A stretch of DNA of 64,000 nt from contig BQJD01000013.1 in NCBI GenBank assembly GCA_021604525.1, positions 11,055 to 75,054 of the forward strand, given 5' to 3'. Source of the DNA: a marine bacterium B5-7. GTDB taxonomy: Bacteria; Pseudomonadota; Gammaproteobacteria; Arenicellales; CAJQKF01. The position numbers and the translations under genes are program-made. The notes under the pieces were generated by a model, which saw only the letters and a list, made by a program, of their open reading frames with translations, ran no database searches and had not been told where the DNA came from. This document shows, piece after piece, positions 1-64,000 of the stretch; positions within the stretch are counted from its first letter, which is position 1; every line of letters starts with the position of its first letter.

Positions 1-561
1 CCATTTAATTTTGACGTGTCCGTGAATAAAAATATCAAGAGCGGCAAATATAACGACGATGAAACCTATGCTGCTGCTCGTCAGGGTGCCGATGCCGACT
101 GGACTCTGTTGCGTTTTAGCATGGATACCATACGCCAATTTGAAAAGCTGACCTTGCGCGGTTATCTGTCTGGACAATATGCAGACGAACCATTGATTGC
201 CGGCGAACAATTCGGTATCGGCGGCGCCAACAGCGTACGTGGATTCAGTGAACGGGAACTCACAGGGGATCGGGGTATTCGCGCCAGTATTGAAGTCGTA
301 TCGCCGAAGTTCGGAAAAGGTTTTGACGTCGGCTGGTTTGTCGACGGCGGTACGGTCGAACGTGTCCAACCGGCTGCTGGAGAATCCGCCAGTGTCGATA
401 TAGTCAGTACAGGAATGCTGCTCAACTGGCAGCCGAATCGACAATGGTTATTACATACGGACTTCGCCTACGTACTGGATATATCCGGTGACGCACCCGT
501 TGGCGGAACACAAGAAGGCGATGAGAGGGTCCATTTCAATGTCACATATTTTAGCGACTAG
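1..561 (+). CDS. TpsB (ShlB/FhaC/HecB family) outer-membrane translocator, 3' part; 5' end lies before the window
   Basis: EQFGIGGANSVRGF matches the Omp85/TpsB loop-6 VRGY/F motif; alternating beta-strand pattern; ends VHFNVTYFSD; precedes a TpsA. Confidence 0.9.
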   Translation, partial: PFNFDVSVNKNIKSGKYNDDETYAAARQGADADWTLLRFSMDTIRQFEKLTLRGYLSGQYADEPLIAGEQFGIGGANSVRGFSERELTGDRGIRASIEVVSPKFGKGFDVGWFVDGGTVERVQPAAGESASVDIVSTGMLLNWQPNRQWLLHTDFAYVLDISGDAPVGGTQEGDERVHFNVTYFSD

Positions 562-562
562 C

Positions 563-1369
563 ATGAATCGTTCAGACACCTCGTTAACAAGGCCTGTCTC
601 TAATGGCTTGATCACTACACTGTGCTGTCTTTTATTGTTGTCCTGGCTCGAGGTCGCCAATGCTTCGGTGCAGATAGGCAGTGTGGTATTCGCCAAGGGA
701 GCTGTATCGGCGCGTAGTACGGAAGGCACGGTTCGCCTTCTGGCCAGGGAAAGCTCTATTTTTGAAAACGATACCATTGCTACAGCCGATAATAGTTTTG
801 CGGTGGTTCGCTTTGCTGATGAGACAAAGATGTCCATTCGACCCAATAGTGAAATCATGATCGAACATTTCAACGAGAAGGTTGGAGAGGAACAAGCAGA
901 ATTCAATCTCCTTAAAGGTGGGCTACGAGCGATTACCGGCGCTATCGGCAAGCGTAATCCTGAAAGCGTTCGCTTTAAAACACGCAAGGCATCTATTGGT
1001 ATTCGCGGCACCGATCTCGCCATTCGGGATTGCGAGGGTACGGAGTGTCAGGAGGAAGAGGAGAGCATGACTGGCTTTGATCCGGTAAAGACCAATTGTG
1101 CCTCATCAGTTGAAGGTCAGCCACCCGGGCTTTACTTTGTATTTACTAAGGGCGCAGGTTACGCCGAAAAAGACGGCAAGAGAGTTGAGTTAGTGGCGAT
1201 TGGTGCGGGCTATGCCAGTAATACGGAGATGTCCTGCTTGAGTCAGGCGCCACGCTTTATTCTCAATGACGAATACCTTGAGAAGATAAACGTCGATTGG
1301 CAGGAGGCCGAGTTTTTCGAGATGCTGGGAATCGACGACGACCAGTTTCCAGCATGCGAGATACTGTAG
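563..1369 (+). CDS. Exported FecR-domain protein
   Basis: ATG at 563, 1 nt after the tpsB stop; hydrophobic signal segment ending ANA; FecR-type motifs DTIATADNSFAVVRFADET, LLKGGLRAITG, ASIGIRGT; Cys-containing C-terminal tail. Confidence 0.85.
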   Translation: MNRSDTSLTRPVSNGLITTLCCLLLLSWLEVANASVQIGSVVFAKGAVSARSTEGTVRLLARESSIFENDTIATADNSFAVVRFADETKMSIRPNSEIMIEHFNEKVGEEQAEFNLLKGGLRAITGAIGKRNPESVRFKTRKASIGIRGTDLAIRDCEGTECQEEEESMTGFDPVKTNCASSVEGQPPGLYFVFTKGAGYAEKDGKRVELVAIGAGYASNTEMSCLSQAPRFILNDEYLEKINVDWQEAEFFEMLGIDDDQFPACEIL

Positions 1370-1466
1370 ATCGAGTTGAACTGTGATGCGATTTCTGTCG
1401 AACAACAGCGTATCGAAATGCAATAAACACATGTCATGGGACGCACCACCTCAGCGAGGTGACATT

Positions 1467-4400
1467 ATGAACAGCAGCCACATAACTTCTCAATCGATGC
1501 ACGATGAACCGAATCGATTCCCCATCAAGTCGATTCTCGCACTGGCCGTGTCGAGTATTATTGCAACACCCGCGGGAGCCAATCCGACGGGGGCGAGCAT
1601 CGCCAATGGTTCGGTTTCGATGTCAGGCAGTGGCCGCGAGCTCAATATAACCAATAGCCCCGGCGCGATCATTAATTGGGACAGCTTCTCGATATCACGC
1701 GACGAGATAACGCGATTCATTCAGCAACACGATGCTTCGGCTGTACTTAACCGTGTCAGCGGCGGCATGCCATCGGAGATACTTGGCAGCCTGTTATCCA
1801 ATGGCCGTGTATTTCTCATTAATCAAAATGGAATCGTATTCGGCGATCATGCCATTGTCGATACTGCCGGATTGGTGGCCTCTTCTCTCAACATGACCGA
1901 TGCCGATTTTCTCGCGGGTAATCTTCGCTTCGCCGATGGTGAAGGCACGGTTGAGAATCGTGGTTATATCCGTGTTCGCGGTGGCGGCAATATCATGTTG
2001 ATTGCGCCTAACGTAACCAATTCCGGCATTATTCGTGCTGACGATGGAAGTGTGTTATTAGCCGCCGGTCGCGACATTGTTATAGAAAGCCTCGACTTCG
2101 AACATATCCGTTTCAGGATTCAGGCGCCTGAAGATACGGTGCTGAACCTTGGCCGGATTATTACCACCAACGGCATTGCCGCATTGTTCGCGGGGACCCT
2201 CAGTCATCAGGGTGTAATCCAGGCGCGTAGTGTTAGTCGCGATGCCGCAGGCAGGGTTCATCTTGAGGCGTCATCGAGCGTATCAGTCAGTGGCGAGATC
2301 GATGTGAGTGGTCATCAAATCGGTGGCGATGTGGCAATTACCGGTCGCGATGTGGTGCTTGAAGCAGCGCGTATCGATGCATCCGGTGATCAAGGAGGTG
2401 GCCGTGTTCGAATCGGTGGTGACTACCAGGGCAAGGGCGATCTGGCCCGATCGGATCGTACCCGGCTCGACGCCGCAACGCGGATCAATGCCGATGCTCG
2501 TGTTGCCGGAGATGGCGGTGAAGTCATCGTCTGGTCTGACGGCGATACTGACACTCGCGCGTTATTGACTGCACGCGGCGGTGCTACAGGGGGTGACGGC
2601 GGTCTGGTCGAAACCTCTGGCAAAGGAACGTTGGCATTTGGTCAGCCGGCTGATGTCAGTGCACCGGCCGGTGCTGGTGGAACCTGGTTGCTGGATCCTG
2701 AAGACATCACCATCGGCGATGCTGAAGCAGAGTCCATCAGCACAGCCTTGAACACGGGCAGTAATGTCGCGGTCAAGACCAGTGACGATGGCGATGGTGA
2801 AGGCAACATTGCTGTTAACTCGGCTATTGCCAAGACTGAGGGTGAAGATGCAGCCCTGTCCATGGATGCGCATAATCGTATTGACGTCAACGCGCCGATT
2901 ACCTCGACCTCCGGCAAACTCGATGTCAGCCTGAAAGCAGGCGGTGCCGTTCATGTTAATGCCGGTATCGATACTAACGGAGGCAACTTTTCCCAGGTTA
3001 TCACCCAGCTTGCACTTGAGATTAACGAAGATAATCAACCGTCTGACGAAACTGATTCAAGCGATGTTGGTGATCTGCCGGACAGTAGTCAGGCGCAAGA
3101 TCCTGCTGTTGAGACAGTTGTTGATACGAGTGTCCAAGTCGATTCGGATACTACAGAATCAGATGCTGTTCCTGTCGATGAAATTGTTGAAGCCGTTGAC
3201 CCTGTAGTCCCGGAAGTTACTGAACCCACCCAGGAAGTGCTTGCCGCTGGACTGGATGCATTCAAGCAGGACCTTGAGATTCTTGTAGACGCCGAGATTA
3301 AAACAGGCGGTGGCGACATTACCGTCGATGCCGGATCGAGTGGAACGGCCGGTGTGTTCGAGAACCTCGATGCCTCCAATGAAAATGGCGTTGGCGGAAC
3401 CGTACATATTCTGGGCGAGAATGTCGGCGTGTTCGAAGATGCACGCGTGGATGCGTCCGGGCGTGACGGTGGCGGCGAGATATTGATCGGTGGCGATCAA
3501 ACCGGCTCAAACCCGGATATACCCAATTCACGCGGCGTGATCATCGCGCCCAATGCCGAAATCGTCTCAGATGCCACCGGCAACGGCGATGGCGGCAAGG
3601 TCATTGTCTACGCCGATCACACTGCCAGTATTCTCGGACGGATTTCCGCCCGGGGCGGTATTGAAGGCGGCAACGGTGGATTTGTCGAGACATCCGGAAA
3701 AGTAAATCTGAACGTCACGCAAGCGCCGGACATTAGTGCGCCACAAGGTCAGGGTGGAACATGGCTGATCGATCCGTACGATCTGACCATTAATAATGGT
3801 GGTCCGAGTGCAAATTACGACTACACGGAAGCATACGGCGGAAATTACACCTTTATCGGTAATGCCACAGGTGCGGTGCTCGATGTTGCCACGTTGTATA
3901 AAGGGCTCGCCTATGGCGGCACTGTCATCCTCTATGCCAACGGCGTTCCGGGGGGTGAAGACGGTGATATTAACTGGGAAGCCGACCTCGATTTTTTCTA
4001 TGTGTACAATTCTTACGGTCAGGCGAATACGCCAAATCTGTATCTGTATGCAGACAACGACATAAACTTCAGCGGCGCGATTAATCGTTATGGGGGTACT
4101 ACCGCTGGCATCACCAATCTGAAATTCATCGCCGACGATGATCTTAATGGCAGTGGTGGTATCAACATCTTGGGCGGTGCTGTGGGGGAGGATACTCGCA
4201 TCCAGATTGATGGCGATTTTATTGCACGCGGTGCCTTCTTCGATATGGACGGAGGTGCGTATGAATCTCAGGATACATCGATTGTCGCTGGTGGTGATGT
4301 TGATATCCAGGTTTCTGGCGCTGTTTCGATTACTGGGGGATCTGAAAAATATACGGGCGCCCTGATTGAATCTCGTGGTGACATGACCATCACAGGCGCC

Positions 4401-7400
4401 TCTGTCAGTGTTCTCGGTGGTTCCGGGGAATCCGCCGATGCATCACTGAGAATGAATTCAGACAATGCAGTTGCAACACAGACCATCACCGCAACAGCCG
4501 GTGATATACATGTCGAAGGTGGTTCTTACACGGGCGGTTATGGGGGTAGGGCTGAGATCAGTGCACAACATAGCGGCAGCGCCACTATGGAAAAACTATA
4601 CCAGACACTGATTGCATCCAACAATGTTACGGTGAAGGGTGGCAGCGGTTATAACGCCCAGGCTAGCGTACGTCTGAATTCTTATAATGAAAACCAGGTC
4701 GCAACCCAGAGCGTGACTGCAACCGGCGGAGCCCTCACGGTCGATGGTGGAACAGGATATGGATATTCAGGGTACGGATATGGTAGTTATTCCACGGCCG
4801 AGATATATGCCTATCACCAGGCATTTGCATATTTCGGTTCAGCAAATCTCTCGTTTAACCAGTCGCTGACTGGCGCATCGGTCAATATTCTTGGTGGCAG
4901 TGATAATTACGCCTCTGCTCGGGTGTGGATGTATTCAACAGATAACTTCGCTAATTCGCGAGTTACTACGGGTACACAGAGTGTTACCGCAACCGCAGGC
5001 GACATTACGGTTCAAGGTGGCTCTGCCAGTAACACATATGCAGAAGTCTATGCTGACCAGTTGGATGGCACCATAGCTTCCTCACTGAATCAGACGTTAT
5101 TGGCATCGTCAAACGTCAACGTGACAGGCGGTTCGGGTGATGATGCGTCTGCGACTGTAAGTATCGGTAGATCTAATGATTCGGTATCTGTTGATCAAGT
5201 CACCCAGAGCGTTACGGCCACTGGCGGCGCGATTACTATCGAGGGTGGCTCGGGTTACGACAGTTATGCTGAGGTCAGTGTCAATCATGGAGGGTACGGT
5301 AACCCATCAACCAATCAAACCTTGAGCGCAACAGCCATCAATGTACTGGGTGGTTCCGAGAGGTCAGCGTCTGCCCGTGTGGTAATGGATTCGAATTCCT
5401 ACACGGCAACTCAAAGTATTACCGCGACTTCGGGCGATATCACCGTCACAGGTGGGTCGTATGATTCTGGTTCACCGTATAACGGCTCTTATGCAGAGAT
5501 CTTTGCCAGTCATAAATATGGTTCAAGTACTGGATCCACCTTCTATCAGACACTCGGGGCCTCGGCAAATATCGTTGTCACAGGTGGTGTCGGTGATCAT
5601 GGATGGGCTAGTGTTGCGATGCAGGGCAGCGGGGGAGGAACCACAACCCAGGGTGTGACCGCTACCGCAGGCAACATTACCGTCGAGGGGGGTTCGGGTT
5701 ACGCTGCTTTTGGTCAAATATTTGCAGAGAGTAAGTATGCGTCCAATTATGCAGAGAATGCATTGAATCAGACATTGTCAGCCAGGGGCGTCAACGTCAT
5801 TGGCGGTTCCAATACCTACGCCTCTGCCGGCGTGCGGATGACCGCTGATGATTCATCCAGAGGTTATTACGGACCGTCATATGCTACCCAGAGCGTGACC
5901 GCCACAGCGGGTAACATTCGCATCGAAGGTGGCTCAGCAGCACATGCCAATGCAGATATCGGCGCCAATCAACGACGATCCGGATACGCTTATGCCTATG
6001 GATACGGTACCTATACCTATAATACATACCTGGCACAGACACTCGATGCATCTGGAGACATCGTACTTCAGGCAGGCTCGTCCGCAGATGCATCAGCGCG
6101 CGTTAACCTGAACCAATATGTCACCATGAGGCATACGGATTCGCCTGGTTATGATTCAACTTTTATCGTGAATGCGAACGCTACGCAGATGTTGAACGCC
6201 AGCGGCAACATCAACGTACTGGGCAGTAATACCGCTGCTGTGGGTGCACAGGTTGAATTCACCCAGACTATCGAAAGGGATGGTTTTACAAACAACGCGG
6301 GAACTGAGTGGCAGTCCAACTTTCTCGGCGGGCAATATGTACAGGCGGGTGGAAACGTAAACGTTACATCAGGCACCAATTCCGGTGGCTATGCCGGTAT
6401 CGATCCGCAGGTGACACTCGAGACGATCTATCCTGATAGCGCACCGTTTCTGCCGCAACAATCGGTTACAGTTGGCACCAAACAGGAAATTCGTGCGGGT
6501 TACGATACTGCCGTACCGGGTGCAATAAATGTGACTGCCAACGGCGGCAATGCATTCATTACCACGGGTTCGACGTATCGATCAGTACTCAATAAATATG
6601 GCACTAACTATTTGACAACAGGTTACGGCAATGACCAATTGATTGAAGCGGATACGCTTAATGTGTTGTCCGAAACTGCGTCCGGGGCGATTGCTGAAAT
6701 CGTGCTCAATGATGGTGCTTATTACAACAGCACGTTTTATACGCCGACCGCCTATCAGGACATCGATGTATTCGGTTCAGCCGCTGTTCGTTCTGCCAAT
6801 GGCGGTATTGCACGCATTCTAAATTACGGCCTGACCGGTTCCATTGATATTGCAGGCAATCTTGCGCTTCACGAGGCGGATGAAACCAGTCAAACCGTGA
6901 TTCAGTTAAGCAACCAGGATGAACCAGGTTCGACCGGTGCATTGAATGTGCTGGGCGCAGTCGATTTCCTGGGTTCGCCGCAAATTATCAGTAACGATAC
7001 GGTGACATTTACCAGTATCACCGGTTCGGGGACGGTGGGTGCTTCCGATATTGCAATCTCCGGAGAACTCGCACCCGGTAACTCACCGGGCGTACTGTTT
7101 TTCCCCGGTAACCTGACATTACTCCCCGGCTCCAATTCCACGTTTGAGATTGGCGGTACACCGGTAAGTGGTTTGTTTGACCGGGTTAACGTAGCCGGGA
7201 CGGCCACACTGGACGGTAACATGGTTGTCGTCTTGATCAATGGGTATACGCCGGACGGGATGCTGCAATACGACCTGATCAGCGCGAACAATCTCACCGG
7301 TGGATTCACTACATTTTCTGGACCGGGATTTGGAGAAGGTCAAGCCCCGCCGACCACTTACTTCGTCACCTCGACGGGTGTGCCGCCAACACAGCCACCT

Positions 7401-7655
7401 GGCTCAACGCCAACAATTCCCGATGGTTTTCTTCCCGGAATTCCGACGATACCGGCGATTTCGAATGGACCACAACCAACAACACCTGGAATTCCTGTGA
7501 TACCTGGTGCCAATCCCGTTATTCCGGAGGATACTTTTTCAACACCATTAATCAGCGAGATTCTGACGTTGCTTGATATTCCTTTTACGGAAACGCCGGA
7601 AGATCGGCTTGAGGAGAAACTGAAAACGATTGGCCTTTGTACCGCCAGTAATTAG
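1467..7655 (+). CDS. TpsA filamentous-haemagglutinin-like exoprotein/adhesin (~2,060 aa)
   Basis: GAGGTG RBS before ATG 1467; signal peptide ending AGA-NPTG; TPS domain motifs IINWDSFSI, VLNRVSGG, GRVFLINQNG; long Gly-rich beta-helix repeats. Confidence 0.92.
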   Translation: MNSSHITSQSMHDEPNRFPIKSILALAVSSIIATPAGANPTGASIANGSVSMSGSGRELNITNSPGAIINWDSFSISRDEITRFIQQHDASAVLNRVSGGMPSEILGSLLSNGRVFLINQNGIVFGDHAIVDTAGLVASSLNMTDADFLAGNLRFADGEGTVENRGYIRVRGGGNIMLIAPNVTNSGIIRADDGSVLLAAGRDIVIESLDFEHIRFRIQAPEDTVLNLGRIITTNGIAALFAGTLSHQGVIQARSVSRDAAGRVHLEASSSVSVSGEIDVSGHQIGGDVAITGRDVVLEAARIDASGDQGGGRVRIGGDYQGKGDLARSDRTRLDAATRINADARVAGDGGEVIVWSDGDTDTRALLTARGGATGGDGGLVETSGKGTLAFGQPADVSAPAGAGGTWLLDPEDITIGDAEAESISTALNTGSNVAVKTSDDGDGEGNIAVNSAIAKTEGEDAALSMDAHNRIDVNAPITSTSGKLDVSLKAGGAVHVNAGIDTNGGNFSQVITQLALEINEDNQPSDETDSSDVGDLPDSSQAQDPAVETVVDTSVQVDSDTTESDAVPVDEIVEAVDPVVPEVTEPTQEVLAAGLDAFKQDLEILVDAEIKTGGGDITVDAGSSGTAGVFENLDASNENGVGGTVHILGENVGVFEDARVDASGRDGGGEILIGGDQTGSNPDIPNSRGVIIAPNAEIVSDATGNGDGGKVIVYADHTASILGRISARGGIEGGNGGFVETSGKVNLNVTQAPDISAPQGQGGTWLIDPYDLTINNGGPSANYDYTEAYGGNYTFIGNATGAVLDVATLYKGLAYGGTVILYANGVPGGEDGDINWEADLDFFYVYNSYGQANTPNLYLYADNDINFSGAINRYGGTTAGITNLKFIADDDLNGSGGINILGGAVGEDTRIQIDGDFIARGAFFDMDGGAYESQDTSIVAGGDVDIQVSGAVSITGGSEKYTGALIESRGDMTITGASVSVLGGSGESADASLRMNSDNAVATQTITATAGDIHVEGGSYTGGYGGRAEISAQHSGSATMEKLYQTLIASNNVTVKGGSGYNAQASVRLNSYNENQVATQSVTATGGALTVDGGTGYGYSGYGYGSYSTAEIYAYHQAFAYFGSANLSFNQSLTGASVNILGGSDNYASARVWMYSTDNFANSRVTTGTQSVTATAGDITVQGGSASNTYAEVYADQLDGTIASSLNQTLLASSNVNVTGGSGDDASATVSIGRSNDSVSVDQVTQSVTATGGAITIEGGSGYDSYAEVSVNHGGYGNPSTNQTLSATAINVLGGSERSASARVVMDSNSYTATQSITATSGDITVTGGSYDSGSPYNGSYAEIFASHKYGSSTGSTFYQTLGASANIVVTGGVGDHGWASVAMQGSGGGTTTQGVTATAGNITVEGGSGYAAFGQIFAESKYASNYAENALNQTLSARGVNVIGGSNTYASAGVRMTADDSSRGYYGPSYATQSVTATAGNIRIEGGSAAHANADIGANQRRSGYAYAYGYGTYTYNTYLAQTLDASGDIVLQAGSSADASARVNLNQYVTMRHTDSPGYDSTFIVNANATQMLNASGNINVLGSNTAAVGAQVEFTQTIERDGFTNNAGTEWQSNFLGGQYVQAGGNVNVTSGTNSGGYAGIDPQVTLETIYPDSAPFLPQQSVTVGTKQEIRAGYDTAVPGAINVTANGGNAFITTGSTYRSVLNKYGTNYLTTGYGNDQLIEADTLNVLSETASGAIAEIVLNDGAYYNSTFYTPTAYQDIDVFGSAAVRSANGGIARILNYGLTGSIDIAGNLALHEADETSQTVIQLSNQDEPGSTGALNVLGAVDFLGSPQIISNDTVTFTSITGSGTVGASDIAISGELAPGNSPGVLFFPGNLTLLPGSNSTFEIGGTPVSGLFDRVNVAGTATLDGNMVVVLINGYTPDGMLQYDLISANNLTGGFTTFSGPGFGEGQAPPTTYFVTSTGVPPTQPPGSTPTIPDGFLPGIPTIPAISNGPQPTTPGIPVIPGANPVIPEDTFSTPLISEILTLLDIPFTETPEDRLEEKLKTIGLCTASN
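4476..6230 (+). repeat. Seven degenerate ~70-90 aa tandem repeats within TpsA
   Basis: TQ(S/T/G)(V/I)TAT(A/G/S)G(D/A/N)(I/L)xxxGG(S/T) recurs near 4476, 4704, 4974, 5202, 5409, 5646 and 5886, alternating with a degenerate Q(T/S)Lx(A/G)...GG half-repeat. Confidence 0.85.
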
Positions 7656-7729
7656 TTAGTGGCTGGTAACTGTTAGTTTACGATGATGGTTACTTAGTTG
7701 CCTTTTGGGGTTGGTTATCGGGATAGCAT

Positions 7730-7758
7730 TGTGCTGACTCAATCTGCGAGTCAGCACA
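7730..7758. terminator. Perfect 11-bp hairpin downstream of tpsA (terminator or RNA-stabilising stem)
   Basis: TGTGCTGACTC-AATCTGC-GAGTCAGCACA; no U-tract follows, so read-through is possible. Confidence 0.5.
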
Positions 7759-7801
7759 GACTCCCGCATGTTCTTGTTAAACGGTTAAACTTCACCTTTT
7801 A

Positions 7802-8650
7802 ATGACCCGCCTTAAGCGGGTCGCGTTTTTTAAGGATCATGCAAGTACCGTGCTCGCCTTCGTACACATTCAAAAAACCGCCGGCCAGACTTTGCGGGCA
7901 TTATTACGCCGTCATTTCGGCACCCGTCATTGTGATGTATATCGCTCCTACGATGCCATTCAAATGGATGAGGAGGTATGGCGCTGGATCAGACGATGCT
8001 ATCCGAAACTCGAAAGCATCGGCGGCCATTCGGTCGCACCACGCGATAGTTTCCTCGATATTGACGGTATTCGATTTTTTACATTCTTAAGGGACCCGAA
8101 ACGGCGTACGCTTTCTCACTATCAATATCTGGTGAGTCGCGGCACGGTCACGGAGCCATTCAATCAATGGGCCGAAGCGAATATAAATCGACAAACACGT
8201 GCCCTGGCGGGTGCGGATCATGTTGAGCAGGCAATCGAGGTGCTGGAAACCCGTATTGGTTTTACCGGCCTGATGGAGTCGTTCGACGAATCATTGTTAC
8301 TTTGGAAGAATTGGCTTCAAATAACCGATTTCGATATCCGGTATCAATCGGTTAATGTTGCGTCATCAAACGATATACGTGAAGCGGTGTTGGAGAATTC
8401 GAGGTCCGTGGAAATTCTCGATGAGATGAATCGTAACGACCAGGTGCTATACGAGTATGTTGTGGAGAATATTTATCCGCGCCAAATCAAGGCCTATGAT
8501 TCTGATATTTCCGATGACCTGGCAGCATTCAGGAAATCATTCGCAAGTGCCAGCAATCAATCTTTAAAACAACTGACCGGACAGCTTAAGCGGAACCTGG
8601 TCTTCAGGCCGGGATTCAAGAAGATTCTGCGCAATCAAAAAAAGCGTTGA
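7802..8650 (+). CDS. PAPS-dependent sulfotransferase (Sulfotransfer_2-like)
   Basis: FVHIQKTAGQT (5'-PSB loop), FTFLRDPxxRxLSHY (3'-PB motif), late NRNDxxLY motif; no signal peptide. Confidence 0.85.
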   Translation: MTRLKRVAFFKDHASTVLAFVHIQKTAGQTLRALLRRHFGTRHCDVYRSYDAIQMDEEVWRWIRRCYPKLESIGGHSVAPRDSFLDIDGIRFFTFLRDPKRRTLSHYQYLVSRGTVTEPFNQWAEANINRQTRALAGADHVEQAIEVLETRIGFTGLMESFDESLLLWKNWLQITDFDIRYQSVNVASSNDIREAVLENSRSVEILDEMNRNDQVLYEYVVENIYPRQIKAYDSDISDDLAAFRKSFASASNQSLKQLTGQLKRNLVFRPGFKKILRNQKKR

Positions 8651-8699
8651 GCGGCCGACTGACGGTTGCCCGTCGTTCGACCGCCATGACACGTGAAAG

Positions 8700-9128
8700 T
8701 CAGACGATTTCCACTAATTCAATATCGAAAGTCAACGCTTCGCCGGCAAGCGGATTATTTCCGTCGACAGTAATTGTTTCGTCTTCTACTGCAACAACCA
8801 GTAGCTTTACTGTCTGGCCGTCAGGGCCTTGCGCCTGCAAAGGCATGCCCACAGAAGGATTCAGATCCTCAGGCAAGGCATCCTTCGGGATGTTCTGTAA
8901 TAACTGCTCGTCACGCTGACCATAGGCATCGTCCGCTTCAATCCGGACAGTCTTGTTCTCACCAACTTGCATACCCTCCACAGCCACATCGAATCCGTTG
9001 ATGAGTTGCCCGCTACCAAGCTCAAATTTGAGTGGATCACGTTCAACTGATGTGTCGAATTGGGTGCCGTCGTCGAGCTTGCCGGTGTAATGTACGCGTA
9101 CTGTATCGCCTGATTTTGCCTGGCTCAT
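8700..9128 (-). CDS. FKBP-type peptidyl-prolyl isomerase (SlyD/SlpA-like, no His-rich tail)
   Basis: VRVHYTGKLDDGTQFDTS, AYG, VDGNNPLAGEALTFDIEL; start MSQAKSGD after a GAGG RBS. Confidence 0.92.
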   Translation of the reverse strand: MSQAKSGDTVRVHYTGKLDDGTQFDTSVERDPLKFELGSGQLINGFDVAVEGMQVGENKTVRIEADDAYGQRDEQLLQNIPKDALPEDLNPSVGMPLQAQGPDGQTVKLLVVAVEDETITVDGNNPLAGEALTFDIELVEIV

Positions 9129-9515
9129 TATGACCTCTTGGGATGTGTGTAAATGCACTGAACTCATTCCAGCCCGCAGTCAATGCATAGATTGATTTCC
9201 AGTGAATCGAATTAATATCGAATATTTCTGGAGATTACCAAATGCCAGGGAAGGAGGGTTGGACAGGAACAGTGTGAAAAATGAATTTAGCGAGAGACTT
9301 GACTATATCAAGATTTGGCGCATGATAAAAATCCGCTTACTGACGGCTTGCAGATCATAAAACAGGAGGGTGGGTGGAGCGATGTAATGTGTCTCCTTCG
9401 TTGTTATTTTCAGGTGCAATCATTATCTTGATGTACAAAGAATGCCTGCGTATTCCGACCTCTGCCAGCAATGACCTATAATCGGCGATCACAAAATTTA
9501 TCTAACGAGTCTTCC

Positions 9516-9974
9516 ATGAGAATCAAAAATCTTATTGTCATTATTTTTGGCCTTTTCGTGGCCTGGACAGCAGTACTAGTCAATGCACAGGAGTTCACCC
9601 AGGGCGAGATTATAATCACCCGACCATGGGCGCGGATAAGTCCTCCGGGGGTACCGAATGGCGCAGTCTATTTGACGATTACACTAAGTGGTTCAGAGCC
9701 GGATCGCCTGATATCCGCGAAATCAGATGTGTCGGATGTCGTCGAGTTCCATTCGCATGAAATGGAGAATGGAATGATGCGGATGCGTAAACTGGATTCA
9801 GTGGAATTAACACCGGATTCAGCAACGGAATTCGCACCCGGAGGTCTCCATGTCATGCTCATTGGATTAAAAAAACCTTTGGCCTCAGGAGAAACCTTTA
9901 CCCTGACAATCGAATTCGAGAGGAATGACCCAATGGATATCGAAGTGGTCGTGAGTGATCCGGACAACAGCTAA
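9516..9974 (+). CDS. Periplasmic copper chaperone PCu(A)C
   Basis: Signal peptide; PWAR, GAVYLTI, EFHSHEMENGMMRM, APGGLHVMLIGL copper motif. Confidence 0.92.
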   Translation: MRIKNLIVIIFGLFVAWTAVLVNAQEFTQGEIIITRPWARISPPGVPNGAVYLTITLSGSEPDRLISAKSDVSDVVEFHSHEMENGMMRMRKLDSVELTPDSATEFAPGGLHVMLIGLKKPLASGETFTLTIEFERNDPMDIEVVVSDPDNS

Positions 9975-10013
9975 TGTAACGTTTGATCTCGCGTTTCTTA
10001 AGTTCACTACACA

Positions 10014-10056
10014 AAAACCGGCCTGAACAGGGTATTTCCCTGTCTCAGACCGGTTT
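10014..10056. terminator. Bidirectional intrinsic terminator between the convergent PCu(A)C and Prx-Grx genes
   Basis: AAACCGG..ACAGGG-TATTT-CCCTGT..CCGGTTT long imperfect stem with A/T flanks. Confidence 0.7.
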
Positions 10057-10104
10057 GTTCCAGCGATAACCACTTGTGATCAGATCAGTCGTTGAGCCTG
10101 ATTG

Positions 10105-10851
10105 CTACGCGGCTTTCAAGTCTGACTGTTTCAAATACTGCTCAAGGTCATCGGCACCGCCGATACGTTGACCGTCAATGAAGACCTGTGGGAGCTGAGT
10201 GCTTCCTGACAGTGCGCGAACGCTTGACTCGCTATAGTCACGATTCAGAACCAGTTCCTCGAATGACAATCCGGCATCTTTCAGCATCTCTTTGGCGCGT
10301 ACGCAGAAGCCGCAACCCGGACGCGAGAACACCGTGATATTTGCCGGCGTATTCGCTTCCGGGTCAAGCCAGGCCAGCATGGTGTCAGCGTCGGAAACTT
10401 CGAACGGGTCTCCAGGTTTGTCAGGCTCAATGAACATTTTTTCAATTGCGCCATCGCGAACCAGCATCGAATAACGCCATGATCGCTCACCGAAACCGAG
10501 ATCGTTTTTTGCCACCAGCATACCCATTTCGCGGGTAAAATCGCCGTTTCCATCGGGCAGAAAACGAAGGTTATCCGCGTGTTGCTCCTGTTGCCACCGA
10601 TCCATCACGAACGCATCATTAACTGATATGCAGACCACTTCATCCACACCATGTTGCTTGAATACAGGCGTGAGCTGGTTATAGCGCGGTACATGGGTCG
10701 ACGAACAGGTGGGCGTGAAAGCGCCGGGGAGTGAGAACACAACCACCGTTTTACCATTAAATATTTCCGCTGTGGTCACATCGGTCCATTCGTGACCTCG
10801 ACGGGTTTTGAACGTAACCTGTGGAATTCGTTGACCTTCTTTGTTGTTCAT
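10105..10851 (-). CDS. pgdX: Hybrid peroxiredoxin (Prx5)-glutaredoxin
   Basis: [10 protein letters not shown] peroxidatic motif, SWRYSM, C-terminal Grx domain with CGFC and [13 protein letters not shown]. Confidence 0.92.
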
Positions 10852-10959
10852 GTCATATCTCCATTCAATTGTGAAATTTACGTTGAATCGGTCGGAGTCA
10901 TTTATCCGACTGGAATTTTTCGATGTTTGAATTCTGGCAGCAACTTATTAATAAGTAAA

Positions 10960-10996
10960 ATCGTTTATTATAATAATATTAATAGGATATAACGAT
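10960..10996 (-). promoter_or_regulatory. OxyR-like binding site upstream of pgdX
   Basis: Minus strand reads ATCG-N7-CTAT-N7-ATTA-N7-CGAT versus the OxyR consensus ATAG-N7-CTAT-N7-ATAG-N7-CTAT; pgdX is OxyR-regulated in Haemophilus and Neisseria. Confidence 0.75.
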
Positions 10997-11052
10997 TAAT
11001 AAAAACTTAACCTGTTTGAAGCATACAAGGGGCAGATTTTGAGGCGAATTAA

Positions 11053-11742
11053 ATGAAAAACGCGGTCGTTTTACTAAGTGGTGGGTTGGATTCTGCGACC
11101 GTGCTGGCAATTGCGCGTGAACAAGAATTTGCAGTCCACGCGTTGTCGTTTAAATATGGACAACGTCATATCCATGAACTTGATGCTGCAACCCGTGTGG
11201 CTACAACAATGGGTGTCGCACGACATGTGGTTTCCGAAATTGACCTTCGAGTATTCGGTGGATCAGCGTTGACTAGTGATATAGCGGTGCCAGGAGCCCG
11301 TGACGGGGTTGTCGCAGAGAGTGAGGTACCTATTACTTATGTGCCTGCGCGTAACACCATATTTTTGTCGTTTGCTTTGGCATTTGCCGAAGTAATCGGC
11401 AGCTTTGACATATTTATTGGCGTCAATGCGGTGGATTACAGTGGTTATCCCGATTGTCGCCCTGAATATATCGAAGCATTTCAGCATATGGCTGATCTGG
11501 CGACCCGTTCCGGCATTGAAAATCGTCATTTACTGAAGATTCACACGCCTTTGATCGAATTGTCCAAAGCCGAAATTATCAGGCGTGGAACTGCCCTTGG
11601 AGTCGATTACGGTTTAACTTTAAGTTGTTATGACCCTGATAAGTCAGGTAGACCATGTCAACGGTGTGAAGCCTGTGCGCTACGTGCCCAGGGTTTTGCA
11701 GATGCCGGAATCGACGATCCAGCGCTCACCGGTTTGAGATAG
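11053..11742 (+). CDS. queC: 7-cyano-7-deazaguanine synthase
   Basis: [32 protein letters not shown]...CxxCxAC. Confidence 0.97.
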
Positions 11743-11843
11743 GTTCAAATAAGGCATCATATTCAGACTGGGTAGGTGGTACCCGGAAAAATGTCTGAAC
11801 GTTTGTGGTCCGTTAAAGCTGCTGAAAGGCGTATTTTTGATGC

Positions 11844-11874
11844 TGGGTGGATGAGCAGTACACCCATCCACCCA
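11844..11874. terminator. Hairpin between the convergent queC and lipoprotein genes (terminator or solitary REP-like element)
   Basis: TGGGTGGATG-N11-CATCCACCCA 10-bp inverted repeat. Confidence 0.5.
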
Positions 11875-11882
11875 TATAAAAT

Positions 11883-12371
11883 TTACTGCACAATCTTCCA
11901 GGACCCGTCGGCGACGCGACAGGCGGTGCCGTGTGCGTTCTCCTGTTGTCCACCAATGTTGACTGTGGTGGTAAATTCCCGACATGGCGTGCCGTCGTTA
12001 TTATAGAAAGTGCGTGTCGGCACAGCAGAGCCAGCGTGCCCCGTGTCTGGATTCTGCCACTGGCGTGCGTTGCCGACCGGATCATTTTCAAGTGCATCGC
12101 CCAAAGTATTACCGGCCATGATTCGATCTGCTTCGTTAAGTCTCGCACCGAGTCTGTTACCAGCGGCACCGCCCAATATGGCGCCAATAACGACGGCGGC
12201 CTCCTTGTCGGAATGACCCTTGCCAAGACCATAGCCAAGTAACGCACCGGCAACCGCACCGATACCAGTGCCCGCAGTTTCCTTGTTGACCGGGGGCGAG
12301 TTTGTGGTCGCGCAGCCGCCAACCAGCAATGCAGCGCTTATCATTGTAGCGGTCACGATTCTTGTAAACAT
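11883..12371 (-). CDS. Glycine-zipper lipoprotein (17-kDa surface antigen / RT0821-Lpp0805 family)
   Basis: Lipobox LVGGC; GxxxG zipper; WQNPDTG, CREF, GTACRVADGSWKI. Confidence 0.9.
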   Translation of the reverse strand: MFTRIVTATMISAALLVGGCATTNSPPVNKETAGTGIGAVAGALLGYGLGKGHSDKEAAVVIGAILGGAAGNRLGARLNEADRIMAGNTLGDALENDPVGNARQWQNPDTGHAGSAVPTRTFYNNDGTPCREFTTTVNIGGQQENAHGTACRVADGSWKIVQ

Positions 12372-12623
12372 GGCAAAACTCCTTGAAGTCGTTTCGTTGA
12401 GTGACGTCGTATCGATAACCATGAAACGTAACGGATTAGTCGATAAACCTTATAAGGTGTGAAAAGTATATGACAATAAACTTAACGGACGGTGAATGCT
12501 CGAAATACATTTAACCATTGGTAATCGATATTGAGATAGTGGAAACGAGTCTGCCGATCTCTTGTGTAGCACAAAGATGTCGATTCTCCGACCGTCTCAG
12601 GTTACGAATACATCGGGTCGATC

Positions 12624-13571
12624 CTAACGATTTTCAAGTTGCAGATAAACCCGGTTGATGTTGGTACGATGCCACTGATCATAGTGTTCCAGATGCATAA
12701 ATTGCGGTGCATCGGCAAACGCATTGACGGTATCGTCAATTCCTCGCCACTCCTCGACAGCAGTAGTGAGATTCGATACCAGCCAGTCGAGATAATCACC
12801 GGTATCGCGTCGTGCGTCTATTGAGTTGGATACCGGGCCATGCCCCGGGACAATGTGAACCGGGTTCAGTAATTCACTCTTGTGAAAGGCGCTTTGCCAG
12901 CCAATGACATCGCTGAAAGGTAATATGCCAAGCATCCGGTCAATATAAATCAAGTCGCCACTGAACAGAGTACTGGTCCGTGGATGAAAAACCACAGCGT
13001 CCCCTGGGAAGTGGGCATCGCCAAGCCATTCAAGCTCAATCATTTCTCCACCGAGTGTCAATGTAACAAAATCGGCATCCACGGGTTGCTCCGCGAAATA
13101 TGCTCGGGTGCCTTCAAATGTTTCACCTAGAAGACCCGATAGCATTGTCAGGTGCTGTTCGGCAAACGAGTTCTGGGTTTGAACTGTGCGTTGCAAGGCA
13201 ATTATCTCGGCTCCTTTGTCGGCAAAATAGCTGTTGCCTAACCAACGGTGATCCTGCGAGCCCGTATTGATAACCCAGCGGACAGGTTTTTCGGTGACAG
13301 AGGCCACCGCATGTTCGATGAGTCGTGCACCTTGATTCGATGCACCGCTATCGATGAGCACAACGCCTTCACTGGTAACAATAAAGCCGAGGTTATTATT
13401 CAACGCGTGATTGTTATAAGTGCGTGGACCGGTGGGGCCGATGATGGCATAGAGATTGTCGATAATATTTTCGGCGACCGGCTGGTATGAATCGCTCGCA
13501 TGGACCACCCCAGTGATCAAAGTCGCCCACAAAATATATGTTGATTTGGACCGCCGCGTGAATTGAGTCAT
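12624..13571 (-). CDS. Periplasmic MBL-fold metallohydrolase, SoxH-like
   Basis: Signal peptide ending VHA; GVVLIDSG, NTGSQDHRWLGN, AHFPGD, FSGDL, VPGHG; alternative start 13610 overlaps the permease. Confidence 0.8.
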   Translation of the reverse strand: MTQFTRRSKSTYILWATLITGVVHASDSYQPVAENIIDNLYAIIGPTGPRTYNNHALNNNLGFIVTSEGVVLIDSGASNQGARLIEHAVASVTEKPVRWVINTGSQDHRWLGNSYFADKGAEIIALQRTVQTQNSFAEQHLTMLSGLLGETFEGTRAYFAEQPVDADFVTLTLGGEMIELEWLGDAHFPGDAVVFHPRTSTLFSGDLIYIDRMLGILPFSDVIGWQSAFHKSELLNPVHIVPGHGPVSNSIDARRDTGDYLDWLVSNLTTAVEEWRGIDDTVNAFADAPQFMHLEHYDQWHRTNINRVYLQLENR

Positions 13572-13596
13572 ATGTTGTATATCATTGAAAGTTATC

Positions 13597-15624
13597 TCAA
13601 TAGAAGACATTCAACATGACCAGCAGTACAACCAGAAATAACAAGGTCATGATGCTACCCGCCCGCAAGAAATCGGGGACACGATAACCGCCAGGCCCCA
13701 TGATCAAGGCATTGACCTGATGGGTAGGAATAAGAAAGGAATTACTGGTAGCAAGTGCTACGGTGAGTGCATACAACGCCGGGTCTGCACCTACGCCAAT
13801 GGCGATATTGACTGCCAGGGGTACCAGCAATACGGTAGCACCAACGTTAGACATAACCAGGGTAAAGAATGTAGCAAGCAATGCGACAGATGCCTGGATT
13901 ACCCAACCAGGCATGTGACCAACTATCAGCAGTATCTGTTCGGCGATCCACCTGGCGGTGCCACTATCGTGGACAGCATGACCCAATGGAATCAATGAAG
14001 CCAACAGGAACACTGTTTTCCAACTCACAGCGCGATAAGCCTCCTCCATTTTCAGCACGCCTGTTAAAACCATGCCTATCGCACCTGTTAGTAATGCAAC
14101 CGACAGGGTGACGTGGGTGAACAGGATCAGCGACAGGGCTGCGACGAAGGAGAAAGCTGCCCAAGCAACTTTTTGTGGCCGCAATTCCTCGTGAGGATAT
14201 TCTGTAGTAATCACTACGAAGTCGGGATTTTTGGATAACCGGTATAACGCGTCCCAGGTTGTATGTACGACCAGGGTATCGCCCGTTTTGAGAGGTATGT
14301 CGCGTATCCCTTCACCTTCTCGCAAGGTTTCGCCATCGCGGTGCAGTGCAACCATGGCGATGCCGTAGGCTTTGCGCATCCATACATCGCGGGCAGTTTT
14401 GCCAATCAAACTGGAGCCGGGCCGTATAACCACCTCGGCAATACCCGACCGTGATGCCGACAGCGATTCGGCAAACTCGTCGATATGGGTCTTGAGTTCG
14501 AGCTTGTATTTCTCGACGAACGCCAACAGGTTTGATGGCGAGGCGAGAATACCCAAAGCGGTGCCAGCAGTGATGCCGGTATCACGAGACAATCCACCGG
14601 GGCCAATACGGACATCGTTGCCGGCGCTGGAGGCGATTACGCGAATCCTATCTGACGTCTCGACATCATCCAGAGTCTTGCCGACGAGTTCACTGTTGGA
14701 AGGAACAGTAACCTCGAATAGCTCATAGTCCAACCCATATACATCCTGGAAATACTGCATGGTGCTAGTCGGATTCAACCCACCACTCGTTGTGGCAATG
14801 GGTGGTAGAACAAAGCGGCCGGCGACAATAAAGTAGGTGACACCGGTTGCAATCATGGCGAGGCCAATGGGAGTGACCGAAAACAAGGACCAGGTTTCCA
14901 TCGCATGATCCGTGGGCAGCGATTTATTCGAAGTCAATATCAGGTCGTTTAGCAGGATCAAGGGACTAGAACCCACCATTGTCATGGTACCGCCAAGGAT
15001 GGCGCAAAATCCCATGGGCATCAGCAATCGCGACATCGACAGTCCTGATCTGGCCGAGATACGCGAGACCACCGGCAAGAACAATGCCGCTGCGCCTACA
15101 TTTTGCATGAACGAGGAGATGAGCCCGACGGTTGATGAAATGATTGGGACAATTCGTGATTCGGTTGTACCGCCGACTTTCAGAATCAGTGAGGCGACCT
15201 GGCTCATGACGCCGGTTTTATCGAGCCCGGCGCCGATAATCATGACCGCGATGATCGACATTACCGCATTGGAAGAAAAGCCGTCAAAAAGCTGCTCAGG
15301 ATGAATGAGAGCATGATCCAATCCCATTAATGGCGCAAGCAAACCGCTTAGACCAAGTAATACCATGATGGATATGGCAGCTACATCGACCTCGACAATC
15401 TCGAAAGCGAACAAATAAATTGTTAAAAGAAGTATCCCGGTAACCCAGGCTATTTCAAGTGTCGGCACGATGCCGGCGAGATACACCGCCAGACCAAGAA
15501 AAAATATCCCGGCGAAAATTTGGCGGGCATTTAAAGCGCCCAACTTTAACTGAAAGGGTGATGGGCCTGCGACGGTTTCATCCGATTGCAACATGCTTTC
15601 TCGATCGCTCTTTTTATGGGCCAT
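13597..15624 (-). CDS. SLC13/DASS-family permease with two TrkA-C domains
   Basis: SSFMQNVGA, LGGTMTMVGSSP and MSNVGAT motifs; many TM helices around a soluble RCK_C tandem; PTHQVNALIMGPGGY. Confidence 0.9.
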   Translation of the reverse strand: MAHKKSDRESMLQSDETVAGPSPFQLKLGALNARQIFAGIFFLGLAVYLAGIVPTLEIAWVTGILLLTIYLFAFEIVEVDVAAISIMVLLGLSGLLAPLMGLDHALIHPEQLFDGFSSNAVMSIIAVMIIGAGLDKTGVMSQVASLILKVGGTTESRIVPIISSTVGLISSFMQNVGAAALFLPVVSRISARSGLSMSRLLMPMGFCAILGGTMTMVGSSPLILLNDLILTSNKSLPTDHAMETWSLFSVTPIGLAMIATGVTYFIVAGRFVLPPIATTSGGLNPTSTMQYFQDVYGLDYELFEVTVPSNSELVGKTLDDVETSDRIRVIASSAGNDVRIGPGGLSRDTGITAGTALGILASPSNLLAFVEKYKLELKTHIDEFAESLSASRSGIAEVVIRPGSSLIGKTARDVWMRKAYGIAMVALHRDGETLREGEGIRDIPLKTGDTLVVHTTWDALYRLSKNPDFVVITTEYPHEELRPQKVAWAAFSFVAALSLILFTHVTLSVALLTGAIGMVLTGVLKMEEAYRAVSWKTVFLLASLIPLGHAVHDSGTARWIAEQILLIVGHMPGWVIQASVALLATFFTLVMSNVGATVLLVPLAVNIAIGVGADPALYALTVALATSNSFLIPTHQVNALIMGPGGYRVPDFLRAGSIMTLLFLVVLLVMLNVFY

Positions 15625-15807
15625 TGACGATACCCAATGAATATTTCAGGTATTGCCATCCATACCAATTTCGCAAATTAGTCCAAGTATAGCCTTGATC
15701 AACAGGAATTATTGTTAGAGAGCAAACGGAGTCAATAATTATTTTAATACTTGAACTAACTTTGTATGTGCCAGTGGCATACGCTGAGTCAGGCAGTAAG
15801 CACTCGA

Positions 15808-16449
15808 CTATGATGTAAATGAATAGATTCTGGTCAACCAAATAGGTGTGCGGGCTTCGTCGCAACACCTGAAGCCACGTTCAACAAGCCATTTGTCAAT
15901 CAACTGTGGATCATGAACATAGGAGCGGAAATCCGAACAGAATAGTTTGAAGAAAGGTGCGGAAGCGGCAGCAGCAAATCGCGTCAAGTGTCGGTAGCGC
16001 GGCAATGTCAGGCCGATTACGTTGCGGGTGCTTCTTACAGTACGATCGATCAGCACATCGATATCGGGATAGCAGCAGATCACCTTGTCTAAAATCGTGA
16101 TGTCGAAACGCGGTAAGTTCATCTGGACGAAGTCGCCAGTCTCATAGTGGCTTCGGTCGGCGAGACCGCGCTCCAGTGCCCAACCTTTGGCTTCGACGAT
16201 CATTTTCGGGGCCAGGTCAATGCCGGTTGCCCGCCTGGCGCCGTGTTCCAGCATGAGTTGATGAAATTGTCCGACACCGCAACCCACTTCAAGGACATCC
16301 GAGTTTGTAAACCCGATTCTCTCAAGAGCGTCAAACAACTGGCGTTGTGAAGGTTCAAGACCGCGACGCTCGAAGCGACGACGATAACGTCTGGCAAGTC
16401 GGCTGAACAGACGGCCGGTGGAAATGGAATGTGGACAACAGGCTGACAT
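15808..16449 (-). CDS. Class I SAM-dependent methyltransferase
   Basis: VLEVGCGVG motif I, GIDLA, GDF, LDKVICCYPD. Confidence 0.88.
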   Translation of the reverse strand: MSACCPHSISTGRLFSRLARRYRRRFERRGLEPSQRQLFDALERIGFTNSDVLEVGCGVGQFHQLMLEHGARRATGIDLAPKMIVEAKGWALERGLADRSHYETGDFVQMNLPRFDITILDKVICCYPDIDVLIDRTVRSTRNVIGLTLPRYRHLTRFAAAASAPFFKLFCSDFRSYVHDPQLIDKWLVERGFRCCDEARTPIWLTRIYSFTS

Positions 16450-16511
16450 CGAGATTTTGTCGATTTGCCGGTTATCGTAATGGGTCGGTTGCAGCCATGT
16501 TTAGATGGGTT

Positions 16512-17588
16512 CTACTCAATAAGCCGATTCCAGCCGAATTGATCATCACAAGCGCCGCGCTGAATATCTACAATGCGCTGATAAAGATGCTGGGCGAGGG
16601 GACCCGGCTCAGCATGGTTGATAGTGATGTCGGTATCGTCGATACGTATACAACCCACTGGTGCAATCACCGCCGCTGTGCCAGCGCCGAACGCCTCTTC
16701 AAGACTTCCGTTTTCATGCGCTTTTAAAATGTCGTTGATGTCGATGCGACACTCCTCAACTGCTACACCTTCATCGCGCAGAATATCGATCACGCTTTCG
16801 CGGGTAACGCCGGGTAGTATCGTGCCATGAAGATCGGGTGTTAAGACCTTGCCATCGATTTTGAAAAAGATATTCATCTGGCCGACTTCCTCCACATAAC
16901 GATGTTCGAGCCCGTCGAGCCACAGCACCTGATCGTGTCCCAACTGTTGGCTTTCACTTCCCGGCAATAGCGAGGCGGCATAATTTCCGGCAGTTTTTGC
17001 ATAGCCCATGCCGCCCGGTGCAGAGCGTGTATAACGACGCTCTGCTTTCAGAGCGACCGTGCCGCCGGTGAAGTATTCACGCACCGGTGAGGTCATGATG
17101 AAAAATCGATATTCGCGAGCCGGTCTTACGTTAAGATTTGATTCGGTAGCGACAACGAGCGGGCGGATGTACAAGGCCTGTCCGCGCTTCGATGGTATCC
17201 AATTTCGATCAATACGCACCAGTGAATCGATAGCATCCAAAAATGTTTCACGATCGAATGTCGGTATGCACAGGCGCTGACAGGACCTTTCCAAACGGGA
17301 AAAATTGCGATCCGGTCTGAACACCCTGATCATGCCATCTTCACCCCTGAACGCTTTCAGGCCTTCGAATACTGCTTGACCGTAGTGTAAGCACAGTGCG
17401 CCGGGTTCTATTGCAAACGGCCCGTACGGCACAATTCGCGGGTCGCGCCACGCACCATCGCTGTAGTCCATCTGAAACATGTGGTCGCTGAACATATCAC
17501 CGAACCCCAGGTCGAAGTCGGGGTTCTCCAAATCGATTTCGTCAACTCGGCTGGAGGCAATTCGTTGAGTAGGAATGGATACTGTCAT
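16512..17588 (-). CDS. ilvE: Branched-chain amino acid aminotransferase
   Basis: LHYGQAVFEGLKA, LYIRP, KTAGNYA (PLP Lys), ILPGVTR, GTAAVI; start MTVSIP. Confidence 0.95.
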   Translation of the reverse strand: MTVSIPTQRIASSRVDEIDLENPDFDLGFGDMFSDHMFQMDYSDGAWRDPRIVPYGPFAIEPGALCLHYGQAVFEGLKAFRGEDGMIRVFRPDRNFSRLERSCQRLCIPTFDRETFLDAIDSLVRIDRNWIPSKRGQALYIRPLVVATESNLNVRPAREYRFFIMTSPVREYFTGGTVALKAERRYTRSAPGGMGYAKTAGNYAASLLPGSESQQLGHDQVLWLDGLEHRYVEEVGQMNIFFKIDGKVLTPDLHGTILPGVTRESVIDILRDEGVAVEECRIDINDILKAHENGSLEEAFGAGTAAVIAPVGCIRIDDTDITINHAEPGPLAQHLYQRIVDIQRGACDDQFGWNRLIE

Positions 17589-17777
17589 GATCAATCTTTG
17601 TCGTTTACGGGGCGCTCCTGATGATACGCCAGTTGGAAGATGGCGGCGAGTATGACGGGTATAAATTTGTTTGCCGACGCCAATACCTGACGGCTTCGGA
17701 ACAGTCGGCCTCACCAAAATATGCGACAAACGTAGGGCCTGGTCAGTCTTTCATTCGCATTAACTGAGGTACCCGTC

Positions 17778-19028
17778 ATGCAATCCGAGCGCGCTGCAAA
17801 CACCCCTCAACATGGCATTCGCCAGCATGGTGCGATGGAGTTCACCGATCCGCCGGCAGAACTTGATCAGGTACGTATGTATCGACTCGGTCGCATTCGT
17901 GAACAGTTGCAAAGGCTCGACTATGCTGGTGTGCTCTTATTCGATCAGGTGAATACCCGCTACGCCACCGATGCGACCAATATGCAAATCTGGTGCTCGC
18001 ATTACGAAACAAGATGTGTTTTCGTTGCCACCGAAGGACCCGTTGTTCTGTTCGATTACGGTAATTATCCGCACCTTGTCGAAGGTCTGCCGACCATCGA
18101 CGAATATCGCAAGATGCCTTCGTTTTATTACTTCACAGCCGGGCCGCGAGCGAGCGAGTTCGCTGCCATTTTCGTTGCCGAGATTGACGACCTGGTGAGT
18201 TGTTACGGCGGCGGTAATCGGCGACTTGCAATCGATCGGTTATCGTTTGAGGGGACCGCACCGATTTGTGCACGGGGTATTGAAATACATGACGGACTCG
18301 AAGTTCTGGAGCAGGCTCGAGTTATCAAATCGAACGCTGAACTTATGTTGATGCGTGCCTCAATTGATGTATGCCAACGCGGAATGCAGGCGATGTACGA
18401 TATCCTTGAGCCCGGTATTACCGAGAACGCCCTGTGGGCAAAATTACATCAGGTAAATATAGAGCAAGGTGGTGAATGGATCGAGACGCGCTTGTTGAGT
18501 TCGGGACCACGAACCAATCCATGGTTTCGAGAAAGTTCAATGCGGAAAATGGAATCTGGTGATCTGGTCAGTTTCGATACGGACCTGATTGGACCGTACG
18601 GATACTGTGCGGACATCTCCCGCAGTTGGCTATGTGGCGACGTTAGACCGACTGACGAACAAAGGCGCCTGTATGCCCATGCTTTTGATCAGATCGAAAC
18701 CAATATCGAACGACTCAAACCCGGTATGACGTTTCGCGAGGTCAGTCTTGGCGCCTGGAAAATTCCGTCTGAATTCGAAGTAAACCGTTATGGATCGCTG
18801 ATCCACGGAGTGGGTCTTGCTGACGAGTATCCGAGTATCAAACATGCCCTCGATGTCGATGCACGTGGATATGAGGGCGTGGTTCTGCCGGGAATGACGT
18901 TATGCGTGGAATCGTATATTGGTGCTGAAGGCGGACGTGAAGGCGTCAAGCTCGAAGAGCAGGTGCTTGTTACGGATAGCGGCGTTGAACGATTATCGAA
19001 TTACCCGTATGAGATGGACTGGCTTTGA
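17778..19028 (+). CDS. dddP: M24 metallopeptidase-fold protein, DddP-like (candidate DMSP lyase)
   Basis: RYATDATNMQIW, ETRLLSSGPRTNPWF, FDTDLIGPYGYCAD, HGVGLADEYP, CVE, KLEEQV resemble DddP; substrate not proven. Confidence 0.75.
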   Translation: MQSERAANTPQHGIRQHGAMEFTDPPAELDQVRMYRLGRIREQLQRLDYAGVLLFDQVNTRYATDATNMQIWCSHYETRCVFVATEGPVVLFDYGNYPHLVEGLPTIDEYRKMPSFYYFTAGPRASEFAAIFVAEIDDLVSCYGGGNRRLAIDRLSFEGTAPICARGIEIHDGLEVLEQARVIKSNAELMLMRASIDVCQRGMQAMYDILEPGITENALWAKLHQVNIEQGGEWIETRLLSSGPRTNPWFRESSMRKMESGDLVSFDTDLIGPYGYCADISRSWLCGDVRPTDEQRRLYAHAFDQIETNIERLKPGMTFREVSLGAWKIPSEFEVNRYGSLIHGVGLADEYPSIKHALDVDARGYEGVVLPGMTLCVESYIGAEGGREGVKLEEQVLVTDSGVERLSNYPYEMDWL

Positions 19029-19062
19029 CAGATCGCCAGGCTCAGTTCGTTTACAGCAGTGG

Positions 19063-20004
19063 TTATGATTTCGCTTTGGCAAGTCGCGCGGTGCTGACCC
19101 GTGAAACGGGTTGCTTGTCGAGTGCATTCAGGATAAAGCCTGCAGTGTCGAGTAACCGGTCAAAATCTATACCGTGTTGAATACCCATTCCATCAAGCAT
19201 GTAGATAACATCCTCAGTGGCGACGTTGCCGGCCGCGCCGGGCGCATACGGGCAGCCGCCAAGACCTGCAACCGAACTGTCGATCACCGATATGCCTTCG
19301 CCAAGCGCTGCAAAAATATTCACGAGTGCCTGTCCATAAGTATCATGAAAATGCACTGCCAGTTGTGTCACAGGTACGACTTCGGTAACACGTCTGATCA
19401 AAGCAACGGCCTTGAGTGGTGTACCAGTGCCGATCGTGTCGCCCAGGGAAACCTCGTAACAGCCCATTTTGATTAGCTGTTCAGATACATCGGCTACCCG
19501 GTCTGGATCGACATCACCCTCGTAAGGGCAACCGAGTACGCAGGAGACATAGCCTCGCACCCGCAGTCCTTCAGCAAGCGCCCTGGAACAAACCGGCCTG
19601 AATCGCTCCAGGCTTTCAGCAATGGAACAGTTAATATTTTTTGCTGAAAATGTCTCTGAAGCAGCGCCGAATACTGCGATCTCGGTTGCACCGGATTCGA
19701 TAGCCGCTTCGAGTCCGCGAAGATTCGGAACCAGCACGGCAAGGTGATCACGGTCGGACCGATCGAAATGTTCCAGTAGAATGCCGGTGTCGGCCATTTT
19801 CGGCACCCAGCGTGGTGATACGAAGCTGCCCGCCTCGACCGCTTTAAGCCCACAGTCGAGGAGACGACGCACCAGTTCGATACGGGTTTGCGTAGAAAAT
19901 TCTGCCGATTCGTTTTGCAAGCCATCCCGCGGTCCGACTTCGACAATCCTGACTTTAGTTGGATAAACGCCGGCAGGTCGTGCCGCTGCGCTGGATGAGG
20001 CCAT
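19063..20004 (-). CDS. hmgL: Hydroxymethylglutaryl-CoA lyase
   Basis: EVGPRDGLQNE, SLGDTIG, HFHDTYG, GLGGCPYAPGAAGN. Confidence 0.93.
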   Translation of the reverse strand: MASSSAAARPAGVYPTKVRIVEVGPRDGLQNESAEFSTQTRIELVRRLLDCGLKAVEAGSFVSPRWVPKMADTGILLEHFDRSDRDHLAVLVPNLRGLEAAIESGATEIAVFGAASETFSAKNINCSIAESLERFRPVCSRALAEGLRVRGYVSCVLGCPYEGDVDPDRVADVSEQLIKMGCYEVSLGDTIGTGTPLKAVALIRRVTEVVPVTQLAVHFHDTYGQALVNIFAALGEGISVIDSSVAGLGGCPYAPGAAGNVATEDVIYMLDGMGIQHGIDFDRLLDTAGFILNALDKQPVSRVSTARLAKAKS

Positions 20005-20006
20005 GA

Positions 20007-20654
20007 CTAAATGTAGTGCGCGGTGCGTGTCATGACCTTTGAAGCAAGACGCATGAGGCTTTTGAATGGTGGCGGCAGATCGGCGGCACCGGCAGTGACC
20101 GCCATTGTGGCGTGCTCGCGTTCGTCGCTTTTCATCTGCTTGACCACCGCGCGACTTTTGGCATCGTCAACCGGCAGCCGTTGCAGGTGACCCTCGAGAT
20201 GTTCGACGACCTGGCGTTCGGTTTCAGCAACGAAACCGAGATTCCAGCGATCACCGGCTAATCCGGCCAAGGCACCAATGGCGAATGCGCCACCGTACCA
20301 AAGGGGGTTCAGCAGACTGCGATGGCCGTCGAGTTCGTCGATGCGTTGGGCACACCATTTGAGATGATCATTCTCTTCTTCAGCAGCCTGCAGCATGCTG
20401 CGTCGAACTTCATCGTTGCGGGAGGTGACGGCCTGTGCCTGATACAGTGCCTGGGCGCAGACCTCGCCAACGTGATTGACACGCATCAACGCCGCTGAAA
20501 GTTTTTTTTCCGACGCATCGAGATCGGTTTCGTCCATGTTACTCGCCGGGTCGGGGCGACCGGTTCCTGGAGGATTACCGAAAATCGTCGTCAAGGCCTC
20601 GTCAGCACGCATCAAAAGGTGATCCATGGGTGAATAGCGACGCGTTGTCTGCAT
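20007..20654 (-). CDS. coq7: Di-iron demethoxyubiquinone hydroxylase
   Basis: [36 protein letters not shown]. Confidence 0.95.
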
Positions 20655-20887
20655 TTGAAAACTCCCGGTCATAAAGCCAAAGTTCAAGGGTAATTGTAAC
20701 GCTGCCGGGCTGTTCAGGCTAACTTGTTGTGGCACCATTAACAAATTGCTATCCTGCCGCAGTCACCTGCAGACACTCGCCTGAACATGTTGTCTGGCAG
20801 GCGAACCATCGGTCGTTTGGATAGATCTCATGACCGTTAAACATCACACATTAATTCGCGTATTTATCCAATCCGGAGCTTCCCCTA

Positions 20888-22687
20888 ATGGCAGAATATA
20901 TAGCCCCACTCAGGGATTTTAAATTCATCCTTGAAGAATTGGCTGATCTCGAAGGCGTGGCGGCACTGCCTGGCCTTGAGGAAGCGACCCCGGATCTGGT
21001 CGATGCGGTTCTTGCGGAGGCCGGCAAATTTGCCACCAACGTACTATCGCCACTGAATAAAGTCGGCGACACGGTTGGTGCACGATTTATCAATGGTGAA
21101 GTCAAGACTGCCGACGGCTGGAAGGATGCCTACCGGGCATTTTCCGAGGGCGGATGGTCATCGCTTGCATTCGATCCAGCCTATGGCGGTCAGGGGTTGC
21201 CGACATTGGTATCTGCTGCCGTGCAGGAGATGCAAAATAGTGCCAACCTGGCATTCGCATTGTGCCCGATGCTGACCCAGGCAGCAGTCGAAGCAATCAC
21301 CCACCATGGTTCCGATGCGCAAAGAGAAACTTATCTTGAAAAAATGATTAGTGGTGAATGGACCGGAACCATGAACCTGACCGAACCGCAGGCGGGTTCC
21401 GATCTTGCCGCCATAAAGACTACAGCCGAACCGCAAGGGAATCATTACCTGGTCAAGGGTCAGAAAATCTTCATCACCTATGGCGATCATGACCTCACTT
21501 CCAACACGATCCATATGGTCCTTGCGCGTATTCCGGGTGCGCCCGATGGCGTGAAGGGAATCTCCTTGTTTATCGTACCGAAGTTTCTTGTGGATGAAGA
21601 GGGTAACCCCGGGCAACGAAATGATGTCAAGTGTGTCTCCATCGAACACAAGCTGGGTATTCATGGAAGCCCCACAGCGGTGTTGGCCTATGGAGATGAT
21701 GGCGGCGCGACCGGCTATCTCGTTGGTGAGGAAAATCGTGGCCTTGAATACATGTTCACCATGATGAACCTCGCTCGTCATGCCGTTGGGGTAGAGGGCT
21801 ACGCACTGGGTGAACGCGCCTATCAGCAGGCGTTGGAATATGCACGCGAGCGGGTTCAGGGACGTGATTCGCAAGTGCCAACAGAGCGGGTGGCGATTGT
21901 TCGCCATCCTGATGTCAGACGTATGCTGATGGACATGAAAGTCCAGGTCGAAGCCATGCGGGCGGTCGGTTGTATTGCCGCCGGTGCGATGGATAAATCA
22001 ATGCGCAGTACCGATCAATCACTCCTGAAAGACGCATGCAACCTGGTGGACATCCTGACGCCCATCGTCAAAGGCTGGTCCACAGAGGTGGGTACCGAGC
22101 TGACCTCGATTGGACTTCAAGTACATGGCGGCATGGGCTTCATCGAAGAAACCGGTGCCGCCCAGTATTATCGCGACGCACGAATCACGCCAATATATGA
22201 AGGCACCACTGGAATCCAGGCAAATGATATTGCCGGTAGAAAACTCCTGCGAGACGGTGGTGTTCTGGCGAGCTGGATGATTGCGAAAATGCGAACAGAT
22301 ATGGGTGTGCTGACTTCAGTCGACAGCGAAGAGGCAGGAAGCCTTCACGAAGCCATGGAGACAGCGCTCAATGCGCTTGAAGACTCAGTTACCGAACTGC
22401 TTGCCCAAGGGGAGTCAAATGCGTCACAGGCCATGGCGGTATCCGTACCCTATCTGATGCAATTTGGTTACGTTGTCGGCGGTTGGGCGATGACTCTTGC
22501 CTACGCAGCGGCCGAGCGTCATATCGCCGATTCAAGCGACGATCCCTTCTACCGCGATAAGCAGCTATCTGCCGTGCATTACATTCAGCAGATTCTGCCC
22601 CGTGCGAGCGCCTGCCATGCGCGTATTCAATCAGGCGGTCAATTGATAGTCGACATAGACGACGATTGGTTCAGCCGCGCGTATTAA
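20888..22687 (+). CDS. Acyl-CoA dehydrogenase, DmdC (MMPA-CoA dehydrogenase)-like family
   Basis: GTMNLTEPQAGSDL, KIFITYG, EHKLGIHGSPT, QVHGGMGF, IYEGTTGIQA; ~600 aa long-form ACAD. Confidence 0.88.
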   Translation: MAEYIAPLRDFKFILEELADLEGVAALPGLEEATPDLVDAVLAEAGKFATNVLSPLNKVGDTVGARFINGEVKTADGWKDAYRAFSEGGWSSLAFDPAYGGQGLPTLVSAAVQEMQNSANLAFALCPMLTQAAVEAITHHGSDAQRETYLEKMISGEWTGTMNLTEPQAGSDLAAIKTTAEPQGNHYLVKGQKIFITYGDHDLTSNTIHMVLARIPGAPDGVKGISLFIVPKFLVDEEGNPGQRNDVKCVSIEHKLGIHGSPTAVLAYGDDGGATGYLVGEENRGLEYMFTMMNLARHAVGVEGYALGERAYQQALEYARERVQGRDSQVPTERVAIVRHPDVRRMLMDMKVQVEAMRAVGCIAAGAMDKSMRSTDQSLLKDACNLVDILTPIVKGWSTEVGTELTSIGLQVHGGMGFIEETGAAQYYRDARITPIYEGTTGIQANDIAGRKLLRDGGVLASWMIAKMRTDMGVLTSVDSEEAGSLHEAMETALNALEDSVTELLAQGESNASQAMAVSVPYLMQFGYVVGGWAMTLAYAAAERHIADSSDDPFYRDKQLSAVHYIQQILPRASACHARIQSGGQLIVDIDDDWFSRAY

Positions 22688-22716
22688 CAGCATAATATTC
22701 GTCCTTAAAGATCCGC

Positions 22717-23055
22717 TCAGGCAAGCTTCAGGCCATTGTCGACCGGTCGTTCCGGCGTTGCCAGCACAACGCTGCCGTCTTCGCGAACAAAACCTGTGAC
22801 CAGGCATTCGGAACGCATCGGGCCGATCTGTTTTACCGGAAAATTTATGACGCCCACAATCTGCATTCCAAGCAGTTTTTCCTTATCGTAAAGATCGGTT
22901 ATCTGAGCGCTTGATTTGCGAATGCCGATATCCGTTCCGAAGTCGATCTTTAACTTGTAGGCGGGTCGCCGTGCCTCGGGAAAATCTTCAACTTCGATAA
23001 TGGTCCCACTGCGAAGCTCGACTTGCTCGAATTCGTCCCAACTTATCTCCTTCAT
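22717..23055 (-). CDS. csaA: CsaA/tRNA-binding OB-fold protein
   Basis: [33 protein letters not shown]; ATGA overlap with the upstream kinase gene. Confidence 0.92.
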
Positions 23056-24107
23056 GATGCATTTCCCGTAATTGAATCAGGGTTGAATTTGTGACGATCG
23101 GGAAATACCCGGTTCATCCAGTTGGTGAGTTTTGCCAATGCAGGATGATCGAAATGAGATTCGAGAAGTCGGAAAACCCTCGGCAGATGTTTCAGGTAGC
23201 GTCGCTTGCCGTCTCGCAAATACAGCCGGCTGAAAATTCCAATCACCTTTGCATGACGCTGCGCTGCCAGAAGTGAGTACCAGTTTGTGAAATTGTCTTT
23301 TTCGAGTTTTGGCATGCCCTTGAGATAGTAGTTGATATAACGCTGTCGAAATTCAGGCTCCATATCCCGGCGCGCATCCTCGAGCAGCGACGCAAGATCA
23401 TAGGCGATTGGACCGATCATGGCGTCCTGAAAATCCAGCAGGGCACATTCTTGCTTACCGTCATGATCGATTAGCATAAGGTTGTCCACATGAAAGTCGC
23501 GTAACACTAATGTCATTTCAGGTGGTGGCATGGCGTCGATAATGTTCCGCCAGATTTCCATATACGCGTCCCGCTCTGTCGTGTCGATTGTTTTGCCGAA
23601 GACCAACGGGTAATGCCAGTCGGGGAGTAACAATGCTTCGGTCAGGAGAGCCTTTGTATCGTAGTTCGGGCGGTCAATGAGAGATGCGTTCCCCTGGCTG
23701 TGAAGCACTATTAGTGTATCGACGGCCAGGGTGTACAAACGATCGGCATTCTCATTGTTATCAAGCAGACGCGTAAAGGTATTATCGCCAAAATCTTCCA
23801 GCAGCAAAAAACCGTTGTCGACATCGCTGTCGATGATCTTAGGTGCTATCAGGCCCAGTGATCGCAGGTGCTTATCGACCGTCATAAAGGGCCGAACGTC
23901 CTCGTTGGGTGGCGGCGCATCCATCAACATGTATGTTCGATCATTATCAGCTATTCTGAAATAGCATCTGAATGACGCATCCGGCGCCAGCGGAACAAGC
24001 CTGACGTTACCGAGTCCTTGACGACTGATAAATTCTCTACGTGCCGAAACGCGTTGCGGATCGTCATGCAATGAGATCGGCGGACATTCAGGGGAATCAT
24101 GCGACAT
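23052..24107 (-). CDS. amgK: APH-family phosphotransferase, AmgK (MurNAc/GlcNAc kinase)-like
   Basis: DASFRx[23 protein letters not shown], GIFSRLxxRDGKxxYL. Confidence 0.8.
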
Positions 24108-24172
24108 GATGTCAAACCATGAGTTAAATAAATTACGAATAACCCGATTGTGGCATTAGTTGATTATTTTGC

Positions 24173-24200
24173 AAAAAAAAGCGGCACATCCTTATGCCGC
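24173..24200 (-). terminator. Intrinsic terminator of the FAD-oxidoreductase gene
   Basis: GCGGCA-N8-TGCCGC stem followed by T8 on the minus strand. Confidence 0.7.
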
Positions 24201-24331
24201 ATGAGAGTCACCGAGGGTGTCGGCGTTGTACACATCATGATCTCGGACACTGTGTCGATACAACCTCTCAATCGGTTCAATATAATTTGTATTCTGCCAG
24301 GTATGTTCGAGATGCAGCTGACACACAGGCT

Positions 24332-25744
24332 TCAGATAATTTTGCCGGAATTCATGAGGCCATCGGGATCGATGGCCTTTTTAAGCGTACGCATCATATC
24401 GAGTTCCACACGGTTTTTGTGTTGCCGCATGAGATCCAACTTTAATAGGCCGATTCCATGTTCCGCGCTGAATGAACCGTTCAGTGAAGTCACGATGCCA
24501 TATACCGCCTGGCGAAGTGCGGGTTTGGCCGCAACGAAATCGTCCGGATCCATGCCAACCGGCTGCAACAGGTTGCAGTGGATATTTCCATCGCCAATAT
24601 GGCCAAAAGGGTAGGGACGTGTGCCAGGCAAAACGCGTTGGACTTCTACCATTACACGGGATATCAGTTCCGGGACCTTTGATACCGGTACCGAGACATC
24701 ATGACTGACGGTCTTCCCCTCGGCACGTTGGCCAGCAACAATTGCCTCACGTATCTTCCAAAGGGATTTTTCCTGAGATTCCGAGCCGCTGATGACAGCA
24801 TCATTTAGCCAGCCCTCATCAAGGCTCCTGGCAAGAAACGCTTCGGTAATGGCGTTAATGTTGATGACGTGTGATGAAGTCGCAAACTGGCACAGGATGT
24901 ACCAGGGGTGAGATGTTTCCAATGGATTATCGCAACCGGGAACGTGATTGGCCGCTGCCTGCATGGCAATGTCAGGAATCAATTCAAAGCTGCTGAGCTG
25001 ATCGCCACTCAATTGACGCGCCAGTATCAGCAATTGCAAAGCGTCATCAAGGTTGGAGAAACCCAACAAAATGGTTTGTGATTGCACTGCTTGTGGATAA
25101 AGACGTAAAGTGGCCGCGGTTACAATGCCAAGCGTACCCTCGGCGCCAATGAATAACTGTTTCAGATCGTAGCCGGTATTGTTCTTCAAAAGTGCAGTCA
25201 AGCCATCCCAAACCCTGCCATCGGCCAGAACAACCTCAAGCCCCAGTACTTGTGAACGGGTATTGCCATAGCGAAGGACGTTGATTCCGCCTGCGTTTGT
25301 GGAAATGATTCCACCAATCAGACAGCTCCCCTCGGCGCCAAGGCTGACCGGAAACATGCGATTCATATCATGGGCTACCGCCTGAATATCCGCTAGAACA
25401 CATCCGGCTTCGACCGTGATGGTGCCGTTTAATTGGTCACGATGACGAATGGCGCGTAATCTTTTCAGGGACAATATGACCTCGCCGTTTTCAGCGACAG
25501 CGCCGCCGCAAAGGCCCGTGTTGCCGCCTTGTGGAACCACAGTCACATTGGCGTCGGCACAAGCAGTGATAACCTGGCTGACCTCTCCGGTGTCGGCTGG
25601 TAGCACGACACACAGTGGGTGACTTTCATAATCACCTCGCTGTTCGGTAAGAAAGGGCCCGGCGTCGCTATTGTCACTGCCAAGCAGGTAGCGATCCCCG
25701 ACTATGCGTCGCAAACGTCCGACCAACTGAATCGAATCTGTCAT
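24332..25744 (-). CDS. FAD-binding oxidoreductase (D-2-hydroxyacid dehydrogenase-like, VAO/PCMH family)
   Basis: PQGGNTGLCGG, STNAGG, KNNTGYDLKQLFIGAEGTLG, GHIGDGNIH, SAEHGIG. Confidence 0.9.
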   Translation of the reverse strand: MTDSIQLVGRLRRIVGDRYLLGSDNSDAGPFLTEQRGDYESHPLCVVLPADTGEVSQVITACADANVTVVPQGGNTGLCGGAVAENGEVILSLKRLRAIRHRDQLNGTITVEAGCVLADIQAVAHDMNRMFPVSLGAEGSCLIGGIISTNAGGINVLRYGNTRSQVLGLEVVLADGRVWDGLTALLKNNTGYDLKQLFIGAEGTLGIVTAATLRLYPQAVQSQTILLGFSNLDDALQLLILARQLSGDQLSSFELIPDIAMQAAANHVPGCDNPLETSHPWYILCQFATSSHVININAITEAFLARSLDEGWLNDAVISGSESQEKSLWKIREAIVAGQRAEGKTVSHDVSVPVSKVPELISRVMVEVQRVLPGTRPYPFGHIGDGNIHCNLLQPVGMDPDDFVAAKPALRQAVYGIVTSLNGSFSAEHGIGLLKLDLMRQHKNRVELDMMRTLKKAIDPDGLMNSGKII

Positions 25745-25988
25745 TAGTTAAAATGATGCGTTAACAATGATGATCTGGTAAACAGGACTTATATGCATAT
25801 AAAGGTGTTCTGGCTGGTAAAGATGTTCTGGCTTGGCAAGACGCAAAATCGAGCGATTTCTATCCTGATTATTTAAGGAATCACAGCATGACAACCCGAT
25901 CCGCAAAATCCATGAATCCTGGCCAATTCTCGATGCAGATGCTTTCGGATGTGCGCTGAATCCAGTACATTACGTTATTGTGAAGTGT

Positions 25989-26008
25989 CATTCGACCCCT
26001 GTCGAATG
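25989..26008. promoter_or_regulatory. Candidate operator palindrome upstream of the aor operon
   Basis: CATTCGAC-CCCT-GTCGAATG perfect 8-bp inverted repeat ~70 nt before aorA. Confidence 0.4.
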
Positions 26009-26077
26009 TCGCTAATACCACGTTCCACAAGTCGGGTCGGAATATAAGACCCACGTTAGGATTATAAGAGGAGACCC

Positions 26078-26545
26078 ATGTTCCGATCCCTGCATATCGA
26101 TCCTGCCAAGTGTACAGGCTGCCTGCAATGCGAGTTGGCCTGTTCCCTTGAGCATACCGGCGAGTTTAATCCGGCACGTTCACGTATCCGGGTTTTCGAA
26201 TTCGAACACGGCCTGCGCAACATACCCTATACCTGTACCCAATGCGATGAGGCCTGGTGCCTGCATGCCTGCCCGGTCGGTGCCATTGGTGTTGATACGT
26301 TGAGTGGTGCCAAGGATGTCTCTGCGGCAGTGTGTGTGGGTTGCAAGGTCTGTGTTGGGGCCTGTCCGTTTGGAACAATCAACTTCAATCCGGATTCCGG
26401 TAAAGTGGATAAATGCGATCTTTGTGGCGGTGATCCGAAATGTGCGGAAGTGTGTCCAACCGATGCAATCATCTACGGTGATGCTGATTGGAGTGGTCTG
26501 GATAAAATGCGGCAATCTGCTGCAATGTCATTGATGGGGCGTTGA
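26078..26545 (+). CDS. aorA: 4x[4Fe-4S] electron-transfer subunit of AOR
   Basis: CTGCLQCELAC, CTQC..C..CP, CVGCKVCVGACP, CDLC..C..CP; AGAGGAG RBS. Confidence 0.88.
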   Translation: MFRSLHIDPAKCTGCLQCELACSLEHTGEFNPARSRIRVFEFEHGLRNIPYTCTQCDEAWCLHACPVGAIGVDTLSGAKDVSAAVCVGCKVCVGACPFGTINFNPDSGKVDKCDLCGGDPKCAEVCPTDAIIYGDADWSGLDKMRQSAAMSLMGR

Positions 26546-26546
26546 T

Positions 26547-28391
26547 ATGGGTTGGCAGCAAAAAGTACTCAGAGTCGATCTCAATGCAGGAACCTGCACC
26601 ACCGAGCCGCTCAATATGGAATGGGCCGCGCAATATATCGGTACACGTGGTTTGGCAACCCGTTACCTCATGGAGAATATGGATCCGGCGGTCGATGCAC
26701 TGTCGCCTGAAAACGTTCTGATATTTGCCACCGGGCCCTTGGGTGGAACACTGACATCCACCAGTGGACGTTACGCCGTAGTCACCAAGGGGCCGTTGAC
26801 CGGTGCAATCGCCTGTTCAAACTCGGGTGGCAAGTTCGGTGCTGAACTGAAATTCAGCGGTTATGACCTAATGATCGTGACCGGCAAGTCCGAACGCCCC
26901 GTCTACCTTCTCATAGAAGATGATGAGGCAAAGCTCATCAATGCGGAGGATCTGTGGGGCCGAACCGTTTGGGACACCGAGGAGACGATAAAGGCGCGAC
27001 ATCACAGTGAGGATATGAAAGTTGCCTCCATTGGCGTTGCCGGTGAACGCGGCGTTTACTATGCCTGCATTGTCAACGATCTGCATCGCGCTGCGGGTCG
27101 TTCCGGTGTGGGTGCGGTCATGGGTTCGAAGAACCTTAAAGCGGTTGCAGCGCGTGGCTCTCGCGGTATACGGGTTAAAGACCCCTTGCGATTCATGAAG
27201 GTGGTCGAGGAAAAAAACCAGAAACTGGTTGATGATCCGGGCCGTCGCAGCCTGACCAAATCCGGTACCTTGTCGATGATGAATGTCATGCAGGAATTTG
27301 GTGGGTTACCGACCAATAATTTTCGTGATGTTCAGTTTGACGGTGTGGCGAAGGTTAATCATAAGGCGGTCAGGGAAAAACGACATGGCCATCGCAACCT
27401 GCTCACTAACAAGGCGTGCTTTGGTTGCACCATTGCCTGCGGACGTATTGCACATATCGATAAAAATCACTTCTCGGTAGTTAACCGTAAAGAGTACTGG
27501 CACGCCTCCGGCGGGCTCGAGTATGAAACCGCTTTCGCTTTTGGACCGGTTGTGGGGGTTGACGATCTCGATGCATTGACCTTCGCCGGATACATGATGA
27601 ACGAGCACGGTATGGACCCCATATCGTTTGGTGTCACGCTGGCTGCTGCCATGGAGTTATACGAACTCGGCGTTATTACTCGTGAACAGACCGATGGCAT
27701 CGATCTTCGCTTTGGCAATGCCGAAGCATTGACTGTCATGTCCGAGAAAACCGGCAAGTACGAGGGCTTCGGTCGAGAACTTGCACTCGGCTCGAAGCGC
27801 CTGTGCGAGAAGTACGGGCATCCGGAGCTTGCCATGGTGGTCAAGGGTCAGGAATTTGCCGGCTACGATTCACGCGCCCTGCAGGGCATGGGTCTGGGTT
27901 ACGCTACCGGCAACCGAGGTGCATGCCACCTTCGACACGATACCTTTGCCGAGGATATGGAAGATGTCAGTGGTAAGGGCAAGGCGCAACCGTGTAAGGA
28001 TTCCCAGGACAATGTGGCTGCCATCGATTCAGTCGGTATCTGCCTGTTTACAGCTTCTGCCTGGGATCTTGGTGACCTTGCCGATCAAATGGACGCAGCC
28101 TGCGAGGGAACCTGGACGGCGGAGCGACTACGTGAGGCGGGCGAACGAATCTGGAATCTTGAAAGATTGTTTAACATGAAAGCGGGGTTAACGGCCGCTG
28201 ATGACACCCTGCCGCCGCGTATGCTTAAGGATCCCGCGCCAACCGGCATGGCAAAGGGCAAGGTCAATGAGCTCGATGTGATGCTGCCGGAATATTATGC
28301 CTTACGGGAGTGGAGTGTCGACGGGGTACCAACTCGCGCGTTATTGCAACGACTTGACCTTGAGGCATTTGCGCTTGCGGATTCAGCTTGA
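26547..28391 (+). CDS. aorB: Tungsten-dependent aldehyde oxidoreductase, catalytic subunit (AOR family)
   Basis: TKGPLTG, AAGRSGVGAVMGSKNLKA, CFGCTIAC, EYET, RGACH, DSVGICLF. Confidence 0.93.
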   Translation: MGWQQKVLRVDLNAGTCTTEPLNMEWAAQYIGTRGLATRYLMENMDPAVDALSPENVLIFATGPLGGTLTSTSGRYAVVTKGPLTGAIACSNSGGKFGAELKFSGYDLMIVTGKSERPVYLLIEDDEAKLINAEDLWGRTVWDTEETIKARHHSEDMKVASIGVAGERGVYYACIVNDLHRAAGRSGVGAVMGSKNLKAVAARGSRGIRVKDPLRFMKVVEEKNQKLVDDPGRRSLTKSGTLSMMNVMQEFGGLPTNNFRDVQFDGVAKVNHKAVREKRHGHRNLLTNKACFGCTIACGRIAHIDKNHFSVVNRKEYWHASGGLEYETAFAFGPVVGVDDLDALTFAGYMMNEHGMDPISFGVTLAAAMELYELGVITREQTDGIDLRFGNAEALTVMSEKTGKYEGFGRELALGSKRLCEKYGHPELAMVVKGQEFAGYDSRALQGMGLGYATGNRGACHLRHDTFAEDMEDVSGKGKAQPCKDSQDNVAAIDSVGICLFTASAWDLGDLADQMDAACEGTWTAERLREAGERIWNLERLFNMKAGLTAADDTLPPRMLKDPAPTGMAKGKVNELDVMLPEYYALREWSVDGVPTRALLQRLDLEAFALADSA

Positions 28392-28614
28392 TCTTAAGGG
28401 TGAACTCGAAGACGAACTGTCGGAAACCATCGCATCGAACTTTACTGTTGCTGAAGGCGTCACCCTTGAAGACATGCTTAAAAAGTTGCCGTTTGTCGAT
28501 CGGGTTGTCTTGACGTCGGTTAACGGTACCGTCATCGCACGTTCAGACCGCGCCTCGCTGGTACTTAACGAGAGCGATAAAGTCACCTTGTTACCCGCCA
28601 TCAAGGGGGGGTGA
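28375..28614 (+). CDS. moaD: MoaD/ThiS-family sulfur carrier
   Basis: VNG, DKVTLLPAIKGG C-terminal Gly-Gly; probable TTG start after GAGG, overlapping the aorB stop. Confidence 0.85.
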   Translation: MRIQLDLKGELEDELSETIASNFTVAEGVTLEDMLKKLPFVDRVVLTSVNGTVIARSDRASLVLNESDKVTLLPAIKGG

Positions 28615-28617
28615 AAC

Positions 28618-29259
28618 ATGTTGCCCGAGCCAGCGCAACTCGCCTTGTTTCTGGTCAGTTCGTTGGCATTGTTATTGTTACCCGGGCCGGCGGTGTTCTA
28701 CATCATTGCCCGAAGTGTAGCCCAGGGCAGCACGGCTGGATTGGTATCCACGCTGGGCGTTGGTTTTGGTTCATTAATTCATGTACTGGCTGCGGCGTTG
28801 GGTATCTCGGCGTTGTTGGCTTCATCTGTAGAGATATTTTCGCTTCTCCGTATTGCCGGTGCGGGTTATCTGATTTACCTGGGTTTTCGCGCGTTGATGG
28901 CATCCAGGCCAGCAGATGAACCTGTTCAGATTGCCAGGAAACGCATGAAGGTGATATTCCGTGAAGGCGTTGTCGTCAATATTCTCAACCCCAAGACGGC
29001 CATATTTTTTGTCGCTTTCCTGCCCCAGTTTGCCGACCCATCCCGCGGTAGTGTGGGTATGCAGATTTTCCTGCTCGGTTCGTTGTTCGTATTGCTCGGG
29101 ATTACTACCGATGGCATCTATGCGCTGGCGGCAGGCAAGCTTGGGACGCGTCTGGCAGACTTCGGTCGCACCTTGAAGTTACGAAACCGAATTGCAGCAG
29201 GAATCTACTTTGTTCTCGGTGCAATCACTCTGAATGTCGAGGCGCCGAAAGTCTCCTGA
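28618..29259 (+). CDS. LysE/RhtB-family exporter
   Basis: PGP, GAGYLIYLG, NILNPKTAIFF. Confidence 0.92.
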   Translation: MLPEPAQLALFLVSSLALLLLPGPAVFYIIARSVAQGSTAGLVSTLGVGFGSLIHVLAAALGISALLASSVEIFSLLRIAGAGYLIYLGFRALMASRPADEPVQIARKRMKVIFREGVVVNILNPKTAIFFVAFLPQFADPSRGSVGMQIFLLGSLFVLLGITTDGIYALAAGKLGTRLADFGRTLKLRNRIAAGIYFVLGAITLNVEAPKVS

Positions 29260-29281
29260 TCAGCTTCCAGCAAACGTTATA

Positions 29282-29318
29282 GTTACATTTGGTTACATCC
29301 AGGTTACGTTGATGTAAC
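29282..29318. promoter_or_regulatory. Tandem GTTAC repeats plus palindrome upstream of the RND operon
   Basis: GTTACA at 29282 and 29292, GTTACG at 29303 (10/11-bp phasing); GTTAC-N6-GTAAC at 29303-29318. Confidence 0.6.
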
Positions 29319-29401
29319 GAGTTCTATTGTAAACTTCCTGATCGCGGCGACGATTACGCCGTCCACCTTATGATTCGAGATAACCGTTTCAGGATCCGTG
29401 A

Positions 29402-30574
29402 ATGGCCATTGGAAAAATACTCACGACACTGATTTTGCTGGGCGTTGTCGCAGCGATTGGCTGGCAGGTGAATCAACGTCTGATTGAGGTTAACCGTGAG
29501 TCACCGGAGCGTGTGCGGGGAATATCGGTCATTCCAGTCGAAGTCCAGCCGGTGACGCGTGGTGTAATCGAACGACGCCGTGCATTTACAGGCACATTGA
29601 ATTCCCCGGCTGAGTTTGTCGTCGCGCCGAAATTGAGCGGTCGTATTCTGGAGATCACCGTCGATCTGGCAGACCCGGTCAACCGCGGCCAGGTAGTTGC
29701 ACGATTGGATAATGATGAGTACGTGCAAGCACTGGCCCAGGCAGAGGCAGACCTCGCTGTGTCACGCGCCAACTTCAACGAGGCCAAGAGTCTTCTGGCA
29801 ATTGCGGATCGTGATCTGGAGCGGGCTGAGACACTGCGGGGAAGGGGTGTGAGCTCCGATGCGGAACGGGATGCAGCCAAGGCTAATCAACTTGCAAAAG
29901 CCGCTCATGTCGAGGTTACACGAGCGCAAATGTCCAGGGCTGTAGCGACCGTTGAAACGGCCAGAATCCAGCTTGGTTACAGCGACGTAATCGCTGCTTG
30001 GCAGGGTGGTCAAGATACCCGAGTTGTTGCAGAGCGGTTTGTTGATGAAGGCGATACGGTTTCTGCCAATGCGCCGTTACTTCGTATTGTTGAGCTCGAT
30101 CCGATCAATGCAGTTGTCTTCGTTACCGAGGCGGATTATGGCCTGCTGCGCCCGGGCCAGCGAGTTGACCTGAAAACCGATGCGTTTAAAGACTCTGTTT
30201 TTAAAGGTGAAATCTCGCGCATATCTCCGGTCTTTATCGAAGATACTCGTCAAGCACGTGTTGAAATCACGCTCGACAACAAAGATTTAAAACTCAAGCC
30301 GGGTATGTTTGCACGGGTGTCGATCATGCTTGAACGGTTTGAGGATGCGGTGATCCTGCCAGCAACTTCACTGGTGGTACGTGATGGCAGCAGCGGCGTA
30401 TTCGTGGTTGACGATGATGGCGCCACGGTTCATTGGCAAAGTGTTGAAACCGGGGTTCGCGATGGCGATCGTGTTCAGGCTATCGGCAGTGACGTGGAAG
30501 GAAGAGTCGTCACACTCGGGCAACAACTCCTTGATGATGGCTCGAAAATTTCCATAAGCGAACTATCCCGATAA
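29402..30574 (+). CDS. RND efflux periplasmic adaptor (MFP)
   Basis: N-terminal TM anchor, lipoyl half-motifs, alpha-hairpin, LKPGMFARV. Confidence 0.93.
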
Positions 30575-33500
30575 TGAAGCTAGCGCGCGCCAGCGTTAAT
30601 CGCCCCGTGTTCACATTGATGGTCATGCTGGCCGTGATGGTGATGGGGTCGGTCGCCATGACGCGACTACAGATTGATTTGTTGCCCAGCATTGAGTTAC
30701 CGACCATTTCGGTTCGCACCAGTTATGACGGCGCCGATCCACTGGTCATGGAACGGTTGGTGACACAAATCGTCGAGGAGATTATCGCTACTGTACCAGG
30801 TGTCGTCGAGATGACTTCGCAATCCTATGAAGGTAACAGTCGTGTCAGGGTGACATTCGCTTTTGGTACTGATATTGATATTGCCGCCCTTGATGTTCGT
30901 GCAACCATCGAAGACGAGATAAGCGAACTGCCCGACGATATTGGTAGTGTCCGGGTCAGCAAATTTGATATAGACAGCTTTCCGGTGGTGCTTCTTGGCA
31001 TATCAAGTACGCTGGATCCGGTCGAGCTCACAGAGATTGTAGAAAACCAGATCCGTTACCGTTTTTCCCGCATCGAAGGCGTGGCCCAGGTCGATCCGTG
31101 GGGTGGTTTCAGTCGTGAGATTCGTGTTGAGCTTGATCCGGACAAAATCAGCGCATTGGGTCTGCCACTCAACGATATTCTCGAATCAATTCGCAATGCC
31201 AATCTTGATCGACCTGCAGGCAAGATCGAAGAAGGTCGCTATCAGGTTACTTTGCGCGCGCCTGCCGAATTTTCCCGGCCGGAAGAAATAGGTGCTACGG
31301 TTATTGGTCGGCACGATGGCGTGGTTATAACCCTGGATCAAGTCGCAACGGTGCGCGATACCTATCAGCAGATCACGCGTGTAATTCGGGTCAATGGTGA
31401 GCGCGGCGTGCGGGTTGCGATTCGAAAACAGGCAGGCGACAACACGGTTGAAGTAGCCAAGCGAATTCTGGAGGAAGTCGACGCCATTAACGCAGATTTC
31501 CCTCAGATTAAAGTAATCCCGGTGATCAACCAGGGAAATTTTATCGAACGTGCAATCGCCAATGTATCCCGTTCGGTGTTGTATGGTGGCTCGTTGGCCA
31601 TTTTGGTTCTGGTGCTATTCCTTCGCGATTTGCGCAGTACAACCATCATCGCACTGGCTATTCCCATTTCACTGTTGGCGACATTTGCACTGATGTATGT
31701 CAGTGGGCTTACGATCAATCTCATGACGCTTGGCGGCCTGGCACTTGGTGTCGGCATGATGGTAGACAGTTCTGTGGTGGTCCTTGAGAATATTTTTCGT
31801 CGTAACCAGGAATTCAATGAAAGCGCGCGCGATGCCGCAATCAACGGTACAGGTGAAGTCGCATCGGCAGTAATTGCAGGTACTGTAACGACACTGGTGA
31901 TATTTTTACCGTTGATATTTTTTGAAGGCGTTACTGGTGTGTTGTTTAAAGAACTGGCTTACGTCATCATGTTCTCGTTACTCTGCGCGTTGATCGTATC
32001 CCTGAGCCTGGTACCGGTACTTGGTTCAAGACTGCTTGCTTCGCGTAACGACACCGATCCCCAAAAAATCAGCAACAAACGGAGTACTTTAGCTGGGCTT
32101 GAAAATGGCTATCGTGATGTTCTCGTTGTCCTTCTGAAGGGGCGTTTTATCATGATTTTGATTGCTGTTGTCGTGTTTGGCTCGAGCTTGTTGTTGATAA
32201 GATATATCGGTACTGAATTCGTTCCACCAAGCGATGAAGGAGAGGTTCGTGTAACTGGCGAAATGGAAGTTGGTACACGTCTTGAGCTTATCGACAAGCA
32301 GACACGATTGATGGAGCAACTGACCTTGTCTGCCGTACCTGAGGCGCTGTCGTCTGTCGTCAGCGTGAGTACCTCGGGGACTTTTGGTCGTTCGGCCGCA
32401 TCAGGGGAGATACGTATCTCATTAATTCCCGCTGCAAAGAGAGAGCGTTCGAATTCTGATATAGCCGCCGACTTGCGTCAGATTCTTGACGGCAAGATAC
32501 CCGGTATGAAAATTCGAGTACGGGCGCCACAAGGACAATTTCTGTTGGAGAGAATATTATCAAGCGTTGAAAACGTTGCTATCGAAGTGCGTGGTTATGA
32601 TCTTGATACGCTGTCGTTGCTCGCCCGTCGGGTGGCCGACGGGATTACCCGCGTTGCAGGAATTACTGATGCCGAATTAAGTCGAGATGCTGGCATACCC
32701 CAACAGGAGATACTGGTTGATCGTGACAAGATCGCCAATATTGGTTTGAGCCCGCGTGATGTGGCCGAGGCAATCGAGATTGCAGTCGCTGGGTCGACAG
32801 CAGGCGAATTTCGGTCTCGAGGGAACGCCTATCGGATTCTGGTGCAACTTGAAAATGCCAATCGTCGTTCCCTTGATGAGATCCTTGACCTGGTGCTAAG
32901 AACGCCGGATGGCAAAACTGTGGTATTGAGGAATCTCGTTTCTACCCGCAAGACCAGTGGTCCGGTCACTATAGAGCGAAAAGATCAGCAACGAGTCATT
33001 ACTGTAACGGCTAATGTATCGGGCCGCGATCTGGGTTCAGTGGCTGTCGATGTCGAGCAGGTGCTGAAGACTATTCCAAGGCCAATTGGCTATGACCTGA
33101 TGGTAGCCGGAAATATTGAAGAACAGCAAAAATCATTCATCGAACTGGTTACGGCATTGGTATTGGCGCTTGCCCTCGTTTATATGGTGCTTGCCTCGCA
33201 GTATGAATCGTTCAGCGATCCATTGGTGGTCATGTTTTCAGTACCCTTTGCGGCTACAGGAGTGATCCTGACCTTATTTCTTACCGATACAACCATGAAT
33301 ATTCAGTCGGCTATAGGCTGCATCATGCTCGGCGGTATTGTCGTCAACAATGCGATATTACTGGTGGATCAGGCTGGTCAGTTTAGACGTGCCGGAATGG
33401 AAACCGATGCGGCCTTGGCTGAAGCAGGCCGACGTCGACTACGTCCGGTTCTGATGACCACTACAACGACAATTCTTGCACTTTTACCGCTGGCGCTAGG

Positions 33501-33642
33501 TATTGGAGAGGGCGCAGATGCACAAGCCCCGATGGCGCGAGCAGTTGTCGGTGGCCTGCTGGTTTCAACCCTGGTTACGCTGCTATTAATTCCAGTGGTG
33601 TATTCGCTTGTTCACCGACAAAATCGTGTTGCGCATGATTAA
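30574..33642 (+). CDS. RND efflux permease (AcrB/HAE1 family)
   Basis: 1022 aa; [26 protein letters not shown]; TAATG coupling with the MFP gene. Confidence 0.95.
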
Positions 33643-33689
33643 CCGTTGATTGGTAGCCGTAAAGCGTTCCTTCACCAGATTGTCCAAAT

Positions 33690-36149
33690 TCAGCCTCGAC
33701 TACGCGCACCAGTCGGATCGTAAAGCGCCCTGAGGCTTGCTTGTGCCGGTATCTTCCGGCCGGCCACATCAATCTCGAAACGGCTTGCAGAGATAAAGTC
33801 GGCGGTAATTTCTTCACTGGAACGGACATAGCCAAGTCCTACAGATCCACCGAGCGTATGCCCGTAGTTTCCCGAAGTCAGGTGACCGACGATATTCCCG
33901 TCTTTCAAAATCGGTTCATGGTGATAAAGGACTTCCTCGGGATCTTCAAGCAAAAATTGCACCAGACGTTTGCGCATAAAAGTACGGCTATCCTTCTGCC
34001 GGGCTATGGCATCGTAGCCGATGAACCGGCTTGACTTGTTCATGGCACAGACAAATCCGGCTCCGGCCTCGAGCGGCGTATCTTCGTCGCCAATGTCGTG
34101 TCCAAAGTGCAAAAACTTTTTCTCGATACGGCAAGAATCAAGGGCGTGCAACCCGGCTAATTGAAGGTTATATCTTTTGCCATGTTCTACAAGCAGATCA
34201 AATACATGACGCGCCATGTCGGTTGGAACGTATAACTCCCAACCCAACTCGCCGACAAATGAAACCCGCAGAGCACGACCGGTTGCGTAACCGATGGCAA
34301 TGGGTTGAGAGGTTCCAAAGGCGAACGCGTCATTTGACAGATCGACATCAATCAATGGTTGCAACAAGTTGCGACTTGCAGGTCCCATGATTCCAAAAAC
34401 AGCGTGACTGGAAGTGATATCGACCACTGTGCAATGACTGTCAGATGGAATTTGCCTTCTAAGCCAGTCGAGATCTTTGATAGTCACGGCGGCGCCGCTA
34501 ACCACCCAAAAGGTCGTCTCGTCAATTCGGGTAACAGTCAGATCAGCTTCGATACCGCCACGATCGTTCAGCCAGTGGGTATAAACGACCTTTCCTGATT
34601 CGACGTCTACGTCAGCGCTACAGATTTTCTGAAGAGCGGGCAGGGCGTCACGACCGGTGACAAGATATTTCGAGAAACTGGATTGATCGAACAGGGCGAC
34701 GCCTTCACGTGCGGCGCAATGCTCGGCGGCCGAGTACTCAAACCAGTTTTGCTTGCCAAATGAATACTTGTAGCGTGGTTCAACCCCTTCAGGTGCAAAC
34801 CAGTTGGCGCGTTCCCAGCCGACGACCTGCCCGAAACAGGCACGATTCTCGACAAGTCGCTCGTGAATCGGGGAATGGCGAATATTGCGCGCAGTTTCAA
34901 ATTGCTTGAAAGGATAATGATTGTCGTAGAGTAATCCGAGAGTTTCCGTAACGCGTTCTTCAATGAATTTCTGATTACTCATGAACGGATACATACGACG
35001 AATATCATTGGACCAAAGATCCATGGGCGCATATCCGTGATGCATCCATTCCGCGCAAGCTTTGCCGAGCCCGCCAGATGATTGAATGCCAACGCTGTTC
35101 AGACCGCAGGCAACAAAGTATCCACCAAGCTCAGGAACTTCACCAAGATGAAATTGATCGTCTGGAGTAAATGACTCGGGACCGCAAAAAAACTTTCGCC
35201 AGCCGACCTGTTCAAGTTTAGGGACACGGGCCATGGCATCTTCAAGAACCGGATAGAGCTGCTGTTCGACATGCCCGGTTAACTCGTCAAAGCAAAAATC
35301 CTGGGGTATGCCATTTTGGCCCCATGACAGTGCGTTTTTTTCGAACGCTCCAACCAACAAACTACCGGCATCTTCACGGTAATACGCACACTTGTCGTGA
35401 TCGCGCAGTACCGGTAAGTCCGGGGTAAAGGCATCATCCTTTTCGGTGACTGCATAGTAATGCTCGCAGGCGTGTAACGGAACTGATACACCATTTGCAC
35501 GTGCAAGGTTACGTGCCCACATACCGGCGGCGTTGACCACGAAGCCGGTTTTTATTGAACCCTGATTCGTTGTTACACCGGTAACTCGACCCTTGGCCGT
35601 ATGTACTTCAGTAACTTCAATTGACTCAATACAGTGAGCGCCACGCTGACGCGCACCCTTGATAAAAGCATTCGTAACATCAATGGGACTGCCTTTGCCA
35701 TCTTTTGCCACGTAACTGCCGCCGAGGAGACCACGGGTCTCTATCAATGGAAACAGATTCCCGATTTCCTCAACAGTTACCATGTCCACTTGCGTCACAC
35801 CGAAGGCATTATTCATTGCCGCTACGCGTTTCAGTTCTTCGAAACGGGCCTCACTGTGAGCGATGGATAAACTGCCGACCTGGCGAAATCCGGTCGACTG
35901 TCCGGTCTCTTCTTCAAGTTCGGTGAGAAGTGACATGGAGTATTCACACAGTTTGGCATGACTCTCATTAGCACGCATTGTGCCGATAAGCCCTGCTGCA
36001 TGCCATGTCGTACCACAGGCAAATTGCTTACGCTCAAGCAGTACAACATCCTGCCAACCGAGTCGAGCAAGGTGATAAGCAACACTCGCGCCTGTGACGC
36101 CACCGCCGATAATTACTGCACTGGCCTGATCGGGTACTTGCTGACTCAT
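33690..36149 (-). CDS. GcvT-family FAD-dependent oxidoreductase (dimethylglycine/sarcosine dehydrogenase-like)
   Basis: IIGGGVTG, GTTWHAAG (covalent-FAD His), GPESFTPD, C-terminal folate domain SFVGELGWE, RIEK. Confidence 0.92.
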   Translation of the reverse strand: MSQQVPDQASAVIIGGGVTGASVAYHLARLGWQDVVLLERKQFACGTTWHAAGLIGTMRANESHAKLCEYSMSLLTELEEETGQSTGFRQVGSLSIAHSEARFEELKRVAAMNNAFGVTQVDMVTVEEIGNLFPLIETRGLLGGSYVAKDGKGSPIDVTNAFIKGARQRGAHCIESIEVTEVHTAKGRVTGVTTNQGSIKTGFVVNAAGMWARNLARANGVSVPLHACEHYYAVTEKDDAFTPDLPVLRDHDKCAYYREDAGSLLVGAFEKNALSWGQNGIPQDFCFDELTGHVEQQLYPVLEDAMARVPKLEQVGWRKFFCGPESFTPDDQFHLGEVPELGGYFVACGLNSVGIQSSGGLGKACAEWMHHGYAPMDLWSNDIRRMYPFMSNQKFIEERVTETLGLLYDNHYPFKQFETARNIRHSPIHERLVENRACFGQVVGWERANWFAPEGVEPRYKYSFGKQNWFEYSAAEHCAAREGVALFDQSSFSKYLVTGRDALPALQKICSADVDVESGKVVYTHWLNDRGGIEADLTVTRIDETTFWVVSGAAVTIKDLDWLRRQIPSDSHCTVVDITSSHAVFGIMGPASRNLLQPLIDVDLSNDAFAFGTSQPIAIGYATGRALRVSFVGELGWELYVPTDMARHVFDLLVEHGKRYNLQLAGLHALDSCRIEKKFLHFGHDIGDEDTPLEAGAGFVCAMNKSSRFIGYDAIARQKDSRTFMRKRLVQFLLEDPEEVLYHHEPILKDGNIVGHLTSGNYGHTLGGSVGLGYVRSSEEITADFISASRFEIDVAGRKIPAQASLRALYDPTGARSRG

Positions 36150-36361
36150 GAAACCTCCGGTTACTGAATAATCGATAAAAACCTAGCGGCTCGCTTCATT
36201 CCATGACGGTATAGCCGAACGATCAAAGACTACCTCAAGATCATCGACAATAACCAGTTGAACGGGCGACGTTCGAGTGTGAAAAATTCCTGATTTGCGA
36301 CAGTTCGCTAAAACAGGGTTTTGTTCTTGCTGGCAAAGTGTGATTAAACATATTTTAATAA

Positions 36362-36787
36362 TCAGGAATTCAGCAACCCCTGTGCTTGCCGACGTATTTT
36401 TTCAACAATGGCATAGACGCCGACGTGCCGGGTAGGGCTGAGGTGTTCGAAAAGACCCAACAGGTCGAATTTGGCATCGGTGTCAGTTTCAAGTATTTGC
36501 TCTGGATTCATGCCGCGATAGATTGAATATAAAATTGCCACGATTCCCTTGATGGTAGAAGTGTCGCTATCGCCTTCGATCTGCACGATGCCATGGGTGT
36601 CGAGTGTGTCGGCTTTGACCCAAACAATACTCATGCACTCGTGTACCCGATATTCATCGATCTTGTTTGCATCATCCATAATCGGCATCTTCTTTCCCAG
36701 GTCTTCAATAAATTCATAGCGTGATTCCCAATCAGGAAGAAACGAAAAGGCATCAAGGATGTATTCAAAATTAAGATCGTCTGTCAT
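36362..36787 (-). CDS. sufE: SufE-family sulfur acceptor
   Basis: WESRYEFIEDLG, RVHECMSIVW (acceptor Cys), GDSDxxxIKG, LSPTR. Confidence 0.88.
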   Translation of the reverse strand: MTDDLNFEYILDAFSFLPDWESRYEFIEDLGKKMPIMDDANKIDEYRVHECMSIVWVKADTLDTHGIVQIEGDSDTSTIKGIVAILYSIYRGMNPEQILETDTDAKFDLLGLFEHLSPTRHVGVYAIVEKIRRQAQGLLNS

Positions 36788-36977
36788 GGGGTATTCAAGG
36801 CAGGCTGTGTAAAAGTGTGTACATATAACCGTAAAGCCGAAGGGTATGGGGTACAGTCGCATGTTTACGATACTAACGAAGGAACTCGCATAGTCAGTAC
36901 TCCATGTATCGCTCAACACGTTTATTTGTAAGTACCAAGTACTTTATCCTGGATAATAGAGCATCCGGACAATATAT

Positions 36978-37000
36978 AAAAAAGGGGCCTTTCGGCCCCT
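36978..37000 (-). terminator. Intrinsic terminator of the aap operon
   Basis: AGGGGCC-GAAA-GGCCCCT followed by a T-tract on the minus strand. Confidence 0.88.
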
Positions 37001-37056
37001 GAAGTATCCTGAGTCTTCCGGTTTATTATTCGAAACCGGTTAAGTTGCTGGCACGA

Positions 37057-37857
37057 TCAATGCGCCAGTATCTGACTCAGAAAAAGCTTGGTACGTTCGT
37101 GTTGTGGATGGTCGAAGAAGTTATTGGGTTCGTTCTGCTCGATAATAGCGCCGCCATCCATGAAAATAACCCTGTTAGCTACGGTCTTGGCGAAACCCAT
37201 TTCGTGGGTGACGCAAATCATAGTCATGCCTTCTTCCGCCAGGCTGATCATGGTATCCAGTACTTCTTTGATCATCTCGGGGTCGAGCGCAGATGTTGGC
37301 TCGTCAAACAGCATGATTTTCGGGCTCATGCACAGACTTCGGGCGATTGCGACGCGTTGTTGTTGACCACCTGAAAGCTGTCCGGGATATTTCAGGGCTT
37401 GCTCTGGAATTTTTACCCGTTCCAGGTATTGCATCCCTATTTCTTCCGCCTCCTTTTTGGACATCTTCTTGACCCAGATAGGCGCAAGAGTACAGTTGTC
37501 CAGAACGGTCAGATGGGGAAACAGATTGAAGTGCTGGAATACCATGCCGACTTCACGGCGGATGGCATCGATATGTTTCAGGTTGCCGGTCAACTCAATA
37601 TCATCGACGTATATATGGCCTTCCTGGTGTTCCTCCAGACGATTGATGCAGCGGATCATGGTGGACTTGCCGGACCCGGATGGGCCGCATACCACGATAC
37701 GTTCGCCTCGATTAACTTCGAGATTGATATTCTTGAGGACATGGAATGCGCCATACCACTTGTTCATATCCTGAATTCGGATGACGACTTCGTCACTGAT
37801 TTCCAGCTTTATCGAGTCAATCTTCTGTGTGTTTTCGTTCATTTCAGTATCTCTCAC
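37057..37857 (-). CDS. aapP: General L-amino acid ABC transporter ATPase (AapP/BztD)
   Basis: [28 protein letters not shown]. Confidence 0.93.
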
Positions 37858-37866
37858 TAAATTAGT

Positions 37867-39165
37867 CTAACGCTTATGTCCGGTATTCAATTTATCTTCC
37901 AGATGTTGGCTATACCTCGCCATCCCATAACAATGCAGCCAAAATATAAATGCGACAAATATGTAGCCGGAATAAGGCACAGAGCGAATCGACCAATCCG
38001 GGTTAGTGGATGCGGTTTGCACCGAGCTTAAGAAATCGAGCAAGCCGATGATCAGGACCAGAGTAGTGTCCTTGAATAATCCGATAAAAGTATTGACGAT
38101 GCCGGGAATAACAATCTTGAGTGCCTGCGGCATAACAATCAGTCCCATCATCTTCCAGTAGGACAGACCGAGAGACATGGCGCCTTCATATTGTCCCTTG
38201 GAGATTGCCTGCAGACCGCCGCGAACCACTTCTGCCATATAAGCGGACGAGAACAAGGCGACACCGATCAAGGCGCGCAATAACTGGTCGATATTAGCGC
38301 CTTCGGGTGCAAACAACGGCAGCATGAAATTCGCCATGAACAGTACCGTAATAAGCGGTACGCCGCGCCAGAATTCAATGAAGAGGGTGCTTACAAGGCG
38401 AAGGACAGGCATGTCCGATCGTCTGCCGAGTGCCAGTAGAATGCCAATTGGCAGGGAGGCGACGATACCGGTAATGGCGATTACCAGTGTAAGTGAAAAC
38501 CCGCCCCAATCACTGGTTGCAATCTTCGACAAGCCAAGAACGCCACCACCAAGCATGAAGAAAACCAGGACCGGATAAGCAAATAACAACAACAAACCCA
38601 GACGGCTTCTTCCATTGGGTAGTCCCCATGCCCAGATAACCAGGCCCACGGTGATGAGTGTGGCAGCCATCGTCCACATTACTGGTGCGCCGTGCTGGAT
38701 CATCAACGACATGAACACCATTGAAACGATGGCGATGAAGAAGCCGAGTATGGTCGACGTGGGACGAGTCTTGCGGACATCGTCGTCTACCACAACAAAA
38801 GCCACGCCCACATAGAGAACCCATAAAACAAGATCGATTCGCCACCGCTGAGTTCTATCGTAAAAGCCGTAGAGGAAGAATTCCCACCACGATCCGGCAA
38901 ATGTCCAGCAGGCAGCGTGCGGATTCTCGCGACAGGCATCAGCCCCACCACTCCAGACTGCATCGAACAAGGTCCAGTTCAATATTGAAGGAACCGTGTA
39001 GGCAATGAACAAAAGTCCGATAATTGTCAGTATTGAATTGCCTACACTGCTGAACAGATTTTCACGCAACCAGCCGATGAAACCGGTTGTACTGATGGGC
39101 GCATCGCGATCTGCTATAGGTTTTGCGTTAACAATGCCGTAGTTGGTTCGATTATTATCACCCAT
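37867..39165 (-). CDS. aapM: Amino acid ABC permease (AapM/BztC)
   Basis: WLRENLFS, RGVPLITVL, AYMAEVVRGGLQA, FKDTTLV. Confidence 0.92.
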   Translation of the reverse strand: MGDNNRTNYGIVNAKPIADRDAPISTTGFIGWLRENLFSSVGNSILTIIGLLFIAYTVPSILNWTLFDAVWSGGADACRENPHAACWTFAGSWWEFFLYGFYDRTQRWRIDLVLWVLYVGVAFVVVDDDVRKTRPTSTILGFFIAIVSMVFMSLMIQHGAPVMWTMAATLITVGLVIWAWGLPNGRSRLGLLLLFAYPVLVFFMLGGGVLGLSKIATSDWGGFSLTLVIAITGIVASLPIGILLALGRRSDMPVLRLVSTLFIEFWRGVPLITVLFMANFMLPLFAPEGANIDQLLRALIGVALFSSAYMAEVVRGGLQAISKGQYEGAMSLGLSYWKMMGLIVMPQALKIVIPGIVNTFIGLFKDTTLVLIIGLLDFLSSVQTASTNPDWSIRSVPYSGYIFVAFIFWLHCYGMARYSQHLEDKLNTGHKR

Positions 39166-39167
39166 GA

Positions 39168-40370
39168 TTATCGCTCCACCAGTTTGACACGGTCGTTATA
39201 CCAATTCATAAACGTCGAAGTCACCAAACTGATAGACAAGTACACAAGCATGGTCATCATGATGATCTCAACCGCCTTGCCTGTCTGATTGAGCACAGTG
39301 CCGGTGAATACAGCGACGAGATCCGGATAGGCAATCGCCACAGCAAGAGAAGAGTTTTTGGTCAGATTAAGATATTGACTGGTTAATGGCGGTACGATAA
39401 CCCGCATCGCCTGGGGGATAATGATCAATTTAAGCGTTGGACCCGGACGCAGACCCAGTGCATAGGATGCTTCGGTTTGCCCATGGCTGACGGATTGAAT
39501 ACCCGCACGTACAATCTCGGCGACAAATGCTGATGTATAAGCCACTAACGCCAGTAGCAAGGCAATGAATTCAGGAATGACGTTCAAGCCAAATCCAGCA
39601 TTGGGACGAAACGTGCCCATCTCTCCTGGCTGAAAATGTAGCGGTGATCCCATCACAACGAAAGCTAGAAGGGGCAGAACAATAATGAGACCAAGAGTTG
39701 TCCAGATAGTTTTAAATTGCTGTCCCGTAGCCATTTGGCGGTTGAATGCCCACTTCTTGATTACAATAGCGCCGATGATTCCAAGTACGAAAATGGTGAA
39801 AACAATCCAGAAACCGCCTTCCGGTATTGGTTTAGGTATCATCAAGCCGTTATTGGAGAGCGAGAACCACAGTTGGTCTCCTTTGTCATGTACGTCGCGT
39901 GGCCCGGGCAATGGTTTCAGTACGGCGTTATACCAGAAGAAAATCTGCAGAAGCAGGGGTATGTTGCGCAGGGTTTCGACATATATCGTGGAAATCTTGT
40001 TGATCAACCAGTTTTTACTAAGTCGTCCTACACCGACAATGAAGCCGATAATTGTTGTGAGAATACAACCGATTAATGCAACGATCAAAGTGTTCAGGAG
40101 TCCAACGAAAAACACTCGGCCGTAGCTCGAGGATTCATTGTAGTCAATTAAGGACTGTATGATGCCGAAGCCGGATTGCGTGGTAAGAAAACCGAATCCG
40201 AACTTGATATTCTGTGCCGCCATGTTGTTTGCGGCGTTGTCGATAATCCACCAGATACCGTACACCACCATGGCTATTGTAAGAGCCTGGTAGATCAGAC
40301 CGCGGGTTTTGGTGTCACTTAAGGAAAAACCGCCTTTTTTTGGCGGGACATTCGATTGAACTTCAGCCAT
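39168..40370 (-). CDS. aapQ: Amino acid ABC permease (AapQ/BztB)
   Basis: GLLNTL, RNIPLLLQ, AEIVRAGI, YLNLTKNSSLA. Confidence 0.92.
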   Translation of the reverse strand: MAEVQSNVPPKKGGFSLSDTKTRGLIYQALTIAMVVYGIWWIIDNAANNMAAQNIKFGFGFLTTQSGFGIIQSLIDYNESSSYGRVFFVGLLNTLIVALIGCILTTIIGFIVGVGRLSKNWLINKISTIYVETLRNIPLLLQIFFWYNAVLKPLPGPRDVHDKGDQLWFSLSNNGLMIPKPIPEGGFWIVFTIFVLGIIGAIVIKKWAFNRQMATGQQFKTIWTTLGLIIVLPLLAFVVMGSPLHFQPGEMGTFRPNAGFGLNVIPEFIALLLALVAYTSAFVAEIVRAGIQSVSHGQTEASYALGLRPGPTLKLIIIPQAMRVIVPPLTSQYLNLTKNSSLAVAIAYPDLVAVFTGTVLNQTGKAVEIIMMTMLVYLSISLVTSTFMNWYNDRVKLVER

Positions 40371-40435
40371 TGTTGTGTTCCCTGATTGAGTCCGTCCCTG
40401 CTGTCATTATTTTTTCTTTCCGATGAGTGAAAGCC

Positions 40436-40471
40436 GGAAAAACTGAAGGCACTCTTGCGAGTGCCTTCAGT
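40436..40471 (-). terminator. Intercistronic hairpin after aapJ (partial terminator or mRNA stabiliser)
   Basis: 13-bp perfect stem ACTGAAGGCACTC-N4-GAGTGCCTTCAGT followed by T residues on the minus strand. Confidence 0.8.
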
Positions 40472-40483
40472 GTGATTTCAAGC

Positions 40484-41500
40484 CTAGCGGAATGGTGCGG
40501 CGTACATAATGCCGCCATCTTTCCACAGCGCGTTCAGACCACGCGAGAGACCAAGTGGTGTGTCAGGTCCGACGTTTCGATCAAAGCTTTCGCCGTAGTT
40601 ACCAACCTGCTTGACGATGCTGTAACAGAATTCGTTTGGCAGACCCAGCAACTGGCCGAGGTCGCCCGATTCGCCAAGAATACGTTGAATTCCAGGATTA
40701 TCTGAACCTTTCATTTCATCGATATTCGCAGAGCTGATACCGAGCTCTTCTGCGTCAACCATGCAGTTAAGAGACCATTTAACGATATCGAACCACTGAT
40801 CGTCACCATGACGCACCATTGGGCCAAGCGGTTCCTTGGAGATAATCTCCGGCAGAATCACATGGGCCGACGGATCGGCCAGCTTGGTACGCTGTGCAGC
40901 GATACCGGATTGGTCCGTAGTGTAGACGTCGCAACGACCTGCATCGTATGCAGCGACAACCTCGTCAGCCTTTTCAAATGCTACTACAGTGTACTCAAGT
41001 CCAAGTGAACGGAAATAATCCGCTACATTAAGCTCGGTTGTGGTACCGGTGTTTGTGCACACAGCCGCACCGCCGAGTTCCTTGGCGCTGGATACGCCAA
41101 GATCCTTGCGAACCATAAATCCCTGGCCATCGTAGTAATTAACACCAGGAAAATTACCGTGTTGGGCATCGCGACTCAGCGTTTCAGTGGTGTTGCGTGG
41201 CAACATGTCAATTTCGCCAGACGTCAACGCGGTGAAGCGAGTTTTCGCTGACAACGGCTTGAAGTTGGCTTTGGTAGCATCGCCGAATACGGCAGCAGCA
41301 ACTGCGCGGCAGGTGTCAACATCAAGACCACTCCAGTTGCCTTGATCATCTGGATTCGAAAACCCGGGTAAACCCTGGCTTACGCCACAGGTTACTGCAC
41401 CATTGGCCTTCACATCATCTAATGTTGCTGCATAACTTGTAGCAACAAAGGATGCTGAGACAATGGCTGTTGTATAAGCTGCTATTTTTAGCAGATTCAT
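40484..41500 (-). CDS. aapJ: Amino acid ABC substrate-binding protein (AapJ/BztA)
   Basis: CGVSQGLPGFS, YYDGQGF, GTTTELN, ISKEPLGP, GNYGE..RN, APFR. Confidence 0.95.
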   Translation of the reverse strand: MNLLKIAAYTTAIVSASFVATSYAATLDDVKANGAVTCGVSQGLPGFSNPDDQGNWSGLDVDTCRAVAAAVFGDATKANFKPLSAKTRFTALTSGEIDMLPRNTTETLSRDAQHGNFPGVNYYDGQGFMVRKDLGVSSAKELGGAAVCTNTGTTTELNVADYFRSLGLEYTVVAFEKADEVVAAYDAGRCDVYTTDQSGIAAQRTKLADPSAHVILPEIISKEPLGPMVRHGDDQWFDIVKWSLNCMVDAEELGISSANIDEMKGSDNPGIQRILGESGDLGQLLGLPNEFCYSIVKQVGNYGESFDRNVGPDTPLGLSRGLNALWKDGGIMYAAPFR

Positions 41501-41670
41501 AGAGCACTCTCCTATCTATTTTAGATTTATCAACTACTTCATTGGCTCAAGGATATCCTGTTATTTTTTCCTCGAGTCGTCGAAGCGAAATGGATTATAG
41601 ATCAAAAAGATCTAGTTATGGAGAATGAACTTATTGTGCGTGAAGGTCAATCGATGTAGTGAGATATGGC

Positions 41671-41725
41671 TTTTTAATAATGGTGCAGTGCACTAAAACT
41701 TTTATCTATGCACCATGTGTAAGCG
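41671..41725. promoter_or_regulatory. Possible NtrC half-sites upstream of aapJ
   Basis: TGGTGCA (41681), TGCACTA (41689) and TGCACCA (41709) match halves of TGCACCA-N3-TGGTGCA; putative sigma70 TTGACC-N17-CATTCT on the minus strand at 41650-41622. Confidence 0.4.
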
Positions 41726-42033
41726 TAAAAAATAAATCACAGCATGTTTAGTGAATATTTATTCGAACCTTTAGAATATTTAGAATGAATCTAATTATTC
41801 GCTGGCGTGATGGCTATCGTTGTGAGCTTTACATTGTTGTTTTTATTCAAAGCTGTTTTGTGCGATTTGTAGTGTATACACCACTCGTGCGATGGGACGG
41901 TATCAAATGTGCATGCGATTAATTGTCCACGAACGCCTGTATGTTTCTAAGCACATTCATCAAAATTGATCTGCATTAAATTTGTCAGGCGTTGGCATGC
42001 CTGTCCGTTCTCATACTGAATGCAGACCGACGC

Positions 42034-43005
42034 TCAAGAGTTCAATGAATGTGCTTGTATGTCTGCGTGATAGGAAGATCTCACCATTGGCCCCGAAGCA
42101 ACGCTTTTAAACCCGAGTTCACTTGCGGTATTACCGAGGGCATCGAATTCTGCCGGGGACAGGTAACGTATCACCGGTAAATGGTGTAGCGATGGTTGCA
42201 GGTATTGCCCGAGAGTTATCATGTCGACGTCATGTTGTCTGAGATCGCGCATCACATCGACTACTTCATCCAGTGTTTCACCCAGACCCAGCATCAAACC
42301 CGACTTGGTGGGGACATCGGGTTTCATGTTGCGTTGGGCTTTCAGCAGATCGAGTGATCCCTGGTAGTGCGCGCCTGGTCTGGCAATGGAATACAATCGC
42401 GGAACCGTTTCCAGGTTGTGGTTAAAAACGTCTGCCGGATGATGCTTTAATATCTCGAGTGCCTTCTCGACCCTGCTGCGAAAGTCCGGCGTCAATATTT
42501 CGATTCGCACAGTCGGCGCCATCATACGTATCGCTTCAATGCATGCAGCAAAATGACCGGCACCGCCATCACGAAGGTCATCACGATCAACTGAAGTTAT
42601 CACAACATATCTAAGCGCCATGTCAGCAATGGTACGTGCCAGATTAGCGGGTTCATCCGCATCAAGCGGAAGGGGTCGCCCATGCGCAACATCACAAAAT
42701 GGGCAGCGGCGAGTGCAGATAGCGCCCATGATCATGAACGTGGCGGTACCCGCTTGAAAGCATTCTCCAAGATTCGGACAACTTGCTTCCTCACAGACCG
42801 TGTTAAGACCGTTGCTTCGAAGTTTCTTTTTTAACGCCGCGACTTGCGGCGTACCGGGAAGCTTTGATCGTATCCAGGCGGGTTTGCGCAATAATTCGTC
42901 ACGTCGAGTCGGCTCGAACCTCACCGGTACCCGGGTCATTTTGCGTTCAGCAGTTAACTTTTCACCTGCAATCACCCGCTTCAATACCTTGGGCGATTGA
43001 CTCAT
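42034..43005 (-). CDS. lipA: Lipoyl synthase
   Basis: [27 protein letters not shown]; ATGA overlap with gcvP. Confidence 0.97.
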
Positions 43006-45899
43006 CGATAGGCTTCCATCGGCGGGCAAGTACATACCAGGTGTTTGTCGCCATATACGTTATCGACCCTTCCAACTGGCGGCCAGTATTTGTCGTGGCG
43101 TGCTGATTCGCTCGGGAAAAAAGCTGCTTTGCGGGTATATGCATGCGGCCAGTCGTCACTGACCAGTAACGGGTAGGCATGTGGTGCGTTCCGCAGCGGA
43201 TTGTCTTGCCGATCAAATTCGCCATTTTCTACTTTTCGAATTTCATCCCGAATGCTGATCATGGCATCGCAGAAGCGGTCTATCTCTTCCTTGCTTTCGC
43301 TTTCTGTCGGTTCGATCATCAGGCTGTCATGTACTGGCCATGACATGGTGGGTGCGTGGAAGCCATAATCGACCAGTCGCTTGGCGACGTCTTCCACTGA
43401 AATGCCACTTGTTTCCTTCACCCCGGATAAGTCGACAATGCATTCGTGTGCAACCAATCCATTTTTACCGGTGTATACCACCGGGAAGTGTGGATTCAAA
43501 CGGTGGGCAATGTAATTGGCATTAAGAATCGCGATTTTGGTTGCATGGGTTAAACCGTCGCCGCCCATCATGGTCATGTAAGCCCATGAAATCGGCAGAA
43601 TACTGGCCGAACCCCATGGGGCAGCAGACACTGTACCGATGGTTTCCCGGCCACCGGCCGCAGGGTTTACACCTTCGACCATGGGATGATCTGGCAGGAA
43701 TTGGGCGAGATGCGTCTTCACGCCGATCGGACCCATACCCGGACCTCCGCCGCCGTGGGGAATCGCAAATGTTTTATGCAGATTGATGTGCGCTACATCG
43801 GCGCCGATCTCGGCAGGTCGACACAGACCGACCAGGGCATTGAGATTGGCGCCATCCATATAAATCTGTCCGCCGCCCTTGTGAACGATGTCACAGATCT
43901 CGCGTATGGATTCCTCAAAGACGCCGTGGGTGGATGGGTATGTCACCATCAATGCGGCCAGATTGTCGCGATGTTTATCGACTGTTTCAGCGAGTGTTTC
44001 GCAATCGATGTTACCTTCGTCATCGCAGTCGATGAGCACGACTTTCATGCCGGCCATGACCGCGCTCGCAGGGTTAGTGCCATGTGCCGATGAGGGAATG
44101 ATACAAACATTACGATGCGCGTCACCATTAGCCTTATGCCAGGCGCGTATACATAACAGACCGGTGTACTCGCCTTGTGAGCCGGCATTAGGCTGTAGCG
44201 AGATGGCATCAAAGCCGGTGACCTCGCACAACATACCTTCGAGTTCCTCGAAAAGTTGCTGATACCCTTGAGTCTGGTCGAGAGGAGCGAACGGATGCAA
44301 GGCGGTAAAGTCGCGAAAGCCGAGTGGTAACAACTCCGATGTCGCATTGAGTTTCATGGTGCAGGAACCAAGCGGAATCATGCTTCGTCCGAGACTGATA
44401 TCCTTGGCGGCGAGCCGCCTCAGGTAACGCATCATCTCGGTTTCAGAGTGATACTTGCTGAATGCTTCATTGACCAGGAAACGACTCTCGCGAGCAAGCG
44501 AATCGGGTATGGCGTCTTCAACAGTCGCATCTATCTCATCGATATCAAGCGGAGCGCCGGCGTGTGTGCTGAATACCTTCCAGAGCGCATCCAGATTCTG
44601 TCGGCGGGTGGTTTCGTCGAAGGAAACGCTGACATGATCGGCATCCACCGCACGAATGTTTATATTGGATTCGCGAGCCCTTGCGCAGATGCGACCGGCT
44701 AACCCAGGTGCATGGACCAGAACGGTATCGAAATAATGTGAGTTGACGACTTTATAACCGTTCTGACCGAGCCCGGCAGCGAATATGCGAGCCATGCGGT
44801 GGACCCGTTGCGCGATGATGCGTATGCCGTCTTCGCCGTGATACATGGCATAAAGTGCCGACAGTACCGCCAGTAAAACCTGTGCCGTACAGATGTTCGA
44901 CGTTGCCTTCTCGCGACGAATATGTTGCTCGCGTGTTTGCAATGCCATGCGCAAGGCACGATTGCCCTGGCTGTCTTTGGAAACACCGATAATTCGACCT
45001 GGTGTGGAACGTTTGTATGCTTCCTTGGTGGCGAAAAATGCGGCATGTGGTCCACCGTATCCCATGGGCACGCCAAATCGCTGGGTGTTGCCGACGACGA
45101 TATCAGCACCCAGTTCCCCTGGAGGTGTTAACAAGGCGAGTGAAAGAATATCGGCGGCAACCGTGACCAGTGCTCCCTGTTCGTGGACTTTCGCAATCAG
45201 TTTCCGCGGGTCGTTGATTGCGCCGGTTGAAGCGGGATATTGCAATAGAACGCCGAAACATTCGTACTCGCCAGCGTCATTGTTTGTATCAATGAGTTGT
45301 ATCTCGTAGCCGAGGGATTCAGCCCGGGTACGCACTACAGCAATAGTCTGCGGATGGCAGTCCTGATCGACCAGAAACACGTCGCTCTTGCTCTTTGATA
45401 CCCGCCGTGACATGGCCATGGCTTCGGCTGCTGCCGTTGCTTCGTCAAGCAGTGACGCGTTGGCCAGTTCCATTCCGGTGAGGTCGACGACCATTTGCTG
45501 AAAGTTAAGCAGCACCTCCATACGGCCCTGGCTAACTTCGGCCTGATAGGGGGTGTAGGCGGTATACCAGTCAGGGTTTTCAAGCACGTTACGACGTATG
45601 ACCGGCGGCATAACGGTGCCATGGTAGCCCGTGCCCAACATCGATACGAACACCTTGTTGCGATGACGCATCTGTCTTAAATAGGTACCGGTGCCGCGCT
45701 CCGATCGTGGCCCCGGTATATCGAGTTCCCGGTCGGTTCGTATTGTTGCAGGCACAGTCGCATCGATCAGTTGGTCGAGTGAACCCATGTCGAGTTCTGC
45801 CAGCATGGCTGCAACTTCTGCCTCGTCAGGTCCGATGTGTCGGCGTACAAAGTCGCCATGTTGTTCCAGATCGTAGATCGGCGCGTGTTTCTCTCTCAT
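43002..45899 (-). CDS. gcvP: Glycine dehydrogenase (decarboxylating), P protein
   Basis: [48 protein letters not shown]. Confidence 0.98.
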
Positions 45900-45921
45900 G
45901 ATGCTTTTTGCACTTCCTTAA

Positions 45922-46302
45922 TTATTCAAGACTGTTCAAATAGGCCTGGTAGGCCGATTCATCCATCAGGGAGTCGAGTTCGCTGTCGTCCGCGAGTCGT
46001 ATTCGGTATAACCAGCCTTCGCCCGCCGGATCTTCATTGGTGGCTTGCGGATTATCGGCCAGGTCCTCGTTGACACTGGAAATGGTGCCGGACACAGGCG
46101 TTTTAACATCTCCCGCCGCTTTAACCGATTCGACCACCGCACAATCGTCTCCTTGACTGACTTCGGCGCCGACATCGGGCAGTTCGATATAAACCAGTTC
46201 GCCTAACTGTTCCTGAGCGTAATCTGTGATGCCGACGATGCCTTCACCGTCCTCATCGATTCGAATCCACTCATGGTCTTCGGTGAATCTGAAAGTACTC
46301 AT
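45922..46302 (-). CDS. gcvH: Glycine cleavage system H protein
   Basis: HEW, GITDYAQ, VESVKAA lipoyl-Lys. Confidence 0.97.
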   Translation of the reverse strand: MSTFRFTEDHEWIRIDEDGEGIVGITDYAQEQLGELVYIELPDVGAEVSQGDDCAVVESVKAAGDVKTPVSGTISSVNEDLADNPQATNEDPAGEGWLYRIRLADDSELDSLMDESAYQAYLNSLE

Positions 46303-46349
46303 AGGATTATCTCTGTTGTTGTTGTAGTGGATGTTGATAAGTAAAAAAT

Positions 46350-47468
46350 TCAGCGCGCAAAACGCTGGGGAACAAAGGGGAGTTTATGAACTTCGACATC
46401 AATCGGTCGGTTTCGAACCCGTGCGATAAGTGCAGTGCCGGGTGTCGCCAGCCCTGTGTCGACATATCCCATGGCGACTGGTCCATTGACAGTCGGGCCG
46501 AATCCGCCGCTGGTTATAACGCCTATAACTTCACCCGCTGCATTTTCAAGGGGCGCGCCCTCGCGAACCGGCGCACGGCCCGTGGCGCGGATGCCGACAC
46601 GGCTTCGGGCGGCTCCATTGGCCAGTTCATCGAGAATGACCGCTGCGCCAGGGAAACCGCCTTCACGTTCGCCACCTGCTCGACGGGCTTTTTGTATGGA
46701 CCAGGCGAGGCGTGCCGCAACCGGTGTTGTGGTGGTGTCGATATCGTGGCCGTACAGGCACAGTCCCGCTTCAAGACGCAAGGAATCCCTGGCACCGAGT
46801 CCGGCCGGTGTGACCCCGGGATGCTTGAGTAGTAATCGTGCCAAAGTTTCGGCATGGTCGGCGGCAATGGATATCTCGAAACCATCTTCACCGGTATAAC
46901 CTGATCGGGTCACGAAACATCGATCGCCGGTCAGATCGAAAAAACTGCCTTCCATGAATTTCAAGTCGGCAACGCCGGCGTTGAGTTCACCCAGCGCTTC
47001 GACCGCGCGTGGACCTTGCAGAGCGAGCAGAGCACGCGATTCAAGTGGTTCTATTCGACAATGGTTGCCGATGCTGGACTGCATGTGCACGGTATCCTCG
47101 GCCTTGCACGCAGCGTTCACTACCACGAAGAAGTCGGATTCTCTACGGGTGACCATGAGGTCGTCGCGAATGCCACCGACGTCATTGGTCAGCAGGCAGT
47201 AGCGTTGTCGAAATTCGCCAAGGTCGATTAATGCCATGGGCACCAACGATTCAAGCGCAGCACCGGCGTCATCGCCGGATACAACCACTTGACCCATGTG
47301 GGAGACATCGAAAAGACCGGCACCGGCGCGTGTCCTCAAATGTTCCTTGAGGATGCCGGTGGGATACTGCACGGGTAAATCGTAGCCGGCAAAGGGCACC
47401 ATTTTGGCGCCAAGCTCTCGGTGCAGTGCATTAAGGGGTGTAGGTATGGGGGTATTAGTTGAATTCAT
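46350..47468 (-). CDS. gcvT: Glycine cleavage system aminomethyltransferase T
   Basis: LFDVSHMGQ, RSGYTGEDGFE, GLGARDSLRLEAGLCLYG. Confidence 0.97.
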   Translation of the reverse strand: MNSTNTPIPTPLNALHRELGAKMVPFAGYDLPVQYPTGILKEHLRTRAGAGLFDVSHMGQVVVSGDDAGAALESLVPMALIDLGEFRQRYCLLTNDVGGIRDDLMVTRRESDFFVVVNAACKAEDTVHMQSSIGNHCRIEPLESRALLALQGPRAVEALGELNAGVADLKFMEGSFFDLTGDRCFVTRSGYTGEDGFEISIAADHAETLARLLLKHPGVTPAGLGARDSLRLEAGLCLYGHDIDTTTTPVAARLAWSIQKARRAGGEREGGFPGAAVILDELANGAARSRVGIRATGRAPVREGAPLENAAGEVIGVITSGGFGPTVNGPVAMGYVDTGLATPGTALIARVRNRPIDVEVHKLPFVPQRFAR

Positions 47469-47531
47469 GGGCCGAGACTATATCGAATGGGACAGTGATT
47501 TGGAATCGTCATAATCGTTTACAATCGCGCC

Positions 47532-48560
47532 ATGAATGAAAAGAATAAACATCTTCGATACGATAACCCGCCGGTCATCGAAGTCTGGCGCGGGTCCTTT
47601 CTTGAATGCATCCATCGCGGCGCCGCCGTGGTGGTTGACCTGGCTGGCAATATCCTGTTCGAGGTCGGCGATGTGACGCGGCCAATCTATGCCCGTTCAT
47701 CGCTCAAGCCGCTGCAGGCGCTGGCAATGGTTGAATCCGGCGCGGCGACACATTATCGACTCGATGGTGCACATCTGTCTTTAGCTTGTGCCTCCCATAA
47801 CGGTGAAAAAGCGCATGTGGATCGGGTGATGAAATGGCTCTCGGCCATAGACGCCGATGAATCGACACTGGAATGCGGGGCACATTATCCACTGGATCAG
47901 CCTGCTCGCGACGAGTTGGTCTGCCAGGATCTAAAACCGCAGAGGGTCCACAACAACTGCTCCGGTAAGCACAGCGGGTTCCTGACTTTGGCACGATATT
48001 TAGGTATCGATCCGGTCGGTTATATCGAACCGAATCATCCACTGCAGCAGGAAATCACCCGCACTGTTGAAGAGACTTGCGACTATGCCCTTGGTGACGC
48101 TGAACCCGGTGTCGATGGTTGCGGCATTCCGGTCTACGGGATTCCTCTTTTTAGTCTTGCCAACGCATTTGCGGCCTTTTCGACCCGTGCGAATGGCGGA
48201 GATGTTCGCGCCAAATCACGCCAGGCAATTGTCGATGGCATATTGGAATATCCTTATCTCATAGCCGGGCGAGAGCGATTTGATTCGCGGGTCATAGAGG
48301 CGTCGCGGGGTGGAGCAATTGTGAAAACCGGTGCTGAAGGCGTTTTCATCGGCACGCTACTTGATGAAGGCATCGGTATCGCACTTAAGATTGACGATGG
48401 GGCAACCCGTGCATCGGAAGTGCTGATGGCAGAATTGCTGGCGCGCTTCAGCCGTAATCCTGTATTTGTCGAAGCGCTTGATGCCGAACGTAACATACCC
48501 ATTAAAAATGCCGCCGGCCTTACGGTTGGCGCTGTTAGAGCAGCCGCGTTGTCAGTTTGA
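47532..48560 (+). CDS. L-asparaginase II (Rhizobium etli AnsA-type, class 3)
   Basis: RSSLKPLQA, ASHNGE, NNCSGKH, DGCG, KTGAEG. Confidence 0.9.
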   Translation: MNEKNKHLRYDNPPVIEVWRGSFLECIHRGAAVVVDLAGNILFEVGDVTRPIYARSSLKPLQALAMVESGAATHYRLDGAHLSLACASHNGEKAHVDRVMKWLSAIDADESTLECGAHYPLDQPARDELVCQDLKPQRVHNNCSGKHSGFLTLARYLGIDPVGYIEPNHPLQQEITRTVEETCDYALGDAEPGVDGCGIPVYGIPLFSLANAFAAFSTRANGGDVRAKSRQAIVDGILEYPYLIAGRERFDSRVIEASRGGAIVKTGAEGVFIGTLLDEGIGIALKIDDGATRASEVLMAELLARFSRNPVFVEALDAERNIPIKNAAGLTVGAVRAAALSV

Positions 48561-48633
48561 AGTTGGTCGATGCGGATATTGTGAATTATCGGGTGATTTG
48601 CACCGTTTAAAAGTCATCTGGAATACTGGATTC

Positions 48634-49566
48634 TCAAGCACGTGTTTTTACGGATTCTGTCGTCGATTGGCTTCCCCGCGAGATGACCGCAATGCCTGTG
48701 ATCACCATGCACAGTGCAACCCAGGTAGACCATTGGAAGTGCTCGTTGAGAAACACGATTCCGAAGATGGCCCCCAACACCGGGATCAGGTAATTGACCT
48801 GTGACATTCGTCCCGCACCCAGGTTTTTTACCAGACGGAAGTAGAGCAGGGTGGCGAGTGCGCTCGGGAATAATCCGAGAGCAATAACCGTAATAATGGA
48901 AATGGTTGTCGGTTGCATGGTCAATGGTTGCTCAATCAGAAAAGCCAGCGGGACTGCCAACACTGCGCCGCAGGTTTGTGATCCGGCCGCCATCACCGGG
49001 CCGCTTAGTGTTGTGGTGCGTCGAATGAACACCGTGGTCACGGCGTAACATAGCGCACCACCGAGAACGGCCAGTTTTGCAAGAGTCGACGTAGTCAAGC
49101 CACTGAGAGAGTCGACTCCGACCAGTATGACAACGCCTGTGAAGCTGATGGCCACACCGATTCCCTTGCGCAATGTGAATGGTTCATCAGGTATCAGCAA
49201 GTGAGCGAGAACGAGTGTTGCAACAGGCATTACACCCATCAGGATAGCGGCCATGCCACTATCGACGGTCTGCTCACCGTAGCCGATAAGAAAGAACGGC
49301 AGAATGTTTCCGGTCACGCCGATGACGGTAAACTTTACCCAATCGATTGGCTCGCGAGGCAGTCTGCCGCCCGTGGAATACAGGAAAAGGACGAGGATCA
49401 CAGCGGCGATGGCTATGCGTGATGCAGCCACGGTCCATGGCCCCACTTCGATGACTGCAATTTTGATCAGCAAGAATGAACTGCTCCAGATAACGCCGAG
49501 CACAAGGAACAGGGTATAGTCGATTAGACGACTATCGGTTGCATTGATGTGATGTTGAAGTTGCAA
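48634..49566 (-). CDS. DMT/EamA-family transporter (start approximate)
   Basis: IWSSSF, ten TM helices, duplicated EamA halves; probable TTG start near 49566 because the longer ORF overlaps the divergent gene. Confidence 0.88.
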   Translation of the reverse strand: MQLQHHINATDSRLIDYTLFLVLGVIWSSSFLLIKIAVIEVGPWTVAASRIAIAAVILVLFLYSTGGRLPREPIDWVKFTVIGVTGNILPFFLIGYGEQTVDSGMAAILMGVMPVATLVLAHLLIPDEPFTLRKGIGVAISFTGVVILVGVDSLSGLTTSTLAKLAVLGGALCYAVTTVFIRRTTTLSGPVMAAGSQTCGAVLAVPLAFLIEQPLTMQPTTISIITVIALGLFPSALATLLYFRLVKNLGAGRMSQVNYLIPVLGAIFGIVFLNEHFQWSTWVALCMVITGIAVISRGSQSTTESVKTRA

Positions 49567-49690
49567 GATATTAATCCATAATATGCAAGGTTGATTTGCT
49601 GCATATTGCAGCTCGCACGAATGATCGTTTGCCGTTTGCGCTGACCTTAGGTTGTCGGCACGGCTTAAACCAAGCTGATTACGCCATAGA

Positions 49691-50512
49691 ATGATACACA
49701 AATATTCAAGAGTTTCCGGGGTTGCGTCCATCCTTGCTGAAGATGAAGAACCACCGTATGAATTGATTAACATTGAGGGTCGTTCACCCATCGTCATTAC
49801 CTGTGATCACGCCAGTAACCGGATTCCTCGTTCGCTCGATAATCTTGGCCTGCCGGCGTCCTCACTTCGGGAACATATTGCCTGGGATATTGGTTGTGCG
49901 GCCCTGTCGAGGCGATTGTCGGCACTGATGAATGCACCGGCGATACTCGGTGGATTTTCACGCCTCGTAGTGGATCTGAATCGTCATCTGAACGACCCTT
50001 CCTCTATCCCGGAGATTAGCGACAATACGCCCGTGCCTGGCAATCAGGGTATTGATCGCACTCATGCAGCACAGCGGGTCGAAGAAATTTTTCTGCCATA
50101 TCACACGGCCTTGAGTGCATTGCTGGCCGAGGTGCATGCCACTCAAGGCGTGCCGGTTATATTATCGTTGCACAGCTTTACTCCGCGATGGGCTAACTTC
50201 GAACGTCCCTGGCATGTGGGTGTGTTATGGAATCGGGATGGGCGAATCGCACATCCATTGATCAAAAACCTGCGACACAATCCTGATCTGTGTGTAGGTG
50301 ACAACCAGCCCTATCATGCGCGGGAGCCAGTGGGGTATGGCATGGACGTTCACGCCGAAGGCAATGGTTATCCTCATGCATTACTCGAGATTCGTCAGGA
50401 TCTTCTGTCAACGCCCGAAGGCATCGATCACTGGGCTAATCTGCTGTTTGATGCGCTGTCAGATGTCCTTAATGACAAGTCGATTTATCAGCAGGTGGAG
50501 TTCGAGTCATGA
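49691..50512 (+). CDS. N-formylglutamate amidohydrolase family protein
   Basis: CDHAS, HIAWDIG, SRLVVDLNR, SLHSFTP, GDNQPY, LEIRQD. Confidence 0.92.
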   Translation: MIHKYSRVSGVASILAEDEEPPYELINIEGRSPIVITCDHASNRIPRSLDNLGLPASSLREHIAWDIGCAALSRRLSALMNAPAILGGFSRLVVDLNRHLNDPSSIPEISDNTPVPGNQGIDRTHAAQRVEEIFLPYHTALSALLAEVHATQGVPVILSLHSFTPRWANFERPWHVGVLWNRDGRIAHPLIKNLRHNPDLCVGDNQPYHAREPVGYGMDVHAEGNGYPHALLEIRQDLLSTPEGIDHWANLLFDALSDVLNDKSIYQQVEFES

Positions 50513-51672
50513 TTAAAGAACCAGGATTCACCATCGGAATTGAAGAAGAATATATGGTGGTGGATCGCAAGACACGTAACCTGATTCGGGAGGCACCAGA
50601 AACGCTGATAGAGGAATGTCGTGAACGTCTGGGCGATCTGGTCACGCCTGAGTTCCTGCAGTGCCAGATTGAAGTAGGTACGCCAGTGTGCGCAAGCATT
50701 GCTGAGGCCCGTGAACATCTTGTCTTCTTAAGACGTAATGTCTCGGAGGTGGTTGAAGCTCATGGCCTCGCACTGATGGCTGCGTCGACTCATCCGTTTG
50801 CCCGTGAGGGGCGCCAGCAACACACGCCAAAGGAACGTTACGATGCGCTTGCGAAGGACTTGCAGCAGGTGGTTCGTCGATTAGCTATCAGTGGTATGCA
50901 CGTACATGTCGGTATCGAAGATGACGACCTTAGAATCGATCTGATGGCGCAGGTCAGCTACATTCTGCCGCATCTTTTGGCATTGTCCACTTCATCGCCT
51001 TTCTGGAGTGGTCACGATACCGGGCTGAAATCCTATCGAATATCGATATGGGATGAACTGCCTCGAACCGGGTTACCGGAATCATTCGAGAGTTTTCCAG
51101 AATATCGACGCCATGTAGATGTTTTATGTAAGGCCGGAATTATCGAAGACGCCACCAAAATCTGGTGGGACATTCGTCCCTCGGAACGCTTTTCCACTCT
51201 GGAGATGCGCATATCCGATGTGTGCACCCGCCTCGACGACGCACTATGCGTCGCCTCCCTGTATCGCTGCTGGCTGCGAATGCTTTACCGGTTGCGTCGC
51301 AATAATATGAAGTGGCGGCGCTATGCTCGCATGCTGATTGAAGAGAACCGCTGGCGGGCGCATCGCTATGGAATAGATGAAGGATTGATCGATTTTGGTC
51401 GTGGCGAAACGGTGCCCTATCCTGAACTGTTTGAAGAGATGCTCGATCTGATCGATGATGATATCGAATTTTTTAATTGTCGCGCCGAAGTCGAACATGG
51501 ACGTAACATCATTACTCGCGGCACCAGCGCGCATCAACAACTCAACTGTTACCGGGACGCTATCAACGCCGGTGCGTCAGTTCGTGAGGCACTTGCTGCG
51601 GTGGTTGATTTAGTCGTTGTCGAGTCCCTGTCGGGAATCACCGAGATAAGTCTGGAAGGCGTCGAGGCTTGA
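50509..51672 (+). CDS. Carboxylate-amine ligase (YbdK/GCS2 family)
   Basis: GIEEEY, QIEVGT, GMHVHVG, SSPFW, WWDIRP, LEMR; ATGA overlap with the amidohydrolase. Confidence 0.93.
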   Translation: MIKEPGFTIGIEEEYMVVDRKTRNLIREAPETLIEECRERLGDLVTPEFLQCQIEVGTPVCASIAEAREHLVFLRRNVSEVVEAHGLALMAASTHPFAREGRQQHTPKERYDALAKDLQQVVRRLAISGMHVHVGIEDDDLRIDLMAQVSYILPHLLALSTSSPFWSGHDTGLKSYRISIWDELPRTGLPESFESFPEYRRHVDVLCKAGIIEDATKIWWDIRPSERFSTLEMRISDVCTRLDDALCVASLYRCWLRMLYRLRRNNMKWRRYARMLIEENRWRAHRYGIDEGLIDFGRGETVPYPELFEEMLDLIDDDIEFFNCRAEVEHGRNIITRGTSAHQQLNCYRDAINAGASVREALAAVVDLVVVESLSGITEISLEGVEA

Positions 51673-52536
51673 TAGAAAAATATCAGTGGTTTTCCGCATC
51701 GGCACCCGCACGGTCGACATGTAGTTAATCAGATCCTTGCCTTCTCGCAATAGTTTCGAGCCACGATTAAAAACTTCGTTATTGAGTAGATTATCAGCGT
51801 TGTCTTCGCGTCGGGGAAGATGCTCGATCAACCGATCGCCAGTGACAACATATTCAGGCCATATTGCGAAAAAATCCGGATCGTTTTTCATTATCTCTGT
51901 GTAACGCTTGGCAACGTCGGCATATTGATCAATTCGTTCAGAGATACCTGCAAACAATTCAAGTGGTGAAAACACGTCGATCAGGCGAGTTGCCACTTCA
52001 TCGATAGTTCGAAGTGCCTGGGCAATCTTGATATAGCGACTCTCGTAATAATCCTTGATAGACAAGGTGAATACCTTGAGTGGTTCACCCCACAATTCGT
52101 CAATACCCTCCTCGCCACTGACATGTCGAACCTGGGCGCCAAGTTCCAGCGCTTCGCGAAAACATTTGCCGCATTCACGTAGCAGTTCGTTATCACGTTG
52201 GATAGATATACCTTTCTCTTCCATCTCCACCACACTGGTAAAAATATCGGTGGCACGATTAAACAGGGCTCCTGCAAGCATTGCCGCATTGACCCGTTTC
52301 TTGTCCGGGTCATGCTCTCTATCGTAGTACTCGCGCGCCTGTTTTAAGCGTATGCCCGGTGTGTTGATACCCGGTTCGCTATGGTGAAAAGTCCTGCGCG
52401 TCAGTGCATCGAGGAGGTCACGACGCGCTCTGTAAGTATCTTCCGGTTCGTAAAATCTTATCCAGTAACCGTCATAGAGAATACACTCGTGACCGTCGAT
52501 CACTTTGCGTGGACGGGTATCGAGATTGGTCGTCAT
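51610..52536 (-). CDS. Hypothetical cytoplasmic protein (~308 aa)
   Basis: Long ORF with native-looking charged helical composition; no family motif recognised; 3' end overlaps the ligase by 63 nt. Confidence 0.8.
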   Translation of the reverse strand: MTTNLDTRPRKVIDGHECILYDGYWIRFYEPEDTYRARRDLLDALTRRTFHHSEPGINTPGIRLKQAREYYDREHDPDKKRVNAAMLAGALFNRATDIFTSVVEMEEKGISIQRDNELLRECGKCFREALELGAQVRHVSGEEGIDELWGEPLKVFTLSIKDYYESRYIKIAQALRTIDEVATRLIDVFSPLELFAGISERIDQYADVAKRYTEIMKNDPDFFAIWPEYVVTGDRLIEHLPRREDNADNLLNNEVFNRGSKLLREGKDLINYMSTVRVPMRKTTDIFLSSLDAFQTYLGDSRQGLDND

Positions 52537-53056
52537 GGTTTTGTTCACTCAACAACCCGGGTTTCGCTGTGGTTCAAAATCAAGTTAACTTTCCAGGTAG
52601 CTAATACAATTTTGGTGGTGAGCTCAAATAGTTCAACCGTTGTGGACTTGCTGTGTCAAATCGAATAAAGCTAACCCAACTGCAATCCGCATCAATGGCG
52701 ATGATGACAACGAAGTTGATTTAACCTTAGTGTGACGAATTTCCCACAACTTTATCAGCACCCGAATTACACGTTGGTCGTAGTAGAAGGCGAAACAACA
52801 AGAGTACGCCAGAACGTCCAAGGATACCGAATTGTACGGCAAGTTGTCGGTGGTGTTAATCCGTATGACGAATAAGTACAAGCGTGCAATACTGTACGGC
52901 GATCAGACAGGTGCCATTAATATGCGCTTTAGTCACAACGATTCACTTTTTCGCTGAAAATAATCATGTACATTGCGTGCTCGATTGACATCAAGTGGAC
53001 GTCTCGATTAGTTGACTGGTAAAGCTTTTAAACCACCTGAAGTCAAGTAATCGCGG

Positions 53057-54010
53057 TTGGAAATTCAAGATACGTGTTGGAAGTTAAAGCAATTGGAAGC
53101 CACGAATAATCCCGGTGCTGGTCGGGTACGGACCGCACTTGTCGCCAATGGTTCGATGTTTGCAACTACCGTATTGCGTACGCTCATTGAGGCATCATCG
53201 ATCGACCTTAAGTTGCTTATCTTGTCGAGGGAATCGAATATCACTCACGGTGCTGGAAGTGGGAATCCTCCGATACCCCCGGTGCGTGTTACCGGTTCCG
53301 GCACAATGGTCGACCTCGCCAGGGATAATTGTATTGGAGTGGCTGCATACAACGGTGGTTCCGCTCTGACGACCGCGTCGTTTGAAGAGCCTTTCGATTT
53401 TATTCTAGTTGCTTGCTGTGCCGAATGGATTGCCCCGGAAATAGCAGCGCTGGCAAAACATGCATGCCTGAATCTGCACCCTTCATTACTATCACGCTAT
53501 CGCGGCCCAGAGCCAATTTTCTGGCAGCTTAAAGCAGGCGAAACCAATACAGGCATCAGCTTGCATCATATCGAAGTTCGAATGGATTCAGGGCCGGTTG
53601 TCGCTATGCACCGTGTTGCTTATCCATCCGGTGCGAGCGCGGATGAGCTGGATCAATTGCTGGCACGGGCAGGGGCCAGTCTTTTCATTCAGGCAATTGC
53701 TCGTTGGCGGGATTCAAATTTCGAATTACCCGTCGTGCAACAGGACGAGTCCATGGCGTCACAACAATCCTATGCCGATGACCAAGATTTTCTGGTGCCG
53801 GTTACCTGGTCCGCACAACGTGCATTCAACTTTATTCGTGGTGTTCGTGGTGGACCCTTTACCATTACCAATGGGACTCATCGTTTATTGGTGGATCGTG
53901 CAATGCGACTGGAATCTGATGGTGAACCAGGTTGCCCGTACTACATGGATGGCAATCAAGCTGTTATCGGGTTTAAAGACGGCACACTGCATCTTCGATG
54001 CTGCAAGTGA
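53057..54010 (+). CDS. N10-formyl-THF-dependent formyltransferase (Fmt-like; start uncertain)
   Basis: CLNLHPSLLSRYRGPEPIFW, TGISLH...MDSG catalytic Asn/His/Asp; divergent N-terminus; not in a def-fmt context. Confidence 0.85.
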   Translation: MEIQDTCWKLKQLEATNNPGAGRVRTALVANGSMFATTVLRTLIEASSIDLKLLILSRESNITHGAGSGNPPIPPVRVTGSGTMVDLARDNCIGVAAYNGGSALTTASFEEPFDFILVACCAEWIAPEIAALAKHACLNLHPSLLSRYRGPEPIFWQLKAGETNTGISLHHIEVRMDSGPVVAMHRVAYPSGASADELDQLLARAGASLFIQAIARWRDSNFELPVVQQDESMASQQSYADDQDFLVPVTWSAQRAFNFIRGVRGGPFTITNGTHRLLVDRAMRLESDGEPGCPYYMDGNQAVIGFKDGTLHLRCCK

Positions 54011-54167
54011 ACCAGATTAATGTGTAATCCCCCCATTTATGACTGCACCTGGAAGCAGTCATCAGTCAGCAAGCGCTAACTTCTGTTTCGGGGTTATTCA
54101 ATCTAACGCCATATTCGGACGCTCGTTATTGTACTTACCATTAAATTTCTTCCTGAATCTAATGACG

Positions 54168-55262
54168 CTAATTGGTCAAAGAACTGAAAGTTCGCCTAAC
54201 CCCAATGTGGAATATGGTCGGTCGATGATTCTGGTTGCCATTAGCATCCCTTGGGCCAGAGTCGCTTAAGGCCTGTCTAACCCCTGCTACTACCGACCAA
54301 TCCTTATCTACCATATAAGTCGATTCGAAAACACCAACCAATGTTGTCCCAGTTTGTCTATCGTTGTCCACCCGAACCTGGGTGACACCCATTGATTCAA
54401 AGATCCCGGTAGATTTAGCTTTAAACTTTTCGCGATACAGCCCGGCTCCAATTCCCAGTGTCCACTGCTGAGTAAATGGCCGGTTATAGGTTGCAGTAAA
54501 GCCAATAGTTTCCACTTTAAGATCATCAATGCCCGTCAACTGTTCTTGTTCCCCGGCGATGGTCCTATTGTTAACTGCACGACCACGGTAATGACTCTGA
54601 CCGTACTCGATCCCGATTCGGACAAAGTCATTGCCGGGGTTTTTCATGGGTAGCTCCCATCCTGCGCCAATATAGAAATTAGTATCGCTATCGTCCACCG
54701 ATTTGCTTAAATTGGTATAACCTTGCTGATCCAAGACGTCGATCGCGGCGTTGACGGAGCCAGTCAGAACATCTGAATGAGTATTGGCGAAGCCAATTCC
54801 AGCATCCAATCGCGTTGTGCCCCACCACTCGCTGCCCGTGTTATTCGGGACGGCTGCAGTCGATGTAGCACCAATCCCCGTGGCGCTAATGAGATTAATT
54901 ATCTTTCCGCCCTCAAATTCCAATATAATTTTTTCTTTCTTTAGACCAGAGCCTTTTGGGTAAGTAATTTCGGCCTCATACTTACCCTCCTTAGCGCTTT
55001 TTGAGCTATCGGTTTCATCGGATTCATCAGCAGGCAATAGTGATGCTTCACCAAATTTATCCGATATCAACAGAATAAATTCCTTGTCATTATCATCTTC
55101 ATCTTCAACCAGAAGAAGTTCGATTTTTGCCCCTTTTATTGGGTTTCCACTACTATCCTGTAATGAAAGCGTACTGTCATAGCTTTTCACCAATGCGAAC
55201 GCGCTGATGGGCCAAATGGCAAGGACGGAGATAAGTACGTATAGCTTGGTTATTTTTGACAT
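54168..55262 (-). CDS. Exported protein: N-terminal beta-sandwich-like domain plus C-terminal outer-membrane beta-barrel
   Basis: Signal peptide ending AFA; LQDSSGNPIKGAKIEL (prealbumin/carboxypeptidase-regulatory-like); amphipathic strands FYIGAGWEL, LGIGAGLY, FHIGVRRTF. Confidence 0.7.
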   Translation of the reverse strand: MSKITKLYVLISVLAIWPISAFALVKSYDSTLSLQDSSGNPIKGAKIELLLVEDEDDNDKEFILLISDKFGEASLLPADESDETDSSKSAKEGKYEAEITYPKGSGLKKEKIILEFEGGKIINLISATGIGATSTAAVPNNTGSEWWGTTRLDAGIGFANTHSDVLTGSVNAAIDVLDQQGYTNLSKSVDDSDTNFYIGAGWELPMKNPGNDFVRIGIEYGQSHYRGRAVNNRTIAGEQEQLTGIDDLKVETIGFTATYNRPFTQQWTLGIGAGLYREKFKAKSTGIFESMGVTQVRVDNDRQTGTTLVGVFESTYMVDKDWSVVAGVRQALSDSGPRDANGNQNHRPTIFHIGVRRTFSSLTN

Positions 55263-55306
55263 AATCATTTCACCATCGAATTGAGCGGTTCCACATTCCC
55301 AAGCAA

Positions 55307-57742
55307 TTAGCCGAGAGTTAGCAAGAAACGCACTTCCCGCTTCTTACCATTCTCGTGTCGAGTTGTAAGGCGTAGCGTCCACTGCTTGGCTCCCTTGAAA
55401 TTGCGCGTTTCAATATCAACCAATATACCATTTGAAACCGGTTGTGTGATCTTACTGCCGACCGACTTCCATTTGGACGGTGTGTCGCCTTTACCTAGTT
55501 CTACCACAGCAGACTTGAACTTGTCGGCCAGGGCACTACCAAGTACCCGTATCGCCTTGCCACTCGATACCAGTTCCACACCATCGATCGAGGATTCGAT
55601 AAAAAACCTGGGATCAGCAGACAGAGCTGCAGCCGCATCCAGCAATCCATAGCCGGTAAACTGATCCACACCAGGTGTTTCGATATCTCGTGCAGACTGC
55701 AAAATCATGCGTTTAACCTGGGTGGCCGTCAGCTTCGGATTTATCGAGAAAAGCAAAGACGCTACACCAGCTACATGAGGGGCAGCAAAGGAGGTACCAG
55801 TGGCGTGGTAAAGAATTCTTTCTGGACCAACGATGTTACTGCCGGGGCTGTAGTTATCATCAGCAAAAATCATCGGGTCTGTATGGCGTGCACGAAGCGA
55901 TAAAATCTCACTGCCTGGCGCGACAATATCAACTGCGTCACCCCAGTTGGAATATCTGGCATGCGTATTGCCAGCCGAAACAGCGGCAACTGTGACTACG
56001 CCATTAAGACCGGCCGGCCAGAATTCTGCGGTGTCCTTAGCCTGATTACCGGCAGCTACGACCACGAGCACACCATTATCATTAGCGAAACGTACCGCGT
56101 CGTACTCCACTTCTGAAAACTCTTCTCCTCCCAGGCTGACATTAATTACCCTGGCACCCATAGAGACCGCGTAGCCAATGGCTGCAGCCAAATCCACACT
56201 ATTACCATTGCCCTGATAATTCGTCACTTTAATTGGCAGCAATTTCGCCCATGGGTTAATACCGGCAATACCTATACCATTGTCGGTGGTGGCACCGATT
56301 ATCCCGGCTACCAGGGTGCCATGACCATTGGCATCTTGAGTATTATTATTATCACTAACAAAATTCCAGCCATAGACATCATCAACAATCCCATTATCAT
56401 CATCGTCTAAAGCATTGTCGGCAATTTCTTCGGTATTTATCCATATGCGATTCCGCAGGTCTGGATGTGTAAGGTCAAGCCCGCTATCTATAATGGCCAC
56501 TATGGTGGGTGATGCCTGTTCCGGCCACAATCCCGAACCTTTAATTGAAAATCCTATAGTACTTAAACCCCACTGATCTTCCAGGCCATCTCTAATACTG
56601 CCTGTCGATGAGAAATAAGTATCACTGGGGTTTGCTGGCATCTGTGTACTGCGGGCTTTTCCTGTCTCGCCCGTTTTATTGTCTTCCGGTTTAGATCCTT
56701 TTTCCGACGGAGTAAATCCATGGGTAAAGAATTCGTATCGGTAAGAAGCACTAAGACCATTTTTTAACTTTTTATCAGCCTTGATCGCAGTATCATTGGG
56801 CGGGTCAGTGGGTGTTTTTAATGATTTAAGAGCGTCGCTGAAAATTTTGTCAGGGTTGTACTCAACCTCAATTTTGAATTCATCATCAAGCGCGCCTTGT
56901 TCCTGCCAGTATTTCTTAAGTGATTCTGGTGAAACTTTGTATTCCAAATCTCCCGTTCTCTTGTTGAAATGAATCCAAACTTGAATGCGTTGGTCAGCAT
57001 TTGCGTCAGCCTGATTCAAAATTGGAAGTTGTTTCAAGTCAGGGCAAAATTTAGTCTCAAGTGCTTCTAATTCTGCTTTTCGATTTGTCAGTTCATTTAA
57101 AAATTCGTTCTGGCGTTTAACCCTTTTTGCCCTCTCCTTCGGTAATTCGTCAATACTGAAATTGTGAAACTCATCCACGTTTTGGCCTACCCAATTGTTA
57201 ATTTTCTCTGCTTTCTCAACGCATTCAAAACTCTTTTTGCATCGTGTGCTGACAAATAGTGCTTCAGAAGGCAAATATGATCCGGTTGGCGAAACCGAAC
57301 CAAATTTCTTTTGTAGTTCTGCCGGGATTGAGACGATTTCCGTATGATTAAAAATACACTTCAGCCAATTTATCCATACCTTCTCAAGGCCCGACTCAAC
57401 CTTTTCCAAATCAAGTTGCAGAATTTCTTTTTTATTAGTGTCCGTAGCGTTACGTACTTTGTTCTCCAGATCATTGATTTGCTCATGATGATATTTCAGT
57501 GCATCAGCAACTGGCTGACAAGTTTCCGGTATACGGCTTGGATCAGTCTCATAGGTATTCAGGACTGCCTCAATTGCAAGCAAATAGAGTTCGGCAGGAT
57601 ACAGATCGAAATTATTCTGTGCATAGGTCGGCGGCGCAGCAGGCGCAATAAATACTACCAGCATCAGTAGATAATTTCGAAAACAATATCTAGTCATCTG
57701 GCAACCTGGCATCGCCGAGATCTTTAAGCTATTTATTCGCAT
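55307..57742 (-). CDS. Secreted S8 subtilase with a long unassigned N-terminal region
   Basis: IIDSG (Asp), HGTLVAG (His), AAGN, GTSFAAPHVAG (Ser); signal-like segment ending TYA; alternative start 57697. Confidence 0.92.
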   Translation of the reverse strand: MRINSLKISAMPGCQMTRYCFRNYLLMLVVFIAPAAPPTYAQNNFDLYPAELYLLAIEAVLNTYETDPSRIPETCQPVADALKYHHEQINDLENKVRNATDTNKKEILQLDLEKVESGLEKVWINWLKCIFNHTEIVSIPAELQKKFGSVSPTGSYLPSEALFVSTRCKKSFECVEKAEKINNWVGQNVDEFHNFSIDELPKERAKRVKRQNEFLNELTNRKAELEALETKFCPDLKQLPILNQADANADQRIQVWIHFNKRTGDLEYKVSPESLKKYWQEQGALDDEFKIEVEYNPDKIFSDALKSLKTPTDPPNDTAIKADKKLKNGLSASYRYEFFTHGFTPSEKGSKPEDNKTGETGKARSTQMPANPSDTYFSSTGSIRDGLEDQWGLSTIGFSIKGSGLWPEQASPTIVAIIDSGLDLTHPDLRNRIWINTEEIADNALDDDDNGIVDDVYGWNFVSDNNNTQDANGHGTLVAGIIGATTDNGIGIAGINPWAKLLPIKVTNYQGNGNSVDLAAAIGYAVSMGARVINVSLGGEEFSEVEYDAVRFANDNGVLVVVAAGNQAKDTAEFWPAGLNGVVTVAAVSAGNTHARYSNWGDAVDIVAPGSEILSLRARHTDPMIFADDNYSPGSNIVGPERILYHATGTSFAAPHVAGVASLLFSINPKLTATQVKRMILQSARDIETPGVDQFTGYGLLDAAAALSADPRFFIESSIDGVELVSSGKAIRVLGSALADKFKSAVVELGKGDTPSKWKSVGSKITQPVSNGILVDIETRNFKGAKQWTLRLTTRHENGKKREVRFLLTLG

Positions 57743-58109
57743 ATCTATTACCCATCCAGGTACTATACTAACTGATGTCCACTATAGTGCTAGTAGTCAG
57801 TGATGTGGTTAGTTCCATTTGACTGTGCCATCAATTTCCGGGATTTTTAAAGAGTTGGTTCGTTTTATGTTTGTTTTTTAATAGATCGATGTTTTCTGAA
57901 GATATAAATTGTTCGTCTGGAATTTCCGGATTGATGTACTTCCAACATTCGTGTAATTAACAACCAATGTCGCTTTAGTCATTGCTTGAGTGTAACAATT
58001 GGTCGTGGGAATGACTGCAAAGAGTTTAACCGTCCTGTGTCTGATTTGTTCAAAGCCAATTTTCTAACATTATTAGCTCAAGTTCCAATTTCTAAAGATA
58101 AGGGTTCTA

Positions 58110-59900
58110 TCAGGCGCCCTCGAGTTCTTCCCAGCGTTTGTATGCCCTGGATAAAGCAGATTCCTTATCTTCAAGTTCCCGATTTGCCTTGGCTACCTGG
58201 TCAGTTGGTTTGGTATAAAAGTCAGGGTGTGACAAAGTGTTATGTAGCTCGCTGATATCAGTTTCGAGTTGTTCGATGAGTCCCGGCAATTTCTCAAGTT
58301 CTAGCTTGAACTTGTAACTCAATCGTGGCTGCCTGGTTGTTACTTTTTTAAGGGTTTCACCCGAACTGGTTTTGCTGTTATTCGGATCCACAGATTGTTG
58401 TGCAATTGTTGCCCGTCTTACACGCTCATACTCGGTGTAACCTCCTTCGTATGCAGCGACATGGCCACTGCCATCCAGATGAAGCATTGAAGTGGTGACA
58501 TTGTCTATAAATGCACGATCGTGGCTGATCAATATCAATGTGCCATCGAAATCCAGCAAAATTTCTTCAAGCAACTCCAACGTCTCAATATCAAGATCGT
58601 TGGTGGGTTCGTCCATTACCAGCAAATTGAAGGGCTTTGAAAACAGCCGCGCCAACATTAGCCGGGCACGTTCGCCTCCTGAAAGCCGATGTATTGGTGC
58701 ACGAGCTTTTTCCGGCGTAAACAAGTAGTCTTTCATGTAACTGATAATATGCCGCTGACCCTTTGGACCCTCTACAAATTCACGACCACCGGCTACGTTA
58801 TCCGCTGCGTTCAATGATTCGTCCAGATGTGCGCGATGTTGATCAAATTCAGCCAGTTCAATCTTAGTGCCGGTTGTAACCGTGCCGGATTGTGGTGTCA
58901 GTTTCCCAAGCATGAGATTGATCAAGGTCGTCTTGCCGCTGCCGTTGACACCGGTGATGCCAATGCGGTCGCCACGCATGATTCGAAAACTGAATGAGTT
59001 GATCAGCGGTTTATCGTCATAGCTGAAGCTGACATTATCGAGATCCAGTACAATCTTCCCCGAAGTTGATGATTCGCGAATGCTTGCCCTGGCGCGGGCC
59101 TCGGTTCCACGATCGCGTTGGTGTTGTCGACGCATTTCCTGAAGACGCCGCACCCGCCCTTCATTTCGTGTACGACGTGCCTTGATTCCACCTCGGATCC
59201 ACGCTTCTTCTTCATCGAGCACTTTGTTGAATTGTGCTCGTTCGCGTTCTTCAGTCTCGATTCTCGCCTCACGCTGTTGAAGGTAGCGTCGATATCCCAT
59301 GCGGCCGTGATGCAACACACCGCGATCTATCTCCACCACTTCGCTCGCTACGTTATCAATAAACCTTCTGTCGTGACTGATAAACATCACAGACAGGCCG
59401 GGCGACTTTAACCAGTGTTCCAGCCACTCGATGGCATCGGTATCAAGATGGTTTGTCGGCTCATCCAGCAATAACAAATCCGGACTTCCAGCAAGTGCCC
59501 GGGCAAGCAGGGTACGGCGTTTCATCCCGCCGGAAAGCGATGCAAAGCTGGTATCCGGGTCGACCGATAGACGATCCAGAATTTTACGTGTAGACAGATC
59601 ACCGGCATGCCCACCCGTGGCGATTTCTATTGCGCTGCCATCACTTGAATCGATGGTATTGCCATCAATGCCAAAGCCGACCTCCTGGGAAAGCCAGCCG
59701 ATTTTGAGGCCAGGCATGATGCGGCGGGCTCCGTCATCCGCAATCATTGCGCCAGCAAGTAGTTTTAATAGCGTGCTTTTTCCAGAACCATTTCGGCCCA
59801 GCAGGCAGATACGTGCGCCGTGTTCAATAACAAGGTTGCCACGTTCAATAATCGGTGGACCACCGAATCCGAGTTCAATATTTTGTAGTTCGACCAGCAT
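58110..59900 (-). CDS. uup: ABC-F ATPase Uup
   Basis: Two ABC domains, KARRTRNEGRVRRL linker, C-terminal LSYK...RWEELE domain. Confidence 0.93.
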   Translation of the reverse strand: MLVELQNIELGFGGPPIIERGNLVIEHGARICLLGRNGSGKSTLLKLLAGAMIADDGARRIMPGLKIGWLSQEVGFGIDGNTIDSSDGSAIEIATGGHAGDLSTRKILDRLSVDPDTSFASLSGGMKRRTLLARALAGSPDLLLLDEPTNHLDTDAIEWLEHWLKSPGLSVMFISHDRRFIDNVASEVVEIDRGVLHHGRMGYRRYLQQREARIETEERERAQFNKVLDEEEAWIRGGIKARRTRNEGRVRRLQEMRRQHQRDRGTEARARASIRESSTSGKIVLDLDNVSFSYDDKPLINSFSFRIMRGDRIGITGVNGSGKTTLINLMLGKLTPQSGTVTTGTKIELAEFDQHRAHLDESLNAADNVAGGREFVEGPKGQRHIISYMKDYLFTPEKARAPIHRLSGGERARLMLARLFSKPFNLLVMDEPTNDLDIETLELLEEILLDFDGTLILISHDRAFIDNVTTSMLHLDGSGHVAAYEGGYTEYERVRRATIAQQSVDPNNSKTSSGETLKKVTTRQPRLSYKFKLELEKLPGLIEQLETDISELHNTLSHPDFYTKPTDQVAKANRELEDKESALSRAYKRWEELEGA

Positions 59901-59983
59901 GTAGTTGTTTTCAACCGTAAATTCAGTGGAGTCGTCTTATAATGACCCGGTTAGCGATCAGGCAGGAGTATGTGATTAAATGA

Positions 59984-61165
59984 GTGAAGAATTTCGGACC
60001 GGATAATAGCAAGAGCATGGCCACATTCGACAGCCTTCAAATGACAAGACAGTTAGTGTCTTACGATACGGTGTCTCGCGACAGCAATCTGCCGTTAATA
60101 GAATTTACCGAGAACTGGCTCGTTGACAATGGGATTGACAGTTTTCGTATCAGCAGTGATGACGGTACCAAGTCGAATCTGGTGGCGTCAATTGGGCCTG
60201 CCGAGGCGGATGGAATCATCCTGTCCGGGCATACGGATGTTGTCCCGGTAGATGGTCAGCCATGGTCGGCCGATCCATTCGCGCCATGGGTGGATGAGGG
60301 CAGGTTATACGGTCGAGGCACCTGTGACATGAAGGGATTCATCGCTGTGGCGCTGGCTGCCGTGCCACGCATGACGAATCTGAAGCGACCGATTCATCTG
60401 GCGCTTTCCTATGATGAAGAGGTGGGTTGCAAGGGTGCGCCGAGAATGATCGACGCAATTCGCAGAAAATTACCGCCTTGTCGCGCGGTGGTTATCGGCG
60501 AACCCACCTGTATGCAAGCGGTTCGGGCACACAAGGGAATTGTTGCCTTGAAGACTACCGTAACCGGCTACGAAACCCATTCCAGCCAGACGCATCGCGG
60601 TGTCAGCGCGGTCATGACGGCAGCGAGACTTGTTAGCTACCTCGACACCATGGCGACGACAATCGCCCATCAAACCCATAACGATAACGGTTTTGAGCCG
60701 CCATACACCACGGTACACGTTGGTATTATTCGTGGTGGCACCGCCATCAATATCATTTCCCGGGAATGTGAATTCATTTGGGATATACGGGCGATGCCAC
60801 AGGACAATCCACAATCCCTGATCGATGAATTCGAAACTTTCTGTCGCGATGAGGTATTACCTGAACTCAAGCGTCGTCATTTTGCAGTCGCTATCGATAC
60901 TCAAATTCTCGCCAATGCACCCGGGTTCGAAGTATCTGCCGACAGCTATGCGGTGGAAATGGTGCAGAGACTGACCGGGATAAAGGCAACACAAAATGTT
61001 TCCTATGCTGCCGAAGCGGGACAGTATCAGGCGGCCGGACTCGCCTCGGTCATTTGCGGACCGGGTTCTATCGATCAGGCACATCAGCCTGATGAATACC
61101 TTGAGCTAAGCGAATTACAGGCTGCCGAACATCTCATCGATGAGATTATCGAGATGCAATCTTAA
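59984..61165 (+). CDS. argE: Acetylornithine deacetylase
   Basis: SGHTDVVP, GRGTCDMKGF, YDEEVGC, GEPT, GPGSIDQAHQPDE; alternative ATG 60017. Confidence 0.93.
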   Translation: MKNFGPDNSKSMATFDSLQMTRQLVSYDTVSRDSNLPLIEFTENWLVDNGIDSFRISSDDGTKSNLVASIGPAEADGIILSGHTDVVPVDGQPWSADPFAPWVDEGRLYGRGTCDMKGFIAVALAAVPRMTNLKRPIHLALSYDEEVGCKGAPRMIDAIRRKLPPCRAVVIGEPTCMQAVRAHKGIVALKTTVTGYETHSSQTHRGVSAVMTAARLVSYLDTMATTIAHQTHNDNGFEPPYTTVHVGIIRGGTAINIISRECEFIWDIRAMPQDNPQSLIDEFETFCRDEVLPELKRRHFAVAIDTQILANAPGFEVSADSYAVEMVQRLTGIKATQNVSYAAEAGQYQAAGLASVICGPGSIDQAHQPDEYLELSELQAAEHLIDEIIEMQS

Positions 61166-61510
61166 AAACGCAGTTCGAAAGTCATAAGCTTTCGGTATCA
61201 GTTACCCCACCCAATTTGCATACGCAAGTCTCTCGCGACATGCTCCTGATCAAGCTTGAGAATTGAATTTCCTGAGCTCAGCTACACCCGTTATCCCAAG
61301 CCGTTTGTCGGTCCACTGGTCGGAGTTTTCGAGACTAATACTGAAACTCGAATATAACTTAATAGAAACCAGTAACTAACTGAATAATAAAAATAGTATG
61401 GATATTTTATATAAAGCCTAATCAGCTTGCCTGTCGATCTGAGACAATAATCCGACTACGTTGTGTGGTACCGTCTAACTATCAATTTTCATCCCGACTT
61501 GTGATCCACT

Positions 61511-62056
61511 ATGACTCAAATATTTGAAGAGCTGAACAATCAGCATAAAAACATCGTCACACTTATTCATATGATTGAAAATCAGATTGACCGCGTTGCA
61601 AATGAGGAGATGCCTAACGTTTCGTTACTGCTGGATATCATGCAATATCTGACCCGTTATGTGGATGTATCCCATCATCCTACAGAGGAATTATTGATTG
61701 CCCGCTATGAACAAAGTGAAGCACCGGAAAATCATGAGGTTCACGAGTGCAAGCTCCAACATCGCCAGCTTCTTGGATTGGGACGGGAATTCCTGGCCAT
61801 TGTCGAAGCCGTTCGCGAAGAACAACTGGTAGAACGGGTTGAGTTCGAACGGGTTGGTCGGGAATTTATCCAGAAACAACTCGACCATATCGACCTGGAA
61901 GAAGGCAAGGTGTTCCCTGTCCTCAAAAAATCACTCAATAAGAAAGCGTTGAAGGAAGTTCGTGAAGAACTCGCTCAAAGCAAGGATCCATTGTTTGGTG
62001 ATATTGTCGACAAGGAATATCAGAAGTTATACGACTATATAATTCGCAGCGCGTGA
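61511..62056 (+). CDS. Stand-alone hemerythrin-like di-iron protein
   Basis: QH, HHPTEE, QH, HIDLEE..VFP ligand pattern; DPLFG tail. Confidence 0.88.
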   Translation: MTQIFEELNNQHKNIVTLIHMIENQIDRVANEEMPNVSLLLDIMQYLTRYVDVSHHPTEELLIARYEQSEAPENHEVHECKLQHRQLLGLGREFLAIVEAVREEQLVERVEFERVGREFIQKQLDHIDLEEGKVFPVLKKSLNKKALKEVREELAQSKDPLFGDIVDKEYQKLYDYIIRSA

Positions 62057-62114
62057 GGTGGGATCACACGCTGTTGAACATCGTTTGTTCAAGAGTAGTT
62101 TTTAAAATTTCCGG

Positions 62115-63656
62115 TTAGCCGGCGAAATAGCGAGCCAGGAAATCCTTGAACGGTTCTAACTGGGCTTCCTCGAGGGCGCGAGTTTGCGCTCGCGAGGCTT
62201 CAGCCTCATGAACCAGCTTTTGCTCGGTATCCGGGCTGAGCTTCTTCTCAAGGAAGTATTCCTGGTGATTGCCTGCGGTTCGCATGGCATATTCAAAATA
62301 TGCCTCGTTGTGGCTACTCATCTCTTCGATAATCCGAGCTGAGGGCGTGCTGTCAGGCTGATTGATCTTATCGCGTTCGCGGTGCACCACGTCGGCGTGG
62401 CCGCCACCAGCATGTCGATCCATCAGGTCGGCGACTTGCTCAATGCCGTCAAGTACGCGTAACGCTTCCTCTCGAAACGGACGTTCTGCACCACGAAGAA
62501 ACAGGCGAGTTTCATCGGCGCGGCCCTGGGTTACCGTCATATCACGATTATGTGCAATCTCGATTTCTTCATCGTGATTGATCGGCGGGCTTGGTTCGAG
62601 CAGGCAGTACACAAGAAAGGCATCCAAAAAACGAATCGTGTCGGCGTCGATGCCGATCGGCGTGAACGGATTCAGATCCATAATTCGCACTTCGATATAT
62701 TCCACACCGCGGGATGCAAGTGCGGTAGTTGGTTTTTCCATCGGGTTTATCGTGCGTTTCGGGCGTATAACCGAATAGAATTCGTTTTCGATTTGCAGGA
62801 TGTTGGTGTTGAGCTGCTGATATTCGTCATCGACGACAACACCAATTCTCTCGTAGGGCGGGTAGTTCTGTTCAGTCGCCGCACGCAGTGTTCGTACGTA
62901 GTCTTCAACCGAATTGGTACAAACATGAATGTCCGATTGGGCACTATTCTGGTAGCCAAGGCGGCTCATGCGTAAAGTTGTTCCATGGGGCAGATAGAGG
63001 CTGTTTTTGCCAAATGGCGTCAGGGTATGATCGCGTCCTTTGACGAAACTTCGACAGACCGCTGGAGCACTGCCGAACAGGTAAAGTACCAGCCAGCAGT
63101 GCCGATGAAAATTGCGAAGCAAATCAAAGTAACGAACCGAAGCGCTACCGCCATTATTGTCTGAGGAATTGAAAAAATGATCCGGCAAGGAGAAGTTATA
63201 GTGAATACCGGCAATGGTTTGCATTAATCGACCATAACGATTGCCAAGTCCCCGCCTGTAAACATGTTTCATGAATCCGGTATTGGAAGTGCCGAAATCA
63301 GCAATTGGAATACTGCTATCGCCTTGCAATATACAAGGCATGCTGTTAGTCCACAGAATCTCATCACCCAGATTATGGTAGGTGAAGATGTGCAGGTCGG
63401 CGAGAAACTCGAGCATTGAGTCAATGTCATCATGCACCGGCGTGATGAACTCAAGTAGTGCCTCGGAATAGTCAGTTGTGATTGAACTGTGACTTAAGGC
63501 AGAGCCAAGTGCATGCGGATGTGGCGTGGCGGCGATGACGCCGTCGAGACCGACTCGCAGACTTTCCTTCTCTAATCCCCGGCGAATCCCGCCAAGTGTT
63601 TCGGCGGCACCGCTGCGCTCAAGGTTGTTGATCGCTGTTTCAAGTTGATCTGTCAC
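62115..63656 (-). CDS. gshA: Glutamate-cysteine ligase
   Basis: RGLEKESLRV, TTDYSEALLEFIT, GIHYNFS, LQIENEFYSVIRPK, GVEYIEVR. Confidence 0.97.
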   Translation of the reverse strand: MTDQLETAINNLERSGAAETLGGIRRGLEKESLRVGLDGVIAATPHPHALGSALSHSSITTDYSEALLEFITPVHDDIDSMLEFLADLHIFTYHNLGDEILWTNSMPCILQGDSSIPIADFGTSNTGFMKHVYRRGLGNRYGRLMQTIAGIHYNFSLPDHFFNSSDNNGGSASVRYFDLLRNFHRHCWLVLYLFGSAPAVCRSFVKGRDHTLTPFGKNSLYLPHGTTLRMSRLGYQNSAQSDIHVCTNSVEDYVRTLRAATEQNYPPYERIGVVVDDEYQQLNTNILQIENEFYSVIRPKRTINPMEKPTTALASRGVEYIEVRIMDLNPFTPIGIDADTIRFLDAFLVYCLLEPSPPINHDEEIEIAHNRDMTVTQGRADETRLFLRGAERPFREEALRVLDGIEQVADLMDRHAGGGHADVVHRERDKINQPDSTPSARIIEEMSSHNEAYFEYAMRTAGNHQEYFLEKKLSPDTEQKLVHEAEASRAQTRALEEAQLEPFKDFLARYFAG

Positions 63657-63866
63657 GCATGGATCCTCAAATGCTCCCGTGATTGTTAAAACAGATCCGC
63701 CCGGTATGGGTGAGTCTGTGCGACGCGCATTGTATCCCGAGCGAGACGACTTGAGGGCAATGAATCTGTATTCATTTGACGTTGAGCGAACATGACAGTT
63801 GGTATCGGTAACGCTGATCGGCGAGAATGAATGGTCACAGATTCAAGGCTTAAGCAGGAGGCATCC

Positions 63867-64000
63867 ATGTGGTTCAGGAAAACGATGATTGTACCGACCA
63901 GCGGACGCAGTACAGTGAGCATCACTGAAGAGGTAGCCGCGCTGGTGCATCAGAGCGGGGTAGGCGCGGGGCTCTGCCATCTCTTCAATCAGCATACCAG
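63867..64000 (+). CDS. yjbQ: YjbQ/UPF0047 family protein, 5' part truncated by the window end
   Basis: Not in the ORF track; AGGAGG RBS then MWFRKTMIVPTSGRSTVSITEEVAALVHQSGVGAGLCHLFNQHT, matching the G.C.LF..HTS start of YjbQ. Confidence 0.8.
   Translation, partial: MWFRKTMIVPTSGRSTVSITEEVAALVHQSGVGAGLCHLFNQHT

Follow-up and report, generated by a model that had tools for sequence, protein, structure and literature searches.

The locus analysed here lies in the first eighth of the window (the whole stretch of DNA that was analysed, 64,000 nucleotides) and raises the question of how a TpsA exoprotein with a single cysteine, placed almost at its end, might be held at the cell surface. Accounts of two-partner secretion usually describe two proteins, and for only a few pathogens has it been established how the TpsA fibre is retained or released. 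The sequence-only reading had proposed that this cysteine makes an intermolecular disulfide, either with the product of a neighbouring fecR-like gene or with a second TpsA, or else that the two proteins share a C-terminal sorting signal. The features concerned, all on the forward strand, are as follows.

1..561, forward strand: 3' end of tpsB (whole gene at G000:C13 9996-11615, locus L003, 539 aa)
563..1369, forward strand: gene of a secreted FecR-domain protein of 268 aa (P0155; PF04773), with alternative starts at 488, 521 and 539
665..955, forward strand: residues 35-131 of P0155, which make up the first domain of the FecR-type protein and are predicted to be a beta-sandwich (pLDDT 81-97)
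1280..1366, forward strand: residues 240-268 of P0155, a flexible tail (pLDDT about 30) with which the FecR-type protein ends in ...FPACEIL
1355..1357, forward strand: codon of the fifth, presumably unpaired cysteine of the FecR-type protein (C265 of P0155, C290 of the GTG-488 frame)
1467..7655, forward strand, stop included: tpsA, encoding a 2062-aa exoprotein (PF05860 and TIGR01901 matches)
7314..7652, forward strand: last 113 or so residues of TpsA, predicted unstructured, in which a Pro-rich linker and an acidic stretch precede the end motif
7629..7646, forward strand: end motif IGLCTAS of TpsA, conserved in alignments of relatives, with the sole cysteine codon at 7638-7640

The domain matches place these genes in type Vb secretion. 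TpsA carries the N-terminal TPS domain expected of such an exoprotein (PF05860, E 1.1e-25, 91.5 bits for a cut-off of 33.5, residues 65-335 of the GTG-1383 frame, nt 1575-2387), which a second model also recognises (TIGR01901, E 8.7e-19). Its transporter is encoded in the same locus, two genes upstream and on the same strand: TpsB is of the Omp85 type with a POTRA domain (PF03865 ShlB, E 3.4e-21; PF08479 POTRA_2, E 2e-12). Between them, the fecR-like gene (GTG 488 or ATG 563 to 1369) starts within the end of tpsB and stops 97 nt before the tpsA ATG, and its product, to which P0155 is 100% identical, matches the FecR domain PF04773 over residues 95-181 (E 2.6e-11, 44.2 bits for a cut-off of 24).

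Translation of 1467-7655 from ATG 1467, the start also chosen in the database gene call P0004, gives 2062 residues whose sole cysteine is residue 2058 (codon 7638-7640), four residues from the end, as the sequence-only reading had stated; the longer GTG-1383 frame adds one cysteine, at residue 13, upstream of that ATG. The C-terminus reads ...KLKTIGLCTASN. In a structure prediction of the last 311 residues, residues 10-198 form beta structure (pLDDT about 70-93), and residues 199-311, which include a short helix (294-300), have a pLDDT of about 35. A word-based search with these 311 residues returned only TpsA itself and P0005; an exhaustive search returned 3337 matches, most of them covering only a beta domain of about 100 aa (about residues 95-205 of the query), which in other proteins is followed by tails resembling PEP-CTERM signals. 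Among near relatives the end motif IGLCTA, cysteine included, does not vary: I2055, G2056 and C2058 are invariant across 7 aligned TpsAs, and in the family's tails, taken from 5 genomes, G-L-C-T-A-S is unchanged.

The FecR-type protein has cysteines 46, 47, 182, 187, 204, 250 and 290 in the GTG-488 frame. The mature protein would keep five of them, since residues 46 and 47 sit within the signal-peptide core (...LITTLCCLLLLSWLEVANA|SVQ), and the last one, in ...DQFPACEIL (codon 1355-1357), is three residues from the end, so that the earlier count of five with a terminal one is correct. This end cysteine is invariant in 22/22 aligned short-form relatives. We also considered that the Cys-Cys pair of the signal peptide might make the protein a lipoprotein, which was rejected as those two cysteines are not conserved in the alignment and the residues before them are unlike a lipobox.

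A cysteine near the end of a TpsA has a precedent. In HMW1 and HxuA of Haemophilus influenzae the C-terminus is periplasmic and a disulfide-dependent bulky element holds the exoprotein in TpsB, according to PMC5422565; the earlier attribution of such a disulfide loop to "FhaB/HMW1-type" proteins is backed by this review for HMW1 and not for FhaB. There, however, two cysteines of one chain close a small loop, whereas the TpsA studied here has only one and lacks the two-cysteine loop, so that any disulfide must reach another molecule, and the stopper would be a separate folded protein rather than a part of the same chain. Both TpsA and the FecR-type protein would offer one unpaired cysteine within about 6 residues of the C-terminus. 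A TpsA-TpsB disulfide was ruled out, as the only cysteines of TpsB (residues 19 and 36) both lie in the signal-peptide region and the mature protein has none; the candidate partners are therefore the FecR-type protein or a second TpsA.

Conservation was examined in two sets of 120 relatives, the TpsA set being the best 120 found with the N-terminal 480 aa, and the expected values were obtained by placing each protein's own cysteines at random. A cysteine is present in the last 6 residues of 91/120 TpsA relatives (1.5 expected) and in the last 20 residues of 104/120. An end cysteine 0-5 residues from the end is thus the rule in the wider TpsA clade, and it is penultimate in 63/120. In the FecR-type set, 119/120 relatives carry a cysteine at a distance of 1-5 residues from the C-terminus; the number is the same for the last 8 residues, and random placement would put a cysteine in the last 6 residues of 9.8 of them. 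Some of the 16/120 TpsA relatives without a cysteine in the last 20 residues are labelled "partial" by the source (P0288, P0299, P0332, P0372 and P0374). Cysteine numbers, counted so as to skip signal peptides, are mostly odd: 117/120 FecR-type proteins have 3, 5 or 7 after residue 40, the minimal set being a C-x3-C pair and the end cysteine, and among the 104 end-Cys TpsAs the number of cysteines beyond residue 60 is odd in 90, with exactly one cysteine in 36. The sequence-only reading had made its proposal depend in part on the terminal cysteine being kept in homologues, and it is kept in both families.

Only the relatedness of the sampled genomes speaks for the end cysteines being a functionless quirk of one lineage. 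Against it, the enrichment over random placement is 60-fold for TpsA and 12-fold for the FecR-type protein, the relatives span several orders of Proteobacteria as judged from source names, and the cysteine is retained while the tail around it diverges completely. We consider this explanation close to negligible.

The same divergence bears on a sorting signal. The tails around the cysteine vary between the two proteins and between lineages, and those of TpsA and of the FecR-type protein have in common only a charged flexible linker followed by the cysteine. The idea of a shared C-terminal sorting signal is weakened by this, because no clear motif exists beyond that linker and the cysteine itself. 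A helix motif that seemed common to both tails in near relatives (ELF..LG versus LTLLD) was also tried and failed across 14 locus pairs, and a comparison of partner tails gave no residue pattern co-varying between the two proteins, which counts against a TpsA-FecR bond. More generally, the end cysteine could be a shared site of recognition or modification: it might bear a lipid or another adduct, bind a metal, sense redox state or act as a signal for TpsB or a protease. In both proteins it follows a linker that is charged and disordered and stands 1-5 residues before the C-terminus, a position that is frequent for sorting or modification signals. However, the flanking residues differ between proteins and lineages, the loci examined contain no conserved candidate modifying enzyme, and a free thiol is unlikely to last in an oxidising periplasm with DsbA, for which the genome has 6 family matches. 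We judge this explanation quite unlikely.

The association of the two genes was examined in 20 loci with FecR-type ORFs, from 20 genomes of the class. The FecR-type ORF has a cysteine in its last 8 residues in 15/20 loci, and in 13 of these 15 it adjoins a large ORF with a cysteine 1-4 residues before the stop, although such counts overstate the number of independent events because of the kinship among the genomes sampled. The TPS domain of this neighbour was found directly in 8 of the 13 loci and through an upstream same-strand TPS match in 3; in the other 2/13 the ORFs are cut by contig ends. The two remaining end-Cys loci are L072, whose neighbour runs off the contig, and L076, which has no TPS genes and whose FecR-type protein has two cysteines spaced C-x4-C. 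None of the 5/20 loci lacking a FecR-type end cysteine has TPS or TpsB genes (0/5). In the genome studied here, both TPS-domain genes adjoin a FecR-type gene with an end cysteine. As a control, among genomes without a FecR-profile match, 1/18 complete TpsAs has a cysteine in the last 6 residues; two other control TpsAs have classical two-cysteine tails (L094, ...GACIGAQC..., and L103, ...IRCEAFGSVAATHPEC...). The exception, from G033, ends in ...VLTCR; neither a FecR nor a TpsB gene lies within about 10 kb of it, and its genome, which is 93% complete, has no match to the FecR profile. The end cysteine may therefore also work without a FecR-type partner.

This exception would suit a reading in which the spare cysteines form homodimers (TpsA-TpsA and FecR-FecR, for instance pairing fibres at their base) without any TpsA-FecR link, and one unpaired cysteine per chain is as suitable for a homodimer as for a heterodimer. 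Homodimers, however, leave unexplained why the FecR-type end cysteine stands beside an end-Cys TpsA in 13/15 loci and why the five FecR-type ORFs without it have no TPS neighbour. They also demand that two TpsA tails meet, each within its own TpsB, and we regard them as very unlikely. The proposal of an intermolecular disulfide draws comparative support from conservation, odd cysteine counts, co-occurrence and a cysteine-free TpsB, and of the two partners first suggested the FecR-type protein would be the better candidate.

The predicted structure of the FecR-type protein suggests what such a partner could do. In the model, its first domain is folded like the retention (plug) domain that MpIBP and LapA keep in the periplasm: compared with 5ix9 (MpIBP RIN) it gives Z 11.0 and an rmsd of 2.3 A over 75/76 residues at 25% identity, Foldseek gives a target-normalised TM of 0.78, and a profile of the protein matches 5ix9_A with E 7.9e-4. 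The next fold match, 6ovm (the periplasmic domain of PupR), reaches only Z 5.0. The NF033682 retention_LapA model hits the protein with E 4.6e-6 and 26.9 bits, below its curated cut-off of 50, so that the fold is that of a LapA-type module while the sequence score falls short, and the domain is not the N-terminus of a type 1-secreted adhesin. According to PMC5550230, the RIN domain of MpIBP from Marinomonas (5IX9) stays in the periplasm because its size keeps it from passing the pore in the outer membrane, and a giant adhesin is thereby held at the surface; the retention module of LapA from Pseudomonas fluorescens works like RIN according to bioRxiv 10.1101/198937. In both, the adhesin's own N-terminus serves as the plug and sits at a TolC-like channel, whereas here it would be a separate 268-aa gene product of the TPS operon, placed at the TpsB pore and joined to TpsA by the proposed C-terminal disulfide.

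FecR/PupR-type domains are periplasmic signal relays, and the second-best match to 6ovm invites a comparison with anti-sigma regulators. The FecR-type protein has in common with them the PF04773 domain and this weak PupR fold match, but it has a cleavable signal peptide followed directly by the FecR domain, where those regulators have a cytoplasmic anti-sigma domain and a membrane anchor: Pfam gave no cytoplasmic anti-sigma domain and nothing between signal peptide and FecR domain, and the ORFs scanned on either side of the gene (TpsB, TpsA and unrelated enzymes) include neither an ECF sigma factor nor a TonB-dependent receptor that could act as transducer. Another form of signalling would be that a FecR-TpsA link, covalent or not, serves to report the state of the fibre (secreted, loaded or pulled) to a periplasmic CHASE2 sensor enzyme, which would change cyclic-nucleotide levels, and not to retain the fibre. 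A gene with CHASE2 and nucleotide-cyclase domains (L004; PF05226, E 8.5e-20; PF00211, E 2.9e-20) does adjoin a TpsA orthologue in genome G001, and in G002 (L006) an ORF with almost identical final residues is found beside a TpsA orthologue. Periplasmic FecR-domain proteins also stand beside CHASE2 histidine kinases in a biofilm-regulating operon of Burkholderia (PMC5192318); this operon lacks TPS genes, and the word "cysteine" occurs nowhere in the paper. The likeness lies in a secreted FecR-domain protein encoded next to a CHASE2 sensor, since relatives of our locus also carry a CHASE2 cyclase gene; the FecR-type protein here nevertheless lacks the LysM domain of the Burkholderia LysM-FecR protein. 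Against signalling, this genome has its two CHASE2 genes on contigs C10 and C6, away from the locus, tpsA is followed by a gene that does not encode a sensor, and a Z of 5 falls in the range of common folds. We find it unlikely as the explanation of the paired cysteines. Signalling through CHASE2 is compatible with tethering.

Our best explanation, to which we give about an even chance of being right, is that TpsA is bound by a periplasmic disulfide to the FecR-type protein, which thus acts in trans as a plug that retains the TpsA fibre. The tpsB gene, the fecR-like gene and tpsA would form a three-part two-partner secretion module. TpsA would be exported by Sec and threaded through TpsB with its N-terminus first; the FecR-type protein, also exported to the periplasm, would form two internal disulfides and keep a flexible tail with one spare end cysteine. 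Oxidation of the two spare cysteines in the periplasm would then link both proteins, and the folded FecR-type protein with its LapA/MpIBP-like plug fold may be too big for the TpsB pore. TpsA would therefore stay fixed to the cell surface while its Pro-rich tail occupies the pore, and could be set free by reduction or proteolysis. Prediction of a complex between FecR-type residues 35-268 and TpsA residues 2003-2062, run without controls, gave scores of 0.04 and 0.03 (mark 0.32), values that speak neither for nor against binding.

Such a tether would differ from that of CdrA. LapG cleaves at a di-alanine motif, and the CdrA-type anchor has in addition a C-terminal cysteine pair; Cooley and colleagues reportedly described in 2016 a two-cysteine "hook" of CdrA. 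The last 120 residues of the present TpsA contain no Ala-Ala and a single cysteine, and do not form an anchor of the CdrA/LapG type. In the CdrA/CdrB and LapG system of Pseudomonas aeruginosa, the periplasmic tail of the TpsA adhesin sets retention versus release (PMC5422565, available text); cleavage by LapG under c-di-GMP control frees the adhesin there, and no third FecR-type component has been described.

Beyond this locus, a third component of FecR type with a matched end cysteine adjoins hundreds of TpsA genes in environmental Proteobacteria. We tentatively suggest, while rather doubting it in this full form, that these represent a type Vb secretion system with three components, widespread and so far undescribed, in which one disulfide connects a separate plug of LapA/MpIBP fold to the end of the exoprotein. 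The tether could be released by redox change and, in many lineages, would also be wired to CHASE2 cyclic-nucleotide enzymes as a signal from outside to inside. Searches of the literature that is open without subscription returned no account of a TPS module with FecR/CHASE2 or of paired end cysteines. If true, this would provide a general and testable retention mechanism for environmental TpsA fibres, extend to type V secretion the principle by which type 1-secreted adhesins are anchored, namely a plug in the periplasm, and give a role to a large set of hypothetical proteins annotated as "FecR domain-containing". A disulfide plug that is removable by reduction might also be used for the reversible surface display of proteins.

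Finally, we looked for a TpsA-FecR fusion among long frames with a FecR-profile match. The two frames examined, of G338:C18 (2128 aa) and G219:C12 (1212 aa), are not TpsAs; the G338:C18 frame has its FecR domain at the N-terminus, like the plug position in LapA-like adhesins.

The two-partner secretion (TPS) genes at the left end of the window (G000:C13:11055-75054) are organised as a three-gene operon on the + strand (tpsB, a fecR-like gene and tpsA), followed by a fourth gene:

1-561, + strand: 3' end of tpsB (whole gene 539 aa, ShlB and POTRA_2 domains)
563 (ATG) to 1369, + strand: gene of the FecR-type protein, which is secreted and carries a FecR domain (PF04773, 44.2 bits, cut-off 24); 268 aa, with the same sequence as database protein P0155
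1467 (ATG) to 7655, + strand: tpsA, 2062 aa, identical to database protein P0004; PF05860 TPS domain (E 1.1e-25) and a TIGR01901 match
7802-8650: gene after tpsA, with a sub-threshold sulfotransferase match only

A few genes upstream of tpsB, the fetched locus L003 encodes on its minus strand, opposite to the module, a 543-aa trypsin-like peptidase (6006-7637; PF13365, E 1.7e-20) and, also on the minus strand, a second ORF (7690-8931, 413 aa) that weakly resembles glycosyltransferases. A second tpsB/fecR-like/tpsA module is present in the same genome (G000:C48:1-6559, locus L030); its FecR-type protein ends in ...LELRCE and its TpsA, of more than 1416 aa, is interrupted by the contig end, leaving the tail unreadable. 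These two tpsA genes are the only TPS-domain genes of the genome.

The sequence-only reading had noticed that a lone C-terminal cysteine in TpsA mirrors a C-terminal cysteine in the FecR-type protein, and this observation proved right on all points. Read from ATG 1467, TpsA contains one cysteine, residue 2058 (codon 7638-7640), within the C-terminus ...KLKTIGLCTASN; the FecR-type protein contains five after its predicted cleavage site (between ...EVANA and SVQ), the last of them, as stated there, within ...FPACEIL (codon 1355-1357), and two more in the signal-peptide core. Over its whole length TpsA is composed of 0.05% Cys and 1.07% Lys, and its centre (window 4300-6100, residues about 950-1550) carries degenerate repeats of the type ...ATQSVTATAGDITVEGGS.... 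Mature TpsB has 0 cysteines, which limits the disulfide partner of the TpsA end to the FecR-type protein, a second TpsA or a product encoded elsewhere; homodimers via the end cysteines are a possible arrangement. Six DsbA-family matches were found in the genome.

In a family set of seven genomes, including that of the window, the last 311 residues of TpsA were matched in five and FecR-type orthologues were found in all seven. Alignment of the C-termini established that the terminal cysteine is conserved, G-L-C-T-A-S being kept in 5/5 TpsA tails behind a Pro-rich linker that varies in length and sequence. The G003 TpsA orthologue (L028 8650-13556, G003:C54) was read as two overlapping frames of 562 aa and 1120 aa, owing either to a frameshift or to faulty assembly; the tail nonetheless ends in ...SIGLCTASTTT. 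The motif IG[LM]C is also kept in the database relatives P0005, P0006, P0007, P0054, P0276, P0277 and P0278, which have 1-7 cysteines per protein. On the FecR side, C-E-[ILV]-L forms the C-terminus of all four complete orthologous tails (the fifth being cut by a contig end), and among 22 aligned short-form relatives four cysteines, including the end one, are invariant and the fifth nearly so.

This pattern extends to the wider families. The FecR-type query retrieved 695 proteins at E <= 1e-5, and 119 of the best 120 have a cysteine 1-5 residues from the end, the single exception stopping shortly past the FecR domain. When TpsA residues 1-480 served as query, 2966 of the candidates that were scored passed E <= 1e-10; in the best 120 of these a cysteine occurs within the last 20 residues in 104, within the last 6 in 91 and at the penultimate position in 63, while 5 of the 16 proteins with no cysteine in the last 20 residues are labelled "partial" in the source. 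When each protein's own cysteines are placed at random, a cysteine in the last 6 residues is expected for 1.5 (TpsA) and 9.8 (FecR) proteins of 120. After the first 40 residues, 117/120 FecR-type relatives have a cysteine count of 3, 5 or 7, which at its smallest consists of C-x3-C plus the end cysteine, and after the first 60 residues the count is odd in 90 of the 104 end-cysteine TpsAs (exactly one in 36). Odd counts of this kind fit a single unpaired thiol in each chain; it is also possible that the end cysteines act otherwise than through a disulfide.

Matches to the FecR profile occurred in 100 of the 400 genomes that were sampled within the class. Among the best-scoring sites 20 were chosen, each from a different genome and none at the end of a short contig, and up to 20 kb of surrounding sequence was fetched for each. 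The FecR-type ORF has a cysteine in its last 8 residues in 15 of the 20 loci and, in 13 of these 15, the adjoining large ORF has one 1-4 residues ahead of its stop, although the sampled genomes are mutually related and these counts are therefore not independent events. The neighbour's TPS domain was confirmed directly in eight loci (L063, L064, L065, L066, L068, L069, L070 and L078; for L065, via identity with the tail of P0284), three (L074, L081 and L082) have a same-strand TPS match just upstream, and two, both cut by contig ends (L067 and L071), have a neighbour with no confirmed TPS domain. Gene order is either tpsB-fecR-tpsA or tpsA-fecR-tpsB. As for the other two end-cysteine loci, the TpsA of L072 runs past the contig edge, and the FecR-type protein of L076 ends with two cysteines (C-x4-C), its surroundings being free of TPS genes. 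Where the FecR-type ORF has no end cysteine (five loci), the fetched stretch contains no TPS or tpsB genes.

As a control, 20 TPS-domain genes were taken from genomes with no FecR-profile match, 18 of which reach a stop. Fifteen of the 18 have no cysteine in the last 20 residues, and one, an orphan TpsA of 1656 aa ending in ...VLTCR (L113, G033:C53:22826-27793, minus strand), has an end cysteine and is the only exception in the set; neither a tpsB nor a fecR-like gene occurs within about 10 kb of it, and its genome gave no FecR-profile match. The remaining two, L094 (G384; ...GACIGAQC...) and L103 (G040; ...IRCEAFGSVAATHPEC...), carry a closely spaced pair of cysteines towards the C-terminus, resembling the classical intramolecular loop of the HMW1 type. 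Taken as sequence patterns, these comparisons support the intermolecular disulfide suggested by the sequence-only reading.

For the FecR-type protein, an AlphaFold2 model based on 22 aligned sequences (mean pLDDT 79) predicts a first beta domain at residues 35-131, a second at about 140-229 and a disordered tail (residues 240-268, pLDDT about 30). In this model the first domain superimposes on PDB 5IX9 (Z 11.0, rmsd 2.3 A, 75/76 residues, 25% identity), also the top Foldseek rank, the second-best fold match being the PupR periplasmic domain (Z 5.0). The sequence profile reaches 5IX9 at E 7.9e-4, and the NCBIfam LapA retention module model matches at E 4.6e-6, under its cut-off. The structure 5IX9 is that of the RIN domain from MpIBP, a Marinomonas adhesin; its authors describe this domain as periplasmic and as exceeding the TolC pore size, thereby blocking adhesin release (PMC5550230). 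The LapA retention module is described likewise, as periplasmic and oversize for the pore (bioRxiv 10.1101/198937). For TpsA, the C-terminal 311 residues were modelled from 5 aligned sequences (mean pLDDT 63): beta structure is predicted up to residue 198 of this segment, and everything from its residue 199 onwards (window 7314-7652) is disordered (pLDDT about 35).

We propose, giving it about an even chance, that the FecR-type protein is a plug acting in trans, disulfide-joined to the TpsA end, which retains the fibre. TpsA would thread TpsB with its N-terminus leading, its flexible tail of ~113 residues would stay behind in the pore and periplasm, and its sole thiol would be oxidised in the periplasm to a spare thiol on the flexible FecR-type tail; the folded FecR-type domains being presumably oversize for the pore, the fibre would be held and would come free only once the bond has been reduced or the tail cut. 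The principle of retention resembles that of the HMW1/HxuA disulfide-loop anchor (review PMC5422565) and of the LapA/MpIBP plug, but here the plug would be supplied in trans and covalently joined. Neither a FecR-type third TPS component nor paired end-cysteines are described in the freely accessible literature searched, and the word FecR is absent from the TPS review PMC5422565. New in the present analysis are the occurrence of the paired end-cysteines in a proteobacterial lineage, the comparison of family-wide counts with chance, the test of cysteine parity, the control genes, the lack of cysteine in mature TpsB and the structural similarity of the FecR-type protein to the LapA/MpIBP plug.

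A signalling role of the FecR-type protein, in place of or beside tethering, is the main alternative or addition. A gene with CHASE2 and adenylate/guanylate cyclase domains (Pfam) directly adjoins the TpsA orthologue in G001 (L004 1-1416), the orthologue in G002 (L006) has as neighbour an ORF whose end is almost the same, and a FecR-CHASE2 pairing is published for Burkholderia (PMC5192318); however, the two CHASE2 genes of the genome studied here lie on other contigs (C10 and C6).

Directly ahead of the disordered TpsA tail lies a beta domain of ~100 aa with a GNSPG motif (window 7000-7310, residues about 1845-1950), for which Pfam and NCBIfam gave no match. It has 3337 relatives (E <= 1e-3), many of which have, after the domain, tails that resemble PEP-CTERM sorting signals. 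Finally, a 2128-aa protein of G338:C18 (L083 9813-16196) combines an N-terminal FecR-type domain (residues 26-167) with the C-terminus ...NCLGGGAGCI, a layout similar to that of LapA-like adhesins with their N-terminal retention module.
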